Part shown: one piece after another, positions 1 to 64,000 of the stretch
How the letters are laid out: every line of letters starts with the position of its first letter
How positions within the stretch are numbered: position 1 is the stretch's first letter
DNA from: an uncultured Chloroflexia bacterium
GTDB lineage: Bacteria > Chloroflexota > Anaerolineae > Anaerolineales > UBA4823
Length of the DNA: 64,000 bases
Direction of reading: 5' to 3'
Assembly (NCBI GenBank): GCA_963840255.1
Contig: CAWIYB010000003.1
Coordinates: 193,314-257,313 of the forward strand
Position numbers and translations under genes: made by a program
The notes under the pieces: generated by a model
Seen by the model: only the letters and a program-made list of their open reading frames with translations
What the model was told of the DNA's origin: nothing
The model's database searches: none

Positions 1-1879
1 GCCGCAATCGCGTGCCGGTAGAAACAACCGGCTCATAGTTCACCCAGGTACCGGCGATGGTTCCAGCATCGGTGATCAGGAACGATATATCAGATCGTTG
101 GATGCGAGCATGGAGCCCTTCTATTGAAGGGTCGGTGATAACGTGACTAGCAAGGTGCGGATCACTACCTAGAGAAATAGCCTCGGTGGTCATCTGCAAT
201 GGAGCAGGAATAGTAGGCTCGTCAAACCCCACCAGGGGGATCAAATAAGCAATGGCAGGGATGGGTAGTTCTTCTTGCCTGAACCAGGGCAATCGTTCAA
301 ACCAACCTTTTAAACGCGGACTTACTATAACAGATTCAATGACAGCGGTTTTGATTGGGCTATTTACCAGGTTCTCCGGCTGGCCTGAGCTGGTGTGAGA
401 TCCCACCGGGCGGGTTTTTTCAGTCCCGCCCATACCATTTCTAACCTGTCCAGGATGCGGCTTGGGGCGGATGTGCCCACCTAAGATAAGCACCAACAAC
501 AGTAGAGATGCTGAAACAACAACGCCTGCGACCAATAACAAGGGTCTTTTTTGTGAAACCGCGATAAACATACCTTGAGCGGTGGATGGAACGATGATCC
601 TCACCGACGTAGCACTGGTCTTCCCAGCCAGTCCCAGATTGTCTATAGCTTCGACCACCAGGGTATGCACACCTGCCTGGGTATAGGGTCGCAAATCCCA
701 TACAAACCTATCAAAAGGAGCTTGGGAGTTTTCAACGTTAACGACTCCGTCAACATAGAGGCGCGTAAGGGTGAGCGGACGGGCATAACCATCCGGGAAA
801 GCTACGTTAATGTTCAAGACTTGCTCATCGGGCAGTAGATCAGCACTTATCGCCGCCGTCCCGGGGGTTGGTTGAGCAGCGAAGGTGCGTACAATTTCAC
901 TGGGTGCATCCAGCAGGGTTGGGGCGGGTAATTTTAAATTGAGCTCATAGGATTGGGGTGAAGAGGTGACTAGCTCGGTGGGAGTGGTCACCTGACCAAC
1001 CACCTGGTGGGTGCCTGGGGCAGTGACCTGCGAGCTGAACCCGAGCTGGTAGATATAACGTAGAGGTTCGAGCAAGGTTTCCAGATCGGGGACAGGCTCG
1101 TCGCGCGAAAAAGCGAAAAAAGCTCCATGCGTCTGGTCTGCCAGGCTGCGCAACTGGTTGATTTCGGGCGATTCAAAAACCTCTGGGGCGGCGAGTAGCC
1201 ACACATAGATATGAATATTTTGCTTATTCGCACTGGAAATGATCGACTGAAGACCCAATGAAACGTCGGTTCCTTGGGGAGGGGTAATAAACAGGATGGC
1301 GCGTTCCATTCCATACCTGGCGGTGGGATCAGAGGCAACCTGCAAGGCTGCGGCAAGCACTTCAAGACTGGGAACGGCATCCTGTTCCCCAGGTAAATAA
1401 TCTTCAAGGGCAGTTAAAAGCAAAGCCGGGTCGGATGAATGGGTTAGCTGCGGGCCACCCATGCTAAGTAAGCTGAAGTCATCCACCCCCGCAGGCTGGT
1501 TGAACCAGGTGCCGGCAAGGAGACCCTGTAGCAAATGCTCATAGCGCGAGACACCCATGGAATCACGGATGCTAAACGCAGCACCAGGAGACGTGGCAAC
1601 CACAAACTGGACGCCTGGAGCTAGCTCTACCAGCTCAGCAACTGGCACGGATACTCCGTCCTCCAGGATGCTGACATCCTGAGGAGTGAGGTCATGGACG
1701 AATCCACCGGACGGGTCATGGACATCCAGGTAGGTAATTAGATGAGGAAAATCTCCGGTATCCGGAGGAGATAAGACGGCAGTAGTCCCAGATTGGGCAG
1801 AAGCACTGCCCACGCAGACAAGGAAGATGGTTAACAGGGTGGTGACAATGGGTAAAAAGCGCCCAGGGCTAACAGACAT
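1..1879 (-). CDS. FHA-domain membrane protein, C-terminal (3') end cut by the window edge (signal peptide, extracytoplasmic domain, one TM, C-terminal FHA)
   Basis: Absent from the supplied ORF track, because it has no stop codon inside the window. Hand translation of the reverse strand from the ATG at 1879 (MSVSPGRFLPIVTTLLTIFLVCVGSASAQ...) stays open to nt 1. There is a TM-like stretch LLLVAGVVVSASLLLLVLIL. The tail ISLGSDPHLASHVITDPSIEGLHARIQRSDISFLITDAGTIAGTWVNYEPV is FHA-like. Confidence 0.7.
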   Translation of the reverse strand, partial: MSVSPGRFLPIVTTLLTIFLVCVGSASAQSGTTAVLSPPDTGDFPHLITYLDVHDPSGGFVHDLTPQDVSILEDGVSVPVAELVELAPGVQFVVATSPGAAFSIRDSMGVSRYEHLLQGLLAGTWFNQPAGVDDFSLLSMGGPQLTHSSDPALLLTALEDYLPGEQDAVPSLEVLAAALQVASDPTARYGMERAILFITPPQGTDVSLGLQSIISSANKQNIHIYVWLLAAPEVFESPEINQLRSLADQTHGAFFAFSRDEPVPDLETLLEPLRYIYQLGFSSQVTAPGTHQVVGQVTTPTELVTSSPQSYELNLKLPAPTLLDAPSEIVRTFAAQPTPGTAAISADLLPDEQVLNINVAFPDGYARPLTLTRLYVDGVVNVENSQAPFDRFVWDLRPYTQAGVHTLVVEAIDNLGLAGKTSATSVRIIVPSTAQGMFIAVSQKRPLLLVAGVVVSASLLLLVLILGGHIRPKPHPGQVRNGMGGTEKTRPVGSHTSSGQPENLVNSPIKTAVIESVIVSPRLKGWFERLPWFRQEELPIPAIAYLIPLVGFDEPTIPAPLQMTTEAISLGSDPHLASHVITDPSIEGLHARIQRSDISFLITDAGTIAGTWVNYEPVVSTGTRLR

Positions 1880-1945
1880 GCACGGTATTGTAGCACAACA
1901 GGAATCAAAAAGGCACGGCGATTCGACCACCGTGCCCAGGGACAA

Positions 1946-3205
1946 TTATGGAATAGGTGTTACTTCGGGTGTCACCTGTGGAGTGACTTCCAGCGGAACC
2001 TCTGTCGTTACAGAACCGGTTGAGACCGGGGTGCCAATGGCAGCTGGTGTCGCTGAACCTGCGGATAGAGCCGCGGCATCGGCGGCTGTATTAGGCATAC
2101 CAGCAGTGATCCAGGCCTGATATATGGCGACTAATTCCGGCGGAAGAGCGCGGGTGGGGGGCATTGGGTTTCCAGCATCAAGCCCCTCGACGCGGTTCAG
2201 CATCTGCATGGTGTTGCACAGCAGATCACCCGCAATCAGGTTTGGAGCATGGTCGCCAGTTTTGATCGTGTTGTCATAGTTATCCATGATGTAATTATTG
2301 TTCTTCTTGCCCGCACGGTGGCAGGAGACACAATAGCGTTTCTGAATAGCGGAGATATGTACTTCATAGGAGGGCACCTCGCCCGCGGCAAGCGTTGGGA
2401 TGGCGTTGGCAGAAGAAACCTCCTGAGGTAGCTCAACCCGGTCATCCCAGGAGTAGCGCATGAAGGTGACCATGGCATCAATGTCGGATGGTCCCAGCGC
2501 GCCTCCAAAAGCACGCGCAAAGGGCTGCATACCCAAATCCTGCTGACCATAAGAAATAATATCCGCCAAAGTCTGGTCATCACGGGTGTACATTTCATCC
2601 TTGCTGTTGATGGGCTTCATGATGAAACCTTCGAGCCCTTCGACCCCCTTGACCTCTCCGCCTTCACCTTCTGGACCATGGCATTCCGTGCAATTTACCG
2701 AATAGAGGTCTTGCCCGGCGAGGATTTGTTCGGGGACGGTTCCGGCGATAGTGCCGGTCACCTCCTGGGCCGGGGTGGTGGCAACCGCCATAACGGTGAG
2801 GACTACGATACCAACCACCATCACCGTCATGATACCGATAGCCCATGGGCGGGCCTTCCAATAGCGGCGCGAATTGCGATCGAAGAAGGGCAGCAAGATT
2901 AATGCCAGTACTGCAAGGATCGGAATGATAGTTGTACCAAGCCATTCCAGCGTTCCGGGGAAATATTTGAGCATTTGGAAGAGGAACAGGAAGTACCATT
3001 CAGGGCGAGGAACGTAGGCAGAATCGGACGGGTCAGCTTTTGGCTCCTGGGAGACACCGATCCAGGTGGCAAGGATGACCAGGATGATAAAGAGAGCCAG
3101 AGTGATAACGACGTCTTTGTAGATTATATCGGGCCAGAACTTGACCCCGTTCTGTTTTTCCTGGGAATATTTTTCTTTGTATTGTTTCTTTTGCTCTTCG
3201 TTCAC
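1946..3205 (-). CDS. cytochrome bc complex subunit IV (cytochrome b C-terminal part) fused to a c-type cytochrome domain with two CxxCH motifs
   Basis: The N-terminal half is PetD/QcrC-like (PEWYFLFLFQMLKYFPG, three TM segments). The C-terminal half carries the heme-c motifs CTECH and CVSCH. It lies directly downstream of the cytochrome b6-like gene. Confidence 0.85.
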   Translation of the reverse strand: MNEEQKKQYKEKYSQEKQNGVKFWPDIIYKDVVITLALFIILVILATWIGVSQEPKADPSDSAYVPRPEWYFLFLFQMLKYFPGTLEWLGTTIIPILAVLALILLPFFDRNSRRYWKARPWAIGIMTVMVVGIVVLTVMAVATTPAQEVTGTIAGTVPEQILAGQDLYSVNCTECHGPEGEGGEVKGVEGLEGFIMKPINSKDEMYTRDDQTLADIISYGQQDLGMQPFARAFGGALGPSDIDAMVTFMRYSWDDRVELPQEVSSANAIPTLAAGEVPSYEVHISAIQKRYCVSCHRAGKKNNNYIMDNYDNTIKTGDHAPNLIAGDLLCNTMQMLNRVEGLDAGNPMPPTRALPPELVAIYQAWITAGMPNTAADAAALSAGSATPAAIGTPVSTGSVTTEVPLEVTPQVTPEVTPIP

Positions 3206-3220
3206 GGCAGTCTCCTTTTT

Positions 3221-3880
3221 CTAGTCTTCTTCTTTGGGGACTGAAGAGATTCCCAGGCGAATGACCATGTAGAGATGAACGCCGATCAAGCCAGCAATCA
3301 TGGCGGGGAACCACCAGATATGAACCGAGAAGAAACGAGCCAGGGTAACAGCAGAGAGGTCGCTGCCACCCCGCAGTACTTGATTAATGAAATTGCCGAT
3401 AAAAGGTACGGTGCCAGCGATGGATGTGGCAACCGTGGTAGCCCAGTAAGCACGTTGGTTCCAGGGGAGCAAGTAGCCGGTAAAACCCATGCCCAAGGTG
3501 AGGAGGAGTAAGAATACACCAGTGACCCAAGTGAATTCGCGTGGATATTTATAAGCACCAAAGTAAAATGTGCGCAACATATGGAAGAAAACGATCAACA
3601 CCATCAAGCTGGCGCCCCAATGGTGGATGCCGCGGATCAACCAGCCGTAGCTGACGCCAGTCATAATGTATTGGATGCTGTCATAAGCATGGTCGGGCGA
3701 GGGGACATAATAAACGGTGAGCATGATACCCGTGATTCCCTGGAGGACGAAAAGGAACAGACTGGCACTCCCCAGGGTGAACCACCAATTAACTTTAGGC
3801 ACTTTACGGTCAAGGACTGTGGAATAGATCGTCTTGAGCCCGAGCCGTTCATCTAACCAGTTGAAGGTCTTTTGGAACAT
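3221..3880 (-). CDS. cytochrome b6-type cytochrome b (N-terminal four-helix part)
   Basis: Translation has VNWWFTLGSASLFLFVLQGITGIMLTVYY, GIHHWGASLMVLIVFFHMLRTF and LPWNQRAYWATTV, which are typical split cytochrome b signatures. Confidence 0.9.
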   Translation of the reverse strand: MFQKTFNWLDERLGLKTIYSTVLDRKVPKVNWWFTLGSASLFLFVLQGITGIMLTVYYVPSPDHAYDSIQYIMTGVSYGWLIRGIHHWGASLMVLIVFFHMLRTFYFGAYKYPREFTWVTGVFLLLLTLGMGFTGYLLPWNQRAYWATTVATSIAGTVPFIGNFINQVLRGGSDLSAVTLARFFSVHIWWFPAMIAGLIGVHLYMVIRLGISSVPKEED

Positions 3881-3882
3881 AC

Positions 3883-4368
3883 CTAACTCCCCACGAAGTG
3901 GATGTAGAGAATATCTTCCTCGATCTTGGTTTCGTACGCTTCCAGAGGTCGAGGTTGAGGACCTTTAATGATCTGCCCGTCGATATCAAAATAAGCATCG
4001 TGGCAGGGGCAGATATAGACGGTTAATTCAGGCTTCCAGTTTACACGGCAGCTCAGATGGGTGCATTTGTTGGAGAGCGCCACACATGTACCATCATCCT
4101 GTTTGACGATATAAACGCCGTAACTATTGACGGTTTTCTCCCAGCCATTGACTTTTGTGCGGTTGAAATTAAATAAAGTTGGAGTACCGACCGGGTAATT
4201 CGCTACCGGACCCACTGGTATCCAGGCATCGGCAGCTACCTTTTGGAGAGATGGGGCAACCAGGTAACCGATGGCGGGTATACCGATTAAGGCACCCATA
4301 ACCGTGCCTGTGGCAGCAGTTACAATGGCGACGAATTCGCGGCGGCTCATATGGGGGGAACTGGGCAT
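3883..4368 (-). CDS. Rieske [2Fe-2S] subunit of the bc complex
   Basis: Rieske boxes CTHLSC and CPCHDAYF. A Tat-like/TM N-terminus (MSRREFVAIVTAATG). I chose the internal ATG at 4368, which is preceded by AGGAGG, rather than the track start at 4518. Confidence 0.85.
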   Translation of the reverse strand: MPSSPHMSRREFVAIVTAATGTVMGALIGIPAIGYLVAPSLQKVAADAWIPVGPVANYPVGTPTLFNFNRTKVNGWEKTVNSYGVYIVKQDDGTCVALSNKCTHLSCRVNWKPELTVYICPCHDAYFDIDGQIIKGPQPRPLEAYETKIEEDILYIHFVGS

Positions 4369-4648
4369 GTGTACCTCCTGGTGAGCAGTGTGTTTATGCC
4401 AATGATTAAAACCGGGAAGACGATCTTCCTGTTGGGTGCGATGAGCAGCTTGGTATGCATATTGTACATCAATGACACAGGAAGACCGTCTTATCCCGCA
4501 CATATAATTGTAGAACATATCATGTTATGATGATAAGGATAAGTAATATGAATAATCCATGAGTTTCATCACTAATACCTAATGTAGGACAAATGGGATA
4601 ATTGGGAAACCCAATTTCGTAATTTTTGTGAGGATAAAGGAGGAGAAC

Positions 4649-5038
4649 ATGGCTTATGGTAAGTACTCTGGCTTCAGGGGTTTGTTCTACAACGCAGGCG
4701 GTTCGTATCATTCCTTCTCACTCCACCGCCTCACCGCAATGGGGATTTGCTTATTCGTTGGGATGCATGTGCTCTCATCCTTCTCAATGCAGCAATTACT
4801 AGGCACCTGGGGGACAACGATCAATATCATCTACGAATCATGGTGGTTCCAAATTTTGGTCGTCTTCTGTGTGCTCTTCCATACAATCAATGGCGTGAGG
4901 GTCGTCATCCTAGATATATGGCCTAAACTGCTTAAGTATGAAAGGGATGCAGTCTACCTTGAATGGGCGATCTTTATCCCAATTTACGCCCTGACGGTGT
5001 TTATCATTGTCACAAATGCCCTGACCCCCGCGGCTTAG
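4649..5038 (+). CDS. sdhC: succinate dehydrogenase cytochrome b subunit
   Basis: Small polytopic membrane protein at the head of the sdhCDAB order. The ATG at 4649 is preceded by AAGGAGGAG. Confidence 0.7.
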   Translation: MAYGKYSGFRGLFYNAGGSYHSFSLHRLTAMGICLFVGMHVLSSFSMQQLLGTWGTTINIIYESWWFQILVVFCVLFHTINGVRVVILDIWPKLLKYERDAVYLEWAIFIPIYALTVFIIVTNALTPAA

Positions 5039-5054
5039 CAAAGGAGATAAGGAT

Positions 5055-5483
5055 ATGCGACCTCGTTACGTCCCACAACGCGGCATTAACCTTGATTACC
5101 TGATGTGGCTGTTTACCCGTATCTCCGGGCTGGGGATCGTGGTTCTGGCATTGATCGGGCTAATTTTGGCGATGTATATGGGGGCTCGCCTGCAGATGGA
5201 CCTGCCCACCGTTTTGCGCTGGACATTCTTCCCCAACTCAAGCCATGTGGTCAACAGCAACATCCCCGACGTGACCCTGGGATGGGCAAATGCTTTCTGG
5301 CAGATCATGCAGTTCTTGATCATCTTCCTGGCGTTCACCCACGCAGCCAACGGTCTGCGCATGATCGCTGAGGACTATATCGGTCACACGTTATGGCAGC
5401 CATTCGTTCGGGCGTTATTTGCACTGCTCTGGATGGCAATGATCATTATCGCCGTCTACGTAGTAATCGGTTCTGCTTATTAA
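5055..5483 (+). CDS. sdhD: succinate dehydrogenase membrane anchor subunit
   Basis: Hydrophobic 142-aa protein lying between sdhC and sdhA. Confidence 0.65.
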   Translation: MRPRYVPQRGINLDYLMWLFTRISGLGIVVLALIGLILAMYMGARLQMDLPTVLRWTFFPNSSHVVNSNIPDVTLGWANAFWQIMQFLIIFLAFTHAANGLRMIAEDYIGHTLWQPFVRALFALLWMAMIIIAVYVVIGSAY

Positions 5484-5515
5484 CGCAGACACAGGATGTG
5501 AGGAGCCATAACATT

Positions 5516-7309
5516 ATGAAAAAACACCAATTTGAGGTCATCGTAATCGGAGCGGGAGGTGCTGGCTTAATGGCAGCTCTCTATGCTTCGAAGACTGCCA
5601 ATACTGCCGTGATCAGCAAGCTGTACCCGACCCGCTCGCACACCGGAACTGCCCAGGGAGGGGTGGGGGCAGCTCTGGGAAACGAAGAAGAGGACCATTG
5701 GGAATGGCACACCTTTGATTCGGTCAAAGGAAGCGACTATTTAGGTGATCAGGATGCTATCGAGTTCATGTGTTACGAAGCGGTGCAGGCAGTGTATGAG
5801 CTCGAGCATTATGGTTTACCATTTTCTCGCACGCCTGAGGGCAAGATCGCCCAGCGCCCATTCGGTGGACATACCAATAACGTGACCGGCAAGCCAGTCA
5901 GGCGGGCATGCTACGCAGCTGACCGTACCGGGCACATGATCCTGCAGACCCTCTACCAGCAGTGCCTGAAGAATAACGTCAATTTCTTCGATGAATTCCA
6001 GGTGGTGGATTTGCTGGTGGTCAACGGGGCGGCTGCCGGGGTGGTAGCAATCGAGCTCGGGACATCCGAATTACACGTATTCCATGCAAAATCAGTCATC
6101 CTGGCTACAGGCGGTCACGGAAGGGTGTGGGACATCACCTCTAACGCCTATGCTTACACCGGAGATGGAATTGCCATCGCCATGCGGCATGGCATCCCAA
6201 CGGAAGACATGGAATTCTTCCAGTTCCACCCCACCGGAATTTATAAGCTGGGCATCCTGATCACCGAAGGAGTGCGAGGTGAAGGAGGGGTGCTGATCAA
6301 TGGAAAAGGCGAACGCTTCATGGAGAGATACGCACCCAGAGTGAAGGACCTAGCTTCACGGGATGTGATCAGCCGCGCCATGTATCTGGAGATTAAAGCT
6401 GGCAACGGCGTCAACGGTCAAAATTACTTGTACTTGGACGTCCGACCGGAGACGGTGAACAAATACGCAGCCTTGGATGGTCGTAAACGCCCGGATGGCT
6501 CAGAGTATAAAATGACCGGCGAAGAGATCATCGCCAAATTGCCGGATATTGTAGACTTTGCTCGAACTTACCTGGGCGTAGACCCGGTAGCACAGCCCAT
6601 GCCTGTCCAGCCGACAGCTCACTACACAATGGGTGGGATCCCCACTAATAAATATGGTGAAGCGGTGGTCGATGAGAACAATACCGTCATGCCGGGGTTG
6701 TATGCGGCAGGTGAAGTGGCATGCGTTTCTGTCCACGGGGCTAATCGCCTGGGGACGAATTCTCTGCTGGACCTGATCGTATTCGGAAAACACGCAGGGC
6801 TTCGGGCGGCTGAGTTTGCCAGAGGCGCAGATTTTCAATCCCTGCCCACCGACCCAACCGAGTTCTCCCAGACCCAGTTCGACCTCATCCGCAACGCCCA
6901 GGGCAATGAGAAAATACTGGAAATTTCCAGCAAGATGAAAGCCATCATGATGGATTGCGTGGGGATGTTCCGCACCGGTGACGGGATGCAGTCGGCATTG
7001 GAGACCGTGCGTGAGCTGCGCGAGCGTTACAAGCACATCCCACTGCACGACCAGGGGAAAATCTTCAACACAGAGATGATCAACTTGTGGGAGCTGGGCA
7101 ACTTATTGGAGATTGCTGAGCTCGTGACAGTGTGCGCTCTTGCACGCATGGAAAGCCGTGGGGCACATGCTCGTGATGATTACCCCAAACGCGATGACGC
7201 CAACTGGCTGAAGCATACATTATCCTGGATAAAACCGGATGGCGCGATTGAGCTGCGCTACAAACCAGTTGTAATCACAAATTACCAGCCTAAAGAGCGA
7301 GTTTATTAG
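5516..7309 (+). CDS. sdhA: succinate dehydrogenase/fumarate reductase flavoprotein subunit
   Basis: FEVIVIGAGGAGLMAAL FAD-binding fold, RSHTGTAQGG (site of the covalent-FAD His) and HPTG...GEGG motifs. Start taken at the MKKHQFEV ATG. Confidence 0.95.
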   Translation: MKKHQFEVIVIGAGGAGLMAALYASKTANTAVISKLYPTRSHTGTAQGGVGAALGNEEEDHWEWHTFDSVKGSDYLGDQDAIEFMCYEAVQAVYELEHYGLPFSRTPEGKIAQRPFGGHTNNVTGKPVRRACYAADRTGHMILQTLYQQCLKNNVNFFDEFQVVDLLVVNGAAAGVVAIELGTSELHVFHAKSVILATGGHGRVWDITSNAYAYTGDGIAIAMRHGIPTEDMEFFQFHPTGIYKLGILITEGVRGEGGVLINGKGERFMERYAPRVKDLASRDVISRAMYLEIKAGNGVNGQNYLYLDVRPETVNKYAALDGRKRPDGSEYKMTGEEIIAKLPDIVDFARTYLGVDPVAQPMPVQPTAHYTMGGIPTNKYGEAVVDENNTVMPGLYAAGEVACVSVHGANRLGTNSLLDLIVFGKHAGLRAAEFARGADFQSLPTDPTEFSQTQFDLIRNAQGNEKILEISSKMKAIMMDCVGMFRTGDGMQSALETVRELRERYKHIPLHDQGKIFNTEMINLWELGNLLEIAELVTVCALARMESRGAHARDDYPKRDDANWLKHTLSWIKPDGAIELRYKPVVITNYQPKERVY

Positions 7310-7323
7310 AAGAGGTGCCAGCC

Positions 7324-8028
7324 ATGGAAGTAAAAGTCAAAGTCTTCCGCTTTAATCCTGAAAAAGACAAACGACCGCATTACGAAACCTATAAACTGGA
7401 AGCTCAGCCCACGGACCGCGTTCTGGATATGCTGGAATATATCAAAGGATATTATGACGGCACACTTTCATTCCGGCGTTCTTGCGCCCATGGAATTTGC
7501 GGCTCTGATGCGATGCGCATCAATGGGCGCAACCACCTGGCCTGCAAGGCATTACTCAAGGACATGCATTCAAAGCATATTACCGTCGAACCGATACTTG
7601 GGCTAAAAGTGATCAAAGACCTGATCGTTGACATGGACCAGTTTTTCAGCCACTATAAATCGGTGATGCCGTATTTCGTCAATGATGAGCCAGCCCCGCC
7701 CCAGGAGCGGCTGCAAAGTATTGATGAACGCGAACGCTTCGACGATACCACCAAGTGCATCCTGTGCGCCTGCTGCACCACCTCCTGCCCGTCTTTTTGG
7801 GCAAGCGACCAATATATGGGACCAGCAGCAATCGTGGCGGCACACCGCTTCATATTTGACAGCCGCGATAGAGCAGCCGCTGAGCGGTTGAGGATTCTAA
7901 ATGATCAGTTTGGTGTATACCGCTGTCACGTGATTTTTAACTGCACCGAGTGCTGCCCGCGCGAAATTGAGATCACCCAGGCGATCGGGGAGGTAAAAGC
8001 TGCCATCGTCACGGGTCGGTTACGATAG
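7324..8028 (+). CDS. sdhB: succinate dehydrogenase iron-sulfur subunit
   Basis: Cys clusters SCAHGICGSDAMRING, CILCACCTTSCP and CTECCP. A GTG at 7315 is an alternative start. Confidence 0.92.
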   Translation: MEVKVKVFRFNPEKDKRPHYETYKLEAQPTDRVLDMLEYIKGYYDGTLSFRRSCAHGICGSDAMRINGRNHLACKALLKDMHSKHITVEPILGLKVIKDLIVDMDQFFSHYKSVMPYFVNDEPAPPQERLQSIDERERFDDTTKCILCACCTTSCPSFWASDQYMGPAAIVAAHRFIFDSRDRAAAERLRILNDQFGVYRCHVIFNCTECCPREIEITQAIGEVKAAIVTGRLR

Positions 8029-8052
8029 AAATCCATCCACAGAAATCCAACT

Positions 8053-8081
8053 TCTCGGGAGGTTAAGCTCCCGGGATTTTT
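8053..8081 (+). terminator. rho-independent terminator after sdhB
   Basis: CTCGGGAG-gttaag-CTCCCGGG stem followed by ATTTTTT. Confidence 0.7.
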
Positions 8082-8119
8082 TATATGTCTATGTTTCCAT
8101 GCTATAATTTCGGGCGATA

Positions 8120-8195
8120 GCCCCCGTAGCTCAAAGGATAGAGCGAGGCTCTCCTAAGGCCGAGGTTGTGGGTTCGACTCCCGCCGGGGGCGCCA
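8120..8195 (+). tRNA. tRNA-Arg (anticodon CCT)
   Basis: Hand-folded cloverleaf. Acceptor GCCCCCG/CGGGGGC, D arm GCTC..GAGC, anticodon loop CTCCTAA, T arm GTGGG-TTCGACT-CCCGC, and an encoded CCA. Confidence 0.85.
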
Positions 8196-8258
8196 AAAGT
8201 TGTCTTACAATTTGCTTTTAACCCTTGTCAAAATTGATACTATCGTGTATTATTAAAT

Positions 8259-8301
8259 ATGATGAATGTCTGGGTGCCCCCCTCACCCAGGCATTCATCA
8301 T
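8259..8301 (-). terminator. long hairpin downstream of rimO (possibly a bidirectional terminator)
   Basis: ATGATGAATGTCTGGGTG-cccccc-TCACCCAGGCATTCATCAT, an inverted repeat of about 19 bp between the tRNA and the rimO stop codon. Confidence 0.55.
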
Positions 8302-8323
8302 TTAAATCCACCTTGAAGCCCCA

Positions 8324-9661
8324 TTACCGACTCACAACCATCACCCCACTCAGATCGTAGGTCATCGCGCCGTTTATTCGGACGGGTACAAGCTCACCAA
8401 CAGGTGCACTGCCTTCCACGATGACCAACCCATCAATCTCAGGTGCATCCCGGTAGCTACGACCGAGGGATAACCCATCACCCTGTCCTTCGAAGAGCAC
8501 GTCCAGGGTCTTGCCTATATAGCGCTGGTTGCGCTCAAGAGAAATATCCTGCTGAAGTGCCATCAACCTATCGTAGCGCTCTTCCTTGACCTCCGGCGGA
8601 ACCGGGTCTCCTAATGGCTCACTGGCTGTACCCGGTTCGAAGGAGAATTGAAACGTCCCAACCCGGTCAAAGCGGATCTCTTTAACGAAATCCATCAGGG
8701 TCTGGAATTCAGCTTCAGTTTCGCCGGGATAACCGACGATAAAAGTCGTCCGTAGTGCCAGATCCGGCATGGCGATCCGCATTTTTTCCAGGGTGCGGTG
8801 CACCCAATCCATATTGGCAGGTCGCTTCATGCGCTGGAGTGTATCGGGGTGAGCGTGCTGCAGGGGCATATCCAGGTAGTGCAGGATATGCGGGGTGGTT
8901 GCCATCACCTCGATCAGCCGGTCGGTCACATAACCGGGGTAAGCGTACATGATTCGCACCCAATCCAATTGAGGCACAGCCTGTGTAATTTTTTCGAGCA
9001 GGCGGGCGAGACCATCCTTCAATCCGAGATCATAACCATAATCGGTGGTATCCTGAGCAATCAGGTTGATCTCATGCATCCCCATGGCGCCTAATTGGTG
9101 CACCTCATCGACAATGACATCCATCGGCCGGCTGACAGCGGGACCCTTGATGAGCGGAATGGCGCAAAATGCACACGGACGGCGACAGCCATCGGCAATC
9201 TTCACAAATGCGCTTTTCCCTTGAATACCGGCGCGCAGCACGCCATGCTCATCGGTGCCCACTGTAGCAACGTCCGGCAGGTGATAGAGCGGTTTGGGAT
9301 GTTGTCCATGCCGCAAAGCATCTACCACATCGAGGATATCCATCCAGCGTCGCGTCCCGAGAATGCCATCGATCCCATGCACCCGTTGGGCAACTTCAGC
9401 CCCATAGCGTTGAGTTAGGCAACCTGCGGCGATTAATATCTGCCCCGCCTGCTTCTTATCTGCCAGCTCCTGGAGGACCCCGAAGGACTCTTCCTTCGCC
9501 GGACCGATGAAACCGCAAGTGTTTACTATCAACACCCTGGCTTTAGACGGCTCGTCGGTGGACTGATACCCCGCAGAGGCTAAAATTTGAGCCATCGAGG
9601 CTGAATCAACAGTATTCTTGGCACAACCAAGTGAAATCATGTGGAAAGATTTATTCTTCAT
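8324..9661 (-). CDS. rimO: ribosomal protein S12 methylthiotransferase (radical SAM, MiaB/RimO family)
   Basis: N-terminal SLGCAKNTVDS, radical-SAM motif CRRPCAFCAIP, and a C-terminal TRAM-like GRSYRDAPEIDGLV...YDLSG. Confidence 0.8.
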   Translation of the reverse strand: MKNKSFHMISLGCAKNTVDSASMAQILASAGYQSTDEPSKARVLIVNTCGFIGPAKEESFGVLQELADKKQAGQILIAAGCLTQRYGAEVAQRVHGIDGILGTRRWMDILDVVDALRHGQHPKPLYHLPDVATVGTDEHGVLRAGIQGKSAFVKIADGCRRPCAFCAIPLIKGPAVSRPMDVIVDEVHQLGAMGMHEINLIAQDTTDYGYDLGLKDGLARLLEKITQAVPQLDWVRIMYAYPGYVTDRLIEVMATTPHILHYLDMPLQHAHPDTLQRMKRPANMDWVHRTLEKMRIAMPDLALRTTFIVGYPGETEAEFQTLMDFVKEIRFDRVGTFQFSFEPGTASEPLGDPVPPEVKEERYDRLMALQQDISLERNQRYIGKTLDVLFEGQGDGLSLGRSYRDAPEIDGLVIVEGSAPVGELVPVRINGAMTYDLSGVMVVSR

Positions 9662-9683
9662 TTCTATTTCGAGTAGAAATTAA

Positions 9684-11201
9684 TTATGGTCGCGGCGTCG
9701 GTGAAGGCGTGGCGGTTGGACCGTTCAAAGTGCCCGTGGGAGTGGGAGTGATCGTGCCAGTGGGGACGGGGGTATTCGTCGACGGGAAAGCAGGCGTGGC
9801 AGTCTCGACCCCACTAATGGTAAAGATGCGTTCAACCACTTCACCTACTGCTCCCAACTGGCCAAGGTCATCCTGGTTGAAAAAAACCTTGAGGCTGGAG
9901 CCATCCCCAGTCAGCAGCTCGATGCGTTCATTACCGGCAAATGTATATGCACTGCCCGGCGTCACCCTGCCTTCAAACACGGTCTCTCCATCCACTATCA
10001 CACGCATCCAGGCACGCTGGTTAGCGATTATGTTCACTTGAATGGGGGCGTTCTCGAGACCTGGGGTGGAAGCAATTAAGACCGGCGTTGCTGTCTGCTG
10101 CAGAGTCCCGCTAATCGTTATGGAATCAATGACTTCCGTCGCGACAGCTGAAACCGCAATGCCGGGTGTGAGGCCGGGAGTGCCGGTCAAAGCCGCTTCT
10201 GGCGAAGACAGCAAGATTACGGATACGGGAGGCGCAGTTGGCGATGGTTGCTTAGCTGAATTCAGCTTCGAGATACGCAGGGCACCCCAGATGGAAAACC
10301 CCAGCAGGAAAACGATAATGAACCCGCCAACGAATAAATCCATGGAGAATAAACGTTTCAGCTGCGAAGGCCGCGCAGGAAGCCTGCCATCATCTTTTTG
10401 ACTCTGGGAGGTTGTGGAGGGGTTCCTGGCAGCCTGGCGATCGTAAAGATCGGCTTGCAAGCCATCGGCAAAGCGCAGCAAGACGGCTTCGGTATTGAGA
10501 CCTAGGAAAGAAGCGTAATTACTTAGCATGCCCCTTCCCTGGACCGGGGATGGTAAATGGGATATATCCCCAGATTCAAGGGCCTGGATATAGTGCATGC
10601 GGATATGGGTATGCCGCTCGACATCCCCAAGAGATAAGCCCATCAACTCACGCTGTGATTTAAGCGTGCTGCCAAGCTCTGTAAAAATAGCCTCCGAGCT
10701 GGTAGGTGATGCGCTGATTTCATTTGTGATTGAAGGAGAAGCGACCAAAGGCTGGCTTGATGATGCGTCGTTTTCCAGCAGGCGGATGAGCGTAGACGAA
10801 TCCAGCTTTAAATAATCCCCATAGGCGCGTAAAAAACCTCGTAGCTGGGCTGTTGAGGGCAGTGATGCGAACTTATCGGATTCCAAGGCTTCCAGGTAGT
10901 GCAAGCGGATATGCGTCGCTTGAGCTGCCTGGTCCAGACTCAAAGATTGTGATTCACGCCTGCCTGGCGGAGCTGAGTACCAATGGACATCGACTGTATT
11001 ATACAGCAGGCTTAAACGATAACACGGGTGCTGTATGGAGAGGTTGCGCCCATCCAGTACCCGTTTTATGATTATCTGAACTGCAAGATCATTCAGTTTC
11101 GGATTCGGTTTCGATTTCCGCTTCGGATTCGTCGGCAGGTTCAGGCTCGACTTCAACTTCCTCAACCACCTGAACGGCAGCCTTGCCTGGAACAGGGGCA
11201 A
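9684..11201 (-). CDS. RodZ-like protein with two HTH modules, a TM segment and a PT-rich tail
   Basis: Two RodZ-type HTH modules are present (THIRLHYLEALESDKFASLPSTAQLRGFLRAYGDYL and THIRMHYIQALESGDISHLPSPVQGRGMLSNYASFLGL). One TM segment (FVGGFIIVFLLGFSIWGAL) and a DUF4115-like C-terminal part follow. The start is uncertain: the only ATG (11201) overlaps rplI by 113 nt. Confidence 0.7.
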   Translation of the reverse strand: MPLFQARLPFRWLRKLKSSLNLPTNPKRKSKPNPKLNDLAVQIIIKRVLDGRNLSIQHPCYRLSLLYNTVDVHWYSAPPGRRESQSLSLDQAAQATHIRLHYLEALESDKFASLPSTAQLRGFLRAYGDYLKLDSSTLIRLLENDASSSQPLVASPSITNEISASPTSSEAIFTELGSTLKSQRELMGLSLGDVERHTHIRMHYIQALESGDISHLPSPVQGRGMLSNYASFLGLNTEAVLLRFADGLQADLYDRQAARNPSTTSQSQKDDGRLPARPSQLKRLFSMDLFVGGFIIVFLLGFSIWGALRISKLNSAKQPSPTAPPVSVILLSSPEAALTGTPGLTPGIAVSAVATEVIDSITISGTLQQTATPVLIASTPGLENAPIQVNIIANQRAWMRVIVDGETVFEGRVTPGSAYTFAGNERIELLTGDGSSLKVFFNQDDLGQLGAVGEVVERIFTISGVETATPAFPSTNTPVPTGTITPTPTGTLNGPTATPSPTPRP

Positions 11202-11655
11202 CGTATGCCTCGCCTTCGCGGTAAACGATCACATCAATGGTGGGGATGAGATCCACCGTGAGGCGGATATGGACCTTATACTCACCTAACATGCGTAATG
11301 GTTGAGAATCAATCTGGCGGCGGGCAACTTCCACGCCTGATTTTGCCTTCACGGCATCGGCAATCATTTGGGAGGTCACAGACCCGTATAATTTGCCCGT
11401 CTCGGAAGCTTTGGCAGGAAAGACCAGGGTAAGCCCGGCAAGCTGCTTGGCAACAGCGTCCATCTCTTGATTAACGATCGCGCGCTGGACGTTGGCTTTT
11501 TCTTTGATGCGCTCAGACATTTTAAGCGACTCGGCAGTCGCCAAAATTGCCATGCCTTGAGGAAGCAGATAATTACGACCGTAACCGTCTGCAACCCGCT
11601 TTACGTCGCCAGCGCGACCCAATTTATACACATCTTTCAGGAGGAGTACTTTCAT
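11089..11655 (-). CDS. rplI: 50S ribosomal protein L9 with an acidic C-terminal extension
   Basis: MKVLLLKDVYKLGRAGDVKRVADGYGRNYLLPQGMA is a canonical L9 N-terminus. The tail is VEEVEVEPEPADESEAEIETESETE. Confidence 0.9.
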   Translation of the reverse strand: MKVLLLKDVYKLGRAGDVKRVADGYGRNYLLPQGMAILATAESLKMSERIKEKANVQRAIVNQEMDAVAKQLAGLTLVFPAKASETGKLYGSVTSQMIADAVKAKSGVEVARRQIDSQPLRMLGEYKVHIRLTVDLIPTIDVIVYREGEAYVAPVPGKAAVQVVEEVEVEPEPADESEAEIETESETE

Positions 11656-11770
11656 TTTCTCAAGCCCTTTCGTTATCTGCAAAATTTTGCCTGGGCGAAG
11701 GGTACAACGCCGCAGGCAAGGTGGGATTTTACCAGGAATATGGAGGTGAGTCAACGATTATAATAAACTG

Positions 11771-12556
11771 ATGCCCAGCCGTTCACGCTCACAGAGGGTT
11801 GAAGCGATCGTCCTGCGCCACACAGATTGGGGTGAGGCAGACCGCCTTCTCTGGTTGTTCACGCGCGAAATTGGGAAAGTGAAGGTGGTGGCAAAAGGAG
11901 TGCGTAAGCCGCGCTCACGAAAAGCCGGACACCTGGAACCATTTACCCGCGTGGATCTGCAGCTGGCACATGGACGGGATTTACTCATCGTGACCCAGGC
12001 TGAGGCGAAAGAGGCGTACCAGTGGCTGCGCGAGGACCTTGTACGCATGGGGTATGCCTCATATATTATCGAATTATTGGACCGGTTCACCTACGAGGAA
12101 GGTGAGAATATCGGTTTGTATCGCCTGTTAAGTGAGACTCTGAGGCGAATAAATGAGGAACCCGATCCGGCGTTCGCGGTACGTTATTACGAGGTCAGGC
12201 TGCTTGACCTGGTTGGTTTTCGCCCGCAGCTGATCCACTGCGTAAATTGTGGAGAGGAAATTCGGGCTGAAGACCAATACTTCTCGTTTGAGAAGGGTGG
12301 GGTGATTTGCCCAAAATGCGGGGCTAAAGAAGCGGGAGTACGCCTTGTGACCATGCCGGCTTTACATATACTCAGGCATTTCCAGAGATCAAATTACGCT
12401 GAAGCACAACGCGCCAGGCTATCAGTAGGGGTAGACCTGGAGCTTGAAAACCTGATGGGGAATTATCTTACCTATCTCCTCGAGCGAGGGTTGAATACAC
12501 CAGAATTCCTGAAACGGGTGCGCAAGTTGGCTGATACTGGGGATGATTTAAGCTAA
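11771..12556 (+). CDS. recO: DNA repair protein RecO
   Basis: VEAIVLRHTDWGEADRLLWLFTREIGKVKVVAKGVRKPRSR OB-fold N-terminus and a zinc motif CVNCG...CPKCG. Confidence 0.9.
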   Translation: MPSRSRSQRVEAIVLRHTDWGEADRLLWLFTREIGKVKVVAKGVRKPRSRKAGHLEPFTRVDLQLAHGRDLLIVTQAEAKEAYQWLREDLVRMGYASYIIELLDRFTYEEGENIGLYRLLSETLRRINEEPDPAFAVRYYEVRLLDLVGFRPQLIHCVNCGEEIRAEDQYFSFEKGGVICPKCGAKEAGVRLVTMPALHILRHFQRSNYAEAQRARLSVGVDLELENLMGNYLTYLLERGLNTPEFLKRVRKLADTGDDLS

Positions 12557-12700
12557 CCTTCCAATATAGAGCTTCACAACAATCGTTGTGTACCGTACAT
12601 GTGAGGTTGTGATGCAATCATGTGAGGGTGGGTTCTCTATATATCTTTCTTTTTTGTGGAGCTATACCTGTAGATTTCTGCTTGATATTTTTACATAAAA

Positions 12701-12740
12701 CACTTGACTTAGAGTCAACTCCAAGTGATACACTATAAAT
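12701..12740 (+). promoter_or_regulatory. candidate MerR-type promoter/operator
   Basis: TTGACT (12704-12709), a 19-nt spacer, then TACACT. The spacer holds the dyad TTGACTtagAGTCAA, nested within CACTTG...CAAGTG. It lies directly upstream of the MerR gene. Confidence 0.45.
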
Positions 12741-12753
12741 AAGAGGTGAATAT

Positions 12754-13158
12754 ATGAAGATCGCGGAAGTAAGTGAACGATATTCTATTTCGTCAGATAC
12801 GCTGCGTTATTATGAGCGGATTGGTTTAATCCCACCGGTAAATCGCAATGGAAGCGGTATCAGAGATTATATCGATACTGATGTGAAGCGGGTTGAATTT
12901 ATCAAGTGCATGAGGAGCGTGGGGTTGCCCATTGAAGTGCTGATTGAATATGTCAGATTGGTTCAACAAGGTGACGCCACCATCGAAGCCAGAAAAGATA
13001 TTTTAAAGGATCAGCGAGACTTGCTCGCGGCTAAAATGAAAGAAATGCAAAAAACTTTAGACTTGTTGGATTATAAGATAAACGTATATGAACACACGGT
13101 ACTGGAAAAAGAGAAAGAAATAATTCATACTGATGATCAAGCCTTAGAAATTATCTAA
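12754..13158 (+). CDS. MerR family transcriptional regulator
   Basis: MKIAEVSERYSISSDTLRYYERIGLIPPVNRNGSGIRDY winged-HTH region followed by a coiled-coil. Confidence 0.9.
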   Translation: MKIAEVSERYSISSDTLRYYERIGLIPPVNRNGSGIRDYIDTDVKRVEFIKCMRSVGLPIEVLIEYVRLVQQGDATIEARKDILKDQRDLLAAKMKEMQKTLDLLDYKINVYEHTVLEKEKEIIHTDDQALEII

Positions 13159-13166
13159 TAAAATAA

Positions 13167-14183
<1,017 letters not shown>

Positions 14184-14211
14184 GCAAGCCACTGTATAAG
14201 GAATTTTGAAA

Positions 14212-14599
14212 ATGGCAACTTGGACGAACGACGAGCTCAACAAGCTCGGAAGTGCAGAAGAAATGGAGCTCACATCTCTCCGTGGTGATGGCACGTGGCG
14301 AAAGCCGGTGACGATTTGGGTCAGTCCGCTACGGTGATGATCTTTACGTCCGCTCAGTAAACGGTCGCACCGGCGCCTGGTTCCGTGGCACACAGGTGCG
14401 TCACGAAGGCCATATCCATGCTGGTGGCGTTGACAAAGATGTCACCTTCGTGGACGCCGACCCAGGTATTAACAACCAGATTGACGAAGCTTACCGCACA
14501 AAGTACCGCCGCTATGGGCCGAGTATTGTCAACACAATCATTACTCCGGAAGCACGCTCCTCAACAATCAAACTAGTGCCGTGTGCAACCAACGCTTAA
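14212..14599 (+). pseudogene. DUF2255-like gene interrupted by a +1 frameshift near 14333
   Basis: Frame 1 reads MATWTNDELNKLGSAEEMELTSLRGDGTWRKPVTIWVSPLR and stops at TGA 14335-14337. The next frame continues GDDLYVRSVNGRTGAWFRGTQVRHEGHIHAGGVDKDVTFVDAD...IKLVPCATNA. The two pieces together look like one small conserved protein. Confidence 0.6.
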
Positions 14600-14649
14600 T
14601 CAATTTTATTAGTGAGATCTCGCACCCATGCAACTAAAAGGAGAAGGCC

Positions 14650-15633
14650 ATGGAATATGTACGATTAGGTTCAACCGGGATGAAAGTCTCACGCATCTGC
14701 CTCGGTTGCATGGGGTTTGGGGATGCGGAGCGGTGGGTTCACAAATGGGTTCTCACCGAGGAAAATAGCCGGCCGATCATTAAGAAAGCCCTCGAGCTGG
14801 GGATCAACTTCTTCGATACAGCCAACGTTTATTCCATTGGAAAGAGTGAGGAGATCCTCGGACGCGCTTTGAAGGATTTCGCCAATCGGGACCAGGTCGT
14901 CATTGCCACCAAGGTACGCGGTAAAATGCACGACGGACCGAATGGCGAAGGTCTGTCGCGCAAGGCGATCCTAAGCGAGATCGACAAAAGCCTGAAGCGG
15001 CTTGAGGTGGATTATGTCGACCTTTACCAGATCCATCGCTGGGATTACGAAACTCCAATTGAGGAGACGATGGAAGCGCTACATGACGTGGTGAAGGCCG
15101 GCAAGGTCCGTTACATCGGAGCTTCTGCCATGTTCGCCTGGCAGTTCCAGAAAGCGCTGTATGTTGCTGAGAAGCATGGGTGGACCCGCTTCGTCTCGAT
15201 GCAGGATCATCTGAACCTCATCTACCGTGAAGAGGAACGTGAGATGCTGCCACTTTGCCGCGAGGAGAAGATCGGTGTGATCCCGTATAGTCCACTCGCA
15301 TCGGGAAGATTGACGCGTGACTGGTCATCGGAAAGCACTCTTCGTTCCGAAACCGATCAAATCGCGAAAAGCAAATACGATGCGACAGCCGAAACGGATC
15401 GACGAGTGGTGGTGCGGGTCGCGGAGATTGCAGAAAAGTATGGGGTTCCGCGCGTGCATATCGCACTCGCCTGGTTGTTACAGAAAGAGCCTGTGACCGC
15501 GCCCATCATTGGGGCAACGAAGATCACCCATTTGGAAGATGCCGTCGGCGCTCTGTCCGTTAAACTGACGCAGGAAGATGTGGCATACCTGGAAGAACCT
15601 TATGTTCCGCATCACATCGTTGGTCATCAATAA
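14650..15633 (+). CDS. aldo/keto reductase (paralog 2)
   Basis: MEYVRLGSTGMKVSRICLGCM, FFDTANVYS and DLYQIHRWD motifs. Confidence 0.9.
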   Translation: MEYVRLGSTGMKVSRICLGCMGFGDAERWVHKWVLTEENSRPIIKKALELGINFFDTANVYSIGKSEEILGRALKDFANRDQVVIATKVRGKMHDGPNGEGLSRKAILSEIDKSLKRLEVDYVDLYQIHRWDYETPIEETMEALHDVVKAGKVRYIGASAMFAWQFQKALYVAEKHGWTRFVSMQDHLNLIYREEEREMLPLCREEKIGVIPYSPLASGRLTRDWSSESTLRSETDQIAKSKYDATAETDRRVVVRVAEIAEKYGVPRVHIALAWLLQKEPVTAPIIGATKITHLEDAVGALSVKLTQEDVAYLEEPYVPHHIVGHQ

Positions 15634-15659
15634 AAAGGATCAGGAATCAGGAGAAAGCA

Positions 15660-16637
15660 ATGGAGTTTGTTAGGTTTGGATCAACCGGTATGAAAGTATC
15701 GCGCATCTGCCTGGGCTGCATGAGCTACGGAGGGTCAACTGAGCGCTGGCCATGGGCGTTGGATGAAAAAAACAGCCTGCCGTTCATCAAACAAGCGCTG
15801 GAATTGGGGATCAATTTTTTCGATACCGCTAATGTTTACTCTAATGGGCTGAGCGAACATGTGGTTGGTAAAGCACTGCGTGAGTATGCTTCCCGCGAAG
15901 AGGTGGTGATCGCCACCAAGGTGTATTTCGATATAGGTCCTGGACCCAACGATCGCGGCCTCTCCCGAAAACATATCCTAAGCTCGATCGATGCCAGCCT
16001 CAAACGGCTGGGGACGGATTACGTCGATCTGTACCAAATCCACCGCTGGGATTATGAAACCCCGATTGAGGAGACTCTGGAAGCCCTGAATGACGTAGTA
16101 AGGGCTGGAAAAACCCGCTACATCGGTGCCTCATCCATGTATGCCTGGCAGTTTGCCAAAGCCCTTTACATCTCGGAGTTGCATGGTTGGGCGCGTTTCG
16201 TTTCCATGCAGCCCCATTACAACCTGATTTACCGGGAGGAGGAACGCGAAATGCTCCCCCTCTGCAACGATCAGAAGGTCGCCGTTATTCCCTGGGCACC
16301 GCTGGCCAAAGGGAGATTGGCGCGTAAACCATCGAATGAACAGGATGAATCATATCGTGCCCAGACGGATGCCATTGGTAAACGTTTGTATAATGATGGA
16401 GACTTAACCATCGCACAAGCGGTCAGTGATGTGGCAGAAGCCCGTAAAGTGCCCATGGCTCAGGTAGCCCTGGCCTGGATGCTCTCTAAACCGGTGATCA
16501 CCGCCCCAATCATTGGCGCTACCAAGCCTCATCATCTGGACGATGCTGTTGCTGCCATCTCTGTGCAGCTCTCTCCAGATGAAATCCGTTATTTGGAACA
16601 AGCTTATCAACCTCATCCAATACTCGGTTATGCGTAA
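15660..16637 (+). CDS. aldo/keto reductase (paralog 3)
   Basis: MEFVRFGSTGMKVSRICLGCM. Colinear with the preceding paralog along its whole length. Confidence 0.9.
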   Translation: MEFVRFGSTGMKVSRICLGCMSYGGSTERWPWALDEKNSLPFIKQALELGINFFDTANVYSNGLSEHVVGKALREYASREEVVIATKVYFDIGPGPNDRGLSRKHILSSIDASLKRLGTDYVDLYQIHRWDYETPIEETLEALNDVVRAGKTRYIGASSMYAWQFAKALYISELHGWARFVSMQPHYNLIYREEEREMLPLCNDQKVAVIPWAPLAKGRLARKPSNEQDESYRAQTDAIGKRLYNDGDLTIAQAVSDVAEARKVPMAQVALAWMLSKPVITAPIIGATKPHHLDDAVAAISVQLSPDEIRYLEQAYQPHPILGYA

Positions 16638-17154
16638 TTAGCAAAACCAAGCCGCGCTTCTACAACGGAACGTGCGTCCTGGTTTCTATAACTGTGATCA
16701 GGGCACCCAAATTGGTTGAAGGTGAAACGCAGAATGATATGATAGTTTTTAACTAGAATTGAGCAAAAGTAGTTTTTGAATGCAATATTGCATGAGGGTA
16801 TAGGTTCTCCGGTTTTTATGCATACACCGGTAATATAAAAATCCATTTCCTCTCCTAATGACAACTCTTGTCTGCGAATTTGCTTGCCTCAGACTTATGT
16901 CACTTTCATCCTATCTAATTTGTGCTAAATTACACTATTTTGTGCATCCTGGCACAAGTATGCTATAGATGAAACCTGAGGAGAAATCGGGATCCATGCG
17001 AGGAAAGTTGCATAGTTTCGCCCATTGTGTCGCTTTATTGTAATTAAAGATTGCTAAGCGACGATTTTGCATTATTGTACAGGTAACAATTTGTGTCCGG
17101 ATTATCAGGTGCCCTTTTTATCGAAGTGACACATTGTTCGAGGAGAAACACCGG

Positions 17155-19179
17155 ATGAGACCAACCAGTAGAGGCAGCCCCAAGATCGGTGTGTATATAT
17201 GCCATTGTGGCACCAACATTGCCGGCATGGTGGATGTGGAAGCAGTCACCAACCATGCAGCTGCATTGGATAACGTGTTGGTTGCCCGCCATTACACCTA
17301 TATGTGTTCAGACCCAGGCCAGGCTCTTATTAAGGATGATATCCGCAGTGAGGGCCTGAATCGTATCGTGGTGGCTTCTTGCTCACCGTTGATGCATGAG
17401 ACCACATTCCGCAGGGCATGTGCCGAGGCAGGGCTCAACCCATTCTTGTTCCAAATGACCAATATCAGGGAGCACTGCTCGTGGGTGTCGGAAGACCCAG
17501 CCGGTGCGACGCAAAAAGCCATGGCGCTGGTATCTGCCGCGGTGAACAGGGTGCAGTACCAGGCGCCACTCGAGGCTCGCCAGGTGGATATGAAACAGTC
17601 TGCCGTGGTGGTGGGGGCAGGGATCGCGGGGATTGAGGCCGCCCTGCGACTGGCAGATGCGGGCAAACACGTCTACCTGGTAGAGCGGCAGCCCAGCATC
17701 GGCGGGCACATGGCGCAGCTGTACAAGACCTTCCCAACGTTAGACTGCGCCGCCTGAATTCTCACTCCCAAGATGGTGTCCGTTGGACGCCACGAAAACA
17801 TCACCCTGCTGAGCTACAGTGAAGTCGAATCAGTCTCCGGGTACGTGGGCAATTTTACCGTGCGGGTGCGCCGTAAACCACGCTATGTTGATGAAGACTC
17901 ATGTACTGGTTGTGGAACCTGCGTTGAAAAATGCCCGTGGAAAAAGATCCCATCAGAGTTTGACCTGGGGTTGGGGAACCGGGCTGCAATCTACTTCCCC
18001 TTTGCGCAGGCAGTGCCACGCGTGCCTGTGATCGATACCCAAAATTGTGCCTACTTCCAAAAGGGCAAATGCCGGGCATGTGAAAAATTCTGCCTGACCG
18101 GGTCGATCAATTTCGAGCAGAAGGAAGAGTTGCTCGATATCGATGTAGGGGCGATCGTCCTGGCAACGGGGTTCAAGGATTTTGATGCCCGCCGCATCCA
18201 ACAGTATGGCTATGGCGAGCTAGAAAACGTCGTGACCAGCATGGAGCTGGAACGGTTGATTAATACCGGTGGACCGACGATCGGTGAGGTGCGGCTCAAA
18301 GACGGCCGTAAACCGGAAAGTGTCGCCATCGTGCACTGCGTTGGCAGCCGCAATAAAGACTACCACGAATACTGTTCACGGGTGTGCTGTATGTATTCGC
18401 TCAAGCTGGCACAGCTGGTTCGCGACTATGTGGGTGCAGAAGTGCATGAGTATTATCGCGACATGCGCGCTTTCGGCAAGGGCTATGAAGCTTTCTTCGA
18501 GCGCGTGGAAAGAGCGGGGGTCCATTTCGCCCGTTTTGATCAGGAAATGGCGGACGGAGGCCTGCAAATCAGCAAGCACAACGGACAATTAAAAATATCC
18601 ACAACGGATGTATACACCGGTCAGCTGTCCGAGCTGCTGGTGGATATGGTTGTATTGAGCACCGGGGTTGAGCCCCAGTCAGATGCCGCCCACGTGGCAC
18701 AAACTTTCAGCATCAGCCGGGGTCCGGATGGATTCTTCCTGGAGAAGCATCCCAAGCTGGCACCGGTGGAAACAACCACAGATGGAGTATACCTGGCAGG
18801 CGCCTGCCAGAGCCCGAAAGACATCCCCGACAGTGTGGCGCAAGGCGGGGCGGCTGCCTCGGCAGCACTTTCTTTAATGGATGCCGGGCACGTCACCCTG
18901 GAACCGTTCACTACCTATATTGACCAGTCGAAATGCGGGGGCTGCCGCACTTGTGAAGGGTTGTGCCCATATCATGCCATCGAGATGGTTGTCCTCGATG
19001 GACGAATGGTGGCTTATGTTAATGAGGTGTTGTGTAAAGGGTGCGGAGCGTGCGCGGCGGCTTGCCCTGCCCAGGCAGCCATCCAGAATGGCTTTACCCA
19101 GGACCAAATCCTGGCTGAAATAGATGGAATCCTATCGGTTGCGAGTTTATCCGTAATGCCTCAACAGGAGGTGGTATGA
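17155..19179 (+). CDS. hdrA: HdrA-like flavoprotein with an in-frame TGA (17755-17757), a probable selenocysteine codon
   Basis: Track ORFs 17134..17757 and 17773..19179 are in the same frame, separated only by the TGA plus 5 sense codons. The joined sequence reads [34 protein letters not shown], where non-Sec HdrA proteins have Cys. Other signatures are the N-terminal VYICHCGTNIAG, the FAD fold VVVGAGIAGIEAAL and C-terminal 2x[4Fe-4S] (CGGCRTCEGLCP, CKGCGACAAACP). Start at 17155 follows GAGGAG. Confidence 0.8.
17774..17792 (+). promoter_or_regulatory. candidate bacterial SECIS hairpin for hdrA copy 1
   Basis: UGGUGUCC-GUU-GGACGCCA, an 8-bp stem that includes one G-U pair. It starts 17 nt after the UGA and is identical in sequence in the paralog. 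Confidence 0.5.
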
Positions 19180-22100
19180 ACCTCTCCAAGATAAAGACGG
19201 GAGTCTACATCTGCCACTGCGGGACAAACATCGCCGGAAAAGTGGATGTTAAAGCCGTAGTGGAATTTGCCCAGACGCTTGATGGAGTCGTGCTGGCACG
19301 CGATTACACTTACATGTGTTCAGACCCAGGTCAGGATTTGATCAAGCAGGATATTCGTGAACAGGGACTGAACCGGGTGGTGGTAGCTTCTTGTACGCCC
19401 CTGATGCACGAACCGACTTTCCGCAGGGCATGCCGGGAAGGGGGATTGAACCCGTTCTTCTTCCAGATGGCAAATATCCGCGAGCATTGCTCGTGGGTTG
19501 TAGATGACCCCGGGATGGCAACAGATAAAGCCAAGCACATGGTCAGCGCAGCGGTCAGCCGAGTTCACCACCACCGCCCCCTGAACATGCGCTCAGTGGA
19601 TATGGACCAAAGTGCGCTGGTGGTGGGTGGGGGCATCGCCGGGATTGAAGCTGCCCTTCGCCTGGCAGATGCCGGCAAGAAGGTATACATGGTGGAGCGT
19701 GAGCCAAATATCGGTGGGCACATGGCTCAACTTTATAAGACATTTCCCACTCTAGACTGTGCAGCCTGAATACTTACACCGAAAATGGTGTCCGTTGGAC
19801 GCCACGAAAACATCAGCCTGCTGAGCTACAGTGAAGTTGAAAATATTTCCGGGTACGTGGGCAACTACCAGGTGCGGGTGCGCCGAAAGGCACGCTTTGT
19901 GGATGAAAGCCAATGCACCGGCTGTGGGAAGTGCGCTGACGTCTGCCCAGTGGATGTGATAAACACTTTTGACAAAGGGTTGAGCACCCGTAAAGCCACC
20001 TACCGTAATTCAGCCCAGGCAGTGCCCGGCGCGTTCGTGATCGAGAAACGCGGCATCGCACCCTGCCGGGCTGCCTGCCCCACCGACCAGCGCGCCCAGG
20101 GATACATTGCCCTGATCAAACAAAAGCGCTACGCGGATGCTTATTGGGCCATCCGGCGGGAGCATCCATTCCCTTCGGTGTGCGGGCGGGTATGCAACCG
20201 GCGCTGTGAGGAGCAATGCAGCCGGGGCTTGTATGACGAACCGGTAAGTATCATGAAGCTGAAGTGGTTCGTCGCCGATTGGGCATATGAACACCGGGAT
20301 GAGCTGCCCAACATGCGCGATAAGTCATTGGTGGGCACGCCGTTCTCCCACGACCCAACTCCAACGGGCAAGAAAGTCGCCATCATCGGTGCAGGACCGG
20401 CGGGAATGACGGCAGCCTTGGACCTGGTGCGCATCGGTCACCAGGCAACGGTATTTGATTCACTACCCATCGCGGGCGGGATGATGCGGGTGGGTATCCC
20501 ACCGCACCGCCTGCCGTACGACCGCCTGGATTGGGAAATCCAGCAAATTGTGGATGAAGGCGTTGAGATGAAGTTAAGCACGCGGGTGTACGACATCCCC
20601 GGCTTGTTTACCAAAGGCTATAACGCCGTGGTCATCGCAACCGGCGCCCACAGTGCCTGGAAGCTGAACATCCCCGGCACCGAGCACCCCGATAACTGGC
20701 TGAGCCTGGATTTACTTCGCAGGGCGTGCCTGGGGGAGAAAATTGACCTGAGTGGGCGCGACATTGCCGTGATCGGGGCGGGGGATGTCGCCCTTGATGC
20801 AGCACGAGTATCCGTCAGGCTGGGAAGCCCTAAGGTAAAAATAGTGTGCCGCGGTATGCGTGCCTCATTCAATGAGCTCGACGAAGCAAATAAGGAAGGG
20901 GTGGAAATCATCCGCAACCGGGTGTTCAAGGAAGTGGTCATCCGGGAGAATAAAATTATTGGCATCCGCTGCGTGGAAGCCAAGGTGGGGGCGATCGTCA
21001 ATGGTAAACGTCAGGTGGAGGAGATTCCCGGCACCGACCATGTGATCCCATGTGACCTGGTGATCTGGGCAGTCGGGCAGCAGCCAGACTTCAGCTTCTT
21101 ACCAGAAGGCTCGCACATCCGCAAGCTCAGCTCCATGGGACTCGAGACGGATGATGAGATGATGACCAGCATGCCGGGAGTATTTGTCGCGGGTGATGTA
21201 CGCCGGGGAACCACCTTCTTTGTGGTGGACGCAATCGGCGAAGGTCACCACGTGGCAAGGTGCATCGACCGATTCCTGCGTGGACCAGAAGGGATTCAGG
21301 AACCACCCAGGCTACCCACGGCCACCTTTACGAAAGACGAAGTGGGTAAATTGATGGAGACCGGTTGGGCGGCGGAGAACCCACGGGCTAAAACTCGCAC
21401 CATCCCAGCAGAAGAACGAGTGAACAATTTTAAGGAAGTCGACCTGACGCTAAGCGAAGAAGAGGCACTTGCTGAAGCGGAGCGGTGTTTACGGTGCGGC
21501 ATTTGTTCGGAATGCCTTGAATGCCTGTCAGCGTGCGAGCGCGGGGCGATTGACCATGACATGAAAGACAGCATCCTTGACTTGAAGGTAGGTACGATCG
21601 TCCTGGCAACCGGTTTCAAGGATTTTGATCCATCACGGATCCCCGAGCTGGGCTACGGTCAATTGGAAAATGTGCTCACCTCGATGGAATTCGAGCGCTT
21701 GATCAATGCCAGCGGTCCCACCAGTGGCAAGGTGATGCTTAAAAATGGCGAGGCACCAACAAAGGTCGCTATTGTGCATTGCGTTGGCAGCCGGGACGAT
21801 AAATACAATGAATACTGCTCGCGAGCGTGCTGCATGTACTCGCTTAAACTGGCTCAGCTGGTGCACGATTATATGGGTGCCGAAGTACACGAAATCTACA
21901 GAGATATGCGCACATTCGGTAAAGATTATGAAGAGTTTTATAACCGCACACGCAGCAAAGGGGTTAATTTCTACCACGGGCGGGTGAAAAGCATCAAAGC
22001 GCAGGACGGGCAGCTGGTGGTCAAATGGGACGAGAGCTTCTTCAACCAGCCTGACCACATCGAGGTGGATATGGTTATCCTTTCCACCGGTTTCGAAGCC

Positions 22101-22586
22101 CAGGCGGATGCCGCCAAAGTGGCGAGCATGTTCGGAGTCAGCCGCAGTCCTGATGGGTTCTTCCTTGAGAAGCACCCCAAGCTGGCACCGGTGGAGACCT
22201 CGACGGAGGGCATTTATATCGCCGGGGCCTGCCAAAGCCCCAAGGATATCCCTGATAGTGTAGCCCAAGCCGGGGGTGCAGCCGCAGCAGCCCTATCCCT
22301 GCTCGACCAGGGGACGATTGCACTTGACCCGTCGGTGGCTTCGGTGAACCTGCTGCGCTGCGCAGGCTGCGGCTTATGTGTCAATGCCTGCCCGTACAGC
22401 GCCATCGAGTTGAAGGAGAGTGTAGCTTCGGTGAATACCTACCTGTGTAAAGGCTGCGGCACCTGCGCCTCAACCTGTCGTGACAAAGCCATCACCTTGA
22501 TCCATTTCGATGACTCACAAATCGTCAACGAGATGATCGGCGCGCTGGCTTTTGAACCGGTTGTTCCCGGGATCCTCAATCAATAG
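19176..22586 (+). CDS. HdrA-like flavoprotein with an in-frame TGA (19767-19769) and an inserted GltD/NfnB-like NAD(P)H-FAD module
   Basis: Track ORFs 19176..19769 and 19785..22586 share a frame, and the junction reads TLDCAA-U-ILTPKMVSVGRHENI. An insertion (about 20055-21480) carries GRVCNRRCEEQC, KKVAIIGAGPAGMTAALDL, RDIAVIGAGDVALDAARV and PGVFVAGDV, resembling the glutamate synthase small subunit. The start overlaps the upstream stop codon (ATGA). Confidence 0.8.
19786..19804 (+). promoter_or_regulatory. candidate bacterial SECIS hairpin for hdrA copy 2
   Basis: The same UGGUGUCC-GUU-GGACGCCA hairpin, also 17 nt after the UGA. Confidence 0.5.
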
Positions 22587-22596
22587 GAGGTGGTGC

Positions 22597-24015
22597 ATGG
22601 CATTTGAACCCAAGATCATCGCCTATCTTTGCACCTGGTGCAGTTACACCGGGGCTGATACAGCAGGCATCGCCCGGTTGAAGTCTCCGGCTAATATTCG
22701 CGATATCCGCGTACCATGTTCTGGGAGGGTCTCCCCTGAGATCATCATGCGCACCTTTGAGCAGGGGGCAGATGGTGTGTTGGTGTTGGGCTGCCACATC
22801 GGCGAGTGCCACTACAATACGGGCAACCACCGGGCAGCCAAGCGCCTGCCTGTTTTACAGGCACTACTGGCTTACGCAGGCCTGGAACCGGAAAGAGTGC
22901 GGTTGGATTGGGTGTCGGCCTCAGAGGGAGAACGTTATTCACGCATCGCCATAGATTTCACCGAGACGGTGCGTGCCCTCGGACCGATCCACTGGAAGGT
23001 GGCCGAGCGAGGGGCACACTTTGTGTGGGAACGCGAGCCGATCAGCCACCGTTATTCGGCTTTCAGTGACGAACAACCAAAGCATGCCGTTTATCACACC
23101 TCCCTCCATGATGAGCAAACCAGCACACTTCAGGCGGCAGCCCGAGAATTACTGACCAATAAACTGGTGGATAGTGTAATCGGGTTCGAAGTTGGTCCCA
23201 GAGGGCGCACACGACCGGCATTCATCCACCAGGCGGAAAATGTGGAGCGACTGGTATGGAACCAGGACTGTACGCATAATCTATCAGCTTATTTAAGTAA
23301 GAAATTAGGCTGGGGCACGGATGGCGGCAAGAAAAAGCAGCCGGACAAGCTGCCGAAGGCGGCAGTAGTGGTGAAACCCTGCGACAGCCGTTCGATCAAT
23401 GTGCTGCTGGCAGAAAACCGCTTCCTGCGTGACCAGGTATACATCATCGGTATGGCGTGTGACGGCATCAGGCAGGGGGCCGGATTCGGCAATGATAAAA
23501 GCGGACCCATCCAAACGCGCTGTGCGGCGTGTAATGTACGCACTCCGGTCATCTATGACACACTGATTGGAGACCCAGAGGCGACTTACCGTGAAATCCC
23601 ACCCGAACATATCTATCCGGGGATAGACCACCTGGAGGCCCTGACACCGGTGGAAAGGATGAACTTTTGGCTCAGCCAGTTCGACCGCTGCATCCGCTGT
23701 TACGCCTGCCGGCAGGCATGCCCGATGTGCGATTGTCCGATCTGCTTGTACGAGCGGGACGATTCGCTGTGGGTGGGGATGGGGATCGACGTCGACGAGA
23801 AGAGGGCATTCCATCTGGGAAGGGCATACCACCTGGCAGGGCGCTGCGTGGGCTGCAATGAGTGCGAACGTGCCTGTCCAATGGATCTACCTCTCAGCCT
23901 GATCCACCGCAAGATGGCCCAGGAGATGGACACCATATTTGGTTTCCGGGCTGGTATGGCGGCAGTACCGCCTCCTTTCGTCACTATCCTGGGCGGAGAG
24001 GAGAACCTCCCATGA
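22597..24015 (+). CDS. MvhD/FlpD-like domain fused to an Fe-S protein
   Basis: The N-terminus KIIAYLCTWCSYTGADTAG...IRVPCSGRV...GADGVLVLGCHIGECHY is MvhD-like. The C-terminus has VVVKPCDSR plus CIRCYACRQACPMCDC and CVGCNECERACP. The ATG at 22597 follows AGGAGG. Confidence 0.8.
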   Translation: MAFEPKIIAYLCTWCSYTGADTAGIARLKSPANIRDIRVPCSGRVSPEIIMRTFEQGADGVLVLGCHIGECHYNTGNHRAAKRLPVLQALLAYAGLEPERVRLDWVSASEGERYSRIAIDFTETVRALGPIHWKVAERGAHFVWEREPISHRYSAFSDEQPKHAVYHTSLHDEQTSTLQAAARELLTNKLVDSVIGFEVGPRGRTRPAFIHQAENVERLVWNQDCTHNLSAYLSKKLGWGTDGGKKKQPDKLPKAAVVVKPCDSRSINVLLAENRFLRDQVYIIGMACDGIRQGAGFGNDKSGPIQTRCAACNVRTPVIYDTLIGDPEATYREIPPEHIYPGIDHLEALTPVERMNFWLSQFDRCIRCYACRQACPMCDCPICLYERDDSLWVGMGIDVDEKRAFHLGRAYHLAGRCVGCNECERACPMDLPLSLIHRKMAQEMDTIFGFRAGMAAVPPPFVTILGGEENLP

Positions 24016-25013
24016 ACTACCTTACCCAACGGGAGTTAGCCACCTGGCTCGACCACCTGGCGACGGAACAAACCCTGATTGCCCCGCTTAATATTGCCGG
24101 TAACATCCTTTACCGACCGGTGCCAGATACCCGGGAAGTAGTATGGGATTTTGTGCGATCTTTTATGTCAGTCAAGGATGCTTTCTTCCCTCCCACCGAG
24201 CGATTGATGCTGATCGAAAAGATGAATGGACAGGTGAAGCTGACTGAAACCCTGCCGGAGGGTGAGGCGATCATCTTCGGAGTGCGCCCTTGCGATGCAC
24301 GCGGACTGCTCACACTGGATGCGTTGTTCATCGAGAATGAACCCGTGGACCCGTATTATGCCCGCCGGAGAGAAAACACCACCCTGATTGGACTGACTTG
24401 CCAATCGGTGGGCGCCAGCTGTTTTTGCACCAATGTGGGGGGAGCACCAGATGACCCCACCGGGATGGATATCATGCTAACCGCTGCAAATGGTGGTTTT
24501 GTGGCTGAGATCATCACTGAGAAAGGCGAGAAGATCAGCAAAAAGTTCCCTGTATTCGATGGGTTATCTGAGATCCGTCCGCACCCCACGCATGCCAGGA
24601 AACGTGAGTTATCGGTGCCTGCAAAGGAAGTGTGGCCTGCCAGGTTTAATGATGACTATTGGGCCGAGTTAGCTGAACGCTGCCTCAGCTGCCGCATCTG
24701 CGCCTATGTATGCCCCAGCTGCCGCTGTTTCGACGTGCGCGATGAAGCCCTTCCGGGTGGGAATGGACAGAACCAGTCCGAGCGGATCCGCTGTTGGGAT
24801 TCATGCAACGGCATCCCCTACCGGCGGGTAGCAGGCGGTCACAACCCACGCTTTATGAAGAACCAACGGCTGCGCAACCGCTTCTTCTGCAAATTCTATT
24901 ATTTCCCATTGCACTACGGACCCGTCTCGTGCACAGGCTGTGGGCGCTGCATCGATGCCTGCCCGGTGAATGTGGATATCACCGAGGTACTGGTGCACGT
25001 GAGCAGGAGGTAA
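24012..25013 (+). CDS. Fe-S subunit resembling AsrA / sulfhydrogenase beta
   Basis: IFGVRPCDARGL, CLSCRICAYVCPSCRCF and CTGCGRCIDACP. The start overlaps the upstream stop codon (ATGA). Confidence 0.7.
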   Translation: MNYLTQRELATWLDHLATEQTLIAPLNIAGNILYRPVPDTREVVWDFVRSFMSVKDAFFPPTERLMLIEKMNGQVKLTETLPEGEAIIFGVRPCDARGLLTLDALFIENEPVDPYYARRRENTTLIGLTCQSVGASCFCTNVGGAPDDPTGMDIMLTAANGGFVAEIITEKGEKISKKFPVFDGLSEIRPHPTHARKRELSVPAKEVWPARFNDDYWAELAERCLSCRICAYVCPSCRCFDVRDEALPGGNGQNQSERIRCWDSCNGIPYRRVAGGHNPRFMKNQRLRNRFFCKFYYFPLHYGPVSCTGCGRCIDACPVNVDITEVLVHVSRR

Positions 25014-25016
25014 GCG

Positions 25017-25868
25017 ATGAGCGATAAACTGGTTAACAACCCCATGTTGCCTTACCTGGGTAAACTGGTGGAGGTGAAAGACATCGCCACCGAGATCAAG
25101 CTGTTTCGGATTGAAATGCTCAACGGGGGTTGCGAAGCCTTCCATGATTACAAGCCCGGGCAGTTTGCCTTCGTGTCAGCCTTTGGAGTGGGCGAGGCAC
25201 CCTTCGGGATTGCCAACATCCCCAATAATGGTGATGCAACCCTCGATTTCGCCATCAACCGCCTGGGCTCAGTGACCACTGACCTGCATGAGCTGGGAGT
25301 GGGTGACATGGTGGGGGTGCGCGGTCCGATGGGTAACGGCTTCCCGATGGACAAGTTCAAGGGGAAAAACCTGGTAGTGATTGGTGGAGGCATAGGTGGT
25401 GCACCTTTACGTCCGGTAATCCAAACGGTGATGGCTAACCGGGGCGATTATGGAGACTTCCTCATCCTATGGGCAGCGCGCAACCCATCCCTATTGGTGT
25501 TCACCGATGAATACGACCAGTGGCGGGCAACTCCTAACTCCGAGCTACACCTGACGGTTGACCAGGCTGACAGCACCTGGACTGAGGGCGTGGGGTTGAT
25601 CACCCAGCTGCTGGAGAAGGTGGCTCCCTCGCCGCGCAACACGATCACCATTACCTGCGGACCGCCGATCATGATCCACTTCGTCAACCGGGTGCTGGTG
25701 GAAAAGCTGAACTTCAAACCTGAGCAGAATTACGTCACATTGGAAGCGCGCATGCACTGTGGGATCGGCAAGTGCGGGCGCTGCAACCTGGGCACCAAGC
25801 TGGTGTGCGTGGATGGACCGGTGTTCACCATGGCGGAAGTGGGAGCGTTACTGGAAAGCTTCCTGTAG
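25017..25868 (+). CDS. FAD/NAD(P)-binding oxidoreductase with a C-terminal [2Fe-2S] motif (AsrB/HydG/PyrK-like)
   Basis: KPGQFAFVS, GPMGNGF, LVVIGGGIGGAPLRP and C-terminal CGIGKCGRC. Confidence 0.8.
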   Translation: MSDKLVNNPMLPYLGKLVEVKDIATEIKLFRIEMLNGGCEAFHDYKPGQFAFVSAFGVGEAPFGIANIPNNGDATLDFAINRLGSVTTDLHELGVGDMVGVRGPMGNGFPMDKFKGKNLVVIGGGIGGAPLRPVIQTVMANRGDYGDFLILWAARNPSLLVFTDEYDQWRATPNSELHLTVDQADSTWTEGVGLITQLLEKVAPSPRNTITITCGPPIMIHFVNRVLVEKLNFKPEQNYVTLEARMHCGIGKCGRCNLGTKLVCVDGPVFTMAEVGALLESFL

Positions 25869-26012
25869 ATATAGATATACTTTCATAACTGGCTTGTCTT
25901 AAGTTATTAGGACCTGCCAGTTTTATTTTTAACAACACAGGCAAGAAAACCAGCGATAAGACGAAAATCTGGGGTAGAATTCTCCGCAACCTGAGTCTGA
26001 ATGGAGCCGCGC

Positions 26013-26345
26013 ATGGCTTACAACCAACAACTCGCTGAGCGCATCCGTATTGCGCTGCAAGCTTACCCAACCATCGTCGAGAAGAAAATGTTCGGGGGAG
26101 TAGGTTTTATGCTCAACGGCAACCTGGCGTGTGGCGTGCAGGGAGAGGACATGATCGTGCGGGTGGGTGTCGATCATAATGATGCGGCATTAGCCCAACC
26201 CCACGTGCGTCCTTTTATGGTCATGCCTGGGAAGCCCATGGCAGGTTGGGTGCTGGTAGCTCCTGAAGGCACCACGATCGATCAAGACCTCGAGAGCTGG
26301 GTTCAAGCCGGGTATGATTATGCCTCCAGCCTGCCAAAAAAGTAA
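26013..26345 (+). CDS. TfoX N-terminal domain family protein
   Basis: KKMFGGVGFMLNGNLACGVQGEDMIVRV...MAGWVLV pattern. Confidence 0.65.
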   Translation: MAYNQQLAERIRIALQAYPTIVEKKMFGGVGFMLNGNLACGVQGEDMIVRVGVDHNDAALAQPHVRPFMVMPGKPMAGWVLVAPEGTTIDQDLESWVQAGYDYASSLPKK

Positions 26346-26379
26346 TGCGCATACTCCTGCTCCATAAACTTACAGGGCG

Positions 26380-27270
26380 ATGAAGGGTTCAATGAAGTAC
26401 CAGGGATATTGGCTGGTGTTGGTGGCTGCCTGCCTGTGGGGCACCAACGGCACCGCCCAGGCACTGGCACCACCCGGAGCGCAACCCATCATTATCGGCA
26501 CGCTGCGCATCGCCGTGGGTGGGCTGACCTTGCTGGCAATCGCACTGATGCGAGGAACCCTGCGTGATGGGAAACCCTGGTCGTTCTGGCCGACCCTGGC
26601 GGGGGCAGTGAGTATGGCGGCATACCAGCTCTTTTTCTTCGCCGGAGTGGCACGTGCGGGTGTGGCTGTAGGCACCATCGTGGGGATCGGCAGCACACCG
26701 ATCCTGGCAGGTTTGATCGGATTCATCGTGCGAGGCGAGCGCCCCAGCCGGCGTTGGGGAATTGCCACCTTGCTGGGGATCATTGGCTGTGCGCTACTGG
26801 TGGCGGTGGGCGAGAAAATCAATATCGACCCATATGGCATCTTCCTGGCGATCTGTGCGGGGGGTTCATATGCCATTTTTACCACAGTCAGTAAAGGCTT
26901 GATCGAAACCCATTCGCCCGAGTCGGTGATGGCAGTCACTTTCTGCCTGGGAGCCTGCTTCGTGCTGCCGCTGTTGTTCAAGGCCAACCTGGACTGGCTG
27001 AAGGAACCGGCAGGAGTGCTGGTGGTGCTGCACCTGGGTGTGATCACCGCTGGATTGGCGTATACCCTGTTTGCACGCGGGCTGCGCCTGGTGCCGGTGG
27101 CTACCGCCGCCAGCCTCACCCTGGGGGAGCCGCTGACTGCGGGAATATTGGGGGTGGTATTCCTGCATGAAACATTAACCATGGCGGGTGCTTTCGGAAT
27201 CTTTTTGATATTTGCCGGGCTGGTGGTGTTGGTGACGGAAAGATTAGAACCCAATATCTTACCCACCTGA
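26380..27270 (+). CDS. EamA/DMT family transporter
   Basis: About ten hydrophobic segments in two similar halves. The antisense 306-aa ORF is a shadow. Confidence 0.75.
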   Translation: MKGSMKYQGYWLVLVAACLWGTNGTAQALAPPGAQPIIIGTLRIAVGGLTLLAIALMRGTLRDGKPWSFWPTLAGAVSMAAYQLFFFAGVARAGVAVGTIVGIGSTPILAGLIGFIVRGERPSRRWGIATLLGIIGCALLVAVGEKINIDPYGIFLAICAGGSYAIFTTVSKGLIETHSPESVMAVTFCLGACFVLPLLFKANLDWLKEPAGVLVVLHLGVITAGLAYTLFARGLRLVPVATAASLTLGEPLTAGILGVVFLHETLTMAGAFGIFLIFAGLVVLVTERLEPNILPT

Positions 27271-27329
27271 GTGGGCTGTCCCGAATTCAAGGCTGAAAAC
27301 CTTTACTAAAAACGACATATTGAACAAGG

Positions 27330-28484
27330 TCATTCGCCTTTATAGATACGCGGCACGCGGGTGTTGATATTGGTCAGGATTTCGTATGGGATGGTACCAG
27401 CCCAGCTCGCCAAATCTTCGCAGGTGATCGACTCAGTACCCGATTCTCCGATCAGGATGACCTCGTCGTCGTTATAACCGCTATCCCACTCAATATTGAT
27501 CACGATCTGGTCCATGGATATGCGCCCAACCACCGGGTATTTTTTACCGCGCAGGAGCACGCTGGCTTTATGCGACATGCTGCGGAAGTAGCCGTCACCA
27601 TAACCCACCGGGGCAGTGACCGCCCGCACCATATGATCGGATTGCCAGGTGGAACCATATCCCACCGGGTGCCCAGGCAGGATGACTTTGAAATACACCA
27701 CGCGGCTTTTCCAGCTGAGAGCAGGGCGGACGATGACTGAATGCGGGATCTCAAAGGACGGATAAACTCCATAAAGGAGCAGCCCGGGTCGGACGAGATC
27801 AAATTTGGCTTCGGGTAGCTGAAGGATGGCGGGGGAGTTCGACATATGCCGCAGAGGTGGGAGCGGCAAGCTGTGCTTTTCAAAGTAAAAAAGCACTTCC
27901 TGGAAGCGATCAAGCTGGACACGAGCATCATGCAGGTCGGGCTGGTCGGCATTGGCAAAATGCGAATAGATGCCTTCCAGGTTGATCGATCTACATCTGA
28001 GGGCAGTCTCCAGGAAATCGTGGGCGTGGTAATAATGTACCCCGATGCGCTCCATGCCTGTGTCTATCTTCAGGTGAACTTTAGCCTTAACTCCCATTTG
28101 GGCAGCTATATCATCCACCTGGGAGAGTTTATCGATGGAGGAGGCGGTGATGGTCAGGTCATATTTCAGGAAACCCGGCACCTGGTTGCCCAGGATGCCT
28201 CCCAAGACCAGGATGGGGATACGGATGCCATTTTCACGCAGCAGGATGCCCTCTTCCAAGACGGCCACACCGATGTAATCGGCTCCAAGCGATTCCATCA
28301 GCTGCGCCACGCGCAATAGTCCATGACCATAAGCGTTTGCTTTAAGGATGGGCATCACCCTGGCAGGAGAGACGTGCTGGCGGATGGCGGTGAAGTTGTC
28401 TGAAAGGCGGGTTAAGTCCACCTCCACCAGGGTTGGGCGGACGATGTCATTGGAGCTGATGGTGGGGTCATTGATGGATGGCAT
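27330..28484 (-). CDS. alr: alanine racemase
   Basis: VMPILKANAYGHGL (PLP-binding Lys motif), GIRIPILVLGG and YGDGY. Start is uncertain: ATG at 28484 versus TTG at 28541. Confidence 0.88.
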   Translation of the reverse strand: MPSINDPTISSNDIVRPTLVEVDLTRLSDNFTAIRQHVSPARVMPILKANAYGHGLLRVAQLMESLGADYIGVAVLEEGILLRENGIRIPILVLGGILGNQVPGFLKYDLTITASSIDKLSQVDDIAAQMGVKAKVHLKIDTGMERIGVHYYHAHDFLETALRCRSINLEGIYSHFANADQPDLHDARVQLDRFQEVLFYFEKHSLPLPPLRHMSNSPAILQLPEAKFDLVRPGLLLYGVYPSFEIPHSVIVRPALSWKSRVVYFKVILPGHPVGYGSTWQSDHMVRAVTAPVGYGDGYFRSMSHKASVLLRGKKYPVVGRISMDQIVINIEWDSGYNDDEVILIGESGTESITCEDLASWAGTIPYEILTNINTRVPRIYKGE

Positions 28485-28596
28485 TGGAACAAAATCCAGA
28501 GTCGAAGGATCTCCTTCACTCAATCTAAAGTATACCAACAAATCGACAGCGAGCAGATGACGGGCAACTGCTCGCTGTATCTATATTACCAATTTA

Positions 28597-29436
28597 CTAC
28601 GGGGTCGGGGTTATCGGGTTGGGGGTAACCGGGTTGAGAATTCCTTCGATGATCTTTTGGAAGGCATCAAAAGGCTGCGCGCCAGTAACACCCTGACCAT
28701 TGACGGCAAATGTGGGTGTGGATTGAACACCCAATTCACGTGCCCTGCTGGTCTGGTCCTGGACGAACTGGGTGTATTTGCCTGAGTCAAGGCAGGTGTT
28801 GAAAGCTTTGGTATCCAATCCCATGGCAACTGCAAACCCTTTCAGGTTGTCTTTGCTGAATGACCCCTGGTTCTCACCATTTTGGTGGGAGAAAAGATAA
28901 TCGTGGTATTCCCAGAAGGCATCCTGATCTCCGGCACACTCAGCTGCTTCAGCTGACCACACCGATTCATCACCCAGGAAGGCGAAGTTAAAATACCCAA
29001 GACGTACCTTGCCTGTATCTACGTATGTTGTTTGTATCTGACGACCCGCGTCAGCGGCGAAACGCCCGCAGTAGGGTCACTGATAGTCGCTAAATTCGAT
29101 AATGGTGACCTTGGCGTTGGGGTCGCCCTCGAAGTGGGTGGTGTTGCTCACCAGGTAAGCCATCAGCTCATCACTGGTGGTAATGGCTGCCACGGTTGGG
29201 TTGACTGTGGGTGTTGGGCCGGAAGCCACGTCAGCCTGAAGTGTAGCCGCTGAGGTTGCCACGGGCGTAGTCACAGCTGCGACTTCTCCGGTGGGGTCAG
29301 CATTCTTATTCAATAACGGGCGACCAAGATAGCCTACCAATAACCCAACCACCAGCATGATCACAGCCAGAGCTGGAGTCCACCATGACTGGATGATTAC
29401 GGTCAGGGCAGGCTTTTGTCCTTGAGGTTGGTCCAT
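28597..29436 (-). CDS. DsbA/BdbD-like thiol:disulfide oxidoreductase with an in-frame TGA (29077-29079) at the first position of the CxxC motif
   Basis: Track ORFs 29077..29436 and 28597..28962 share a frame. Hand translation across the gap has no other stop codon and reads VTIIEFSDYQ-U-PYCGRFAADAGRQIQTTYVDTGKVRLGYFNFAFLGDESVWSAEAAECAG... An N-terminal TM anchor and a PT tail are present. Confidence 0.7.
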
Positions 29437-29774
29437 GATTAATTTTGCTCCTTTTACTAGAATGCGGTCAATTTTATCATATCCCTAGAGGGATTCACGC
29501 CAGGAGGGAGGTGATGAGGAATGTTCCGGGCTGATAAGAAACAGGGCGTTTATTCTCCGCGAATGGCTGGATATCGATTCGTTCGGTAAAAAAAACGAAG
29601 AGGAACGACCCGATTTTTCAAGATCACAGCATGGAATTGTTTCAACAAAAAAATAATTCGGAACAATTCGGGGGAACCAGGAGAAGGTAATCATACGGAG
29701 AAGACCACTCGGTATCCGGGGCAAGCCATACCAAGCCAGAAGGAGCAGGCTCGGCTATAAGACCAGGTAGATTG

Positions 29775-29822
29775 GGTAATTAGGTAATTAGGTAATTAGG
29801 TAATTAGGTAATTAGGTAATTG
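29775..29822. repeat. tandem 8-mer GGTAATTA, about 6 copies
   Basis: Read directly from the sequence. The last copy is GGTAATTG. Confidence 0.95.
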
Positions 29823-29862
29823 GTACATTAGAGTAGGGGTGAGCATCTATACCGTGGAAGAT

Positions 29863-29930
29863 CATTATCGGTATAGAAATGCATATCGGTATAGAATCAT
29901 ATCGGTCAGAGATCATATCGGTATAGATCA
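29863..29930. repeat. about four tandem 16-nt units of the type CATATCGGTATAGAAT
   Basis: cattATCGGTATAGAaatg / catATCGGTATAGAat / catATCGGTcAGAgat / catATCGGTATAGAt. Confidence 0.85.
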
Positions 29931-30036
29931 ACCGATACAGGAGGGCACTTACCGATACAGGAGGGCACTGACCGATACAGGAGAGCACTGACCGATACAG
30001 GAGAGCACTGACCAGATACAGAAGGAGAGCACTTCC
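29931..30036. repeat. four exact-length 20-nt tandem units ACCGATACAGGAG(G/A)GCACT(T/G) plus one degenerate unit
   Basis: Units lie at 29931, 29951, 29971 and 29991, with a degenerate copy at 30011-30036. The CCGATAC core is the reverse complement of the upstream ATCGG repeat core. Confidence 0.9.
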
Positions 30037-30400
30037 TTACGGTAAAGACCATACTGGTATACGACTGCCTTTTACGGATACAACCCAATCGGTACAGAAG
30101 ACCACTGATTGATGTCTGTAGATTGGCACCTATACCGGTAAAGACCATACGGGTATACGGACATTACTTATCTGAAATGATAAAATGAAGATGTCCTAAC
30201 ATCGGTACAGACCAACCGATGTGGAAGAATAAGCACTTCCATTATAGCACATAAGTTCTAATCTCACAAGAGGGTTAAGAAGATTTAAGGAAAGCGTAGA
30301 GTAACGGGTAGCGATCAGAATATGATCCCTTCGATGTATGACCAACTGGTTTTACCTGATTTATGCTATATTTAGCATCATTGTCGCAGCTGGCATCACC

Positions 30401-30422
30401 GAGACGCCCGGTGGGGCGTCTC
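30401..30422. repeat. REP-like palindrome, family A
   Basis: GAGACGCCC-ggtg-GGGCGTCTC. Confidence 0.8.
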
Positions 30423-30442
30423 TACCAGGAGGAATTCACCTT

Positions 30443-30874
30443 GTGACCATTTCTCCTCCAAAATATAAGAATAAATATCGAATTGCGTCCAGCAGGTTGA
30501 AGGGTTGGGATTACACTGCTGTGGGGTGGTATTTCATTACGATTTGTAACCGCGCCCGGATTCCGTTTTTTGGGGAGATTGAAGATGGTGATGTTCGTCG
30601 ATCACCCCTGGGTAAGATTGCTCTACAGTGCTGGATAGAGATACCCAACCATTTTTCGCAGGCTTCATTAGATGAATTTATCATCATGCCCAATCATGTG
30701 CACGGTATCATTGTGATCGATGTACCCGAAATTCGTGAGGGTACGGTAGAGACGCAGCATGCTGCGTCTCTACCCAACGAGCTGGGAGACCATTCCCTCG
30801 TGCCTCGGGACAGGTTAGGCAGCAATGCGATCACGACCAGCAGCAGCGGGAGATGGTATCAAGGTGGAAACTGA
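30443..30874 (+). mobile_element. REP-associated tyrosine transposase (RAYT / IS200-like HUH) gene, apparently truncated at the C-terminus
   Basis: KYKNKYRIASSRLKGWDYTAVGWYFITICNRARIPFFGEI...FIIMPNHVHGIIVI (HUH motif). No C-terminal catalytic-Tyr helix is visible before the stop codon. The GTG at 30443 follows AGGAGG; the track start at 30338 reads through a REP hairpin. Confidence 0.6.
30746..30773. repeat. REP-like palindrome, family A, inside the RAYT coding sequence
   Basis: A perfect 28-nt palindrome GTAGAGACGCAGCATGCTGCGTCTCTAC, which encodes VETQHAASL. Confidence 0.9.
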
Positions 30875-31025
30875 TGATCAACGATCACCCCTAGCATAAA
30901 ACAATCTCAATAATCGAAGATCTCTAAATTGGGTCAATCTCAACCAATACCCCCCATGACGGTCTGGCAATCTTCCCCATACGCAGGGTAAAATAGGGCG
31001 TATTGATCGATTAGAGGAGCATGCC

Positions 31026-31871
31026 ATGCCTGACTGGTCTGACGGCTACGTGACCGCCAACAATCTCAAGATCCACTACTACCGCACCGGGGGCAGCAAA
31101 CCGCCGATGGTGATCAACCATGGGGCGGGTGATGACGGGCTGTGCTTCACCCACGTGGCGAAGCAATTGGAGCAAGACTATGACGTGATCATGCCGGATG
31201 GGCGCGGTCACGGCAAATCGTCCAGCGGGAAGAAGGATTACTGCTCCCAGCAGCGGGTGGAAGACCTGGCGGGGCTAATCAGGGCGCTCAAGCTCGATCA
31301 ACCGGTGGTAGGCGGGCATTCGCTGGGTGCCGACACCTCGATGAACCTGGCTGCCTGTTACCCCGAGCTGACGCGCGGCATTTTCTTGGAAGACCCACCG
31401 ATCATCCTGCCGGGGGAAACCTTCGGCGATGGCTCACAGACCATCAAGAGTGAGGATATCGGCAAGATGATGGCTAAATTCATGCGTATGTTCAAGCTGA
31501 TGCCAAAGTTCATCGGGGTGCCGATGGCGCGCAAAGCCTCTCCCACCTACCCGGAGGACGAGATCCAACCCTGGGTGGAGGCCAAGAAACGGGTGAGTTA
31601 CGACTTCCTGGGCTCGATGGCTACCATGCAGATACACCTGGTGGATCCCTTCGCCGTGTTCGAGAAGATCACCGTCCCCACGCTGCTGATCATCGGCGAC
31701 CGTGAAAAGATGTCCATCGTCTCGCAGGAGGCGGCGCAGGAAGCGAGGCGAGTGAACGATAAGGTGCGGGTGGTGCACCTGGCAGGCGCCAGCCATGACA
31801 TCCGCCGCACCCGTTTCGACGGCTATCTGCCGGCACTCAAACAGTTCCTGGGAGAGATGTACTCTGGCTGA
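31026..31871 (+). CDS. alpha/beta hydrolase
   Basis: HGAGDDG, the nucleophile elbow GGHSLGAD, and a C-terminal GASHD. Confidence 0.8.
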   Translation: MPDWSDGYVTANNLKIHYYRTGGSKPPMVINHGAGDDGLCFTHVAKQLEQDYDVIMPDGRGHGKSSSGKKDYCSQQRVEDLAGLIRALKLDQPVVGGHSLGADTSMNLAACYPELTRGIFLEDPPIILPGETFGDGSQTIKSEDIGKMMAKFMRMFKLMPKFIGVPMARKASPTYPEDEIQPWVEAKKRVSYDFLGSMATMQIHLVDPFAVFEKITVPTLLIIGDREKMSIVSQEAAQEARRVNDKVRVVHLAGASHDIRRTRFDGYLPALKQFLGEMYSG

Positions 31872-31883
31872 AATACAGTATTT

Positions 31884-31913
31884 GTAGAGGCGTCCCACCG
31901 AAACGTCTCCACA
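31884..31913. repeat. REP-like palindrome, family A (degenerate)
   Basis: GTAGAGGCGTcccaccgaaACGTCTCCAC. Confidence 0.55.
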
Positions 31914-31966
31914 GGCTATAATTGGCTTCAACCCGAATATACTTATATATCAATATGGAGGAGCGG

Positions 31967-32449
31967 ATGAGCAACACAAACTTGTTGGATGCCATCAGGA
32001 TCGTCAAAGAGAATGAAAGGATTGCCGCTGAGACCTACGCCAGCAATGCTAAAAATATATCCAACCCGTTGGGTAGGCAGCTGTTCGAGCAGCTGAGCGA
32101 GTTCGAGAAATTCCATTTCACCAAGATCAGCGAGCTGGAGAAATCATTGGCCGAAAAAGGCGCCTTTATATCTTATGACGGGAAAAACTTCCCCCTACCG
32201 CCGATATTTGAGGTAAAAGCCGCTCAAGAAACCGATCGAAAAAGTGCCGCTGGCATTGTATTGGATGCGATTGACCTGGAGAAAAGGACAGAAAAAACCT
32301 ACGCTGACCTGGCTGAGCAGATCAGCGACCCCGAAGGTCATGCCATGTTCAGCCGGCTCTCGGAAGAGGAACACAAACATTACCTGCTCCTCAGAGAAGC
32401 GTATTGGACCCTGTCTAACCTGGGTGTTTGGAAGTGGTCCCCTCCGTAA
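31967..32449 (+). CDS. ferritin-like / rubrerythrin-family protein
   Basis: Two E...ExxH-type helices (ENERIAAETY...EFEKFH and EKRTEKTY...EEEHKHY). An ATG at 31955 is an alternative start. Confidence 0.6.
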   Translation: MSNTNLLDAIRIVKENERIAAETYASNAKNISNPLGRQLFEQLSEFEKFHFTKISELEKSLAEKGAFISYDGKNFPLPPIFEVKAAQETDRKSAAGIVLDAIDLEKRTEKTYADLAEQISDPEGHAMFSRLSEEEHKHYLLLREAYWTLSNLGVWKWSPP

Positions 32450-32486
32450 TCTAAATAGTCCCAGAAGTCAATTTTTGCTGTCTTCT

Positions 32487-32517
32487 GGTAGAGATGCCCC
32501 GCCGGGGTGTCTCTACC
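32487..32517. repeat. REP-like palindrome, family A
   Basis: GGTAGAGATGCCCCgccGGGGTGTCTCTACC. Confidence 0.8.
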
Positions 32518-32549
32518 GACGAACAAGATGAACCCCACATAATACCGCT

Positions 32550-33284
32550 ATGAACATCCAGGAAATCCAGTCCAAGACCATCCTCTCCGCCTCCAAGATT
32601 TACCCCTATGTGATCAACCCCTTCGTGGGTTGCCAGCATAGCTGCGTGTACTGTTATGCCCACTTCATGAAGCGCTTCACCGGGCACAAGGAAGCGTGGG
32701 GACAGTTTGTCGACGTCAAGCTGAACGCCCCTGAGCTGTTGAAGCGGGAGATCACCCGCAAAAGACCTGACCGGGTGTGGGTGAGCGGGGTGTGTGACCC
32801 ATACCAGCCGCTGGAGGGGAAATATAAGCTCACCCGCCAGTGCCTGCAGATCCTGGCGGAAAATGATTGGCCGGTAACCGTCCAAACCCGCTCGCCGATG
32901 GTGCTGCGCGACCTGGACGTGCTGAAAATGGGGAAATATTTCGAGGTCGGGCTGAGCATCACCACTGCTGACGATGACATGCGCAAGCTGTTCGAGCCCA
33001 ATGCACCCTCCATCAACGAAAGGCTGCGGGCACTGGGCGAGCTGCACCAGGCGGGGATCCGCACCTATGCTATGATCGCCCCCATCCTGCCACATGCCGA
33101 GAGCCTGGCGAACGAGCTTATGGATAAAGTGGATTATGTGTGCCTCGACCGGATGAACTATCACTATGCCGATAAGGTGTACCGCAACCATGGACTGGAA
33201 GAATTCCTAAGCGAGGAGTATTTCTCCCGCACAGTAAGTGAGCTTGGTTTGGGGTTCGACCGCCTCGGCATCCCCTGCCTGTAA
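32550..33284 (+). CDS. radical SAM protein (small, SplB-related class)
   Basis: CQHSCVYCYA is a CxxxCxxC motif near the N-terminus. Confidence 0.7.
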   Translation: MNIQEIQSKTILSASKIYPYVINPFVGCQHSCVYCYAHFMKRFTGHKEAWGQFVDVKLNAPELLKREITRKRPDRVWVSGVCDPYQPLEGKYKLTRQCLQILAENDWPVTVQTRSPMVLRDLDVLKMGKYFEVGLSITTADDDMRKLFEPNAPSINERLRALGELHQAGIRTYAMIAPILPHAESLANELMDKVDYVCLDRMNYHYADKVYRNHGLEEFLSEEYFSRTVSELGLGFDRLGIPCL

Positions 33285-33368
33285 ATACCGACTGAAACAT
33301 GATAAAATGACCACGGGGGCAGCATCTTTGGGGGTGTTGTGTTTTACACACATAGGAGGATATAAATA

Positions 33369-33752
33369 ATGGCGAAAGTGCTTGGTGTTGGGGGAGTCTT
33401 TTTCAAATCACCCGACCCTCAGAAGCTCTGCGATTGGTATTCGCAGTGGCTCGGTCTCAACATTGAATCAGAATCGGGCATGTCCTTCGTCCCTTTCCAA
33501 CTAAACAGCATGCCCAAAAATGGCTACACGGTGTGGAGCGCATTCAACGCCACTACCTGCTACTTCTCACCCTCAGACAAGGAGTTCATGTTCAACCTGG
33601 TGGTGGATAACCTGGAAGAGGCCCTTCGCCAGGTGACGGAGGGTGGTGCCCAGCCGGTCGGTGATATCGAGAAGAGTGAATATGGCCGATTCGGTTGGTT
33701 CATGGACCCCGACAGGAACAAGGTGGAATTGTGGCAGCCGCCGGAGGCATAA
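33369..33752 (+). CDS. VOC/glyoxalase family protein
   Basis: LGVGGVFFKSPDP...GRFGWFMDPDRNKVELWQP. Confidence 0.75.
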   Translation: MAKVLGVGGVFFKSPDPQKLCDWYSQWLGLNIESESGMSFVPFQLNSMPKNGYTVWSAFNATTCYFSPSDKEFMFNLVVDNLEEALRQVTEGGAQPVGDIEKSEYGRFGWFMDPDRNKVELWQPPEA

Positions 33753-33762
33753 GGAGGTTAGC

Positions 33763-35118
33763 ATGAGAGAATTATTGCAAGATGCCGCGCAGCGCGCGAT
33801 CCGTTATCTCGAAGGTCTTGACTCTCGGGGCGTGGGACCAACCCCGGAAGCGGTGGCTAAACTCGCCGCACTAAACCAGCCGCTTCCCGAACAGGCGGGC
33901 GACCCAGAGCTGGTGCTCAAACAGCTGGATGAGGTTTGCTCTCCGGCGACCATGGCCATGGCTGGTCCCCGCTTTTTCGGCTTTGTGATCGGCGGGTCGT
34001 TGCCTGTGACCCTGGCTGCCAACTGGCTGGCGGGAGCCTGGGACCAGAACTCAGCTTATTACAACGCCATGCCAGCCACCTCATACCTTGAGCAAATCGC
34101 CCAGGGTTGGATCCTTGACCTGTTCGGCCTACCGCCTGAGTGTGAAGGGGCTTTCGTCACCGGGGCAACCATGGCCAACTTCACCGCTCTGGCAGCCGCC
34201 CGCCATGCCGTGCTCACGCGCATCGGCTGGAATGTTGAGGCCGACGGTCTGTTCAACGCTCCGCCGATCACGGTGGTCGTTGGCGCCGAAGCCCATCCCT
34301 CGCTGATCAAATCACTGGGGATGTTGGGTCTCGGCCGCAGCCGCACGGTGAAGGTGCCCACCGACTCTCAGGGCCGGTTAAACGCCAAGGCACTGCCGGC
34401 TTTGTCGGGTCCCACCATTGTGTGCGTGCAGGCCGGCAACGTCAACACCGGCGCGTTTGACCCGATTGCTGAGATCTGTGCAGTGGCGCACCGCCAGGGA
34501 GCGTGGGTGCATGTGGACGGTGCCTTCGGTCTGTGGGCTATGGCCGTCCCATCCATGGCGCAGCTCACTGCCGGCATTAACCAGGCCAATTCGTGGGCTA
34601 CCGACTTCCACAAGTGGCTCAACGTGCCCTATGACAGCGGGTTGGCGCTGGTGCGCGATGCCGATGCGCTGTGCGCCGCCATGGCCGTCACCGCCGAATA
34701 CCTCCCCACCGACAGCCCCTTCCGCAACCCGTCTGACTTCGTGCCCGAGTTGTCGCGGCGCGCCCGCGGGGTGGAAGTGTGGGCTGCCTTGCAGACGCTT
34801 GGGCGGAGCGGCGTGGCTGACCTGGTCGACCGCAACTGCCGCCAGGCCCGGCGGTTTGCCGAAGGATTGCAGTCAGCCGGTTACGAGGTGCTCAACGACG
34901 TGGTGCTCAACCAGGTGTTGGTGGCATTCGGCGATGCCGAGCAGACCCACCGGGTGATCTCAGGCATCCAGAGCGATGGCACCAGCTGGTGTGGAGGCAC
35001 GGTGTGGCACGGTCGCACGGCAATGCGCATCAGCGTCTCGTCCTGGGCGACCACCGACGAGGATGTGGAGCGGTCGTTGGAGGCAATGGTGAGGGTGGCG
35101 GGGAAGAGTAGCGGGTAA
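33763..35118 (+). CDS. PLP-dependent decarboxylase (group II, aspartate aminotransferase fold)
   Basis: GATMANFTALAAAR, HVDGAFGLWA and ATDFHKWLNVPYDSG (PLP-binding Lys). The ATG follows AAGGAGG. Confidence 0.8.
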   Translation: MRELLQDAAQRAIRYLEGLDSRGVGPTPEAVAKLAALNQPLPEQAGDPELVLKQLDEVCSPATMAMAGPRFFGFVIGGSLPVTLAANWLAGAWDQNSAYYNAMPATSYLEQIAQGWILDLFGLPPECEGAFVTGATMANFTALAAARHAVLTRIGWNVEADGLFNAPPITVVVGAEAHPSLIKSLGMLGLGRSRTVKVPTDSQGRLNAKALPALSGPTIVCVQAGNVNTGAFDPIAEICAVAHRQGAWVHVDGAFGLWAMAVPSMAQLTAGINQANSWATDFHKWLNVPYDSGLALVRDADALCAAMAVTAEYLPTDSPFRNPSDFVPELSRRARGVEVWAALQTLGRSGVADLVDRNCRQARRFAEGLQSAGYEVLNDVVLNQVLVAFGDAEQTHRVISGIQSDGTSWCGGTVWHGRTAMRISVSSWATTDEDVERSLEAMVRVAGKSSG

Positions 35119-35150
35119 TGAACAGGCAGTTGGGATGAGGCTTTTAAACA

Positions 35151-35583
35151 ATGAATTCACCGAAACGAACTATCAAAGCTCTGGGTGAGGTATCCATCCG
35201 CGTGACGGACCTCGATGCAATGCACAAATTTTACGCAGAAGTGGTGGGGCTCGAGATGTTGAGGCGGGAAGAGAATTTCGTGTTCTTCAAGATCGCCGAG
35301 GGTTATGGCGGTCATCCACAGGTGCTCAACCTGTTTATTGCCACCGATCGCTGGTTGCTAGAAAACAAATCTCCACTGCTCAGCCCGGAAGGGACGACAC
35401 TGCACCACGTCGCCCTAAACATCGCCCTGGAAGACTACGAAGCCGAAAATGAAGCGCCTCGAGGGGCTGGGGTTGAAGGTACATGCGGTAGAACATGAAT
35501 GGTTGCACGTCCGCTCGCTGTACTTCACAGACCCCGAGGGGAACCTGCTGGAGCTGGTGTGCTACGATAGAAGCGTGGGATAG
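35151..35583 (+). pseudogene. VOC/glyoxalase family gene with an apparent frameshift in the A-run at 35446-35449
   Basis: Frame 1 reads ...TLHHVALNIALEDYEAEN and then runs into nonsense and a stop at 35496-35498. The +1 frame starting from 35449 reads MKRLEGLGLKVHAVEHEWLHVRSLYFTDPEGNLLELVCYDRSVG*, a typical VOC C-terminus. Confidence 0.65.
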
Positions 35584-35664
35584 GCGCCCATGGTTCTTCG
35601 TGCTACCAGGCAAAGTAAATAGCGACGCCTGACCCGACTGTCTCAAATTATCGGGTATGCTGTG

Positions 35665-35699
35665 TTTGTAGAGACGCCCCGGTGAGACGTCTCTACAAA
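35665..35699. repeat. REP-like palindrome, family A
   Basis: TTTGTAGAGACGccccggtgagaCGTCTCTACAAA. Confidence 0.85.
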
Positions 35700-35714
35700 A
35701 TGAATAGAACATGC

Positions 35715-36494
35715 CTACCTGTTCTGGTCGGCATACTTCCACCACAGGTAGGTGGCCAGCATGCCCAGCAGGCAGGTAAACAACACGATCCAGATGCTGA
35801 CCGGTGCCAAAGGTGTTTTTCCCTGGGCGTACAGCATCGGCACCGCCCAGGGGAAGTATTCACCCCGCCCAAGTACCACCACCAGGTTCGCCGCCATCAC
35901 CGACAACACCGCCACACTGATGGGCAGCAGGTACCCCCGCCCAAGGCTGGCGAAGAACGCAAATGGCAGAGCCACCCCAATCACCAGGCAGGCGGTGATC
36001 AGCACGAGCCCACTGCCCTGCAGGACCACGCTGAGCGAGCCTCCTGGGAATCGGATCAGCGCCCCCATGACCAGGCTGGCGATGAAGATGACTGCTGTCA
36101 GCACCACCGACCAGATTGCCACCACGATAAATTTTGCCAGGATAATGCTCGCACGCTGCACCGGCACTGCCAGCAAGTCTTTCAGCGTGCCGTCCACAAA
36201 TTCGCGGCCAAATACCCAGCTAACCACCAACACGAGTATGAAGAACTCACCGGCAGACACAATCTGACCCAGCAATCCCATGTAGGTAGGCCAGTCGGTG
36301 GCCGCATATTGGACCAGGCTGGCTTTGGCACTGACCAACCCCAGCCTGCGGGAGATTTCCGGATTCTTCGCCACGAAAAGCAGGAAGGCGATCCCGAAGG
36401 GCATGAACAACGACCCCAATGCGGTCCACAGTGGCATTCGTGAACGGATGGCTTTGCGCAGCTCAATCCAAACCATATCGGTCAGGTTACTCAT
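35715..36494 (-). CDS. ABC-2 type transporter permease
   Basis: Polytopic 259-aa protein. Its start overlaps the stop codon of the upstream ATPase gene. Confidence 0.75.
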   Translation of the reverse strand: MSNLTDMVWIELRKAIRSRMPLWTALGSLFMPFGIAFLLFVAKNPEISRRLGLVSAKASLVQYAATDWPTYMGLLGQIVSAGEFFILVLVVSWVFGREFVDGTLKDLLAVPVQRASIILAKFIVVAIWSVVLTAVIFIASLVMGALIRFPGGSLSVVLQGSGLVLITACLVIGVALPFAFFASLGRGYLLPISVAVLSVMAANLVVVLGRGEYFPWAVPMLYAQGKTPLAPVSIWIVLFTCLLGMLATYLWWKYADQNR

Positions 36495-37416
36495 TTTGCG
36501 CCTCCCCTTCCATTCCCACCAGCCTTAGGAAGTACTGCTCCAGCTCTTCTTCCTCAACCAGCAGCTGGGTTGGAGGGTAGCCGGCCTCCACCAGCATCCG
36601 GTTGATGTCATCCGGGTGCTCGATTGAGGCTGCACTTTTGAGCGCGATGCTCCCATCGGTCAGGATTTCGGCCGCCTCACCGCTGGCAAGCAACACTCGC
36701 CGGGCTGATTCGGTATCGACCGCCCTTATCAGCAGCCGACGCCTGCGGTTGCGCTCCAGCTCATCGATATTCAATTCTTTTAACAGGTGCCCCTGGTGGA
36801 TGATCCCGATCCGCCCGGCCAGCCGCGAGACTTCAGCCAGGATGTGGCTGGACATGAACACCGTCCCACCACGCTCACGGGTGAGCTCGAGCAGCAGCTG
36901 GCGGATCTCGACGATCCCCGCTGGGTCTAGCCCGTTGGCCGGCTCGTCAAGGATGAGCAGCCTGGGGTTGTGAAGCATCGCTTTGGCCAGTCCCAGCCGC
37001 TGGGCATTGCCGTGTGAAAGTGTGCCTGTCCGCCGGTTGGCATAGGCTGCCAGTCCCAGCCTATCGATGGTTTGCCCAACTGCCGATTTCGGGGTGCCCG
37101 GGTGCAGGCGCCTGCTCACCTCCAGGTTCTCGTAGACCGTCAGCTCCGGGTAGGCATGCGGATCCTCCACCATGTAGCCCACCGCTTCCCAGGGCTCACG
37201 GTTGCCGACGACCACCCTGGTTTCAAGCACATTGGCGTATCCGCTGGTAGGCTTGATCATCCCCAGCAGCATGCGGATGGTGGTGGTCTTGCCTGCGCCA
37301 TTCAGTCCCAGGAACGCATAAATCTCTCCCTCACTTACCTGCAGGGAGAGCTGCTCGACAGCTCTTACATCCCGGTAGCGCTTGCCGAGGTCGTAGGTCT
37401 CAATCGGTAATTTCAT
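36487..37416 (-). CDS. ABC transporter ATP-binding protein
   Basis: Walker A GLNGAGKTT, signature LSHGNAQRL and Walker B LLILDEPANGLD. Confidence 0.92.
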   Translation of the reverse strand: MKLPIETYDLGKRYRDVRAVEQLSLQVSEGEIYAFLGLNGAGKTTTIRMLLGMIKPTSGYANVLETRVVVGNREPWEAVGYMVEDPHAYPELTVYENLEVSRRLHPGTPKSAVGQTIDRLGLAAYANRRTGTLSHGNAQRLGLAKAMLHNPRLLILDEPANGLDPAGIVEIRQLLLELTRERGGTVFMSSHILAEVSRLAGRIGIIHQGHLLKELNIDELERNRRRRLLIRAVDTESARRVLLASGEAAEILTDGSIALKSAASIEHPDDINRMLVEAGYPPTQLLVEEEELEQYFLRLVGMEGEAQNE

Positions 37417-37702
37417 ATCCGCTTCCCTTCTCCTGGATCAGCCACGAAATGATTATAGTCGAATTTGTTGCAGCGGTACGTCAGCACGGCGCCTGGTCTC
37501 GCAGCCAGAATTGGAATGCACGTGCCCGTGTACTGGAGTGCTGCCTGTAAAGGGTATAAGTCAGCTGGCTCACCGCATTGACGAGGCGGTCGCCTGAACG
37601 AGTGATGAAAGGAGGCAAGTGATTCGTGATCACAGCGGTCAGATCTATTTCACCGGGAAACCTTAATCAATGAAGGTTTCCGTCCAACCAAAGGAGAATA
37701 GT

Positions 37703-38851
37703 ATGAAAATCGGCAATTTGGATTTCAAGGATTATGCGGCCAAGAAGCCGCTAACTTTTTCACCCACGGGTAAATTCCTCTATGCCAAAGACCTGGTAGA
37801 CGCACCCCGCCTGGGCCTGGGATCGCTGTTTGCCCTGCCTGCGGAGCAACAGACCACCCTCACCGTGGAGCGCTACGCCCTCGAACCGAACTTCTCGCTC
37901 GCCATCATCGGCGCCGGCGTGATCACCAAGGAAGATGCCATCGAAAATATCAAGGAGAGCACCCGCATCGGCAACCAGCTGGTGCAGGCTGAAATGGCAT
38001 ACTGCAACGAGCTCATCGCCAGCCTGGCCCCCGGCCCACTGCCTGAATACCCGGTCATGCCGCCGTTTCCGGTTATCCCCAAGCCCTATTGGAGACAAAA
38101 GGTCCGCTGCATCTGGCTCAAGCTGAAGACGCGGGCGTTGTTCTGCGAAAACACCACCGATGGCGTCACCACACCCTTTACCGTTTACCGTATCAAGAAC
38201 GTCCATCCTGAATTCACCGCCGCCGGCTACACGGTGATCGTGCTGCAGGGCATCAATGACACGCGAGCCAACTTCGTCCCCCAGGCGAAAAACGGCCTCA
38301 CCGTGTATATCAGCGGCATCGGTCATGGGAACTACACCACCTACACCGGGCATATGGGCGACCATATACTGGAAGTCTGCCAATACGACCCTGCAGAGGT
38401 CAAGGGCAAGGCGATCCATTTCCTCAGCTGCGAGACCGCCGGTCAGCTGGGACCCGACACCGTGGCGAAAGGTGCCAGGTGCTACGCCGGCTACACCGAG
38501 AACTTCATCCTGCAGTGGGATAGCCCCGCCACCCCGGCGGTGAATGAGTTCGAGTTGTTCGCCCGCTCCGACAGCACCTTCGATATCAGCATGGCTCATG
38601 GTGCCACCGCCCAGGACGCCTACAATGCGACCGTCGCCGCCTTCAACGCCTCCATCGCTACAGTGCCCGGCTCTGTGGCAGCCAGCTACCTCACCTACGA
38701 TCGCGACCATCTTAAGCTGTGCGGTGACCCAGCCACCAAGATCCTGCCCTACCGCTACGTGAAGATCTGCTTCCCGATGATGGAGATCGAGAAGGAATTC
38801 TGCGCTGGCGACGGCTGGAGAGCTGGTCGATTGATGCTCTCCTGGCTTTGA
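37703..38851 (+). CDS. uncharacterized protein with a clan-CD-like (gingipain/CHAT-like) His-Gly...Cys motif
   Basis: VYISGIGHGN, then 34 residues, then AIHFLSCETAGQ. The N-terminal domain of about 110 aa is paralogous to the next small gene. The ATG at 37703 follows AAGGAG. The 366-aa antisense ORF is judged a shadow. Confidence 0.45.
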   Translation: MKIGNLDFKDYAAKKPLTFSPTGKFLYAKDLVDAPRLGLGSLFALPAEQQTTLTVERYALEPNFSLAIIGAGVITKEDAIENIKESTRIGNQLVQAEMAYCNELIASLAPGPLPEYPVMPPFPVIPKPYWRQKVRCIWLKLKTRALFCENTTDGVTTPFTVYRIKNVHPEFTAAGYTVIVLQGINDTRANFVPQAKNGLTVYISGIGHGNYTTYTGHMGDHILEVCQYDPAEVKGKAIHFLSCETAGQLGPDTVAKGARCYAGYTENFILQWDSPATPAVNEFELFARSDSTFDISMAHGATAQDAYNATVAAFNASIATVPGSVAASYLTYDRDHLKLCGDPATKILPYRYVKICFPMMEIEKEFCAGDGWRAGRLMLSWL

Positions 38852-39067
38852 GAGTCGCACAATTCAAGCAACACACCACCCGAGGGGGCTGCCTGCACTG
38901 CCCGGAAGCCCCCTCCAGACAATTACCTGCTCCCATGATGCGCGTTTACACGGCGGGGTGGGCCCGGATGTTATAATGGAATTGCCGGGTAACTACATGA
39001 AACATAGCTAAATGGCGAGTATCTACCATGCAGATTGAGGCGGTAGAACCGGCGGAGGGTTTGTGCC

Positions 39068-39403
39068 ATGCCACTTCCCAAGCTCAATGCAGACGCTCAA
39101 AAACAGCCGCTGTGTTACGACCACGAACGGGATAAATTCATCTACTACCAGGAGATCATCACCCGCAAGGAGAAAATTATCCCGGTGGATGCGCTCTCCG
39201 ATGACGATTTTAAAAAGCTGGTGATCAAGCGCGTCCGCTCCAGCCTTGAGTTCACCGGAGGACCGATGACCGGCCCGTTTTACTCTCGCGACGATACCAT
39301 CAAGGCTATCAAGGGCAACACCAAGTTTGGCCAGCAAACCCTGGAAGCACAGAAGTCGATGCTGCGCGACCTGCTGGCGGACATCGAGCAGAACCTGGAG
39401 TAA
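39068..39403 (+). CDS. small protein paralogous to the N-terminal domain of the 37703..38851 product
   Basis: KQPLCYDHERDKFIYYQEI aligns with KKPLTFSPTGKFLYAKDLV, and YSRDDTIKAIKGNTKFGQQTLEAQKSMLRDLLADI aligns with ITKEDAIENIKESTRIGNQLVQAEMAYCNELIASL. Confidence 0.55.
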   Translation: MPLPKLNADAQKQPLCYDHERDKFIYYQEIITRKEKIIPVDALSDDDFKKLVIKRVRSSLEFTGGPMTGPFYSRDDTIKAIKGNTKFGQQTLEAQKSMLRDLLADIEQNLE

Positions 39404-39628
39404 CGGGGTAGCGTAGGCAGGCGGGTATAACAGCACCACGATGGTTTTGGATGTAAAACTGTAAAGCACACCTCCTCTTCTGGGGTGAGTTTTGGGAGGG
39501 GTTGGAGCATGTCAAGGAGAATAAAGGTCGTTCTACTGGCCGTGTTATTCGTTCTGGCAATCCCTGTTTATACTTCGGTCGCCCTTCCCTTCGCCTTCAC
39601 CAGTTATCTCCCGCAGGGACGCTCTTTT

Positions 39629-39659
39629 CCTCCCCCATTTAGTCTCTAAATGGGGGAGG
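39629..39659. repeat. G/C-capped hairpin, family C
   Basis: CCTCCCCCATTTAgtctcTAAATGGGGGAGG. Confidence 0.75.
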
Positions 39660-39698
39660 CCTGGTCCCCCCTGGGTTTGGGGGGAGAGGAGGGGGTGC

Positions 39699-40258
39699 TC
39701 ACTCCGCAGGCGGGTGCTCGGTCTTTTTCGCCAGCTTGCGGATGCGCTCCAGCTTGAGCTCGCCGGATGCGCCCCAACCGGCAGTCCCTTCGGGCACGCC
39801 GGGCGGAACTGCTCGTAGAGCCTGTAGGCGTGCTGCTCGAGCTCCAGCGGAGGGAAAGTCTCTGCCAGGCTTTCCAGGGCAGCCTGCACCTCACCCAGCG
39901 CATCACCGAACTTTTTCTCCAGGTAGCGCTCGACGCTTTTGGGATCGATGGCCTCACCTTTGGCGGTTGCCCGCAGCCCGCTCTCCGTTTGTATCGCCGG
40001 CACCATTCTGCCCACCACTTCCACCAGCCGCGTTTCGCCCGCCTGGGGTTGCCTGGAACTTTCGGCAATTTTCGCCTCCAACTCCATTTCGGACGGTGAA
40101 AAAATGCCCAGGCGCTGGCCTTTGGATTGGGCGTTTAGCCCCGCCACGGCTTTCCCGAGGGTCAGGGCTTCGTCATGCTGGTAGCCGAGCCTTTCCGCCA
40201 CGATGACGCCCCACAAAGTGAGTACCGGGGCGCGGTTGACCTTGATGGTATCTGCCAT
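39699..40258 (-). pseudogene. conserved hypothetical gene with a probable 1-nt frameshift near 39795-39800
   Basis: The N-terminal 165 aa (MADTIKVNRAPVLTLWGVIVAERLGYQHDEALTLGKAVAGLNAQSKG...AYRLYEQFRPA) look genuine. The same frame then gives low-complexity text that runs through repeat C. The shifted frame reads VPEGTAGWGASGELKLERIRKLAKKTEHPPAE and stops at 39699-39701. Confidence 0.5.
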
Positions 40259-40334
40259 GCTGCTGTCCTCCTGAGGTGCCTGTGGATGGATGGAATTGTA
40301 CCTCCGGCGACCTCATTCGGTCAGCTCGACCGCC

Positions 40335-41171
40335 TCAGGCACCCCAGACTTCTCGGCGAGGCTCGATTTCCATCCACACGGATAGGGCGGAGACCGCTAC
40401 CAGCATCAACACGATGGCGATGAAATAGGGGTTCATCAGGCTGCCATTATTGAAATCCTGGCGGTGGATGATGCTGCCGATCACCATCAGCACCTGCCCC
40501 AGGATAATTGCCTGCATGTTGTAACGCCAGGCACTCCAGCGCCTCTCCCCATACAAGACGATCCCATCCACTGCGGTGAGCGCCCCCCAGGCGCAGATCG
40601 TCCGGGCGGTGAGCGGGGTCAGCGTCCACGGCCAGATGGAAATCAGCCAGGGCGGGTTGATGAAGCTGACCAGCCAGAACAGCAGGGTGAGGATGCCGAT
40701 CAGGCCAGCGATCTGCCTGACAAGTTTTGGCACTTCCCTGTCGCGGGCTTCCAGCGTGCCGGGGTCAGTCACCCGGTTGTGGTACCACAGCCAGGGGACT
40801 AAAAATGGGGTGATGATGTAGATCACCAGCCATGCTATGAATGAGAAGTTGGAGTGGATGAACCGGTCGTAATGCAGCAGTGTCACCAGCAGCATGCTGG
40901 CCGCAAAGGCGGTCACCGGCAGCAGGCTGATGTGCACCCGGTGCCACAAGCGGCCGAAGATGGCGAACAGGAACATATAGGCACCCGATAGATAGCCGGC
41001 GCCCATAAACACCGCCATGATCTGGGGCTTGATCTCCCAGGCGAAGCTCGTGCGGGTGGTGTGTGGGAAGAAATACAGGATCACGAATGCCGTCACCAGC
41101 ACCAGGACGACGGCTGCCAGGACGATGCGGGTAATGGGGAAGATGCGGTCATCACGTAGGTTACGACTCAT
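40335..41171 (-). CDS. polytopic membrane protein of unknown function
   Basis: About eight hydrophobic segments. No motif recognized. Confidence 0.6.
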   Translation of the reverse strand: MSRNLRDDRIFPITRIVLAAVVLVLVTAFVILYFFPHTTRTSFAWEIKPQIMAVFMGAGYLSGAYMFLFAIFGRLWHRVHISLLPVTAFAASMLLVTLLHYDRFIHSNFSFIAWLVIYIITPFLVPWLWYHNRVTDPGTLEARDREVPKLVRQIAGLIGILTLLFWLVSFINPPWLISIWPWTLTPLTARTICAWGALTAVDGIVLYGERRWSAWRYNMQAIILGQVLMVIGSIIHRQDFNNGSLMNPYFIAIVLMLVAVSALSVWMEIEPRREVWGA

Positions 41172-41294
41172 TGTGTTTTCCTCCTGTTGAGTTTGTGGAT
41201 GGATGAAGTTGTGTGTCGGATATAAAAACCGATATCCGACTATTCAGATGAACTATATTATATAATAAAATTGTCAAGTGTGCTACGGGTGAAT

Positions 41295-41327
41295 GCGTGG
41301 AGGCCCCCCACTGTGGGACGTCTCTAC
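41295..41327. repeat. REP-like palindrome, family A (degenerate 5' arm)
   Basis: GCGTGGAGGCCCCCCactgtGGGACGTCTCTAC. Confidence 0.5.
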
Positions 41328-41360
41328 ACTGATAAATCCAGGTTGGGTTTCGGGCGTACC

Positions 41361-41452
41361 TGTAGGGGCGACCCGCCCGATAGCGTCGAGAAAACGCGGA
41401 CAGCCAGGATTGTGCGGTAGAACGGAACGAAGATGGTCTTGAAGGGTCGCCC
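41361..41452 (+). repeat. 92-nt MITE-like element, family B, copy 1
   Basis: Termini GGGCGACCC...GGGTCGCCC are inverted repeats. By hand count, 79 of 92 positions are identical, ungapped, to the copy at 50856. Confidence 0.85.
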
Positions 41453-41547
41453 ATTAAAAAAAACTGCCCCCCACTGCAACTGGAGAGGGCCTGCCCCTCA
41501 CTGAATCTAGAGGGGGGCCACCCCGCCGAAGCGTCTATCTTTTTTCT

Positions 41548-41583
41548 CCTCCCCTGATTCCCGTTTTTGGGAATCGGGGGAGG
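41548..41583. repeat. G/C-capped hairpin, family C
   Basis: CCTCCCCTGATTCCCgtttttGGGAATCGGGGGAGG. Confidence 0.75.
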
Positions 41584-41687
41584 CGGGAGGGGGGTACGGT
41601 CTTCATATTTTCGCTTTAGGCGTATGTTTATTTTTATAACCTCACCTCCTGGTTCCTTTTTTAGATTTCTCATCTTACGTAGGGAAC

Positions 41688-41715
41688 TTGACTATACATC
41701 AAACTGATGTATAGT
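41688..41715 (+). promoter_or_regulatory. sigma70-like promoter with an embedded dyad, upstream of the LTD gene
   Basis: TTGACT, 16 nt, then TATAGT. The spacer carries CTATACATC-aaact-GATGTATAG. Confidence 0.5.
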
Positions 41716-41774
41716 ATAAGGCAGTAGGATTATTCACCACGTTATTTCGCACAATATACAGGAGGGATGTAGCC

Positions 41775-42302
41775 ATGGTTAGGGGTAAAAAACCAGTTAT
41801 ATTGGCGTCTTTATGCATATTGATTTTAGCATTTCCAATTTATGTTACCTGGGCAGCCAGTGCCGCTGGACATAGTTTTTACCTACCGATCATCAATAAG
41901 GCGAAATCCTCTACGGCGACGTATAGCACGGTCTATCCAACGGTGATCGTCCCAACGAATACACCTCAACCGCCAAATACTGGAAACATTATTATTACAA
42001 ACATTATATATGAAGGTTCAGGACAAAATGAACCGGATGAGTACGTAGACATCCGGAATATTGAACCATACGGAATTCAACTATCCAACTGGACCCTCCG
42101 TGATAATGCCAATCACGTTTTTACTTTCCCAAGTTTTTCTATACTACCAAATCAGACGTGCCGTGTGTATACAAACCAGGATCATCCTGAATATTGTGGG
42201 TTTAATTATGGATCGGGGAATCCCATCTGGAATAATTCTGGCGGAGATTGCGCGTACTTACGCGACGCATCTGATGCGTTGATTGATGAATATTGTTATT
42301 AA
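41775..42302 (+). CDS. secreted lamin-tail-domain (LTD) protein
   Basis: A signal/TM segment, then NEPDEYVDIRNIEPYGIQLSNWTLRDNANHVFTFPSFSILPNQTCRVYT...IWNNSGGDCAYLRDASDALIDEY, which follows the LTD pattern. Confidence 0.7.
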   Translation: MVRGKKPVILASLCILILAFPIYVTWAASAAGHSFYLPIINKAKSSTATYSTVYPTVIVPTNTPQPPNTGNIIITNIIYEGSGQNEPDEYVDIRNIEPYGIQLSNWTLRDNANHVFTFPSFSILPNQTCRVYTNQDHPEYCGFNYGSGNPIWNNSGGDCAYLRDASDALIDEYCY

Positions 42303-42633
42303 TGCGAAAGGGAAATTAGCCTGTAACCATTTATTTGGAAAGACGGTCCACTGGGAAGCCTAATCTTGCGGGGATTGTCTATTTGTAGAGAAGCCATGGT
42401 GAGGCGTATTAGCTTACTAGCAGGTTTTAACATAACTGTTTATTATCTTCTGCTTTTCCCCAAATAATAATTTTCCTTTTCGCAGAAGATTGTTTAAGTA
42501 TTTTTTCGTCTGATGATTATAACAACATATAAATAATTTATATTCGCTAGAATTAAATACTCGAATTAATTGTATTTATTCTTGCATTATCGGAAAGAAT
42601 GTTACACCAACGAACGTAAATGATCTATTTATT

Positions 42634-43371
42634 TTACGGAGTGATAGACTCAATAAATAGATCATAGGTATCTAATACATCTACTGTGCGATTACCAAAA
42701 CTCAAATTCCATTTCTGGAACTCGGGAAATCGGTCCCAAACTTTCTTGTAAAAATTTTTGAATATAAAACGGATAAAGTGCCCAATTGAAATTGGCCCAT
42801 AGACAGGAATTCTGCACTCTCGATTTATTGTTGTTAAATGCGAATTTGGGTGACCCTTTTTTTTAATATTAATATCATAATCAAATCTAATTGGTGATGA
42901 TGCACGTAAAGCACCTTTATAACCAGAAAAATCTAGATCACTTAAACAATTATTCAATTGATCAGCTTCATCCTCTAGGTACGTGTCAAAATATAATAAA
43001 ACATCATCACTTGTTTTGAATTTTTGTTCATCAATTTCAGAAAATAATATTGGAGAAGGATAATACCAGTAACGGTGCTTAATCAATATCTCTCCTTCAA
43101 ACAGACAACAAATCTGAAGTATTGAACCATCATATAACAATCCATTAAAGTAACGATTTTGAATTAGGTATCGATATTCCTGTATTGATGCAAATTCTCC
43201 ACCAAGAATTGTAAATAATGAGTGCGGAGCGCCAGCCCATGTTATTGATGTAGTGTTGTCACCTTCATTATCTCGAATGATAGCCGGTATATAGTCAACA
43301 ATTATTTCTTTGTCGAGAAGTAGTATGAATATTTTATTTATCTCATCCACCATCGAATTTTTATTCATCAT
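42634..43371 (-). CDS. uncharacterized 245-aa partner of the helicase (possibly DUF2290-like)
   Basis: AT-rich gene whose start overlaps the helicase stop codon by 11 nt. No TM segments and no motif I can assign firmly. Its size and context fit the small partner of Helicase+DUF2290-type pairs. Confidence 0.4.
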   Translation of the reverse strand: MMNKNSMVDEINKIFILLLDKEIIVDYIPAIIRDNEGDNTTSITWAGAPHSLFTILGGEFASIQEYRYLIQNRYFNGLLYDGSILQICCLFEGEILIKHRYWYYPSPILFSEIDEQKFKTSDDVLLYFDTYLEDEADQLNNCLSDLDFSGYKGALRASSPIRFDYDINIKKKGHPNSHLTTINRECRIPVYGPISIGHFIRFIFKNFYKKVWDRFPEFQKWNLSFGNRTVDVLDTYDLFIESITP

Positions 43372-45499
43372 TTTCTATATTCTTCAAGAGATCAAGTAAT
43401 TTTGAACGCAATTCTCGCGGTAAATTTTCCGCTGACATGTTTCCCTTTTGTATTTGTTCCACGAAATAGCTCAGGTTCTCCTCAAATTTTTGGTATTTTT
43501 CTCTTTCTTGAGGTGTCATATCGCGATAGAGTTTTCTCATCCTTTCAAGTTCGGGTTCAGTAGGTACTTTGAATGTTAAATTGTAATCATTCTTTTTCAC
43601 TTGCTCAATCTCTAATTTCAACCCTTTCATACCTGATCCACAACCAAATAAGCGTACCCAAGCTTTTGATCGAGTTATTGCAGTGAAAATAATATTTCTG
43701 CGTCTGGTGAGTTCTGTACCTTCAAAGGCATAATCCGAATTGAGTATATATACCATGGGAGCTTCGTTACCTTTCGCTCTATATATACTAGATATAGCTA
43801 TCGCATCATCATTGAATAATTCATCGAGGCTACTTGTAACACCGGCTAAGTGTCCAGGTATACCTAGTTCATTCAACTCTTTTAAAATAGTTACAGCTTC
43901 TTGTTTTGCGGTATATGCTTCCGGAAGGACAATAAGGATGTCGCGCATCTCTAGTTCACCTTCGCTCAAATCTATTTTTATTTGTTTAGCGACGGCTTTT
44001 GCTTGGGCAAATTTATCTGGGAATATCTCGCACTTAATACAATCATTTGGTTCAATTAAACGAGTTATATAGTCTGGATACGAACCCGGACGCCGTTTCA
44101 AATTAACAATATTTCCAGATAAAAACTGACCAGCAACAAGCTCGTATCCAACTTCCTCCCATAGTCCTTTGGGATCATTAAAATATTGAATTAATCCACC
44201 ATCATGGTAGATTCCAAAACCTAGCGCATGTGCGATAGCTAAAGCCCATGGAGTATTTCTGTAGCACACAGGCAAGACAATATCTTGGGATGGATTACCC
44301 TTGATATTCCGCAGCTGTGATACATGAGGATTTCCCTCCTTATCAGATCCGAACAATTCTGATGGATATAACATTGTAAAATTACTTAGATTTTGTAGTT
44401 CATCATAAGCATATATAATTCGTTTCGGTTTTTTCGCGGCTAAATATGCAAGTCTAAAAAAAGAACCGGGAAAGTCTTGAGCTTCATCCACAAGGATTAC
44501 ATCAAATATTGGTTCAAATGCATCCTCATTTATTTCTGTAATTAATTCAGAGCATACTGCATCAAATGCAAAGGCTGTGCTTGTTAACTGTTTTCCATAA
44601 TTAAAATTTTTTGGAGTGATACCTTGTGCTTTAGCCACTTCAGAATAAAATCCCGGTTGACTAACACCTCCCCAAGCGTGGATTATTCTCAAGCGGTTCC
44701 AATCCGGCTCATCATGAATCTGATCCCATGTAAACCGCCTAACCAATTCCTCAAACTGTTGATACAGAGACCGTGTTTGAAAAGTTATAGCTATCGTCCA
44801 ATCCTCATGTATTGCATACAGATATGCGGCCTTGAGAGCTAACACAATTGTTTTCCCAGAGCCGGCCAAGCCGCGGATGCGTTGAACACCATCTGGAGTT
44901 TCAATAGCTGCGTTATTCTGCCATTTATCAAGGTTGTATACTTCTTTTTCAATTGTTTTTAATATTGCGCCTCTTGAGTCATCTTTCTTAATATTTGATC
45001 TTTTTCTTGGAGGCCTAACGTTTGTAACTCTCTCGATAGCGGCATTAATATCTTTTAGCAAATTGTTATCAATCGGATCAAAGCATGTAATTAATTCAAG
45101 AAAGTTATCTAGTCCAGAAATTAATAAATCCTCTTCTTGGATGATTTCGTGAATTTCCGGAACCAAAGTAACAATTTTCACAGGAAATGCTAATTCCCTA
45201 CCATTCATAAGAGATTTATAGCCCTTAAGTTTTATTTCGAGGATTCGATAAAGATCATCTTGTTTTTGCCTAATCGGTTCAAAATTAATTTGTTCCGCGG
45301 TTCTATCATCGAAATCGATGACTATAAGCCCATGTTCTTTACAGATTAATAGAGCGTCTATCACAATTTTATTATCCAAATCTGTTAGAACGGGATATCC
45401 GATGAATAACATCCCATTCAAGTCAGCCTCAGAAAGGAGCGTAATCAATTGCTCTACAGCAAGGGGATTTTTCTTCTGACCAACGGATAAATTAAGCAT
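43361..45499 (-). CDS. NERD-like N-terminal domain fused to an SF1 (UvrD/Rep-like) helicase/ATPase
   Basis: The N-terminus NKIVIDALLICKEHGLIVIDFDD resembles the NERD core but lacks the Lys. Other motifs are Walker A GLAGSGKT, motif II VILVDEAQDF, PVCYRNT, SIYRAKGNEAPMVYI and IFTAITRSKAWVRLFG. Confidence 0.7.
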   Translation of the reverse strand: MLNLSVGQKKNPLAVEQLITLLSEADLNGMLFIGYPVLTDLDNKIVIDALLICKEHGLIVIDFDDRTAEQINFEPIRQKQDDLYRILEIKLKGYKSLMNGRELAFPVKIVTLVPEIHEIIQEEDLLISGLDNFLELITCFDPIDNNLLKDINAAIERVTNVRPPRKRSNIKKDDSRGAILKTIEKEVYNLDKWQNNAAIETPDGVQRIRGLAGSGKTIVLALKAAYLYAIHEDWTIAITFQTRSLYQQFEELVRRFTWDQIHDEPDWNRLRIIHAWGGVSQPGFYSEVAKAQGITPKNFNYGKQLTSTAFAFDAVCSELITEINEDAFEPIFDVILVDEAQDFPGSFFRLAYLAAKKPKRIIYAYDELQNLSNFTMLYPSELFGSDKEGNPHVSQLRNIKGNPSQDIVLPVCYRNTPWALAIAHALGFGIYHDGGLIQYFNDPKGLWEEVGYELVAGQFLSGNIVNLKRRPGSYPDYITRLIEPNDCIKCEIFPDKFAQAKAVAKQIKIDLSEGELEMRDILIVLPEAYTAKQEAVTILKELNELGIPGHLAGVTSSLDELFNDDAIAISSIYRAKGNEAPMVYILNSDYAFEGTELTRRRNIIFTAITRSKAWVRLFGCGSGMKGLKLEIEQVKKNDYNLTFKVPTEPELERMRKLYRDMTPQEREKYQKFEENLSYFVEQIQKGNMSAENLPRELRSKLLDLLKNIENDE

Positions 45500-45694
45500 T
45501 TAAACCACTCCTGTTAGGATAAAAGCAATTTAAATTACAATCGGGTAGTTATTAATGAAATCATTTTTATCTATGCCTAATAATAAATAACGTTTCTCAA
45601 TAAAGCGCACTATCTGCTGTGTGCCTTAAAAATAAATACATCCAAATTTAGAGTGTGAATCAACTTTTTACGGCAATTGCCATCAATTTATTTA

Positions 45695-45799
45695 TCAGTT
45701 TAAAATGGTCTTACGCGGCACGCTCTCGTTGCGCGTCCCACCATACCGGATCATCTGGTCGACCTTGGCATAATACTGCTGTATTAACTGAATGGACAT
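45695..45799 (-). pseudogene. 34-codon remnant resembling the N-terminus of large RM/DNA-methyltransferase-helicase proteins
   Basis: MSIQLIQQYYAKVDQMIRYGGTRNESVPRKTILN*. It sits in a locally G+C-richer patch inside the AT-rich island. The assignment is from memory of the pattern only. Confidence 0.25.
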
Positions 45800-45988
45800 G
45801 GTGTTGTCTTATCGAAAAGAAATTCGGATGGAGAATTATCGGCTGATTCCAGTATAGCATGATTCTTATAACACCCTCAACTTCCTCTCATACTCTTACT
45901 GGAATGATCACTAATTGGGATATATCTATTAGTTGATTTATTTTTCCCCGTTAATTCACCTTTATTTTGGTCATTGGCAAGGCTTTTA

Positions 45989-46912
45989 TTATTTTTCTGT
46001 ATTCTTATGTAATTGAATTAACAATCGTATAAAATTTCCAGTCAGATAAATCATAAACTCAATCTCCTCAGGAGACCAATAATCACCATGTTTCACATTC
46101 TCATTTTGATATATTCGGTAATTTTGGAATAATAACTCATTGAACATATTAACAATCTGTTGATTAATATTTTTTTCTTTTATCCAATATAGTAGTTCCA
46201 TTTTTTGGTTCTCTAATGTCTTCTTATTACCGAGAATGGTTCTTAGTAATTGCTCAAGAGCTAGTCTTAAATTATCCAGCAAATTGCGATATTTATCTAC
46301 ATCTCTCATGCCATAAATTAGAAGTGCTTCTTCAAAATGCTTTAAAACTTTTGGATAATCTTCCAACCATAGAAGATTATCGTTAACCAATTTATCGTCA
46401 AGTAGTTTGGCTCCAGCCGGGTAAAATAAAATTCCTGAATCGCGCTTTATAAGTCTGACATTTAGAGATGGACTTAGGTAAATGGCTTTCTGTACATCTT
46501 CAATAAAGGCATCAACGATATTCCGTGCTTCTGATTCTTCTTCTAGCACCCAAACTAAATATTGTAAAGCAGTAATTAATTGAATAAGCGATGAAGAGTT
46601 TTTTAATGTTATATAGACAATATTTTGAATAAATATACTGTTTTGTTGTTCTTCTTCCCATAACTGGAGTACTGCTCTGCTACCGATAACCGATCTAGGT
46701 TGTATAGGACTACCCATTAAGTATGCGAATTTATCACTAACACCTCTTCTAGATAACAAAAAATTTCCAAGTATCTTATCGGTAGAAAAAAGAATATGAT
46801 TTTGAAAAGATTCAAAATCATTTCTTTCCGAATAATTGATATTCCATCTGCTCCGAAATTGTTTTATTTTTTTTGAAATTTCCATATGAAACCAATTCCT
46901 TTCAATTTTCAA
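45989..46912 (-). CDS. uncharacterized alpha-helical protein (orphan in the island)
   Basis: A 307-aa AT-rich ORF with no TM segments. An alternative start lies at 46885 (MEISKK). No catalytic motif recognized. Confidence 0.5.
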   Translation of the reverse strand: MKIERNWFHMEISKKIKQFRSRWNINYSERNDFESFQNHILFSTDKILGNFLLSRRGVSDKFAYLMGSPIQPRSVIGSRAVLQLWEEEQQNSIFIQNIVYITLKNSSSLIQLITALQYLVWVLEEESEARNIVDAFIEDVQKAIYLSPSLNVRLIKRDSGILFYPAGAKLLDDKLVNDNLLWLEDYPKVLKHFEEALLIYGMRDVDKYRNLLDNLRLALEQLLRTILGNKKTLENQKMELLYWIKEKNINQQIVNMFNELLFQNYRIYQNENVKHGDYWSPEEIEFMIYLTGNFIRLLIQLHKNTEK

Positions 46913-47353
46913 GGATTTCTAGTATAGATTCGACGACTTATTCTCTTGATCAATCCTACCCTCAGAGTATACATATTGTATAGAGTATTATTAGTTTCAA
47001 GCTTTGTCAACCACGAAAAATTTCTTTGAAAAATATAATCTAGATTATTTATAGCCGTAAAAAGTCAGAAATCATAATAATATAATAAACCTTAAATCTT
47101 CATCGCCCTTGTGTTATCAGAATTAGTAATCTCCCAGGTCGGTCAGCGTTCTCCCATATCGCTATAAGTACTTTTGATCATCAAAATCCGTATTTGCGTC
47201 AATATAAAAACCCTGGTGAAGAATCAGCATTTTTCTTTAAAAAGCGAACTTTTTCTCCTGTAAATTCCTTCTTCAACTCGATATAATTCCATATTAAATG
47301 GTATCATATGATTAATAAGATATCTAGAATCGCTATATATCGAGGGGTTTCCA

Positions 47354-49267
47354 ATGGAATCAAAACAATTTAATAAGGCTCCTTTACTATCACGCTATGT
47401 GGTTTTTATCCTCGTTGCCTTTAATTTGCTCGTTTTAATCATCGGGCTATGCATATTATTTTTTTCAAAAAACCCATTCCGTCTTCCTCTCCTGCTTATT
47501 ATTTTCTTTTCTCTACTAATCTCATTATTTGGTGTTGCAATATTGAGTTATTTTTACAATAAGCAAGTTACCGTAAAAGAAAAACAGCATATATTACGTA
47601 CTTCTAAAAAGTTGGATTCGGAAATCGGGAGAATTGCGAGTGATGTTAATCTTCATATTACTAAAAAGTCTAATCTGCTTCAAGACAGAGATGCCGCATT
47701 ATCTAAACGCAGGAATGAATTCTCACAAAAAATTCGACATCTAAATAGGCATCGAAACGAGATTTCCTTATCTGAAAGTAATGAGATATCTTCGACCCTA
47801 TCTCACCTTCAGAATTCTTATATCAATCAGGGTTTACGTTTAGCCTTAATTAAGGATGCCAATATCTCAGGGATTGGGCCCAAGTTCAAGGAGCGCCTTA
47901 TAAAAAATGGTGTTATATGTGCCGCTCAGGTATCCTCTGAACGACTGAGTAACATTCCAGGGTTTGGAGAAGCAAAAGTTAGCAGTGTTGTTGCATGGCG
48001 GAGATATGTTGAAGCTGGCTTAGCTTCTTCTAAACCTGTTCGCGTGCCACCGGAAGTTGAAGAAAAGATTAGATCAAAACATGCGCAAGAACAATTAAAA
48101 GTCAATCAGGAAGAAAATATTGCTAAATTAGACCTGGAGACTGATTTAACAACGATTAAACAACGATATGATCATATGATCGTCGAAAACGATCAGGCCA
48201 GGTCGTTGGCTATAAAAAAACTAGCCACACATAGAGAAAATGCTGTTTATCTTGGAAACCAACTTAGGCTTTACGAGAAAATCACTCCAATAAGCTATTT
48301 GAGACACTTACTGTCTATTGATTCATCAATATCTGGTAAATTATTATTTGGCGCATACTCCTCAGTATTAATCTTGATTCCTCTTACCTTCATATTCCTA
48401 GGTACTGGGACAACTTTTTCTATGATCGTTGACTCGATTCCAACCCATACTTCAACACCAACAATAACACCTACAGCTACTTCAACCCAAACTCACACTC
48501 CAACATATACATTTACACCCTCAAAAACTCCAACGATAACCCTCACACCTACTCCATCTAACACTCCCACGATTACTCCCACTCCAACAATAACACCCAC
48601 CCCTACTCCAACTCTTATTCCTACCGAGACTCAAAGACCTTTGCCAACTTTACCCATCAATGTCGAATCTTGTATACCACGAAATACCCTTCGTCAGGTT
48701 GGTTATGTTGTCGGGGTAACAGACGGAGACACCATTGTGGTCACTCTCGAAGATGGTAATAATTATGAGGTTCGTTATATTGGTATGGATACTCCTGAAC
48801 AAGGAGATGTTGGTTATGGACCAGCTACGGTCCGAAATACCGAGCTTGTCTATGGAAAGAACGTTACATTGGTTCGTGATGTCTCTGAAATTGATCAATA
48901 CAAACGTCTTCTTCGATATGTGATCGTCGGTAACACGTTTGTAAATTACGAATTAGTAAAATCTGGTCTGGCGACCGCATATCGATATCCGCCGGATGTT
49001 TCATGTGCCTCAGCGTATTCAGAGGCTGAAAACTATGCAAGAACAAATCAGTTAGGTTTGTGGATTCCTGCTCCTGCTCCACTTCCGACAAATCCTCCGG
49101 GCAATGGTGGTGGAAATTGTGATCCTGCCTATCCGACAGTGTGTATACCTTCTCCACCACCTGATCTTGATTGCCCAGATATTCAATATCGTCGATTTCA
49201 AGTCCTTCCGTCTGATCCGCATAATTTTGACGGGGATCATGATGGAATCGGTTGCGAGTCAGGTTAA
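47354..49267 (+). CDS. membrane-anchored modular nuclease: 2 TM, coiled coil, HhH, TM, PT linker, SNase (thermonuclease) domain, Excalibur-like Ca-binding tail
   Basis: HhH-like GIGPKFKERLIKNGV...IPGFGEAKVSSV, a PT linker TPTITPTATSTQTHTPT...TPTPT, an SNase core VTDGDTIVVTLEDGNNYEVRYIGMDTPE...YKRLLRYV...ELVKSGLA, and the tail DGDHDGIGCES. Confidence 0.75.
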   Translation: MESKQFNKAPLLSRYVVFILVAFNLLVLIIGLCILFFSKNPFRLPLLLIIFFSLLISLFGVAILSYFYNKQVTVKEKQHILRTSKKLDSEIGRIASDVNLHITKKSNLLQDRDAALSKRRNEFSQKIRHLNRHRNEISLSESNEISSTLSHLQNSYINQGLRLALIKDANISGIGPKFKERLIKNGVICAAQVSSERLSNIPGFGEAKVSSVVAWRRYVEAGLASSKPVRVPPEVEEKIRSKHAQEQLKVNQEENIAKLDLETDLTTIKQRYDHMIVENDQARSLAIKKLATHRENAVYLGNQLRLYEKITPISYLRHLLSIDSSISGKLLFGAYSSVLILIPLTFIFLGTGTTFSMIVDSIPTHTSTPTITPTATSTQTHTPTYTFTPSKTPTITLTPTPSNTPTITPTPTITPTPTPTLIPTETQRPLPTLPINVESCIPRNTLRQVGYVVGVTDGDTIVVTLEDGNNYEVRYIGMDTPEQGDVGYGPATVRNTELVYGKNVTLVRDVSEIDQYKRLLRYVIVGNTFVNYELVKSGLATAYRYPPDVSCASAYSEAENYARTNQLGLWIPAPAPLPTNPPGNGGGNCDPAYPTVCIPSPPPDLDCPDIQYRRFQVLPSDPHNFDGDHDGIGCESG

Positions 49268-49400
49268 ATACCTATATGGTGTGTCTTCCAGGCTTGTAGC
49301 TAGTAATATTCTAGCTGATAAGAATCCTACCGTTAATCGAAGCAGCATTCACGAGGACAGCCCTCACCCCTCCTCCTGATATAATATTCCCACATCCAGT

Positions 49401-50252
49401 GTGCGCATGAAAACCGAGGCTTCAAGCCGTCACCACCACCCTACACGGAATTTGATCAAGGACTGGCTGTTCACCGTCAACCTGTTCTTCATCCTCTATT
49501 CGCTGGTGATGCTGGCGCAATTTATGATGGGACCAGAATCCGGGCGGGTGTCCACTTTGGTATGCAAGCCGGACCCGTGGGGAAAAGTGGTCTGCACGGT
49601 GAAGATCTACGGCGTCCATAAGCTGTTCCGGCTGGACTTCTACGCCGACGATTACATCAGGACGTTTACCTCGAGTAACTTTAACCTCCACTCATACCCA
49701 GGTCACTACCTCGACGACCTGTCCCTGCCCTGGAGCGGTCACTTGGAGGCTACCACTTCATATGATCATGTGTGTGCGGTTTCCATCCAAATCCAGTCGC
49801 AGGCGGTTGACTTCGTGCCCCCCTATCAGAGCGGGTCAGCCTGTTCCCGGGCGCAAAAGATGGTCGAGCAGGCTTTTGCCGGCGACCGGACGGCGATCGA
49901 TATCCGCTTCAACGGCCTCAACCCCAACCTGTACTGGCGGCTCGCCCTGCTGGGTATCGCCAGCCTGTTGTTTCTCGCCCAATGTGCCGTCAGGCTCAAG
50001 CACCGTCAGCGTCAGAAAAACGCCCTGCGCTTGGCTGATGATCAACCGATCACAGCTCAGCCTGCAACCGTAGGCGCCTTGGCAGACTCAGGCGTGCAGC
50101 CCGCCGGAGCAGGTCTCTCAAACGGGCTAGGCAGGGTGCGGTTTGTACTGTTTTGGTGGGCGGCCGCGGCCCTGGTGATTGCATTCGCAGTACTATCAGA
50201 CTTGCTGAATGAGCTGATCAGGACGAGATTTTATGCGGGAGGATGTTTTTAA
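49401..50252 (+). CDS. membrane protein of unknown function
   Basis: G+C-rich ORF with three hydrophobic segments. Confidence 0.5.
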   Translation: MRMKTEASSRHHHPTRNLIKDWLFTVNLFFILYSLVMLAQFMMGPESGRVSTLVCKPDPWGKVVCTVKIYGVHKLFRLDFYADDYIRTFTSSNFNLHSYPGHYLDDLSLPWSGHLEATTSYDHVCAVSIQIQSQAVDFVPPYQSGSACSRAQKMVEQAFAGDRTAIDIRFNGLNPNLYWRLALLGIASLLFLAQCAVRLKHRQRQKNALRLADDQPITAQPATVGALADSGVQPAGAGLSNGLGRVRFVLFWWAAAALVIAFAVLSDLLNELIRTRFYAGGCF

Positions 50253-50860
50253 ACATTCATGACTATCAGAAACTGTATTTACAGTACCCGTTCACGAATC
50301 TAATCTGCATCCTTCCCTTCATCATTCTTATCACCCTGGGGGCGGTGCTGCAGTGGCAGCTGATCAGGACGGAGGTGCCTGTCTCCCGCTGGTGGATCGC
50401 TGCCCCCACCCTCGCCGGCTTCCCCTTGCTGATCGGGGTGGTCATCCGTACGAGCTGTAGTGATTGCTCTGCCTTCAGCTACCCCTTCTTGCTGCTGGCT
50501 CAATCCGACCAGATTGAGGGCATTGTGTGGTGGACCATATCCTATTTTCTGATCCTCGGAGGCATGCAGTGGCTGATCTTGTGGTATGCCTTACGCATTT
50601 CCATCGTCTGGTCCATCTTCCCCCTGGTAGGAGCAGCTGTGGCAGACATCCTGTTTTTCCCCATGGTTTATGTGCTGATGTTTTATCTTTCCCCGCCGCG
50701 GATCATCATTGCCAGTTCGCCGCTCATTATTTTGGTCACTGCAATACTATCGCTGTTGGCGTCCATATTTAGCCTTGTGACGGGGTTCTACCTGCACCGG
50801 GCGATCCGGAAGCGGAAGACCAGCCTTGTGCAAGCGGTGCCTGATCAGGTGGATCTGTAG
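50243..50860 (+). CDS. polytopic membrane protein of unknown function
   Basis: Overlaps the upstream gene by 10 nt. Its stop codon lies inside repeat B copy 2. Confidence 0.5.
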   Translation: MFLNIHDYQKLYLQYPFTNLICILPFIILITLGAVLQWQLIRTEVPVSRWWIAAPTLAGFPLLIGVVIRTSCSDCSAFSYPFLLLAQSDQIEGIVWWTISYFLILGGMQWLILWYALRISIVWSIFPLVGAAVADILFFPMVYVLMFYLSPPRIIIASSPLIILVTAILSLLASIFSLVTGFYLHRAIRKRKTSLVQAVPDQVDL

Positions 50861-50947
50861 GGGCGACCCACTCGATAATGTCGAGAAAAAGCGGATAACC
50901 AGGATCGTGCGCTAGAACGGAACGAGGATTATCTTGAAGGGTCGCCT
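50856..50947 (+). repeat. 92-nt MITE-like element, family B, copy 2
   Basis: See copy 1. Same orientation. Confidence 0.85.
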
Positions 50948-51174
50948 GTACAAGTAAAAAAGGCAGGCGAATATCGGATATAATAGATTTTCTTTGTGTA
51001 ATTAAAAATACTGCCAACCTGCCCTGAAGTGTAACCGTTTTTTTGAAGGTATGTCAATGTTGGCAATCAGGGGTATGAGTAGCTCACGGCAGAGAAAGCA
51101 GCGGTCATTAAAGACACTCCTGTACCCTCCTACGGATATGCATTCTCAGACTGATCGAAAGGATAAAAAGGACT

Positions 51175-52092
51175 ATGAAAATGAAAACCAGATCATTTAT
51201 TAGTATCGCAATTACCATTACTTCAGTTCTGTTGCTTATTCTCACCATGACAGCCGCTGCTCAGGGGTCGACGGACAAGGCATACAGCGGATTTGCATCT
51301 GACCTTTCAAGAGTCCGTCAAAACACAACCGGTTCAGCTTATACTGCCGAAACCTTCACTCTGGCCAACCCAAGGTATCTACCCCTTGTATACAGAGACT
51401 ATGGGGTCTGCTCAAGAACCCCCACGCTGGTTTTCCCCGGAAATGGAGGCCAGCTGGTCACCCTTAGTCCTCTGTTTACCTGGGACGACGGCAGTCATCC
51501 GGAAGCCGACGCTGTATATTTGGATGTAGCGACTGACTCTGCATTCAATAACATGTGGAACAGTTTAGCCAGCTATGCAAGTCCCGGAATTCAACAATTC
51601 CGCTTTTCCACCAACTTAAATCCAGCCACGATTTATTACTACCGCGCCTGGTTCCAATGCGGCAACCTCCAAGGTCCATTTTCAGCCACCTGGTCTTTTA
51701 GATCAGGTTCAGGCGGAGTTGTCTTGCCTGCTCCGGCTCTAATTGCACCCGCAAATGGGAGCCTGACTCCAAGCACCACCGTAACTTTACAATGGTCAGC
51801 TGTACCTGATGCCATCGAGTATCTGCTGAAGTGGGGCGAAATTGGGGGATTTTCGTACTACTTCACCTGGGTAAGCGGCACCCAGGACACGATTTCTATG
51901 GACCCAAGTAAAGTCTACGAGTGGACGGTGGCTGCGCGGAACGATTACGCCGTGGGTACTGTGTCGGAGACCTGGCAGTTCACGACACCGCCCGGGTTAT
52001 CCGATCTCTCACCTCAGACGCTAAACCCCATTTTCAGGATAGAAAATGGCACTCCAAGCATAACATTTGAGCTGCCAGCGCAGGAGAAGTAG
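51175..52092 (+). CDS. secreted protein with two Fn3-like repeats
   Basis: Signal peptide, then two similar modules (LVFPGNGG...LFTWDDG...YYYRAW and LIAPANGS...TLQWSAVPDAIEY...YEWTVAARN). Confidence 0.55.
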   Translation: MKMKTRSFISIAITITSVLLLILTMTAAAQGSTDKAYSGFASDLSRVRQNTTGSAYTAETFTLANPRYLPLVYRDYGVCSRTPTLVFPGNGGQLVTLSPLFTWDDGSHPEADAVYLDVATDSAFNNMWNSLASYASPGIQQFRFSTNLNPATIYYYRAWFQCGNLQGPFSATWSFRSGSGGVVLPAPALIAPANGSLTPSTTVTLQWSAVPDAIEYLLKWGEIGGFSYYFTWVSGTQDTISMDPSKVYEWTVAARNDYAVGTVSETWQFTTPPGLSDLSPQTLNPIFRIENGTPSITFELPAQEK

Positions 52093-52213
52093 CCTCAATC
52101 GGAGCGAGCTTAATCCTTTGCTTTCCAGCCCACTTGCAAAGAGCGTGAGTCCCCTTCCCGGCGTCCCAGATCGTTCTCCCCGACGCTCGGAATCGACCTC
52201 GCAGTGTTAACAC

Positions 52214-52240
52214 GGAGACGCCCCGCCGGGGCGTCTCTCC
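52214..52240. repeat. REP-like palindrome, family A
   Basis: GGAGACGCCCCgccGGGGCGTCTCTCC. Confidence 0.85.
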
Positions 52241-52334
52241 ACAACATGATCATAGTTCTTCCTTTGTGTCCTTAGTGTACTTCGTGGTTATCTATTTCTC
52301 TTTTTTATTCATCATTGCACAACCAGTTGGAATT

Positions 52335-52363
52335 AAAAAAGGGACGGTCATTTCAACCGTCCC
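52335..52363 (-). terminator. rho-independent terminator of groEL
   Basis: On the minus strand: GGGACGGT-tgaaatg-ACCGTCCC followed by TTTTTT. Confidence 0.75.
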
Positions 52364-52389
52364 TGCTAGCGAACTTTTAAATATTCGAC

Positions 52390-54033
52390 TTAGTAATCCA
52401 TGCCACCACCACCAGGCGGCATCATCGGGGCCTTTTCCTTCTCAGGCACGTCGGTGACGAGCGCTTCGGTGGTCAGGATCATGGCGGCGATGGAAGCTGC
52501 ATTCTCGAGCGCACCACGGGTGACCTTGGCGGGGTCGATGACACCGTCTTTGATCATGTCCACGTAGGCTTCGCTGATCACGTTGAAGCCGATGTTCTTG
52601 TTCTTCTTATCCTTCTGGGTGCGGCGGACGGTATCCAAAATGACGGAACCATCTTTGCCGGCGTTCTCGGCGATCTTGCGCATCGGTACTTCCAGCGCCT
52701 TGCGGACGATGCTGACGCCGATCTGGGCATCTTCATTGTCCATCTTCAGGCTTTCAAGGGCTTTCATGGCGTTGATCAGGGCAACTCCACCACCCGGCAC
52801 GATCCCGTCTTCGACGGCGGCACGGGTTGCAGACAGGGCGTCTTCCACGCGATGCTTCTTCTCTTTCAGCTCGGTCTCGGTGGCTGCACCCACACGGATG
52901 ATGGCGACGCCGCCCGAAAGCTTGGCCAGGCGTTCCTGCAGTTTTTCCTTGTCATAATCGCTGGTGCTTTTGTCGATCTCCACACGGATCTGGTCGATGC
53001 GGCCCTTGATCAGGGCTGCGTCACCCTTGCCACCCACCACGGTGGTGTCGTCCTTGGTGATGACCACCTTCTCGGCACGACCGAGGTCGGCGATGGTGGT
53101 GCTTTCCAGCTTGCGGCCGGTCTCTTCGGAGATCACCTGACCATTGGTCAGCACGGCGATGTCTTGCATCATAGCCTTGCGGCGGTCACCGAAACCAGGG
53201 GCTTTGACGGCGACAGCGTTGAGCATGCCGCGGATCTTGTTCAGCACCAGGGTAGCCAGGGCTTCACCGTCCACGTCCTCGGCGATGATCACCAGGTCAC
53301 GCTTGCCGATCTGCACCAGCTTCTCGAGCAGCGGGACAATATCAGCCGCGGCGGAGATCTTCTTGTCGTAGATCAGGATGTAAGCGTCTTCGATGGAGGC
53401 TTCCATGTGCTCGGGGTCGGTGATGAAATAAGGTGAGACGTAGCCACGGTCGAACTGCATACCTTCGACGTACTCGGTCTCGAATTCCAGGCCCTTGGAT
53501 TCTTCCACGGTGATGACGCCGTCTTTACCGACCTTGTCCATCACATCGGCGATCAGCTCACCGATCACACGGTCTTGGGCGGAAATGGAGGCCACATTGC
53601 CGATCTCAGCCTTGGTGGTCACTTCGATGGCATCCTCGCCAATCTGCTTGACCACGGCCTTGGTGGCGGCCTCGATGCCGTGCTTGAGCAGCATCGGGTT
53701 GAAGCCGGCAGCCAGGTTCTTCATGCCTTCGGCGACGATGGCGTGGGCGAGCACGGTGGAGGTGGTGGTTCCGTCACCGGCAATATCGTTGGTCTTGGTG
53801 GCGGCTTCCTTGAGTAATTGGGCACCCATATTCTCAAACGGGTCTTCCAGCTCAATTTCCTTGGCGACGGTGACGCCGTCATGGGTGATGGTGGGTGAGC
53901 CGAATTTGCGGTCTAACGCCACGTTGCGTCCCTTAGGACCAAGCGTGGTGGTGACGGCGGTGGCAAGGACGTCCATACCCTTGCTCAGCTTGCGGCGGGC
54001 TTCTTCAGAAAATTGCAGTTGTTTTGCTGCCAT
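52390..54033 (-). CDS. groEL: chaperonin GroEL
   Basis: [16 protein letters not shown]..., [12 protein letters not shown], and the C-terminal [11 protein letters not shown]. Confidence 0.98.
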
Positions 54034-54060
54034 AATTCAATACTCCTTCATTAACCTTGG

Positions 54061-54366
54061 TTATTTATCTTCGACAATTGCTAACAAGTCAGATTCACGC
54101 AGGATGAGCAGTTTCTTGCCATCCACCTTGATCTCGGTGCCGGAATACTTGGCGAACAGGACCACATCACCTTTTTTGACATCCATGGCGATGCGCTTGC
54201 CTTCGTCATCACGGTCACCCGGGCCAACGGCCAGGACGGTGCCTTTTTGGGGTTTTTCTTTTGCAGTTTCGGGGAGAACGATGCCGCTCGGGGTGATCTC
54301 ATCACTTTCGATGGGTTCAACCACCACGCGGCTGCCTAACGGTTTGAAATTGATGGACATAGCCAC
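54061..54366 (-). CDS. groES: co-chaperonin GroES
   Basis: [15 protein letters not shown]...[22 protein letters not shown]. Confidence 0.97.
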
Positions 54367-54408
54367 CTCCTATTGTGGAATAGATTGGATTAAGAGACAG
54401 TTTGCGGT

Positions 54409-54435
54409 TTAGCACTCTTCCCGAACGAGTGCTAA
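54409..54435. promoter_or_regulatory. CIRCE operator (HrcA binding site)
   Basis: A perfect TTAGCACTC-N9-GAGTGCTAA upstream of groES. Confidence 0.9.
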
Positions 54436-54644
54436 ACCGTACTGAATAATACCCAATTTTGGGCAGGACGTCAAGAGGAAAACGCTGATTCTAACAAAAT
54501 TCTGATATTGATAAACAGGGATATCCAGGATTTTCAGGATAGGAAACATAATTTGTAGCTGTGATCGGTGATCACGGCCCGAAAAGATTACCGCTATCAA
54601 CGATAGCGGCTACAAGACCGACGGCTACAAATGATGGCGAAAGA

Positions 54645-56072
54645 TCAAGGGGTGGCGGTTTGGGAGGGTTGGGCGGTCGGAGAAGGGACATCCGACGAGG
54701 GGGTGCCCATCAGCGAGCGGCAGGTGGCTTCGTTGTCCGCCACGTTCTGCATCAGGACGGGGTCGTCGGGGTAGGTCAGGCGCAGCTGAGTCATCAGCTC
54801 GAGCGAGTGCGAGCAGTAGCCGTTATCGGGCGAGCTGAGGTAAGCCAGCACCGAACCGTAGCGCACGTAATAGTAAGCCACGTTCAGGTTGGTGAGCGGC
54901 AGGGGCTTCACATCGGCGTTTAGGGCAGCCTCCTCACCCAGGGTACCGTTTTTCACGAACTGGGCGACGGTCTCGTTGTCCTTGGCGGCGCAGCCGTCCA
55001 CGGCGCACTTCAGGGCGGGTAGGGCGGTCTCGTAGTTGCGCGCTTGCACATAGACCATGCCCAGCTGCCCGTAGGTATCGGCGTTGGAGGGGTCGAAGGC
55101 GAGGGCTTTCTCGGCATTGCGCGAGGCGATGAAGAACTCACCCTGCTGGGCGTAGGTTTTGGCGATGGCGATGTATGGGTAGGGGTCCTTGATCCCCAGC
55201 TGCTGGTTGATGGTGGCGGCTTTTTCAAAGTATTCCAGGGCGGTGTTGTACACCTGCAGCTGGCGGTAGCCGAGACCGATGCGCAAGTACAGGAAGGTGA
55301 GGTTGGGGGTGAGCTGCGAAGCCTTGATGTACTCATCGATGGCATCGCGGTAATAGCCCCAGCCCTCGAGCACGGTGCCCAGCACGCGGTGGGCATCCAT
55401 CGAGTCGGGGGCGAGCTCGACTGCCTGTTTGGCATACTGCTGAGCCTGGTCCCACTTCTGCTGGTCGAGCAGCACTTCGGCGTAGAAGGCAAGCGCCAGG
55501 GCATTCTGCGGGTCGAGCAGGTAAGCCCGCGTGGCAGACGTCTCAGCCTTGGCCAGGTAGGCCTCGCTGTCGCCGGCAGTGACCAGGTTGCTGGAGGCGT
55601 TCCAGTCCAACACGAAGGCGTAGATCGCGGCGACAGTGCTGTCATCGGGGGCCAGCTCAACCGCCTTCTCGGCCGAGGTCAGGGCGTCTTGCAGACGGTC
55701 CAGGCGTTCCTGGTCGGTGCTGAGCGTGCTGGAGGAATAGGTCTGGATGCGGGCCAGCTCAGCCCACACCAGGGCGTTGGTAGGGTCAACCTGGAGCGCC
55801 TGCTGGTAGGCACCGATGGCGTCCTGGTCGGTAGCCGGGTCATCCAGCTTACCGGCGGCAAAGTAAGCCTGGGCAGCCATGATGTAAGACTGGGGCGAGC
55901 GCGTGGGGGTGGGTGTGGGGTTGAACGGAGACTGCACCTCCCCGCGGCCCAGCGAGAGCAGCAGCCAGATGCCGCCCAGGATCAGGAAAGCCAGCACCAT
56001 GATGCGGTACGGGTTGGACTTGCTCCTGACCGGGTGGAGATTGAAGGTTTTACCGTCCTGTATCTGGCCCAT
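54645..56072 (-). CDS. TM-anchored TPR repeat protein
   Basis: The start at 56072 (MGQIQDGK...) lies 1 nt after the upstream stop codon. A TM segment IMVLAFLILGGIWLLL is followed by many TPR-like A..Y..AL..DP repeats. Confidence 0.75.
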   Translation of the reverse strand: MGQIQDGKTFNLHPVRSKSNPYRIMVLAFLILGGIWLLLSLGRGEVQSPFNPTPTPTRSPQSYIMAAQAYFAAGKLDDPATDQDAIGAYQQALQVDPTNALVWAELARIQTYSSSTLSTDQERLDRLQDALTSAEKAVELAPDDSTVAAIYAFVLDWNASSNLVTAGDSEAYLAKAETSATRAYLLDPQNALALAFYAEVLLDQQKWDQAQQYAKQAVELAPDSMDAHRVLGTVLEGWGYYRDAIDEYIKASQLTPNLTFLYLRIGLGYRQLQVYNTALEYFEKAATINQQLGIKDPYPYIAIAKTYAQQGEFFIASRNAEKALAFDPSNADTYGQLGMVYVQARNYETALPALKCAVDGCAAKDNETVAQFVKNGTLGEEAALNADVKPLPLTNLNVAYYYVRYGSVLAYLSSPDNGYCSHSLELMTQLRLTYPDDPVLMQNVADNEATCRSLMGTPSSDVPSPTAQPSQTATP

Positions 56073-56073
56073 A

Positions 56074-57210
56074 TCAGGGGGTTGCCGTCTCGGTTGCGGT
56101 GGGGGTGGCAGCCGGAGGTGTGCCGGAAGCGGTCTTGCAGTAGTCCATCCCCTGGCTGGCATTGTAATACGCCACCTGGTCTTCGGCAATATTGGTCAGG
56201 ATCAGGTGCAGGATGGGGATGGCCTCGGGGCAGCGGTCCAGCTGGGTGAGCGAGAGGGCGTAGATGGAATAGTAATCATCGGCGATGCGCCCCGGTGCCA
56301 GCGGGAGACCCTCCACCACCGTCCCGTCGGCGGTGGTGCCGCCGTGGACCACCAGGGTGAGCTCATCTGCTGCCCGGGCGTAGTCGTCATTCTGGTAGAG
56401 CATGACCCCCAGGTTGCCGTGCAGACGGGCGCTGGTCGGGTCTAGGCTGAGAGCCTGTTCAGAGAACTGGATCGCCTTGCCGTACTGACCTTCGGTGGCA
56501 TAGGTGCGTGAGATCTCGGTGAGGATATCGGGGTTGGTGGGGTTGAGCGCCACCCCGGTGAGCATCTCCTGGATGGCCTTATCATACTCGCCCTGCATCT
56601 TGTAGACCGCCCCCAGGGAGTAATGAAGGTCCCACAGCTTGTCGTTGATGGAGATGGCTGCCAGGTATTCGGAAATGGCGTCAGCGTAGTTGCCGGTGTT
56701 GAAGAGCACATAGCCGCGTGCCCGGTGGGTTTCAAGCGAGTTCGGGTCGAGCGTCTTGGCTTTCTGCGACAGGTCGATGGCGGCCTGGATGTCTTCGTAG
56801 TTGCCCTGGTCGAGCAGGATCTCGGTATAGTAGGCATAAGCCGAGGCGTTGTTCGGGTCGAGCTCGATGGCCTTGTTGACTGCCAGGGTGGCTTCGTCGA
56901 ATTTACCCAGGAAATCGAGGGCGGAAGCCTTGATGGCATATGCCATGGAGTTGTTTGGGTTGAGCAGCAGGGCATTCTCGGCATTGGTGACCGCATCCTG
57001 GTACAGCCCGGCGAAGATTTGGGTGCGGGCGAGGTCGATGAAGGTGGCAGGGTTGCGCGGGTCAGCCAGGACGGCTTGTTTGTAAGAATCGATGGCTTGC
57101 GACAGCTTGCCATCCTTGAAGAAAGCCTGGGCTTCGTTCAGCACCGACTCCTGGCTGCGGGTGGGCGTGGGAGACGCCATGAAGAGCGTGGGCATCTCAG
57201 GCACCACCAC
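56074..57210 (-). CDS. TPR repeat protein (its TM anchor is apparently detached by a frameshift)
   Basis: TPR repeats throughout. A 27-codon ORF at 57215..57298 (MKKRTRRPSNPLLIAFLVVAIGGLIYF*) in another frame matches the anchor of the downstream paralog. Confidence 0.7.
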   Translation of the reverse strand: MVVPEMPTLFMASPTPTRSQESVLNEAQAFFKDGKLSQAIDSYKQAVLADPRNPATFIDLARTQIFAGLYQDAVTNAENALLLNPNNSMAYAIKASALDFLGKFDEATLAVNKAIELDPNNASAYAYYTEILLDQGNYEDIQAAIDLSQKAKTLDPNSLETHRARGYVLFNTGNYADAISEYLAAISINDKLWDLHYSLGAVYKMQGEYDKAIQEMLTGVALNPTNPDILTEISRTYATEGQYGKAIQFSEQALSLDPTSARLHGNLGVMLYQNDDYARAADELTLVVHGGTTADGTVVEGLPLAPGRIADDYYSIYALSLTQLDRCPEAIPILHLILTNIAEDQVAYYNASQGMDYCKTASGTPPAATPTATETATP

Positions 57211-57579
57211 CTGGTTAAAAATAAATCAGCCCCCCGATGGCCACCACCAGGAAGGCGATCAGGAGCGGGTTCGAAGGGCGCCGGGTGCGCTTCTTCATGT
57301 TCAGTTTCCCGCCGCGCAGGTACATGCGTTCATATTACCACTGCCTGGAGTGAGAATCAAGAGACGTGAGAAGTAGATTAATGGTTTCTAGTTTGGTAAA
57401 TTACCGCTCGTCGAGGCAGAAATGGGCTCATGCTAAAGATTAAAAAATTGTCACCTGCGTACCTTTTTCCATAGTTATTGCGACTTATAAATAAACGTCA
57501 ATTAAATTTTCAGATTCTTCGAGAATAGCGGTAACCTGCGGATGTCTTTGCGAATAAAACAAAGAAAATGGAGGTAACT

Positions 57580-58569
57580 ATGTCTTCTGAAAATGACCGT
57601 TCGACGGAGAATGTGGCGCGCCAGAATATTAACCGCCGCAGCTTCATCAAGTTCTGCAGCCTGATGGCCGGTGCCCTTGCACTGCCTGTCACATACGTCA
57701 ACCGCATTGCCGAGGCGCTGAGTACGGCGACCCGTGTGCCTGTGGTGTGGCTGGAATTCCAAGACTGCACCGGGGACAGCGAATCGTTCCTGCGCGCAGG
57801 GAGCCGACCCGACCCGTTGCAACCTGGTGTCACTGACCCGGGACTGGTCGACCTGCTGCTCGACTTCATCTCGGTTGAATATCACGAGACGCTCATGGCG
57901 CCTTCTGGATTCGCAGCAGAGAAATCACTGAACGATGTGCTGGCGACGTATCCCAACCAATTCGTGTGTGTTGTCGAAGGTGCGATCCCACAGGCGCAGG
58001 ATGGGATCTACTGCACGATCCGCGGGCGCACAGCTTTGAGCATTGCCCAGCAGGTGCTACCCAATTCGCTGGCAACGATCGCCCTGGGCTCCTGTGCCGT
58101 GGATGGCGGGTTGGCGGCTGCGCTGCCCAATCCGACGGGTGCAGTGGGGGTGAGCGATATCCTTCCAGGACTGACCAATTTGGTCAACCTGCCCGGTTGC
58201 CCAGCCAATGTAGTCAACCTGGTAGCGACCATTGTTTACCTGATCACTTTTAACACATTACCGGATATGGATTCTGCTCGTCGCCCGTACTTTGCCTACG
58301 GAGAAGAAATACATGATGATTGCGAGCGCGAAGATTATTACGAGGAACACCAGTTTGTGCTCGAATGGGGTGACGAAGGTCACAAGAATGGCTGGTGCCT
58401 GTACAGGATGGGCTGCAAGGGTCCTGATACACGTGCTAACTGCCGGCAAGTGAAATGGAATGGCGGCACAAACTGGGATATCGGCGCCGGGCATGGCTGT
58501 ATTGGCTGTACCATGCCCCATTTCTGGGACACGATGACGCCGTTCTACCAGCCTGTAGAGGACGTTTAG
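57580..58569 (+). CDS. [NiFe] hydrogenase small subunit (Tat signal)
   Basis: RRSFIKFCSLMAGALALP, WLEFQDCTGDSES, GSCAVDGG, LPGCPAN and GHGCIGC. The ATG at 57580 follows GGAGG. Confidence 0.9.
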   Translation: MSSENDRSTENVARQNINRRSFIKFCSLMAGALALPVTYVNRIAEALSTATRVPVVWLEFQDCTGDSESFLRAGSRPDPLQPGVTDPGLVDLLLDFISVEYHETLMAPSGFAAEKSLNDVLATYPNQFVCVVEGAIPQAQDGIYCTIRGRTALSIAQQVLPNSLATIALGSCAVDGGLAAALPNPTGAVGVSDILPGLTNLVNLPGCPANVVNLVATIVYLITFNTLPDMDSARRPYFAYGEEIHDDCEREDYYEEHQFVLEWGDEGHKNGWCLYRMGCKGPDTRANCRQVKWNGGTNWDIGAGHGCIGCTMPHFWDTMTPFYQPVEDV

Positions 58570-58584
58570 AGAGGAGAATTCAAA

Positions 58585-60363
58585 ATGTCAGACATCTATA
58601 TACCCCTGGTCGGGAAGGACAACAGTTACGGGAATCCCACTCCTCCGGGCAGCAACCGGATCGTGATCGATCCTCTTACCCGGATTGAAGGTCACCTGCG
58701 CATCGAAGCCAACGTGGAGGGCGGTAAAGTGACAGACGCCTGGAGCGCCAGCACCATGTTCCGCGGCGTTGAAACGATTTTGAAAGGGCGCGACCCACGC
58801 GAAGCCTGGCTGTTCACCCAGCGGATTTGCGGGGTCTGTACTACGGTGCATGCCATTTCGTCAGTGCGAGCGGTGGAAGATGCGCTGGGGATCACCATTC
58901 CAGATAATGCCCGCCTGGTGCGAAACCTGCTGGAGGCCGCCCAATACGTACAAGACCATGTAATCCATTTTTTCCACCTGCATGCCTTGGATTGGGTCGA
59001 CGTGGTCAGTGCGTTATCAGCTGACCCAGCTCAAACCAGTGCCCTGGCGCGCTTGATCTCGCCATGGCCCAACTCCAGCCCGGAATATTTCTCCGGCGTT
59101 CGCAGCCGCCTGCAGGGTCTGGTCGACAGCGGCCAGTTAAGCCTGTTTGCCAATGGATATTGGGGTCACCCGGCGTACATTTTGCCGCCCGAAGGAAACC
59201 TTCTGGCTGTAGCGCACTACCTGGAAGCACTGGATTGGCAGCGCGAATTTATCAAGTTTCATGCCCTGCTGGGCGGTAAGAACCCTCATCCGCAGACCTA
59301 CCTGGTTGGTGGGATGGCCATCCCGGTGAACCCAGTTGGGAACCACGCCATAAACCCCCAGGTGATCGCCCAGCTGCGCGATCTCACTGCCAAGGCAACC
59401 GACTTTGTGACCCAGGTCTACCTCCCTGACCTAAAGCTGATCGCTTCTTTCTATAAAGATTGGGCGAATTACGGCGCGGGTGTGGGCAACTTCCTAACCT
59501 ACGGTGATTTTCCGGCGAACGGGAATGACCCAAATTCCTATTGGCTGCCGCGAGGGGTAATCTTCAACAGCAATATAAGCGAACCCAGCCAGCCGATGGA
59601 CCAGCAGGTGATCCAGGAATTCGTCACCCGCTCATGGTACAGCTATAGTGCAGGCGATTCCGGCGGTCTGCACCCTTCGGTAGGCGAAACCCAACCCACA
59701 TATACCGGGCCGCAGCCGCCTTATGATAATCTGAATGTGGATGGGAAATATTCCTGGCTCAAGGCGCCGCGCTACAATGGCTACCCGATGGAGGTTGGAC
59801 CGCTGGCGCGCATGCTGGTGGCATACTCCAATGGTCATCCACAGGTAAGAGCAAAGGTGGATGAGATGCTGGGCGCGCTGGGCCTCGAGGCGGGGGCACT
59901 CGTCTCCACGTTGGGACGTGTGGCAGCCCGTGGAGTTGAGACCCAGCTGGTGGTCGAAGAGATGGGCAGCTGGATCGACCAGCTGGAAGGCAATATGAAC
60001 AGCGGCAACCTTGACATCCATAATGGTGCACTGTGGGATCCAGCCACGTGGCCATCGACGGCGATTGGCTGGGGTACCACCGAAGCACCGCGCGGCGCAC
60101 TTGGTCATTGGGTGAACATTGCCAATGGCAAGATTGAAAACTACCAGACGGTGGTTGCCACCACGTGGAATGGATCGCCGCGCGATACAGCCGGCCTGTC
60201 TGGCCCGTTCGAACGAGCCCTGATCGGCACTCCCATTGCCGATCCGGAACGACCGGTCGAGATCTTGCGGACGATCCATTCATTCGATCCCTGTATGGCT
60301 TGCTCTGTCCACCTGGTGGATGCGAGAGGCAAACCGTCAGGCATCGGGGTGACGGTGCGCTGA
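58585..60363 (+). CDS. [NiFe] hydrogenase large subunit
   Basis: N-terminal RICGVCTTVH and C-terminal DPCMACSVH Ni-binding motifs. Confidence 0.95.
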   Translation: MSDIYIPLVGKDNSYGNPTPPGSNRIVIDPLTRIEGHLRIEANVEGGKVTDAWSASTMFRGVETILKGRDPREAWLFTQRICGVCTTVHAISSVRAVEDALGITIPDNARLVRNLLEAAQYVQDHVIHFFHLHALDWVDVVSALSADPAQTSALARLISPWPNSSPEYFSGVRSRLQGLVDSGQLSLFANGYWGHPAYILPPEGNLLAVAHYLEALDWQREFIKFHALLGGKNPHPQTYLVGGMAIPVNPVGNHAINPQVIAQLRDLTAKATDFVTQVYLPDLKLIASFYKDWANYGAGVGNFLTYGDFPANGNDPNSYWLPRGVIFNSNISEPSQPMDQQVIQEFVTRSWYSYSAGDSGGLHPSVGETQPTYTGPQPPYDNLNVDGKYSWLKAPRYNGYPMEVGPLARMLVAYSNGHPQVRAKVDEMLGALGLEAGALVSTLGRVAARGVETQLVVEEMGSWIDQLEGNMNSGNLDIHNGALWDPATWPSTAIGWGTTEAPRGALGHWVNIANGKIENYQTVVATTWNGSPRDTAGLSGPFERALIGTPIADPERPVEILRTIHSFDPCMACSVHLVDARGKPSGIGVTVR

Positions 60364-60421
60364 CCGCTGACGTGAATTCCATTCTGACCCGCCATTCACA
60401 TACAGGTTATCAGTGGGGTGA

Positions 60422-60925
60422 ATGGCGGGTTGGAACTTCGATATGACTGAATTTGATTACCCCAACAGGAAAGTGGTACTCGGCCTGGGGAACTTGCTCC
60501 TGGGTGATGAAGGCTTTGGGATCCATGCCTTACAATATCTTCAAATCAGGGTGGGTGCACAATTTCCAGTCGAGTGGGTGGATGGCGGCGTGCTGGGATT
60601 AAACCTGCTGCCATTGGTGGAAGCGTGCAGCCACCTGCTGGTGTTGGACGCGGTGGATGCCGGTAAACCAGGCGGCGCCCTGGTCGAGATGGCGCAGGAT
60701 GAGATCCAACTATACAACGGCATGAAACTATCTGAGCACCAGGTAGGGTTCCAGGAGGTGCTGGGTGTAGCTAAATTCCGGGGGTGTTATCCCACCCACC
60801 TGCACCTGATCGGCGTCCAATCCGTCGACCTGTCCACCGGCATCGAGCTCAGTCCAGCAGTCTCGGCGGCTTTGCCCGAAGTTTTTGAGCGGGTTAAGAT
60901 ACTCTTGCAGAGCTGGTTCCCATAA
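60422..60925 (+). CDS. hydrogenase maturation endopeptidase (HyaD/HybD family)
   Basis: VVLGLGNLLLGDEGFG...LLVLDAVD...SEHQ. An ATG at 60443 is an alternative start. Confidence 0.85.
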   Translation: MAGWNFDMTEFDYPNRKVVLGLGNLLLGDEGFGIHALQYLQIRVGAQFPVEWVDGGVLGLNLLPLVEACSHLLVLDAVDAGKPGGALVEMAQDEIQLYNGMKLSEHQVGFQEVLGVAKFRGCYPTHLHLIGVQSVDLSTGIELSPAVSAALPEVFERVKILLQSWFP

Positions 60926-60997
60926 TATCCCAAACAGGACTCCTGGTACCACTTCATTGATTTATTAATAGATGGTGGTAAAATTATTGGCGCAAAC

Positions 60998-61071
60998 GTC
61001 CCTGTAGCTCAGCGGATTAGAGCATTTGCTTGCGGAGCAAAGGGTCGGGCGTTCGAATTGCCCCAGGGACG
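60998..61071 (+). tRNA. tRNA-Arg (anticodon GCG)
   Basis: Hand-folded. Acceptor GTCCCTG/CAGGGAC, anticodon stem TTTGC/GCAAA with loop TTGCGGA, and T arm GGGCG-TTCGAAT-TGCCC. The CCA end is not fully encoded. Confidence 0.8.
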
Positions 61072-61089
61072 CCTAAATAACGAATTACG

Positions 61090-61128
61090 AAGAGCGCTTC
61101 TTGATTAGAATTCGCGCTCTTTTATTTT
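61090..61128 (+). terminator. rho-independent terminator after the tRNA
   Basis: AAGAGCGC...GCGCTCTT followed by TTATTTT. Confidence 0.65.
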
Positions 61129-61143
61129 CCCACGAGGGTGAGA

Positions 61144-61956
61144 ATGATGGAAAAACCAATCCAAATCCTGCTGACTAATGATGATGGCATCCAATCCCCA
61201 GGGCTGTGGGCTGCGGCGGGGGCGCTTTCGGAGCTGGGATACGTGCACGTGGTATCACCCCGCAACCAGTCCTCGGGTATGGGGCGCAGCTTACCATCGA
61301 CATCGGATGGGATCATCACCCCGCAGCAGATGCATGTGAACGGCAAGCTATGGACGGTTTACAGCGTGGGTGGCTCACCCGCCCAGGCGGTGCTGCATGC
61401 GGTGTGTGAGATCATGCCAGAGCCACCCCGCCTGGTGGTCTCGGGGATCAACTACGGCGAGAACATGGGGGTGGGGGTAACCGTTTCGGGGACGGTGGGG
61501 GCAGCGCTGGAGGGAGCGGGCAACGGAATACCGGCGCTGGCCGTCTCATTGGAGACTGATACGGCCGAGCACCTGTCCTATTCTACAAAGATAGACTTTT
61601 CTGCCGCAGCCTTCTTCACTGCCCTGTTCGGGCGCATGATGTTGGAACGCCATCTGCCCGAGGATGTGGATTTACTCAAGGTGGATGTGCCGTGGAATGC
61701 CACAAGAGAAACAGCGTGGGAGGTCACCCGCCTGTCACACCAGGCGTACTTCCTGCCGGTCACACCGAAACGTGTTTCGTGGGATAAGCCGGAGACGGTT
61801 GGCTACCGGCGAATCGAGGAGTTCAGCGGCAGTGCAGATGATACAGATGTGTATGCCCTGCGGGTGAAGCACGTCGTGGCTGTGACGCCGCTCAGCCTTG
61901 ACCTGACTTCCAGGGTGAGCCTGAAGGATTTCGAGAGGCTGCTGCGAAACGAATGA
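61144..61956 (+). CDS. surE: 5'/3'-nucleotidase SurE
   Basis: ILLTNDDGIQSPGL, GINYGEN and GTVGAA motifs. Confidence 0.9.
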   Translation: MMEKPIQILLTNDDGIQSPGLWAAAGALSELGYVHVVSPRNQSSGMGRSLPSTSDGIITPQQMHVNGKLWTVYSVGGSPAQAVLHAVCEIMPEPPRLVVSGINYGENMGVGVTVSGTVGAALEGAGNGIPALAVSLETDTAEHLSYSTKIDFSAAAFFTALFGRMMLERHLPEDVDLLKVDVPWNATRETAWEVTRLSHQAYFLPVTPKRVSWDKPETVGYRRIEEFSGSADDTDVYALRVKHVVAVTPLSLDLTSRVSLKDFERLLRNE

Positions 61957-62031
61957 GGCAAAATTTAGAATTAATCTACAGGGATAGACAGGATAAAGAC
62001 GGATTAGATAAATCAGCTAAAAAGCAGCTGA

Positions 62032-62835
62032 TCAGCGAGACCTGTTCAGCTGGCGCAGCAGCAACGGGTGGAGCTGGGGGTTGGAAGCCAGGACGGATTG
62101 AGGCGGGGTCATAAAGTTGGGTCCGCCGTTCATATCGGTGACGGCAGCCCCAGCCTGCAAGGCAACCAAAGCACCCGCGGCCACATCCCAAGACTTCAAA
62201 CGCAGCTCCCAAAACCCATCGAAGCGACCGCAGGCAACATAGCACAGGTCGAGGGCGGCAGAACCGAGACGACGCACCCCCTGTGAATGCAGGGCGAGGT
62301 GTGTGTAGTGGTCAAGGTTGTTATCTGGAGCCGTGCGGATATCGTAGGGGAAACCTGTGACAAGCAGGGCATGGTCGAGGTCAGAAGTGACGGAGGGGTA
62401 GATGGGCGCACCATTCAACCAGGCGCCGGCACCTGATGCTCCGGCTGTGCCGGATAGAGCACTGAAGCACTCGTCGCGCATTGGGTCGTAGACCACGCTC
62501 AGGCGCAGTGCACCAGCCTCGGCGTAGGCGATCGAGACGGCGTAAATGGGGATGCCGTGGACGTAGTTAATCGTGCCGTCCAGCGGGTCGATATACCAGG
62601 TGTGGTCAGCAGTACCGGCGAGCTCGCCGCTTTCCTCGGCTACGATGCGATCGGCTGGGAAGCGCCGGCGGATATAGCTGAGCAGGAACTTTTCCGACTG
62701 ACGGTCGGCTTCGCTGACCAGGTCGATCACGCCCTTGTGGTCCACCTGCAGGTGCAGGCCGAAGTTGGAGCGCAGGATATCCCCCGCCTGGCGGGCGAGG
62801 GTGATGAGCTCGGTGAGGGTGGGAGGCATGTACAC
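62032..62835 (-). CDS. suhB: inositol monophosphatase family protein
   Basis: VAEESG, WYIDPLDGTINYVHG and WDVAAG motifs. Confidence 0.88.
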   Translation of the reverse strand: MYMPPTLTELITLARQAGDILRSNFGLHLQVDHKGVIDLVSEADRQSEKFLLSYIRRRFPADRIVAEESGELAGTADHTWYIDPLDGTINYVHGIPIYAVSIAYAEAGALRLSVVYDPMRDECFSALSGTAGASGAGAWLNGAPIYPSVTSDLDHALLVTGFPYDIRTAPDNNLDHYTHLALHSQGVRRLGSAALDLCYVACGRFDGFWELRLKSWDVAAGALVALQAGAAVTDMNGGPNFMTPPQSVLASNPQLHPLLLRQLNRSR

Positions 62836-62991
62836 AATTTTAACAGGGATGGACAGGATGAACAGGATAAGGATTGAGATTTAATAGAAATAATAGAAGG
62901 GATACAAAGAAGTATTAGATTCTTTCAACTATAACTAAGCTGATTACTTATCCGTGTTTATCCGCACATATCCCTGTAAATTCATATATTT

Positions 62992-64000
62992 TTACAACTC
63001 CACCGACAACAGCGGCACGATCATCTCCTCAGCGGAGAGACCACCGTGGCGACCGACGAGGGGGTTCTCCTTTTCTGCCCACCATAAGTAGGCGTCATCA
63101 TGGGCTGCCACGATCAGGTCACCCAGGCGGTCTGACAGGTGCGGGTGAGGCGTGCCGGGTCCGAACAGCCCCTTCGATACGGTTTCAGCCGGGTCGATGA
63201 AGGAGAACTGCCCGGGCCAGGTCTGGTCGAAGTAGTTACGCACCTGTTCCGTCTGACCGGGTTTGATGAACAGGTACATCAGGCGGCTTTCACCGGTGGG
63301 CAGGATATGCAGCAGGCGGGTGAGCTCGGGATGGTTACGCAGGTCATAATTGCCTGACCTTTGGGTGGCGATCATGCCATGGTCAGCAGTCAGCAGGACG
63401 AGCGTGCCCTGGCGGATGGATGGTGAGAGCTTATCCAGGAACTGCTGCTGGAAGGTATAGCTGAAATCGCCAAACTCGGCTGCAGTGCGCTCATCATCCG
63501 GGTGGTAGTAATGGGAGAAATGGTCGATTTGACCGGTGTAGACCCAAAAATACTGGCGCTGGCGGGGATTGGATTCCACCAGGTGGCGCAGATTGACCCA
63601 CAGCTCGGAGGGGGTGAGGAAGCCGTGCAGGCTTACATCCTTGAAGTACATCTGCGATAAACCCGAGTGGAGGATGCTGCGGTGCTGAAGGGCATAGCTG
63701 CGGATGCCGGATGCAGCCAGGTGGGTGCCCAGGGTGGGCAGGCTCAGAAATTGTTCGGGGTTGAAACCCGCCCTAACCAGGCTGCAGGCGTCATTGGCGA
63801 AGCTCATCGGTGAGTGGGTGATCATGTTGCTGACGATGCCATATTCCTTCAGCCACAGCTCATAGCCCACGATGCCATGCTCGGCGGGGCTGCGCCCGGT
63901 CCATAGGGAGGTGAGGGCGGCAGCAGTGGTTGAAGGAACAAGCGAAGTAATAGCGGAAAGCCTGCCCTGCTCCACCAGAGGCGACCAAACCGGGGCAGTA
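62992..64000 (-). CDS. alkaline phosphatase / nucleotide pyrophosphatase family protein, N-terminal (5') end outside the window
   Basis: STTAAALTSLWTGRSPAEHGIVGY...LLTADHGM. The frame stays open to the window edge. Confidence 0.7.
   Translation of the reverse strand, partial: TAPVWSPLVEQGRLSAITSLVPSTTAAALTSLWTGRSPAEHGIVGYELWLKEYGIVSNMITHSPMSFANDACSLVRAGFNPEQFLSLPTLGTHLAASGIRSYALQHRSILHSGLSQMYFKDVSLHGFLTPSELWVNLRHLVESNPRQRQYFWVYTGQIDHFSHYYHPDDERTAAEFGDFSYTFQQQFLDKLSPSIRQGTLVLLTADHGMIATQRSGNYDLRNHPELTRLLHILPTGESRLMYLFIKPGQTEQVRNYFDQTWPGQFSFIDPAETVSKGLFGPGTPHPHLSDRLGDLIVAAHDDAYLWWAEKENPLVGRHGGLSAEEMIVPLLSVEL

What the first reader, a model, noticed from the sequence alone, without database searches (positions are those of the whole stretch)
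42634..45499. Translationally coupled NERD-like/SF1-helicase gene plus a 245-aa partner: candidate two-gene anti-phage system
- These two AT-rich minus-strand genes overlap by 11 nt (GAAAATGATGAATAA), which implies co-translation.
- The large protein combines a degenerate NERD-like core (IDALLICKEHGLIVIDFDD, with no Lys in the D..ExK position) with a complete SF1 motif set: GLAGSGKT, VILVDEAQDF, CYRNT, YRAKGNEAPMVYI and ITRSKAW.
- The small partner has no TM segment and no motif I can name.
- The architecture, size and island context match helicase-plus-small-effector defence pairs. From memory, the closest described type is the Helicase+DUF2290 system found in prophage/satellite hotspots.
- If the partner is not DUF2290, the pair would be an undescribed variant.
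- The mechanism of such pairs is unresolved, and an occurrence in this lineage would be far from the enterobacterial examples.
Basis: partly seen in the sequence, partly recalled or inferred. Interest (0 to 1): 0.8.

Follow-up and report, generated by a model that had tools for sequence, protein, structure and literature searches.

The report
Known Helicase+DUF2290 anti-phage gene pair
This is a new, rather divergent copy of the already described "Helicase+DUF2290" anti-phage gene pair, carried on a strain-variable low-GC island in an uncultured Anaerolineales (Chloroflexota) genome. It is ordinary as a find, but nobody yet knows how this system works, and its small partner has a fold unlike any solved structure.

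Summary
**Observation:** exact. Two minus-strand ORFs (helicase 43361-45499, 712 aa; partner 42634-43371, 245 aa) overlap by 11 nt and lie in a 35%-GC island within a ~55%-GC genome.

**Identity:**
- The partner is DUF2290 (Pfam E=2e-33).
- The helicase matches PADLOC's Helicase-DUF2290 model end to end (759 bits).
- So this is a member of the Helicase+DUF2290 system of Rousset et al. 2022, shown to act against T7. It is not an undescribed variant.

**Family behaviour:**
- In 76 of 77 evaluable genomes from many phyla, a helicase of this family is followed directly by DUF2290.
- The two proteins co-evolve (r=0.92).
- Flanking genes vary.

**In this lineage:** three sibling Anaerolineales genomes carry other cargo at the same site.

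**NERD:** the NERD-like N-domain lacks the catalytic Lys across the 50 aligned helicases. All SF1 ATPase motifs are intact.

**DUF2290:** it gives a confident model (pLDDT 90) with no structural neighbour in PDB or BFVD. It shows no domain fusions and has an R-x-D-x-D...H-P-x-x-H core.

**Mechanism:** none has been published. I infer an ATP-driven DNA-sensing helicase complexed with a DUF2290 effector.

**Verdict:** new member of a known kind; modest interest.

The parts
43361..45499 (-). Helicase gene (712 aa) of the Helicase+DUF2290 system
   Evidence: ORF. PADLOC PDLC03002 'Helicase', positions 1-705 of 707, 759 bits. Pfam UvrD_C_2 8e-12 and UvrD-helicase 5e-5. AF2 model pLDDT 87. Best PDB matches are SLFN11, Dna2, PcrA, UvrD and Upf1.
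45155..45499 (-). N-terminal NERD-like (PD-(D/E)xK-like) domain, residues ~1-115, with a degenerate catalytic motif
   Evidence: The model shows alpha-beta-beta-beta-alpha-beta topology. D42 and D48 are always D or E; D62 is D in only 68% of sequences; the Lys position (D64) is variable and never conserved as Lys. There is no Pfam NERD hit for the window protein or for any of 31 homologous N-domains. Rousset's HHpred on the validated Klebsiella helicase gives NERD at 98.1% probability for residues 11-112, and the window protein aligns to the E. coli exemplar through this region.
43640..44932 (-). SF1 helicase/ATPase core, residues ~190-620, with all motifs intact
   Evidence: These residues are invariant in 50 homologues and present here: Q194; G210/G213/G215/K216/T217 (Walker A); D338/E339/Q341/D342 (motif II); Y413/R414/N415; R574/K576/G577/E579; R610.
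43364..43639 (-). C-terminal helical extension of the helicase, residues ~621-712
   Evidence: The AF2 model shows helices at 621-636, 648-657, 663-684 and 695-710. No family assignment was found.
42634..43371 (-). DUF2290 partner gene (245 aa, long-form subclade with a ~23-aa insertion)
   Evidence: Pfam PF10053 E=2.2e-33 and PADLOC PDLC02998 E=1.4e-33. The alignment shows the insertion is shared with the closest relatives (P0004 in the displayed rows). AF2 model pLDDT 90, pTM 0.88. No structural neighbour in PDB or BFVD.
42748..42894 (-). Conserved DUF2290 core motif region, residues 160-208: P-I-R-F-D-Y-D ... H-P-x-S-H ... C-R-I-P-V ... helix with N206
   Evidence: Invariant in 66 sequences: R162, F163, D164, H174, H178, C186, R187, I188, P189, V190. 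R-x-D-x-D...H-P-x-x-H also lines up in a very divergent reversed-order variant from Rousset's supplement, although the statistics are weak.
43361..43371 (-). 11-nt stop/start overlap (ATGATGAATAA) between the helicase and DUF2290 genes
   Evidence: Direct reading of the sequence. Overlapping or abutting junctions are the rule in the family.
45508..45512 (-). Shine-Dalgarno-like AGGAG, 8 nt upstream of the helicase start codon
   Evidence: Direct reading of the sequence.
42620..42665 (.). Perfect 14-nt inverted repeat (18-nt spacer) spanning the DUF2290 stop codon; a possible transcript-end hairpin
   Evidence: the repeat finder pair I13. The consensus terminator scan did not call it. Its function is inferred only.
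42303..49375 (.). Strain-variable low-GC cargo segment (hotspot) that carries the pair
   Evidence: GC 0.26-0.47. Synteny with sibling genome L083 holds up to window ~49375 and resumes at ~42303, with different genes in between.

Best explanation
**What it is**
The two genes are a complete, apparently functional copy of the Helicase+DUF2290 anti-phage system (DefenseFinder Rst_HelicaseDUF2290; PADLOC Helicase-DUF2290). The pair was acquired horizontally as part of a 7-kb low-GC cargo segment. That segment sits in a strain-variable hotspot next to groES/groEL in an Anaerolineales (Chloroflexota) genome.

**Shown here**
- Family membership of both proteins.
- Fixed gene order and a tight, usually overlapping junction across phyla.
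- Co-evolution of the two proteins as a unit.
- Intact SF1 ATPase motifs.
- A NERD-like N-domain that has lost the catalytic Lys in all 50 aligned helicases.
- A stand-alone DUF2290 with a fold that has no solved relative and a sharply conserved polar motif.

**Inferred mechanism**
1. The pair is co-translated and forms a stoichiometric complex.
2. The helicase is the ATP-driven DNA sensor and motor. It loads on phage DNA ends or replication intermediates. Its degenerate NERD-like domain serves as a DNA- or partner-binding module, not as a nuclease.
3. DUF2290 is the effector. Through its R-x-D-x-D...H-P-x-x-H site it is most likely a metal-dependent phosphodiesterase or nuclease, and it is activated or delivered by the helicase to stop phage DNA replication.

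**My probabilities**
- Membership in the known system: about 0.95.
- 'Helicase senses, DUF2290 executes': about 0.45.
- 'DUF2290 is a nuclease': about 0.3.
For: **Membership**
- Pfam DUF2290 E=2.2e-33.
- PADLOC Helicase model matched end to end at 759 bits, and PADLOC DUF2290 models.
- An E. coli plasmid pair hits the same models.
- 35% identity (E=4e-72) to Rousset's E. coli P2-hotspot helicase, and 30% identity between the DUF2290 proteins.
- Anti-T7 activity of the Klebsiella homologue (PMC9122126).

**The pair is a unit**
- 76 of 77 evaluable loci carry DUF2290 directly downstream.
- 71 of 73 junctions overlap or lie within 15 nt.
- Pairwise-identity matrices correlate at r=0.92; 0 of 999 Mantel permutations reach this.
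- There is no conserved third gene.

**Mobility and defence context**
- Low-GC island.
- Three sibling genomes with 97-99% identical GroEL lack the pair. At the same site they carry DUF4365, or IS66 plus DpnI, or almost nothing.
- A PDC-S32 candidate lies next door.
- The closest relatives sit beside BREX or type I R-M genes.

**Functional state**
- Every residue that is invariant in each alignment (50 helicases, 66 DUF2290 proteins) is retained in the window's proteins.

**Division of labour**
- The NERD catalytic Lys is absent in all 50 aligned helicases.
- DUF2290 has invariant R, D, H, H, C and R residues. Its R-x-D-x-D...H-P-x-x-H core also lines up in a divergent variant.
Against: **On the mechanism**
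- No biochemical or structural data exist for any member. The papers I found say the roles were 'not explored' (PMC10952713) or only hypothesise a Hachiman-like mode.
- DUF2290 has no detectable similarity to any nuclease or other enzyme, by sequence or by fold. Calling it a nuclease rests only on the chemistry of its conserved residues.
- DUF2290 evolves faster than the helicase (mean identity 34% against 46%). That would also fit a phage-contacting sensor.
- A relocated catalytic Lys in the NERD-like domain cannot be excluded.

**On activity**
- A lactococcal homologue gave no protection against the phages tested.
- Deleting the system in P. aeruginosa had only phage-specific effects.
- Nothing is known about phages of this uncultured host.
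- Promoter-like sites are no more frequent than in shuffled sequence.
Confidence: 0.7

Rival explanations
1. The roles are reversed. DUF2290 is the sensor or specificity subunit that recognises a phage protein or DNA feature. The NERD-helicase is the effector, either as a nuclease-helicase (like Nhi) with a relocated catalytic Lys, or as a motor that dismantles phage replication complexes without cutting DNA.
For: - DUF2290 diverges faster than the helicase (34% against 46% mean identity), as expected for a component in an arms race.
- It resembles no enzyme.
- The helicase's best structural matches are nuclease-helicase fusions, SLFN11 and Dna2.
- D42 and D48 of the NERD-like domain are always acidic.
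- Some family members, such as B. cereus VD115, have Q-K at the degenerate position.
Against: - The (D/E)xK Lys is missing and D62 is only 68% conserved across the family.
- No member's N-domain reaches Pfam NERD.
- The invariant His, Asp, Arg and Cys cluster of DUF2290 looks like a catalytic or metal site rather than a variable recognition surface.
Confidence: 0.2
2. The pair is not autonomous. It is an accessory or back-up module of BREX or restriction-modification systems, for example one triggered when these are inhibited. In this window it is an orphan that has lost its partner system.
For: - The closest relatives are attached to BREX or R-M genes:
  - L086: PglZ-BrxA-helicase-DUF2290.
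  - L089: PglX-GmrSD-PglZ-BrxL-helicase-DUF2290.
  - L087 and L088: type I R-M plus GmrSD.
- In L082 and L055 the pair is nested exactly between two halves of PglX.
- The validated system acts on T7 specifically.
Against: - The Klebsiella pair alone protected E. coli.
- Only 1 of the 80 genome loci has BREX genes within 6 kb, and about 7 have HsdR-like genes.
- Overall the neighbours are heterogeneous.
- No BREX or R-M gene is detected anywhere in the window.
Confidence: 0.1
3. It is a housekeeping or element-maintenance DNA repair helicase (UvrD/helicase IV-like) with an accessory protein, unrelated to phage defence.
For: - There are weak Pfam and NCBIfam similarities to UvrD, PcrA and helicase IV.
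- The pair is found on plasmids next to replication and stability genes, as in E. coli CP057903.
Against: - It is absent from three sibling genomes at the same locus.
- Its composition is foreign to the host.
- Its context varies and is often defence- or MGE-related.
- A homologue has a demonstrated anti-T7 phenotype.
- Similarity to PcrA is marginal (E=0.009 over 64 residues).
Confidence: 0.03

Closest known systems
Helicase+DUF2290 (Rst_HelicaseDUF2290 in DefenseFinder; Helicase-DUF2290 in PADLOC); Rousset et al. 2022, from a P4-like satellite of Klebsiella pneumoniae SB5961
   Same: - Both proteins belong to the same families.
- Same gene order, and the helicase is about 710 aa.
- Same domain layout: NERD-like N-domain, then SF1 core, with UvrD-type hits at equivalent residues (about 191-256 and 578-630 in Rousset's HHpred table; 195-240 and 568-617 here).
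- The location is also a variable hotspot.
   Different: - The host is an uncultured Anaerolineales bacterium, not an enterobacterial satellite or prophage. No integrase or phage gene was noted on the island.
- Only 35-39% (helicase) and 30% (DUF2290) identical to E. coli copies.
- The DUF2290 belongs to a long-form subclade with a ~23-aa insertion and scores low on the family models (114-116 bits, against 245-277 bits for the two PADLOC DUF2290 models in the E. coli copy).
- No phenotype is known for this copy.
Nhi (nuclease-helicase immunity; single protein)
   Same: It combines a nuclease-type N-terminal domain with an SF1 helicase in anti-phage defence. There is a weak PADLOC hit to the Nhi model (E=3.9e-5).
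   Different: The hit covers only helicase motif II (residues 323-373). Nhi is a single gene with no DUF2290 partner. From my own knowledge, not tested here, Nhi has an active nuclease domain, whereas the NERD-like motif here is degenerate.
Hachiman (HamA nuclease + HamB helicase)
   Same: It is a two-gene logic in which a helicase is paired with a small effector. HamB senses DNA state and controls the HamA nuclease (PMC12278908, abstract). This is the template for my inferred mechanism.
   Different: HamB is a Ski2-like SF2 helicase (PMC12839542), whereas this helicase is SF1. HamA is, from my own knowledge, an unrelated DUF1837 PD-(D/E)xK nuclease. No PADLOC Hachiman model was hit.
Gabija (GajA OLD-type nuclease + GajB UvrD-like helicase)
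   Same: A UvrD-like SF1 helicase subunit works with a separate effector. There are weak GajB hits (best E=1.7e-6).
   Different: The GajB hits cover only short motif stretches. There is no GajA (ATPase-TOPRIM) gene. The partner is DUF2290.
Schlafen-11 / Dna2 type nuclease-helicase proteins (structural analogues)
   Same: They are the best PDB structural matches to the helicase model (SLFN11 E=6e-17, Dna2 E=1e-13). Rousset's HHpred top family for the validated helicase is DUF2075, which from my own knowledge is the Schlafen-type helicase family.
   Different: They are eukaryotic proteins. Global TM-scores are only 0.3-0.4, sequence identity is 13-14%, and the N-terminal nuclease domains differ.

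Membership tests
Helicase+DUF2290 system (Rousset 2022; PADLOC; DefenseFinder) | A protein of Pfam family DUF2290 (PF10053) | tested here: met
   PF10053 E=2.2e-33, 115.8 bits against a cut-off of 25. PADLOC PDLC02998 E=1.4e-33 and PDLC02999 E=2.7e-23.
Helicase+DUF2290 system (Rousset 2022; PADLOC; DefenseFinder) | A ~700-aa SF1 helicase of the specific DUF2290-associated family | tested here: met
   PADLOC PDLC03002 matched over positions 1-705 of 707, E=1.1e-228. The same model is hit by the E. coli plasmid copy. 35% identity (E=4e-72) to Rousset's E. coli exemplar.
Helicase+DUF2290 system (Rousset 2022; PADLOC; DefenseFinder) | The two genes are adjacent, co-oriented, with the helicase first | tested here: met
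   11-nt overlap. The same arrangement is found in 76 of 77 evaluable loci.
Helicase+DUF2290 system (Rousset 2022; PADLOC; DefenseFinder) | Intact ATPase/helicase motifs | tested here: met
   All columns that are invariant in 50 homologues, including Walker A K216, motif II D338/E339, R414, R574 and R610, are present.
Helicase+DUF2290 system (Rousset 2022; PADLOC; DefenseFinder) | NERD-type N-terminal domain on the helicase (HHpred 98.1% in the validated protein) | tested here: inconclusive
   hmmscan finds no NERD hit for the window protein or for 31 homologous N-domains. However, the domain is homologous to that of the E. coli exemplar, it has an alpha-beta-beta-beta-alpha-beta topology, and Rousset's HHpred calls NERD in the validated helicase. 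HHpred was not available here.
Helicase+DUF2290 system (Rousset 2022; PADLOC; DefenseFinder) | Protection against phage infection | not testable with these tools
   This is shown only for the Klebsiella homologue against T7. Results for other homologues were negative or phage-specific.
NERD nucleases (PF08378; PD-(D/E)xK superfamily) | Catalytic D...(D/E/Q)xK signature | tested here: not met
   The sequence reads D48...D62-F63-D64. The Lys position is variable (D, E or L) and is never conserved as Lys in 50 homologues. D62 is D in only 68%.
NERD nucleases (PF08378; PD-(D/E)xK superfamily) | Significant match to the Pfam NERD profile | tested here: not met
   No hit at E<=0.1 for the full protein. 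None of 31 isolated N-domains hits NERD at E<=10.
Hachiman | HamA (DUF1837) plus an SF2 HamB helicase | tested here: not met
   No Hachiman model is among the PADLOC hits of either protein. The helicase is SF1.
Gabija | GajA (ATPase-TOPRIM) next to GajB | tested here: not met
   There are only short, weak GajB motif hits. No GajA-type model is hit anywhere in the window.
BREX-embedded accessory module | BREX core genes (pglX, pglZ, brxC, brxL) flanking the pair | tested here: not met
   The window-wide PADLOC sweep finds no BREX or R-M model. The feature is met in relatives L082, L055, L086 and L089.

The most novel reading that the evidence does not exclude
DUF2290 is an enzyme with a previously unseen fold: a metal-dependent nuclease or phosphodiesterase built around R-x-D-x-D...H-P-x-x-H, and licensed by a NERD-like SF1 helicase. 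The window's long-form subclade, whose closest relatives are attached to BREX or R-M loci, together with family members nested inside pglX, acts as a second-line module. It would fire when restriction or BREX is blocked, or when phage DNA ends or replication intermediates appear.
Probability: 0.15. Interest if true: 0.6.

Novelty: new member of a known kind. Interest (0 to 1): 0.27.

Why it matters
**As an occurrence, it matters little.** PADLOC or DefenseFinder would call it automatically, and the family is already known from many phyla.

**The value lies at the family level.** Helicase+DUF2290 is experimentally validated, yet none of the papers I found gives a mechanism. This analysis adds several testable points:
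- DUF2290 gives a confident model with no structural relative in PDB or BFVD, and no domain fusions among the best 150 of 1,951 clusters.
- Its most deeply conserved core is R-x-D-x-D...H-P-x-x-H, which supplies concrete mutagenesis targets.
- The NERD-like domain has lost its catalytic Lys in all 50 aligned helicases, so a nuclease activity, if there is one, probably lies elsewhere.
- Helicase and partner co-evolve tightly as a mobile two-gene unit.
- Some copies are nested precisely within a split pglX of BREX loci.

It also identifies a strain-variable cargo hotspot next to groESL in an Anaerolineales lineage, which may be worth mining for further defence genes.

Tried and rejected
**DUF2290 function**
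- Sequence search against PDB, with the single protein and with a 66-sequence profile: nothing.
- Foldseek of the pLDDT-90 model against PDB and BFVD: best E=0.2-0.4, TM<=0.26.
- Pfam scan of all 66 members at E<=10: no consistent second family. The lone Tyr-DNA phosphodiesterase hit (E=0.09) occurs in one member only, so I rejected it.
- Exhaustive profile search for fusion proteins: all of the best 150 are stand-alone proteins of 160-250 aa.

**NERD domain**
- hmmscan of the full protein and of 31 isolated N-domains, plus a profile search against PDB: no support.

**Source organism and contig**
- Exact-protein look-ups of both proteins in the contig index failed.
- The cluster look-up gave no names.
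- The window's genome was not among the genome-contig hits.
- Lineage was obtained from GroEL instead.

**Island boundaries**
- I considered the 102-nt direct repeat flanking the island as an att site and rejected it. It recurs at other places in sibling genomes, and its right copy lies outside the variable segment. It shows no RNA-structure signal (z=-0.7) and no Rfam hit.

**Other attempts**
- The 34-codon GC-rich ORF upstream of the helicase looked to me, from memory, like a methyltransferase N-terminus. It has no Pfam hit and no match in any fetched locus, so this is unverified.
- The search for related loci with the DUF2290 alignment failed because the alignment is too divergent.
- tblastn of the helicase against the phage collection found no match.
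- Promoter and terminator consensus scans were not enriched over shuffles.
- L075 as a case of 'effector swapping' is not convincing. Its neighbour is an HATPase-type type II REase with Dcm, so it may simply be an adjacent R-M system after loss of DUF2290.


Full report
**1. The observation**

The helicase ends ...GAA AAT GAT GAA TAA. The partner starts at ATG ATG AAT AA within it, giving an 11-nt overlap. The overlap is 8 nt if the second ATG is used, as in the public 244-aa gene call P0001. An AGGAG lies 8 nt before the helicase start codon.

All quoted motifs are present at residues 47-65, 210-217, 334-343, 412-416, 573-585 and 608-614. The genes lie in a low-GC stretch (0.26-0.47) inside a genome of about 0.55 GC.

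**2. What it is**

It is.
- The 245-aa protein hits Pfam PF10053 with E=2.2e-33, and PADLOC's two DUF2290 models.
- The 712-aa protein matches PADLOC's 'Helicase' model PDLC03002 over positions 1-705 of 707 (E=1e-228, 759 bits).
- An annotated E. coli IncI plasmid pair hits the same models (988 and 277 bits). It is 39% (helicase) and 30% (DUF2290) identical to the window's proteins.
- The helicase is 35% identical (E=4e-72) to the E. coli P2-hotspot 'NERD/UvrD_C_2/AAA_19 | DUF2290' exemplar printed in Rousset's supplement. The alignment runs through the N-terminal domain.

The system was described by Rousset et al. 2022 (PMC9122126). An ATP-dependent helicase plus a DUF2290 protein from a P4-like satellite of Klebsiella pneumoniae SB5961 specifically inhibited T7. 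The pair was also seen in Vibrionales and Bacillales prophage hotspots. This is therefore a member of a known, validated system.

**3. Is the pairing real and general?**

Using a 50-sequence helicase alignment, I fetched 80 loci from species-representative genomes of many phyla. These include Chloroflexota/Dehalococcoidia, Actinomycetota, Cyanobacteria, Bacillota, Planctomycetota, Acidobacteriota, Spirochaetota and Pseudomonadota.
- Of the 77 loci with enough downstream DNA, 76 have a DUF2290 ORF on the same strand, beginning within a few tens of nt of the helicase stop.
- With heuristic start assignment, 39 of 73 junctions overlap (most often by 4 nt). Another 32 of 73 have gaps of 0-15 nt.
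- Pairwise-identity matrices of the two proteins correlate at r=0.92, and 0 of 999 Mantel permutations reach that value.
- DUF2290 diverges faster, with mean identity of 34% against 46% for the helicase.
- The longest ORFs flanking the pair are heterogeneous: housekeeping, defence-type and mobility genes, none recurring in more than four loci.

So the pair is a self-contained, mobile two-gene module.

The single exception is L075. There a bona fide family helicase (992 bits) is followed by an HATPase_c_3 'type II REase', a Dcm methylase and a possible Vsr-type ORF. I read this as loss of DUF2290 next to an R-M system, not as a proven effector swap.

**4. Host and island**

GroEL in the window (52390-54033, minus strand) is 96% identical to proteins named 'Anaerolineales bacterium' and 'Chloroflexi bacterium RBG_16_54_11'.

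Three sibling contigs with 97-99% identical GroEL share the groES/groEL side. L083 and L084 also share the TPR and NiFe-hydrogenase genes. All three differ on the other side.
- blastn shows synteny between L083 and the window down to window ~49375, resuming at ~42303 in the LTD gene (88% identical).
- Between those points the window has 7.1 kb: a TM-HhH-SNase protein, a PDC-S32-like protein, the helicase and DUF2290.
- L083 instead has a DUF4365 protein, an ion channel and an SNase-LTD gene. L085 has IS66 and DpnI. L084 has almost nothing.

The pair is thus cargo of a strain-variable hotspot and was acquired from a lower-GC donor. A window-wide PADLOC sweep finds no BREX or R-M genes.

**5. 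Anatomy of the helicase**

The AF2 model is confident (pLDDT 87).
- *N-terminal domain.* Residues ~1-115 form an alpha-beta-beta-beta-alpha-beta unit.
  - In 50 homologues, D42 and D48 are always D or E.
  - The position that would be the (D/E) of (D/E)xK, D62, is D in only 68% of sequences.
  - The Lys position is variable and never conserved as Lys.
  - Pfam NERD is hit neither by the protein nor by any of 31 isolated N-domains.
  - Rousset's more sensitive HHpred gives NERD at 98.1% probability for residues 11-112 of the validated homologue.
  - So the domain is NERD-like by descent, but it fails the catalytic-signature test.
- *SF1 core.* Residues ~190-620 retain every invariant motif residue.
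- *Structural matches.* The best are SLFN11 (E=6e-17), Dna2, PcrA, UvrD and Upf1. This agrees with Rousset's top HHpred family, DUF2075.
- *C-terminal region.* About 90 helical residues at the C-terminus have no family assignment.

**6. Anatomy of DUF2290**

The alignment of 66 sequences shows invariant R162, F163, D164, H174, H178, C186, R187, I188, P189 and V190. Y66, D81, G82, H99, R100 and N206 are nearly invariant.
- The AF2 model is confident (pLDDT 90, pTM 0.88). It is an alpha+beta protein.
- It has no meaningful neighbour among 350,542 PDB chains (best E=0.41) or in BFVD (best E=0.21).
- A profile search against PDB sequences returns nothing.
- No second Pfam family recurs among members.
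- An exhaustive profile search of 1.84 billion representatives finds 1,951 clusters. All of the best 150 are stand-alone proteins of 160-250 aa, so there are no informative fusions.
- A very divergent, reversed-order variant from Rousset's supplement aligns only over R-x-D-x-D...H-P-x-x-H and replaces CRIPV. This points to that motif as the essential core, although the statistics are weak (E=0.026).
- The window's protein belongs to a long-form subclade (243-249 aa) with a ~23-aa insertion before the motif.

**7. Mechanism**

None of the papers I found reports a mechanism.
- The helicase's role 'was not explored' (PMC10952713).
- A 2024 preprint only hypothesises a Hachiman-like mode.
- A lactococcal copy was inactive against the phages tested.
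- Deletion of the system in P. aeruginosa had phage-specific effects.

From the anatomy I commit to the following model.
- Co-translation yields a complex (inferred from the overlap and the co-evolution).
- The helicase uses ATP to sense or translocate on phage DNA, with the degenerate NERD-like domain acting as a binding module (inferred).
- DUF2290 is the effector, most likely a metal-dependent phosphodiesterase or nuclease (inferred from residue chemistry only).

My probabilities are about 0.45 for this division of labour and about 0.3 for nuclease chemistry. The main rival reverses the roles and is favoured by DUF2290's faster divergence.

**8. Context seen in relatives**

The closest helicase relatives sit beside other defence systems:

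| Locus | Helicase identity | Context |
|---|---|---|
| L086 | 77% | PglZ-BrxA-pair |
| L089 | 63% | PglX-GmrSD-PglZ-BrxL-pair, with an integrase nearby |
| L087/L088 | 64% | pair next to type I R-M plus GmrSD |

In the Thioflavicoccus plasmid (L082) and in Halomonas (L055), the pair lies exactly between two halves of PglX, at model positions 1-658 and 666-1291 of 1332. Such adjacency is recurrent but not general: BREX genes occur in 1 of the 80 genome loci and HsdR-like genes in about 7. The validated pair also works alone. I therefore treat functional coupling to BREX or R-M as a minority hypothesis.

**9. Verdict**

This is a new, divergent member of a known kind, in a lineage where it had not been pointed out, although the family is already pan-bacterial. 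Interest is modest. It comes mainly from the family-wide open question of what DUF2290 does, for which this analysis supplies concrete residues and constraints.

Noticed in passing
window 45989-46912 (-): A 307-aa protein lies directly upstream of the helicase on the same strand. Its C-terminal half (residues 150-304) matches PADLOC phage-defence candidate PDC-S32 (E=9e-35). The N-terminal half has no assignment. This is a second possible defence gene on the same island.
   Followed up: partly
window 47354-49267 (+): A 637-aa protein has, from Pfam, a weak helix-hairpin-helix hit (E=0.0016), a staphylococcal-nuclease domain and a weak Excalibur motif, and it also hits PADLOC SNc+LTD. By eye, the N-terminus looks hydrophobic and is followed by a coiled-coil-like stretch and a Pro/Thr-rich linker. 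The linker is encoded by imperfect tandem repeats at 48439-48612. Only its SNase part (residues 370-581) resembles the SNase-LTD gene at the same position in siblings (47-48% identical), so it may be a chimeric allele.
   Followed up: partly
window 45700-45801 (-): A comparatively GC-rich 34-codon ORF (MSIQLIQQYYAKVDQMIRYGGTRNESVPRKTILN) sits in the AT-rich spacer between the PDC-S32-like gene and the helicase. It looks like the remnant of the N-terminus of a larger gene. I guessed a DNA methyltransferase from memory, but it has no Pfam hit and no match in any fetched locus.
   Followed up: partly
window 41350-41451 and 50845-50946 (+): A ~102-nt direct repeat (84% identical) with GGGGCGACCC...GGGTCGCCC ends has only these two copies in the window, and they bracket the island. 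Copies also occur at other positions in sibling genomes (L083 11793-11902 and 21341-21449; L084 13461-13598). It is therefore a dispersed intergenic element, not an att site. It shows no RNA-structure signal and no Rfam hit.
   Followed up: yes
window ~42303-49375; L083 14041-19608; L085 12600-18500: The site next to groES/groEL is a cargo hotspot in this Anaerolineales lineage. Siblings with 97-99% identical GroEL carry a DUF4365 protein plus an ion channel (L083), IS66 transposase plus a DpnI-family endonuclease (L085), or almost nothing (L084), in place of the helicase-DUF2290 island.
   Followed up: partly
L082 1984-8887 (Thioflavicoccus mobilis plasmid NC_019941) and L055 1-5531 (Halomonas sp. 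PR-M31): The helicase-DUF2290 pair is nested exactly between two halves of the BREX methyltransferase PglX. The order is BrxC, PglX-N (model positions 1-658 of 1332), helicase, DUF2290, PglX-C (666-1291), then PglZ and BrxL. My keyword look-ups in the 2026 BREX survey found no mention of this.
   Followed up: partly
L075 5737-11847: This is the only family helicase (992 bits to the PADLOC model) without a DUF2290 partner. It is followed by a 652-aa HATPase_c_3 protein that matches 'type II REase' models, a C-5 cytosine methylase and, by eye only, a Vsr-like ORF.
   Followed up: partly
window 42620-42665: A perfect 14-nt inverted repeat with an 18-nt spacer straddles the DUF2290 stop codon. It may be a transcript-end hairpin, but the terminator scan did not call it.
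   Followed up: no
window 41775-42302 (+) and L083 19609-20136: A small secreted-looking Lamin-Tail-Domain protein (175 aa) forms the conserved left border of the hotspot. It is 84% identical in sibling L083, yet has only ~0.41 GC.
   Followed up: no
L087 153-2213: In the 193-kb metagenome contig that carries a 64%-identical pair, a phage capsid-family gene lies about 6 kb upstream. The pair is flanked by type I R-M and GmrSD genes. This may be a prophage-borne defence cluster.
   Followed up: no
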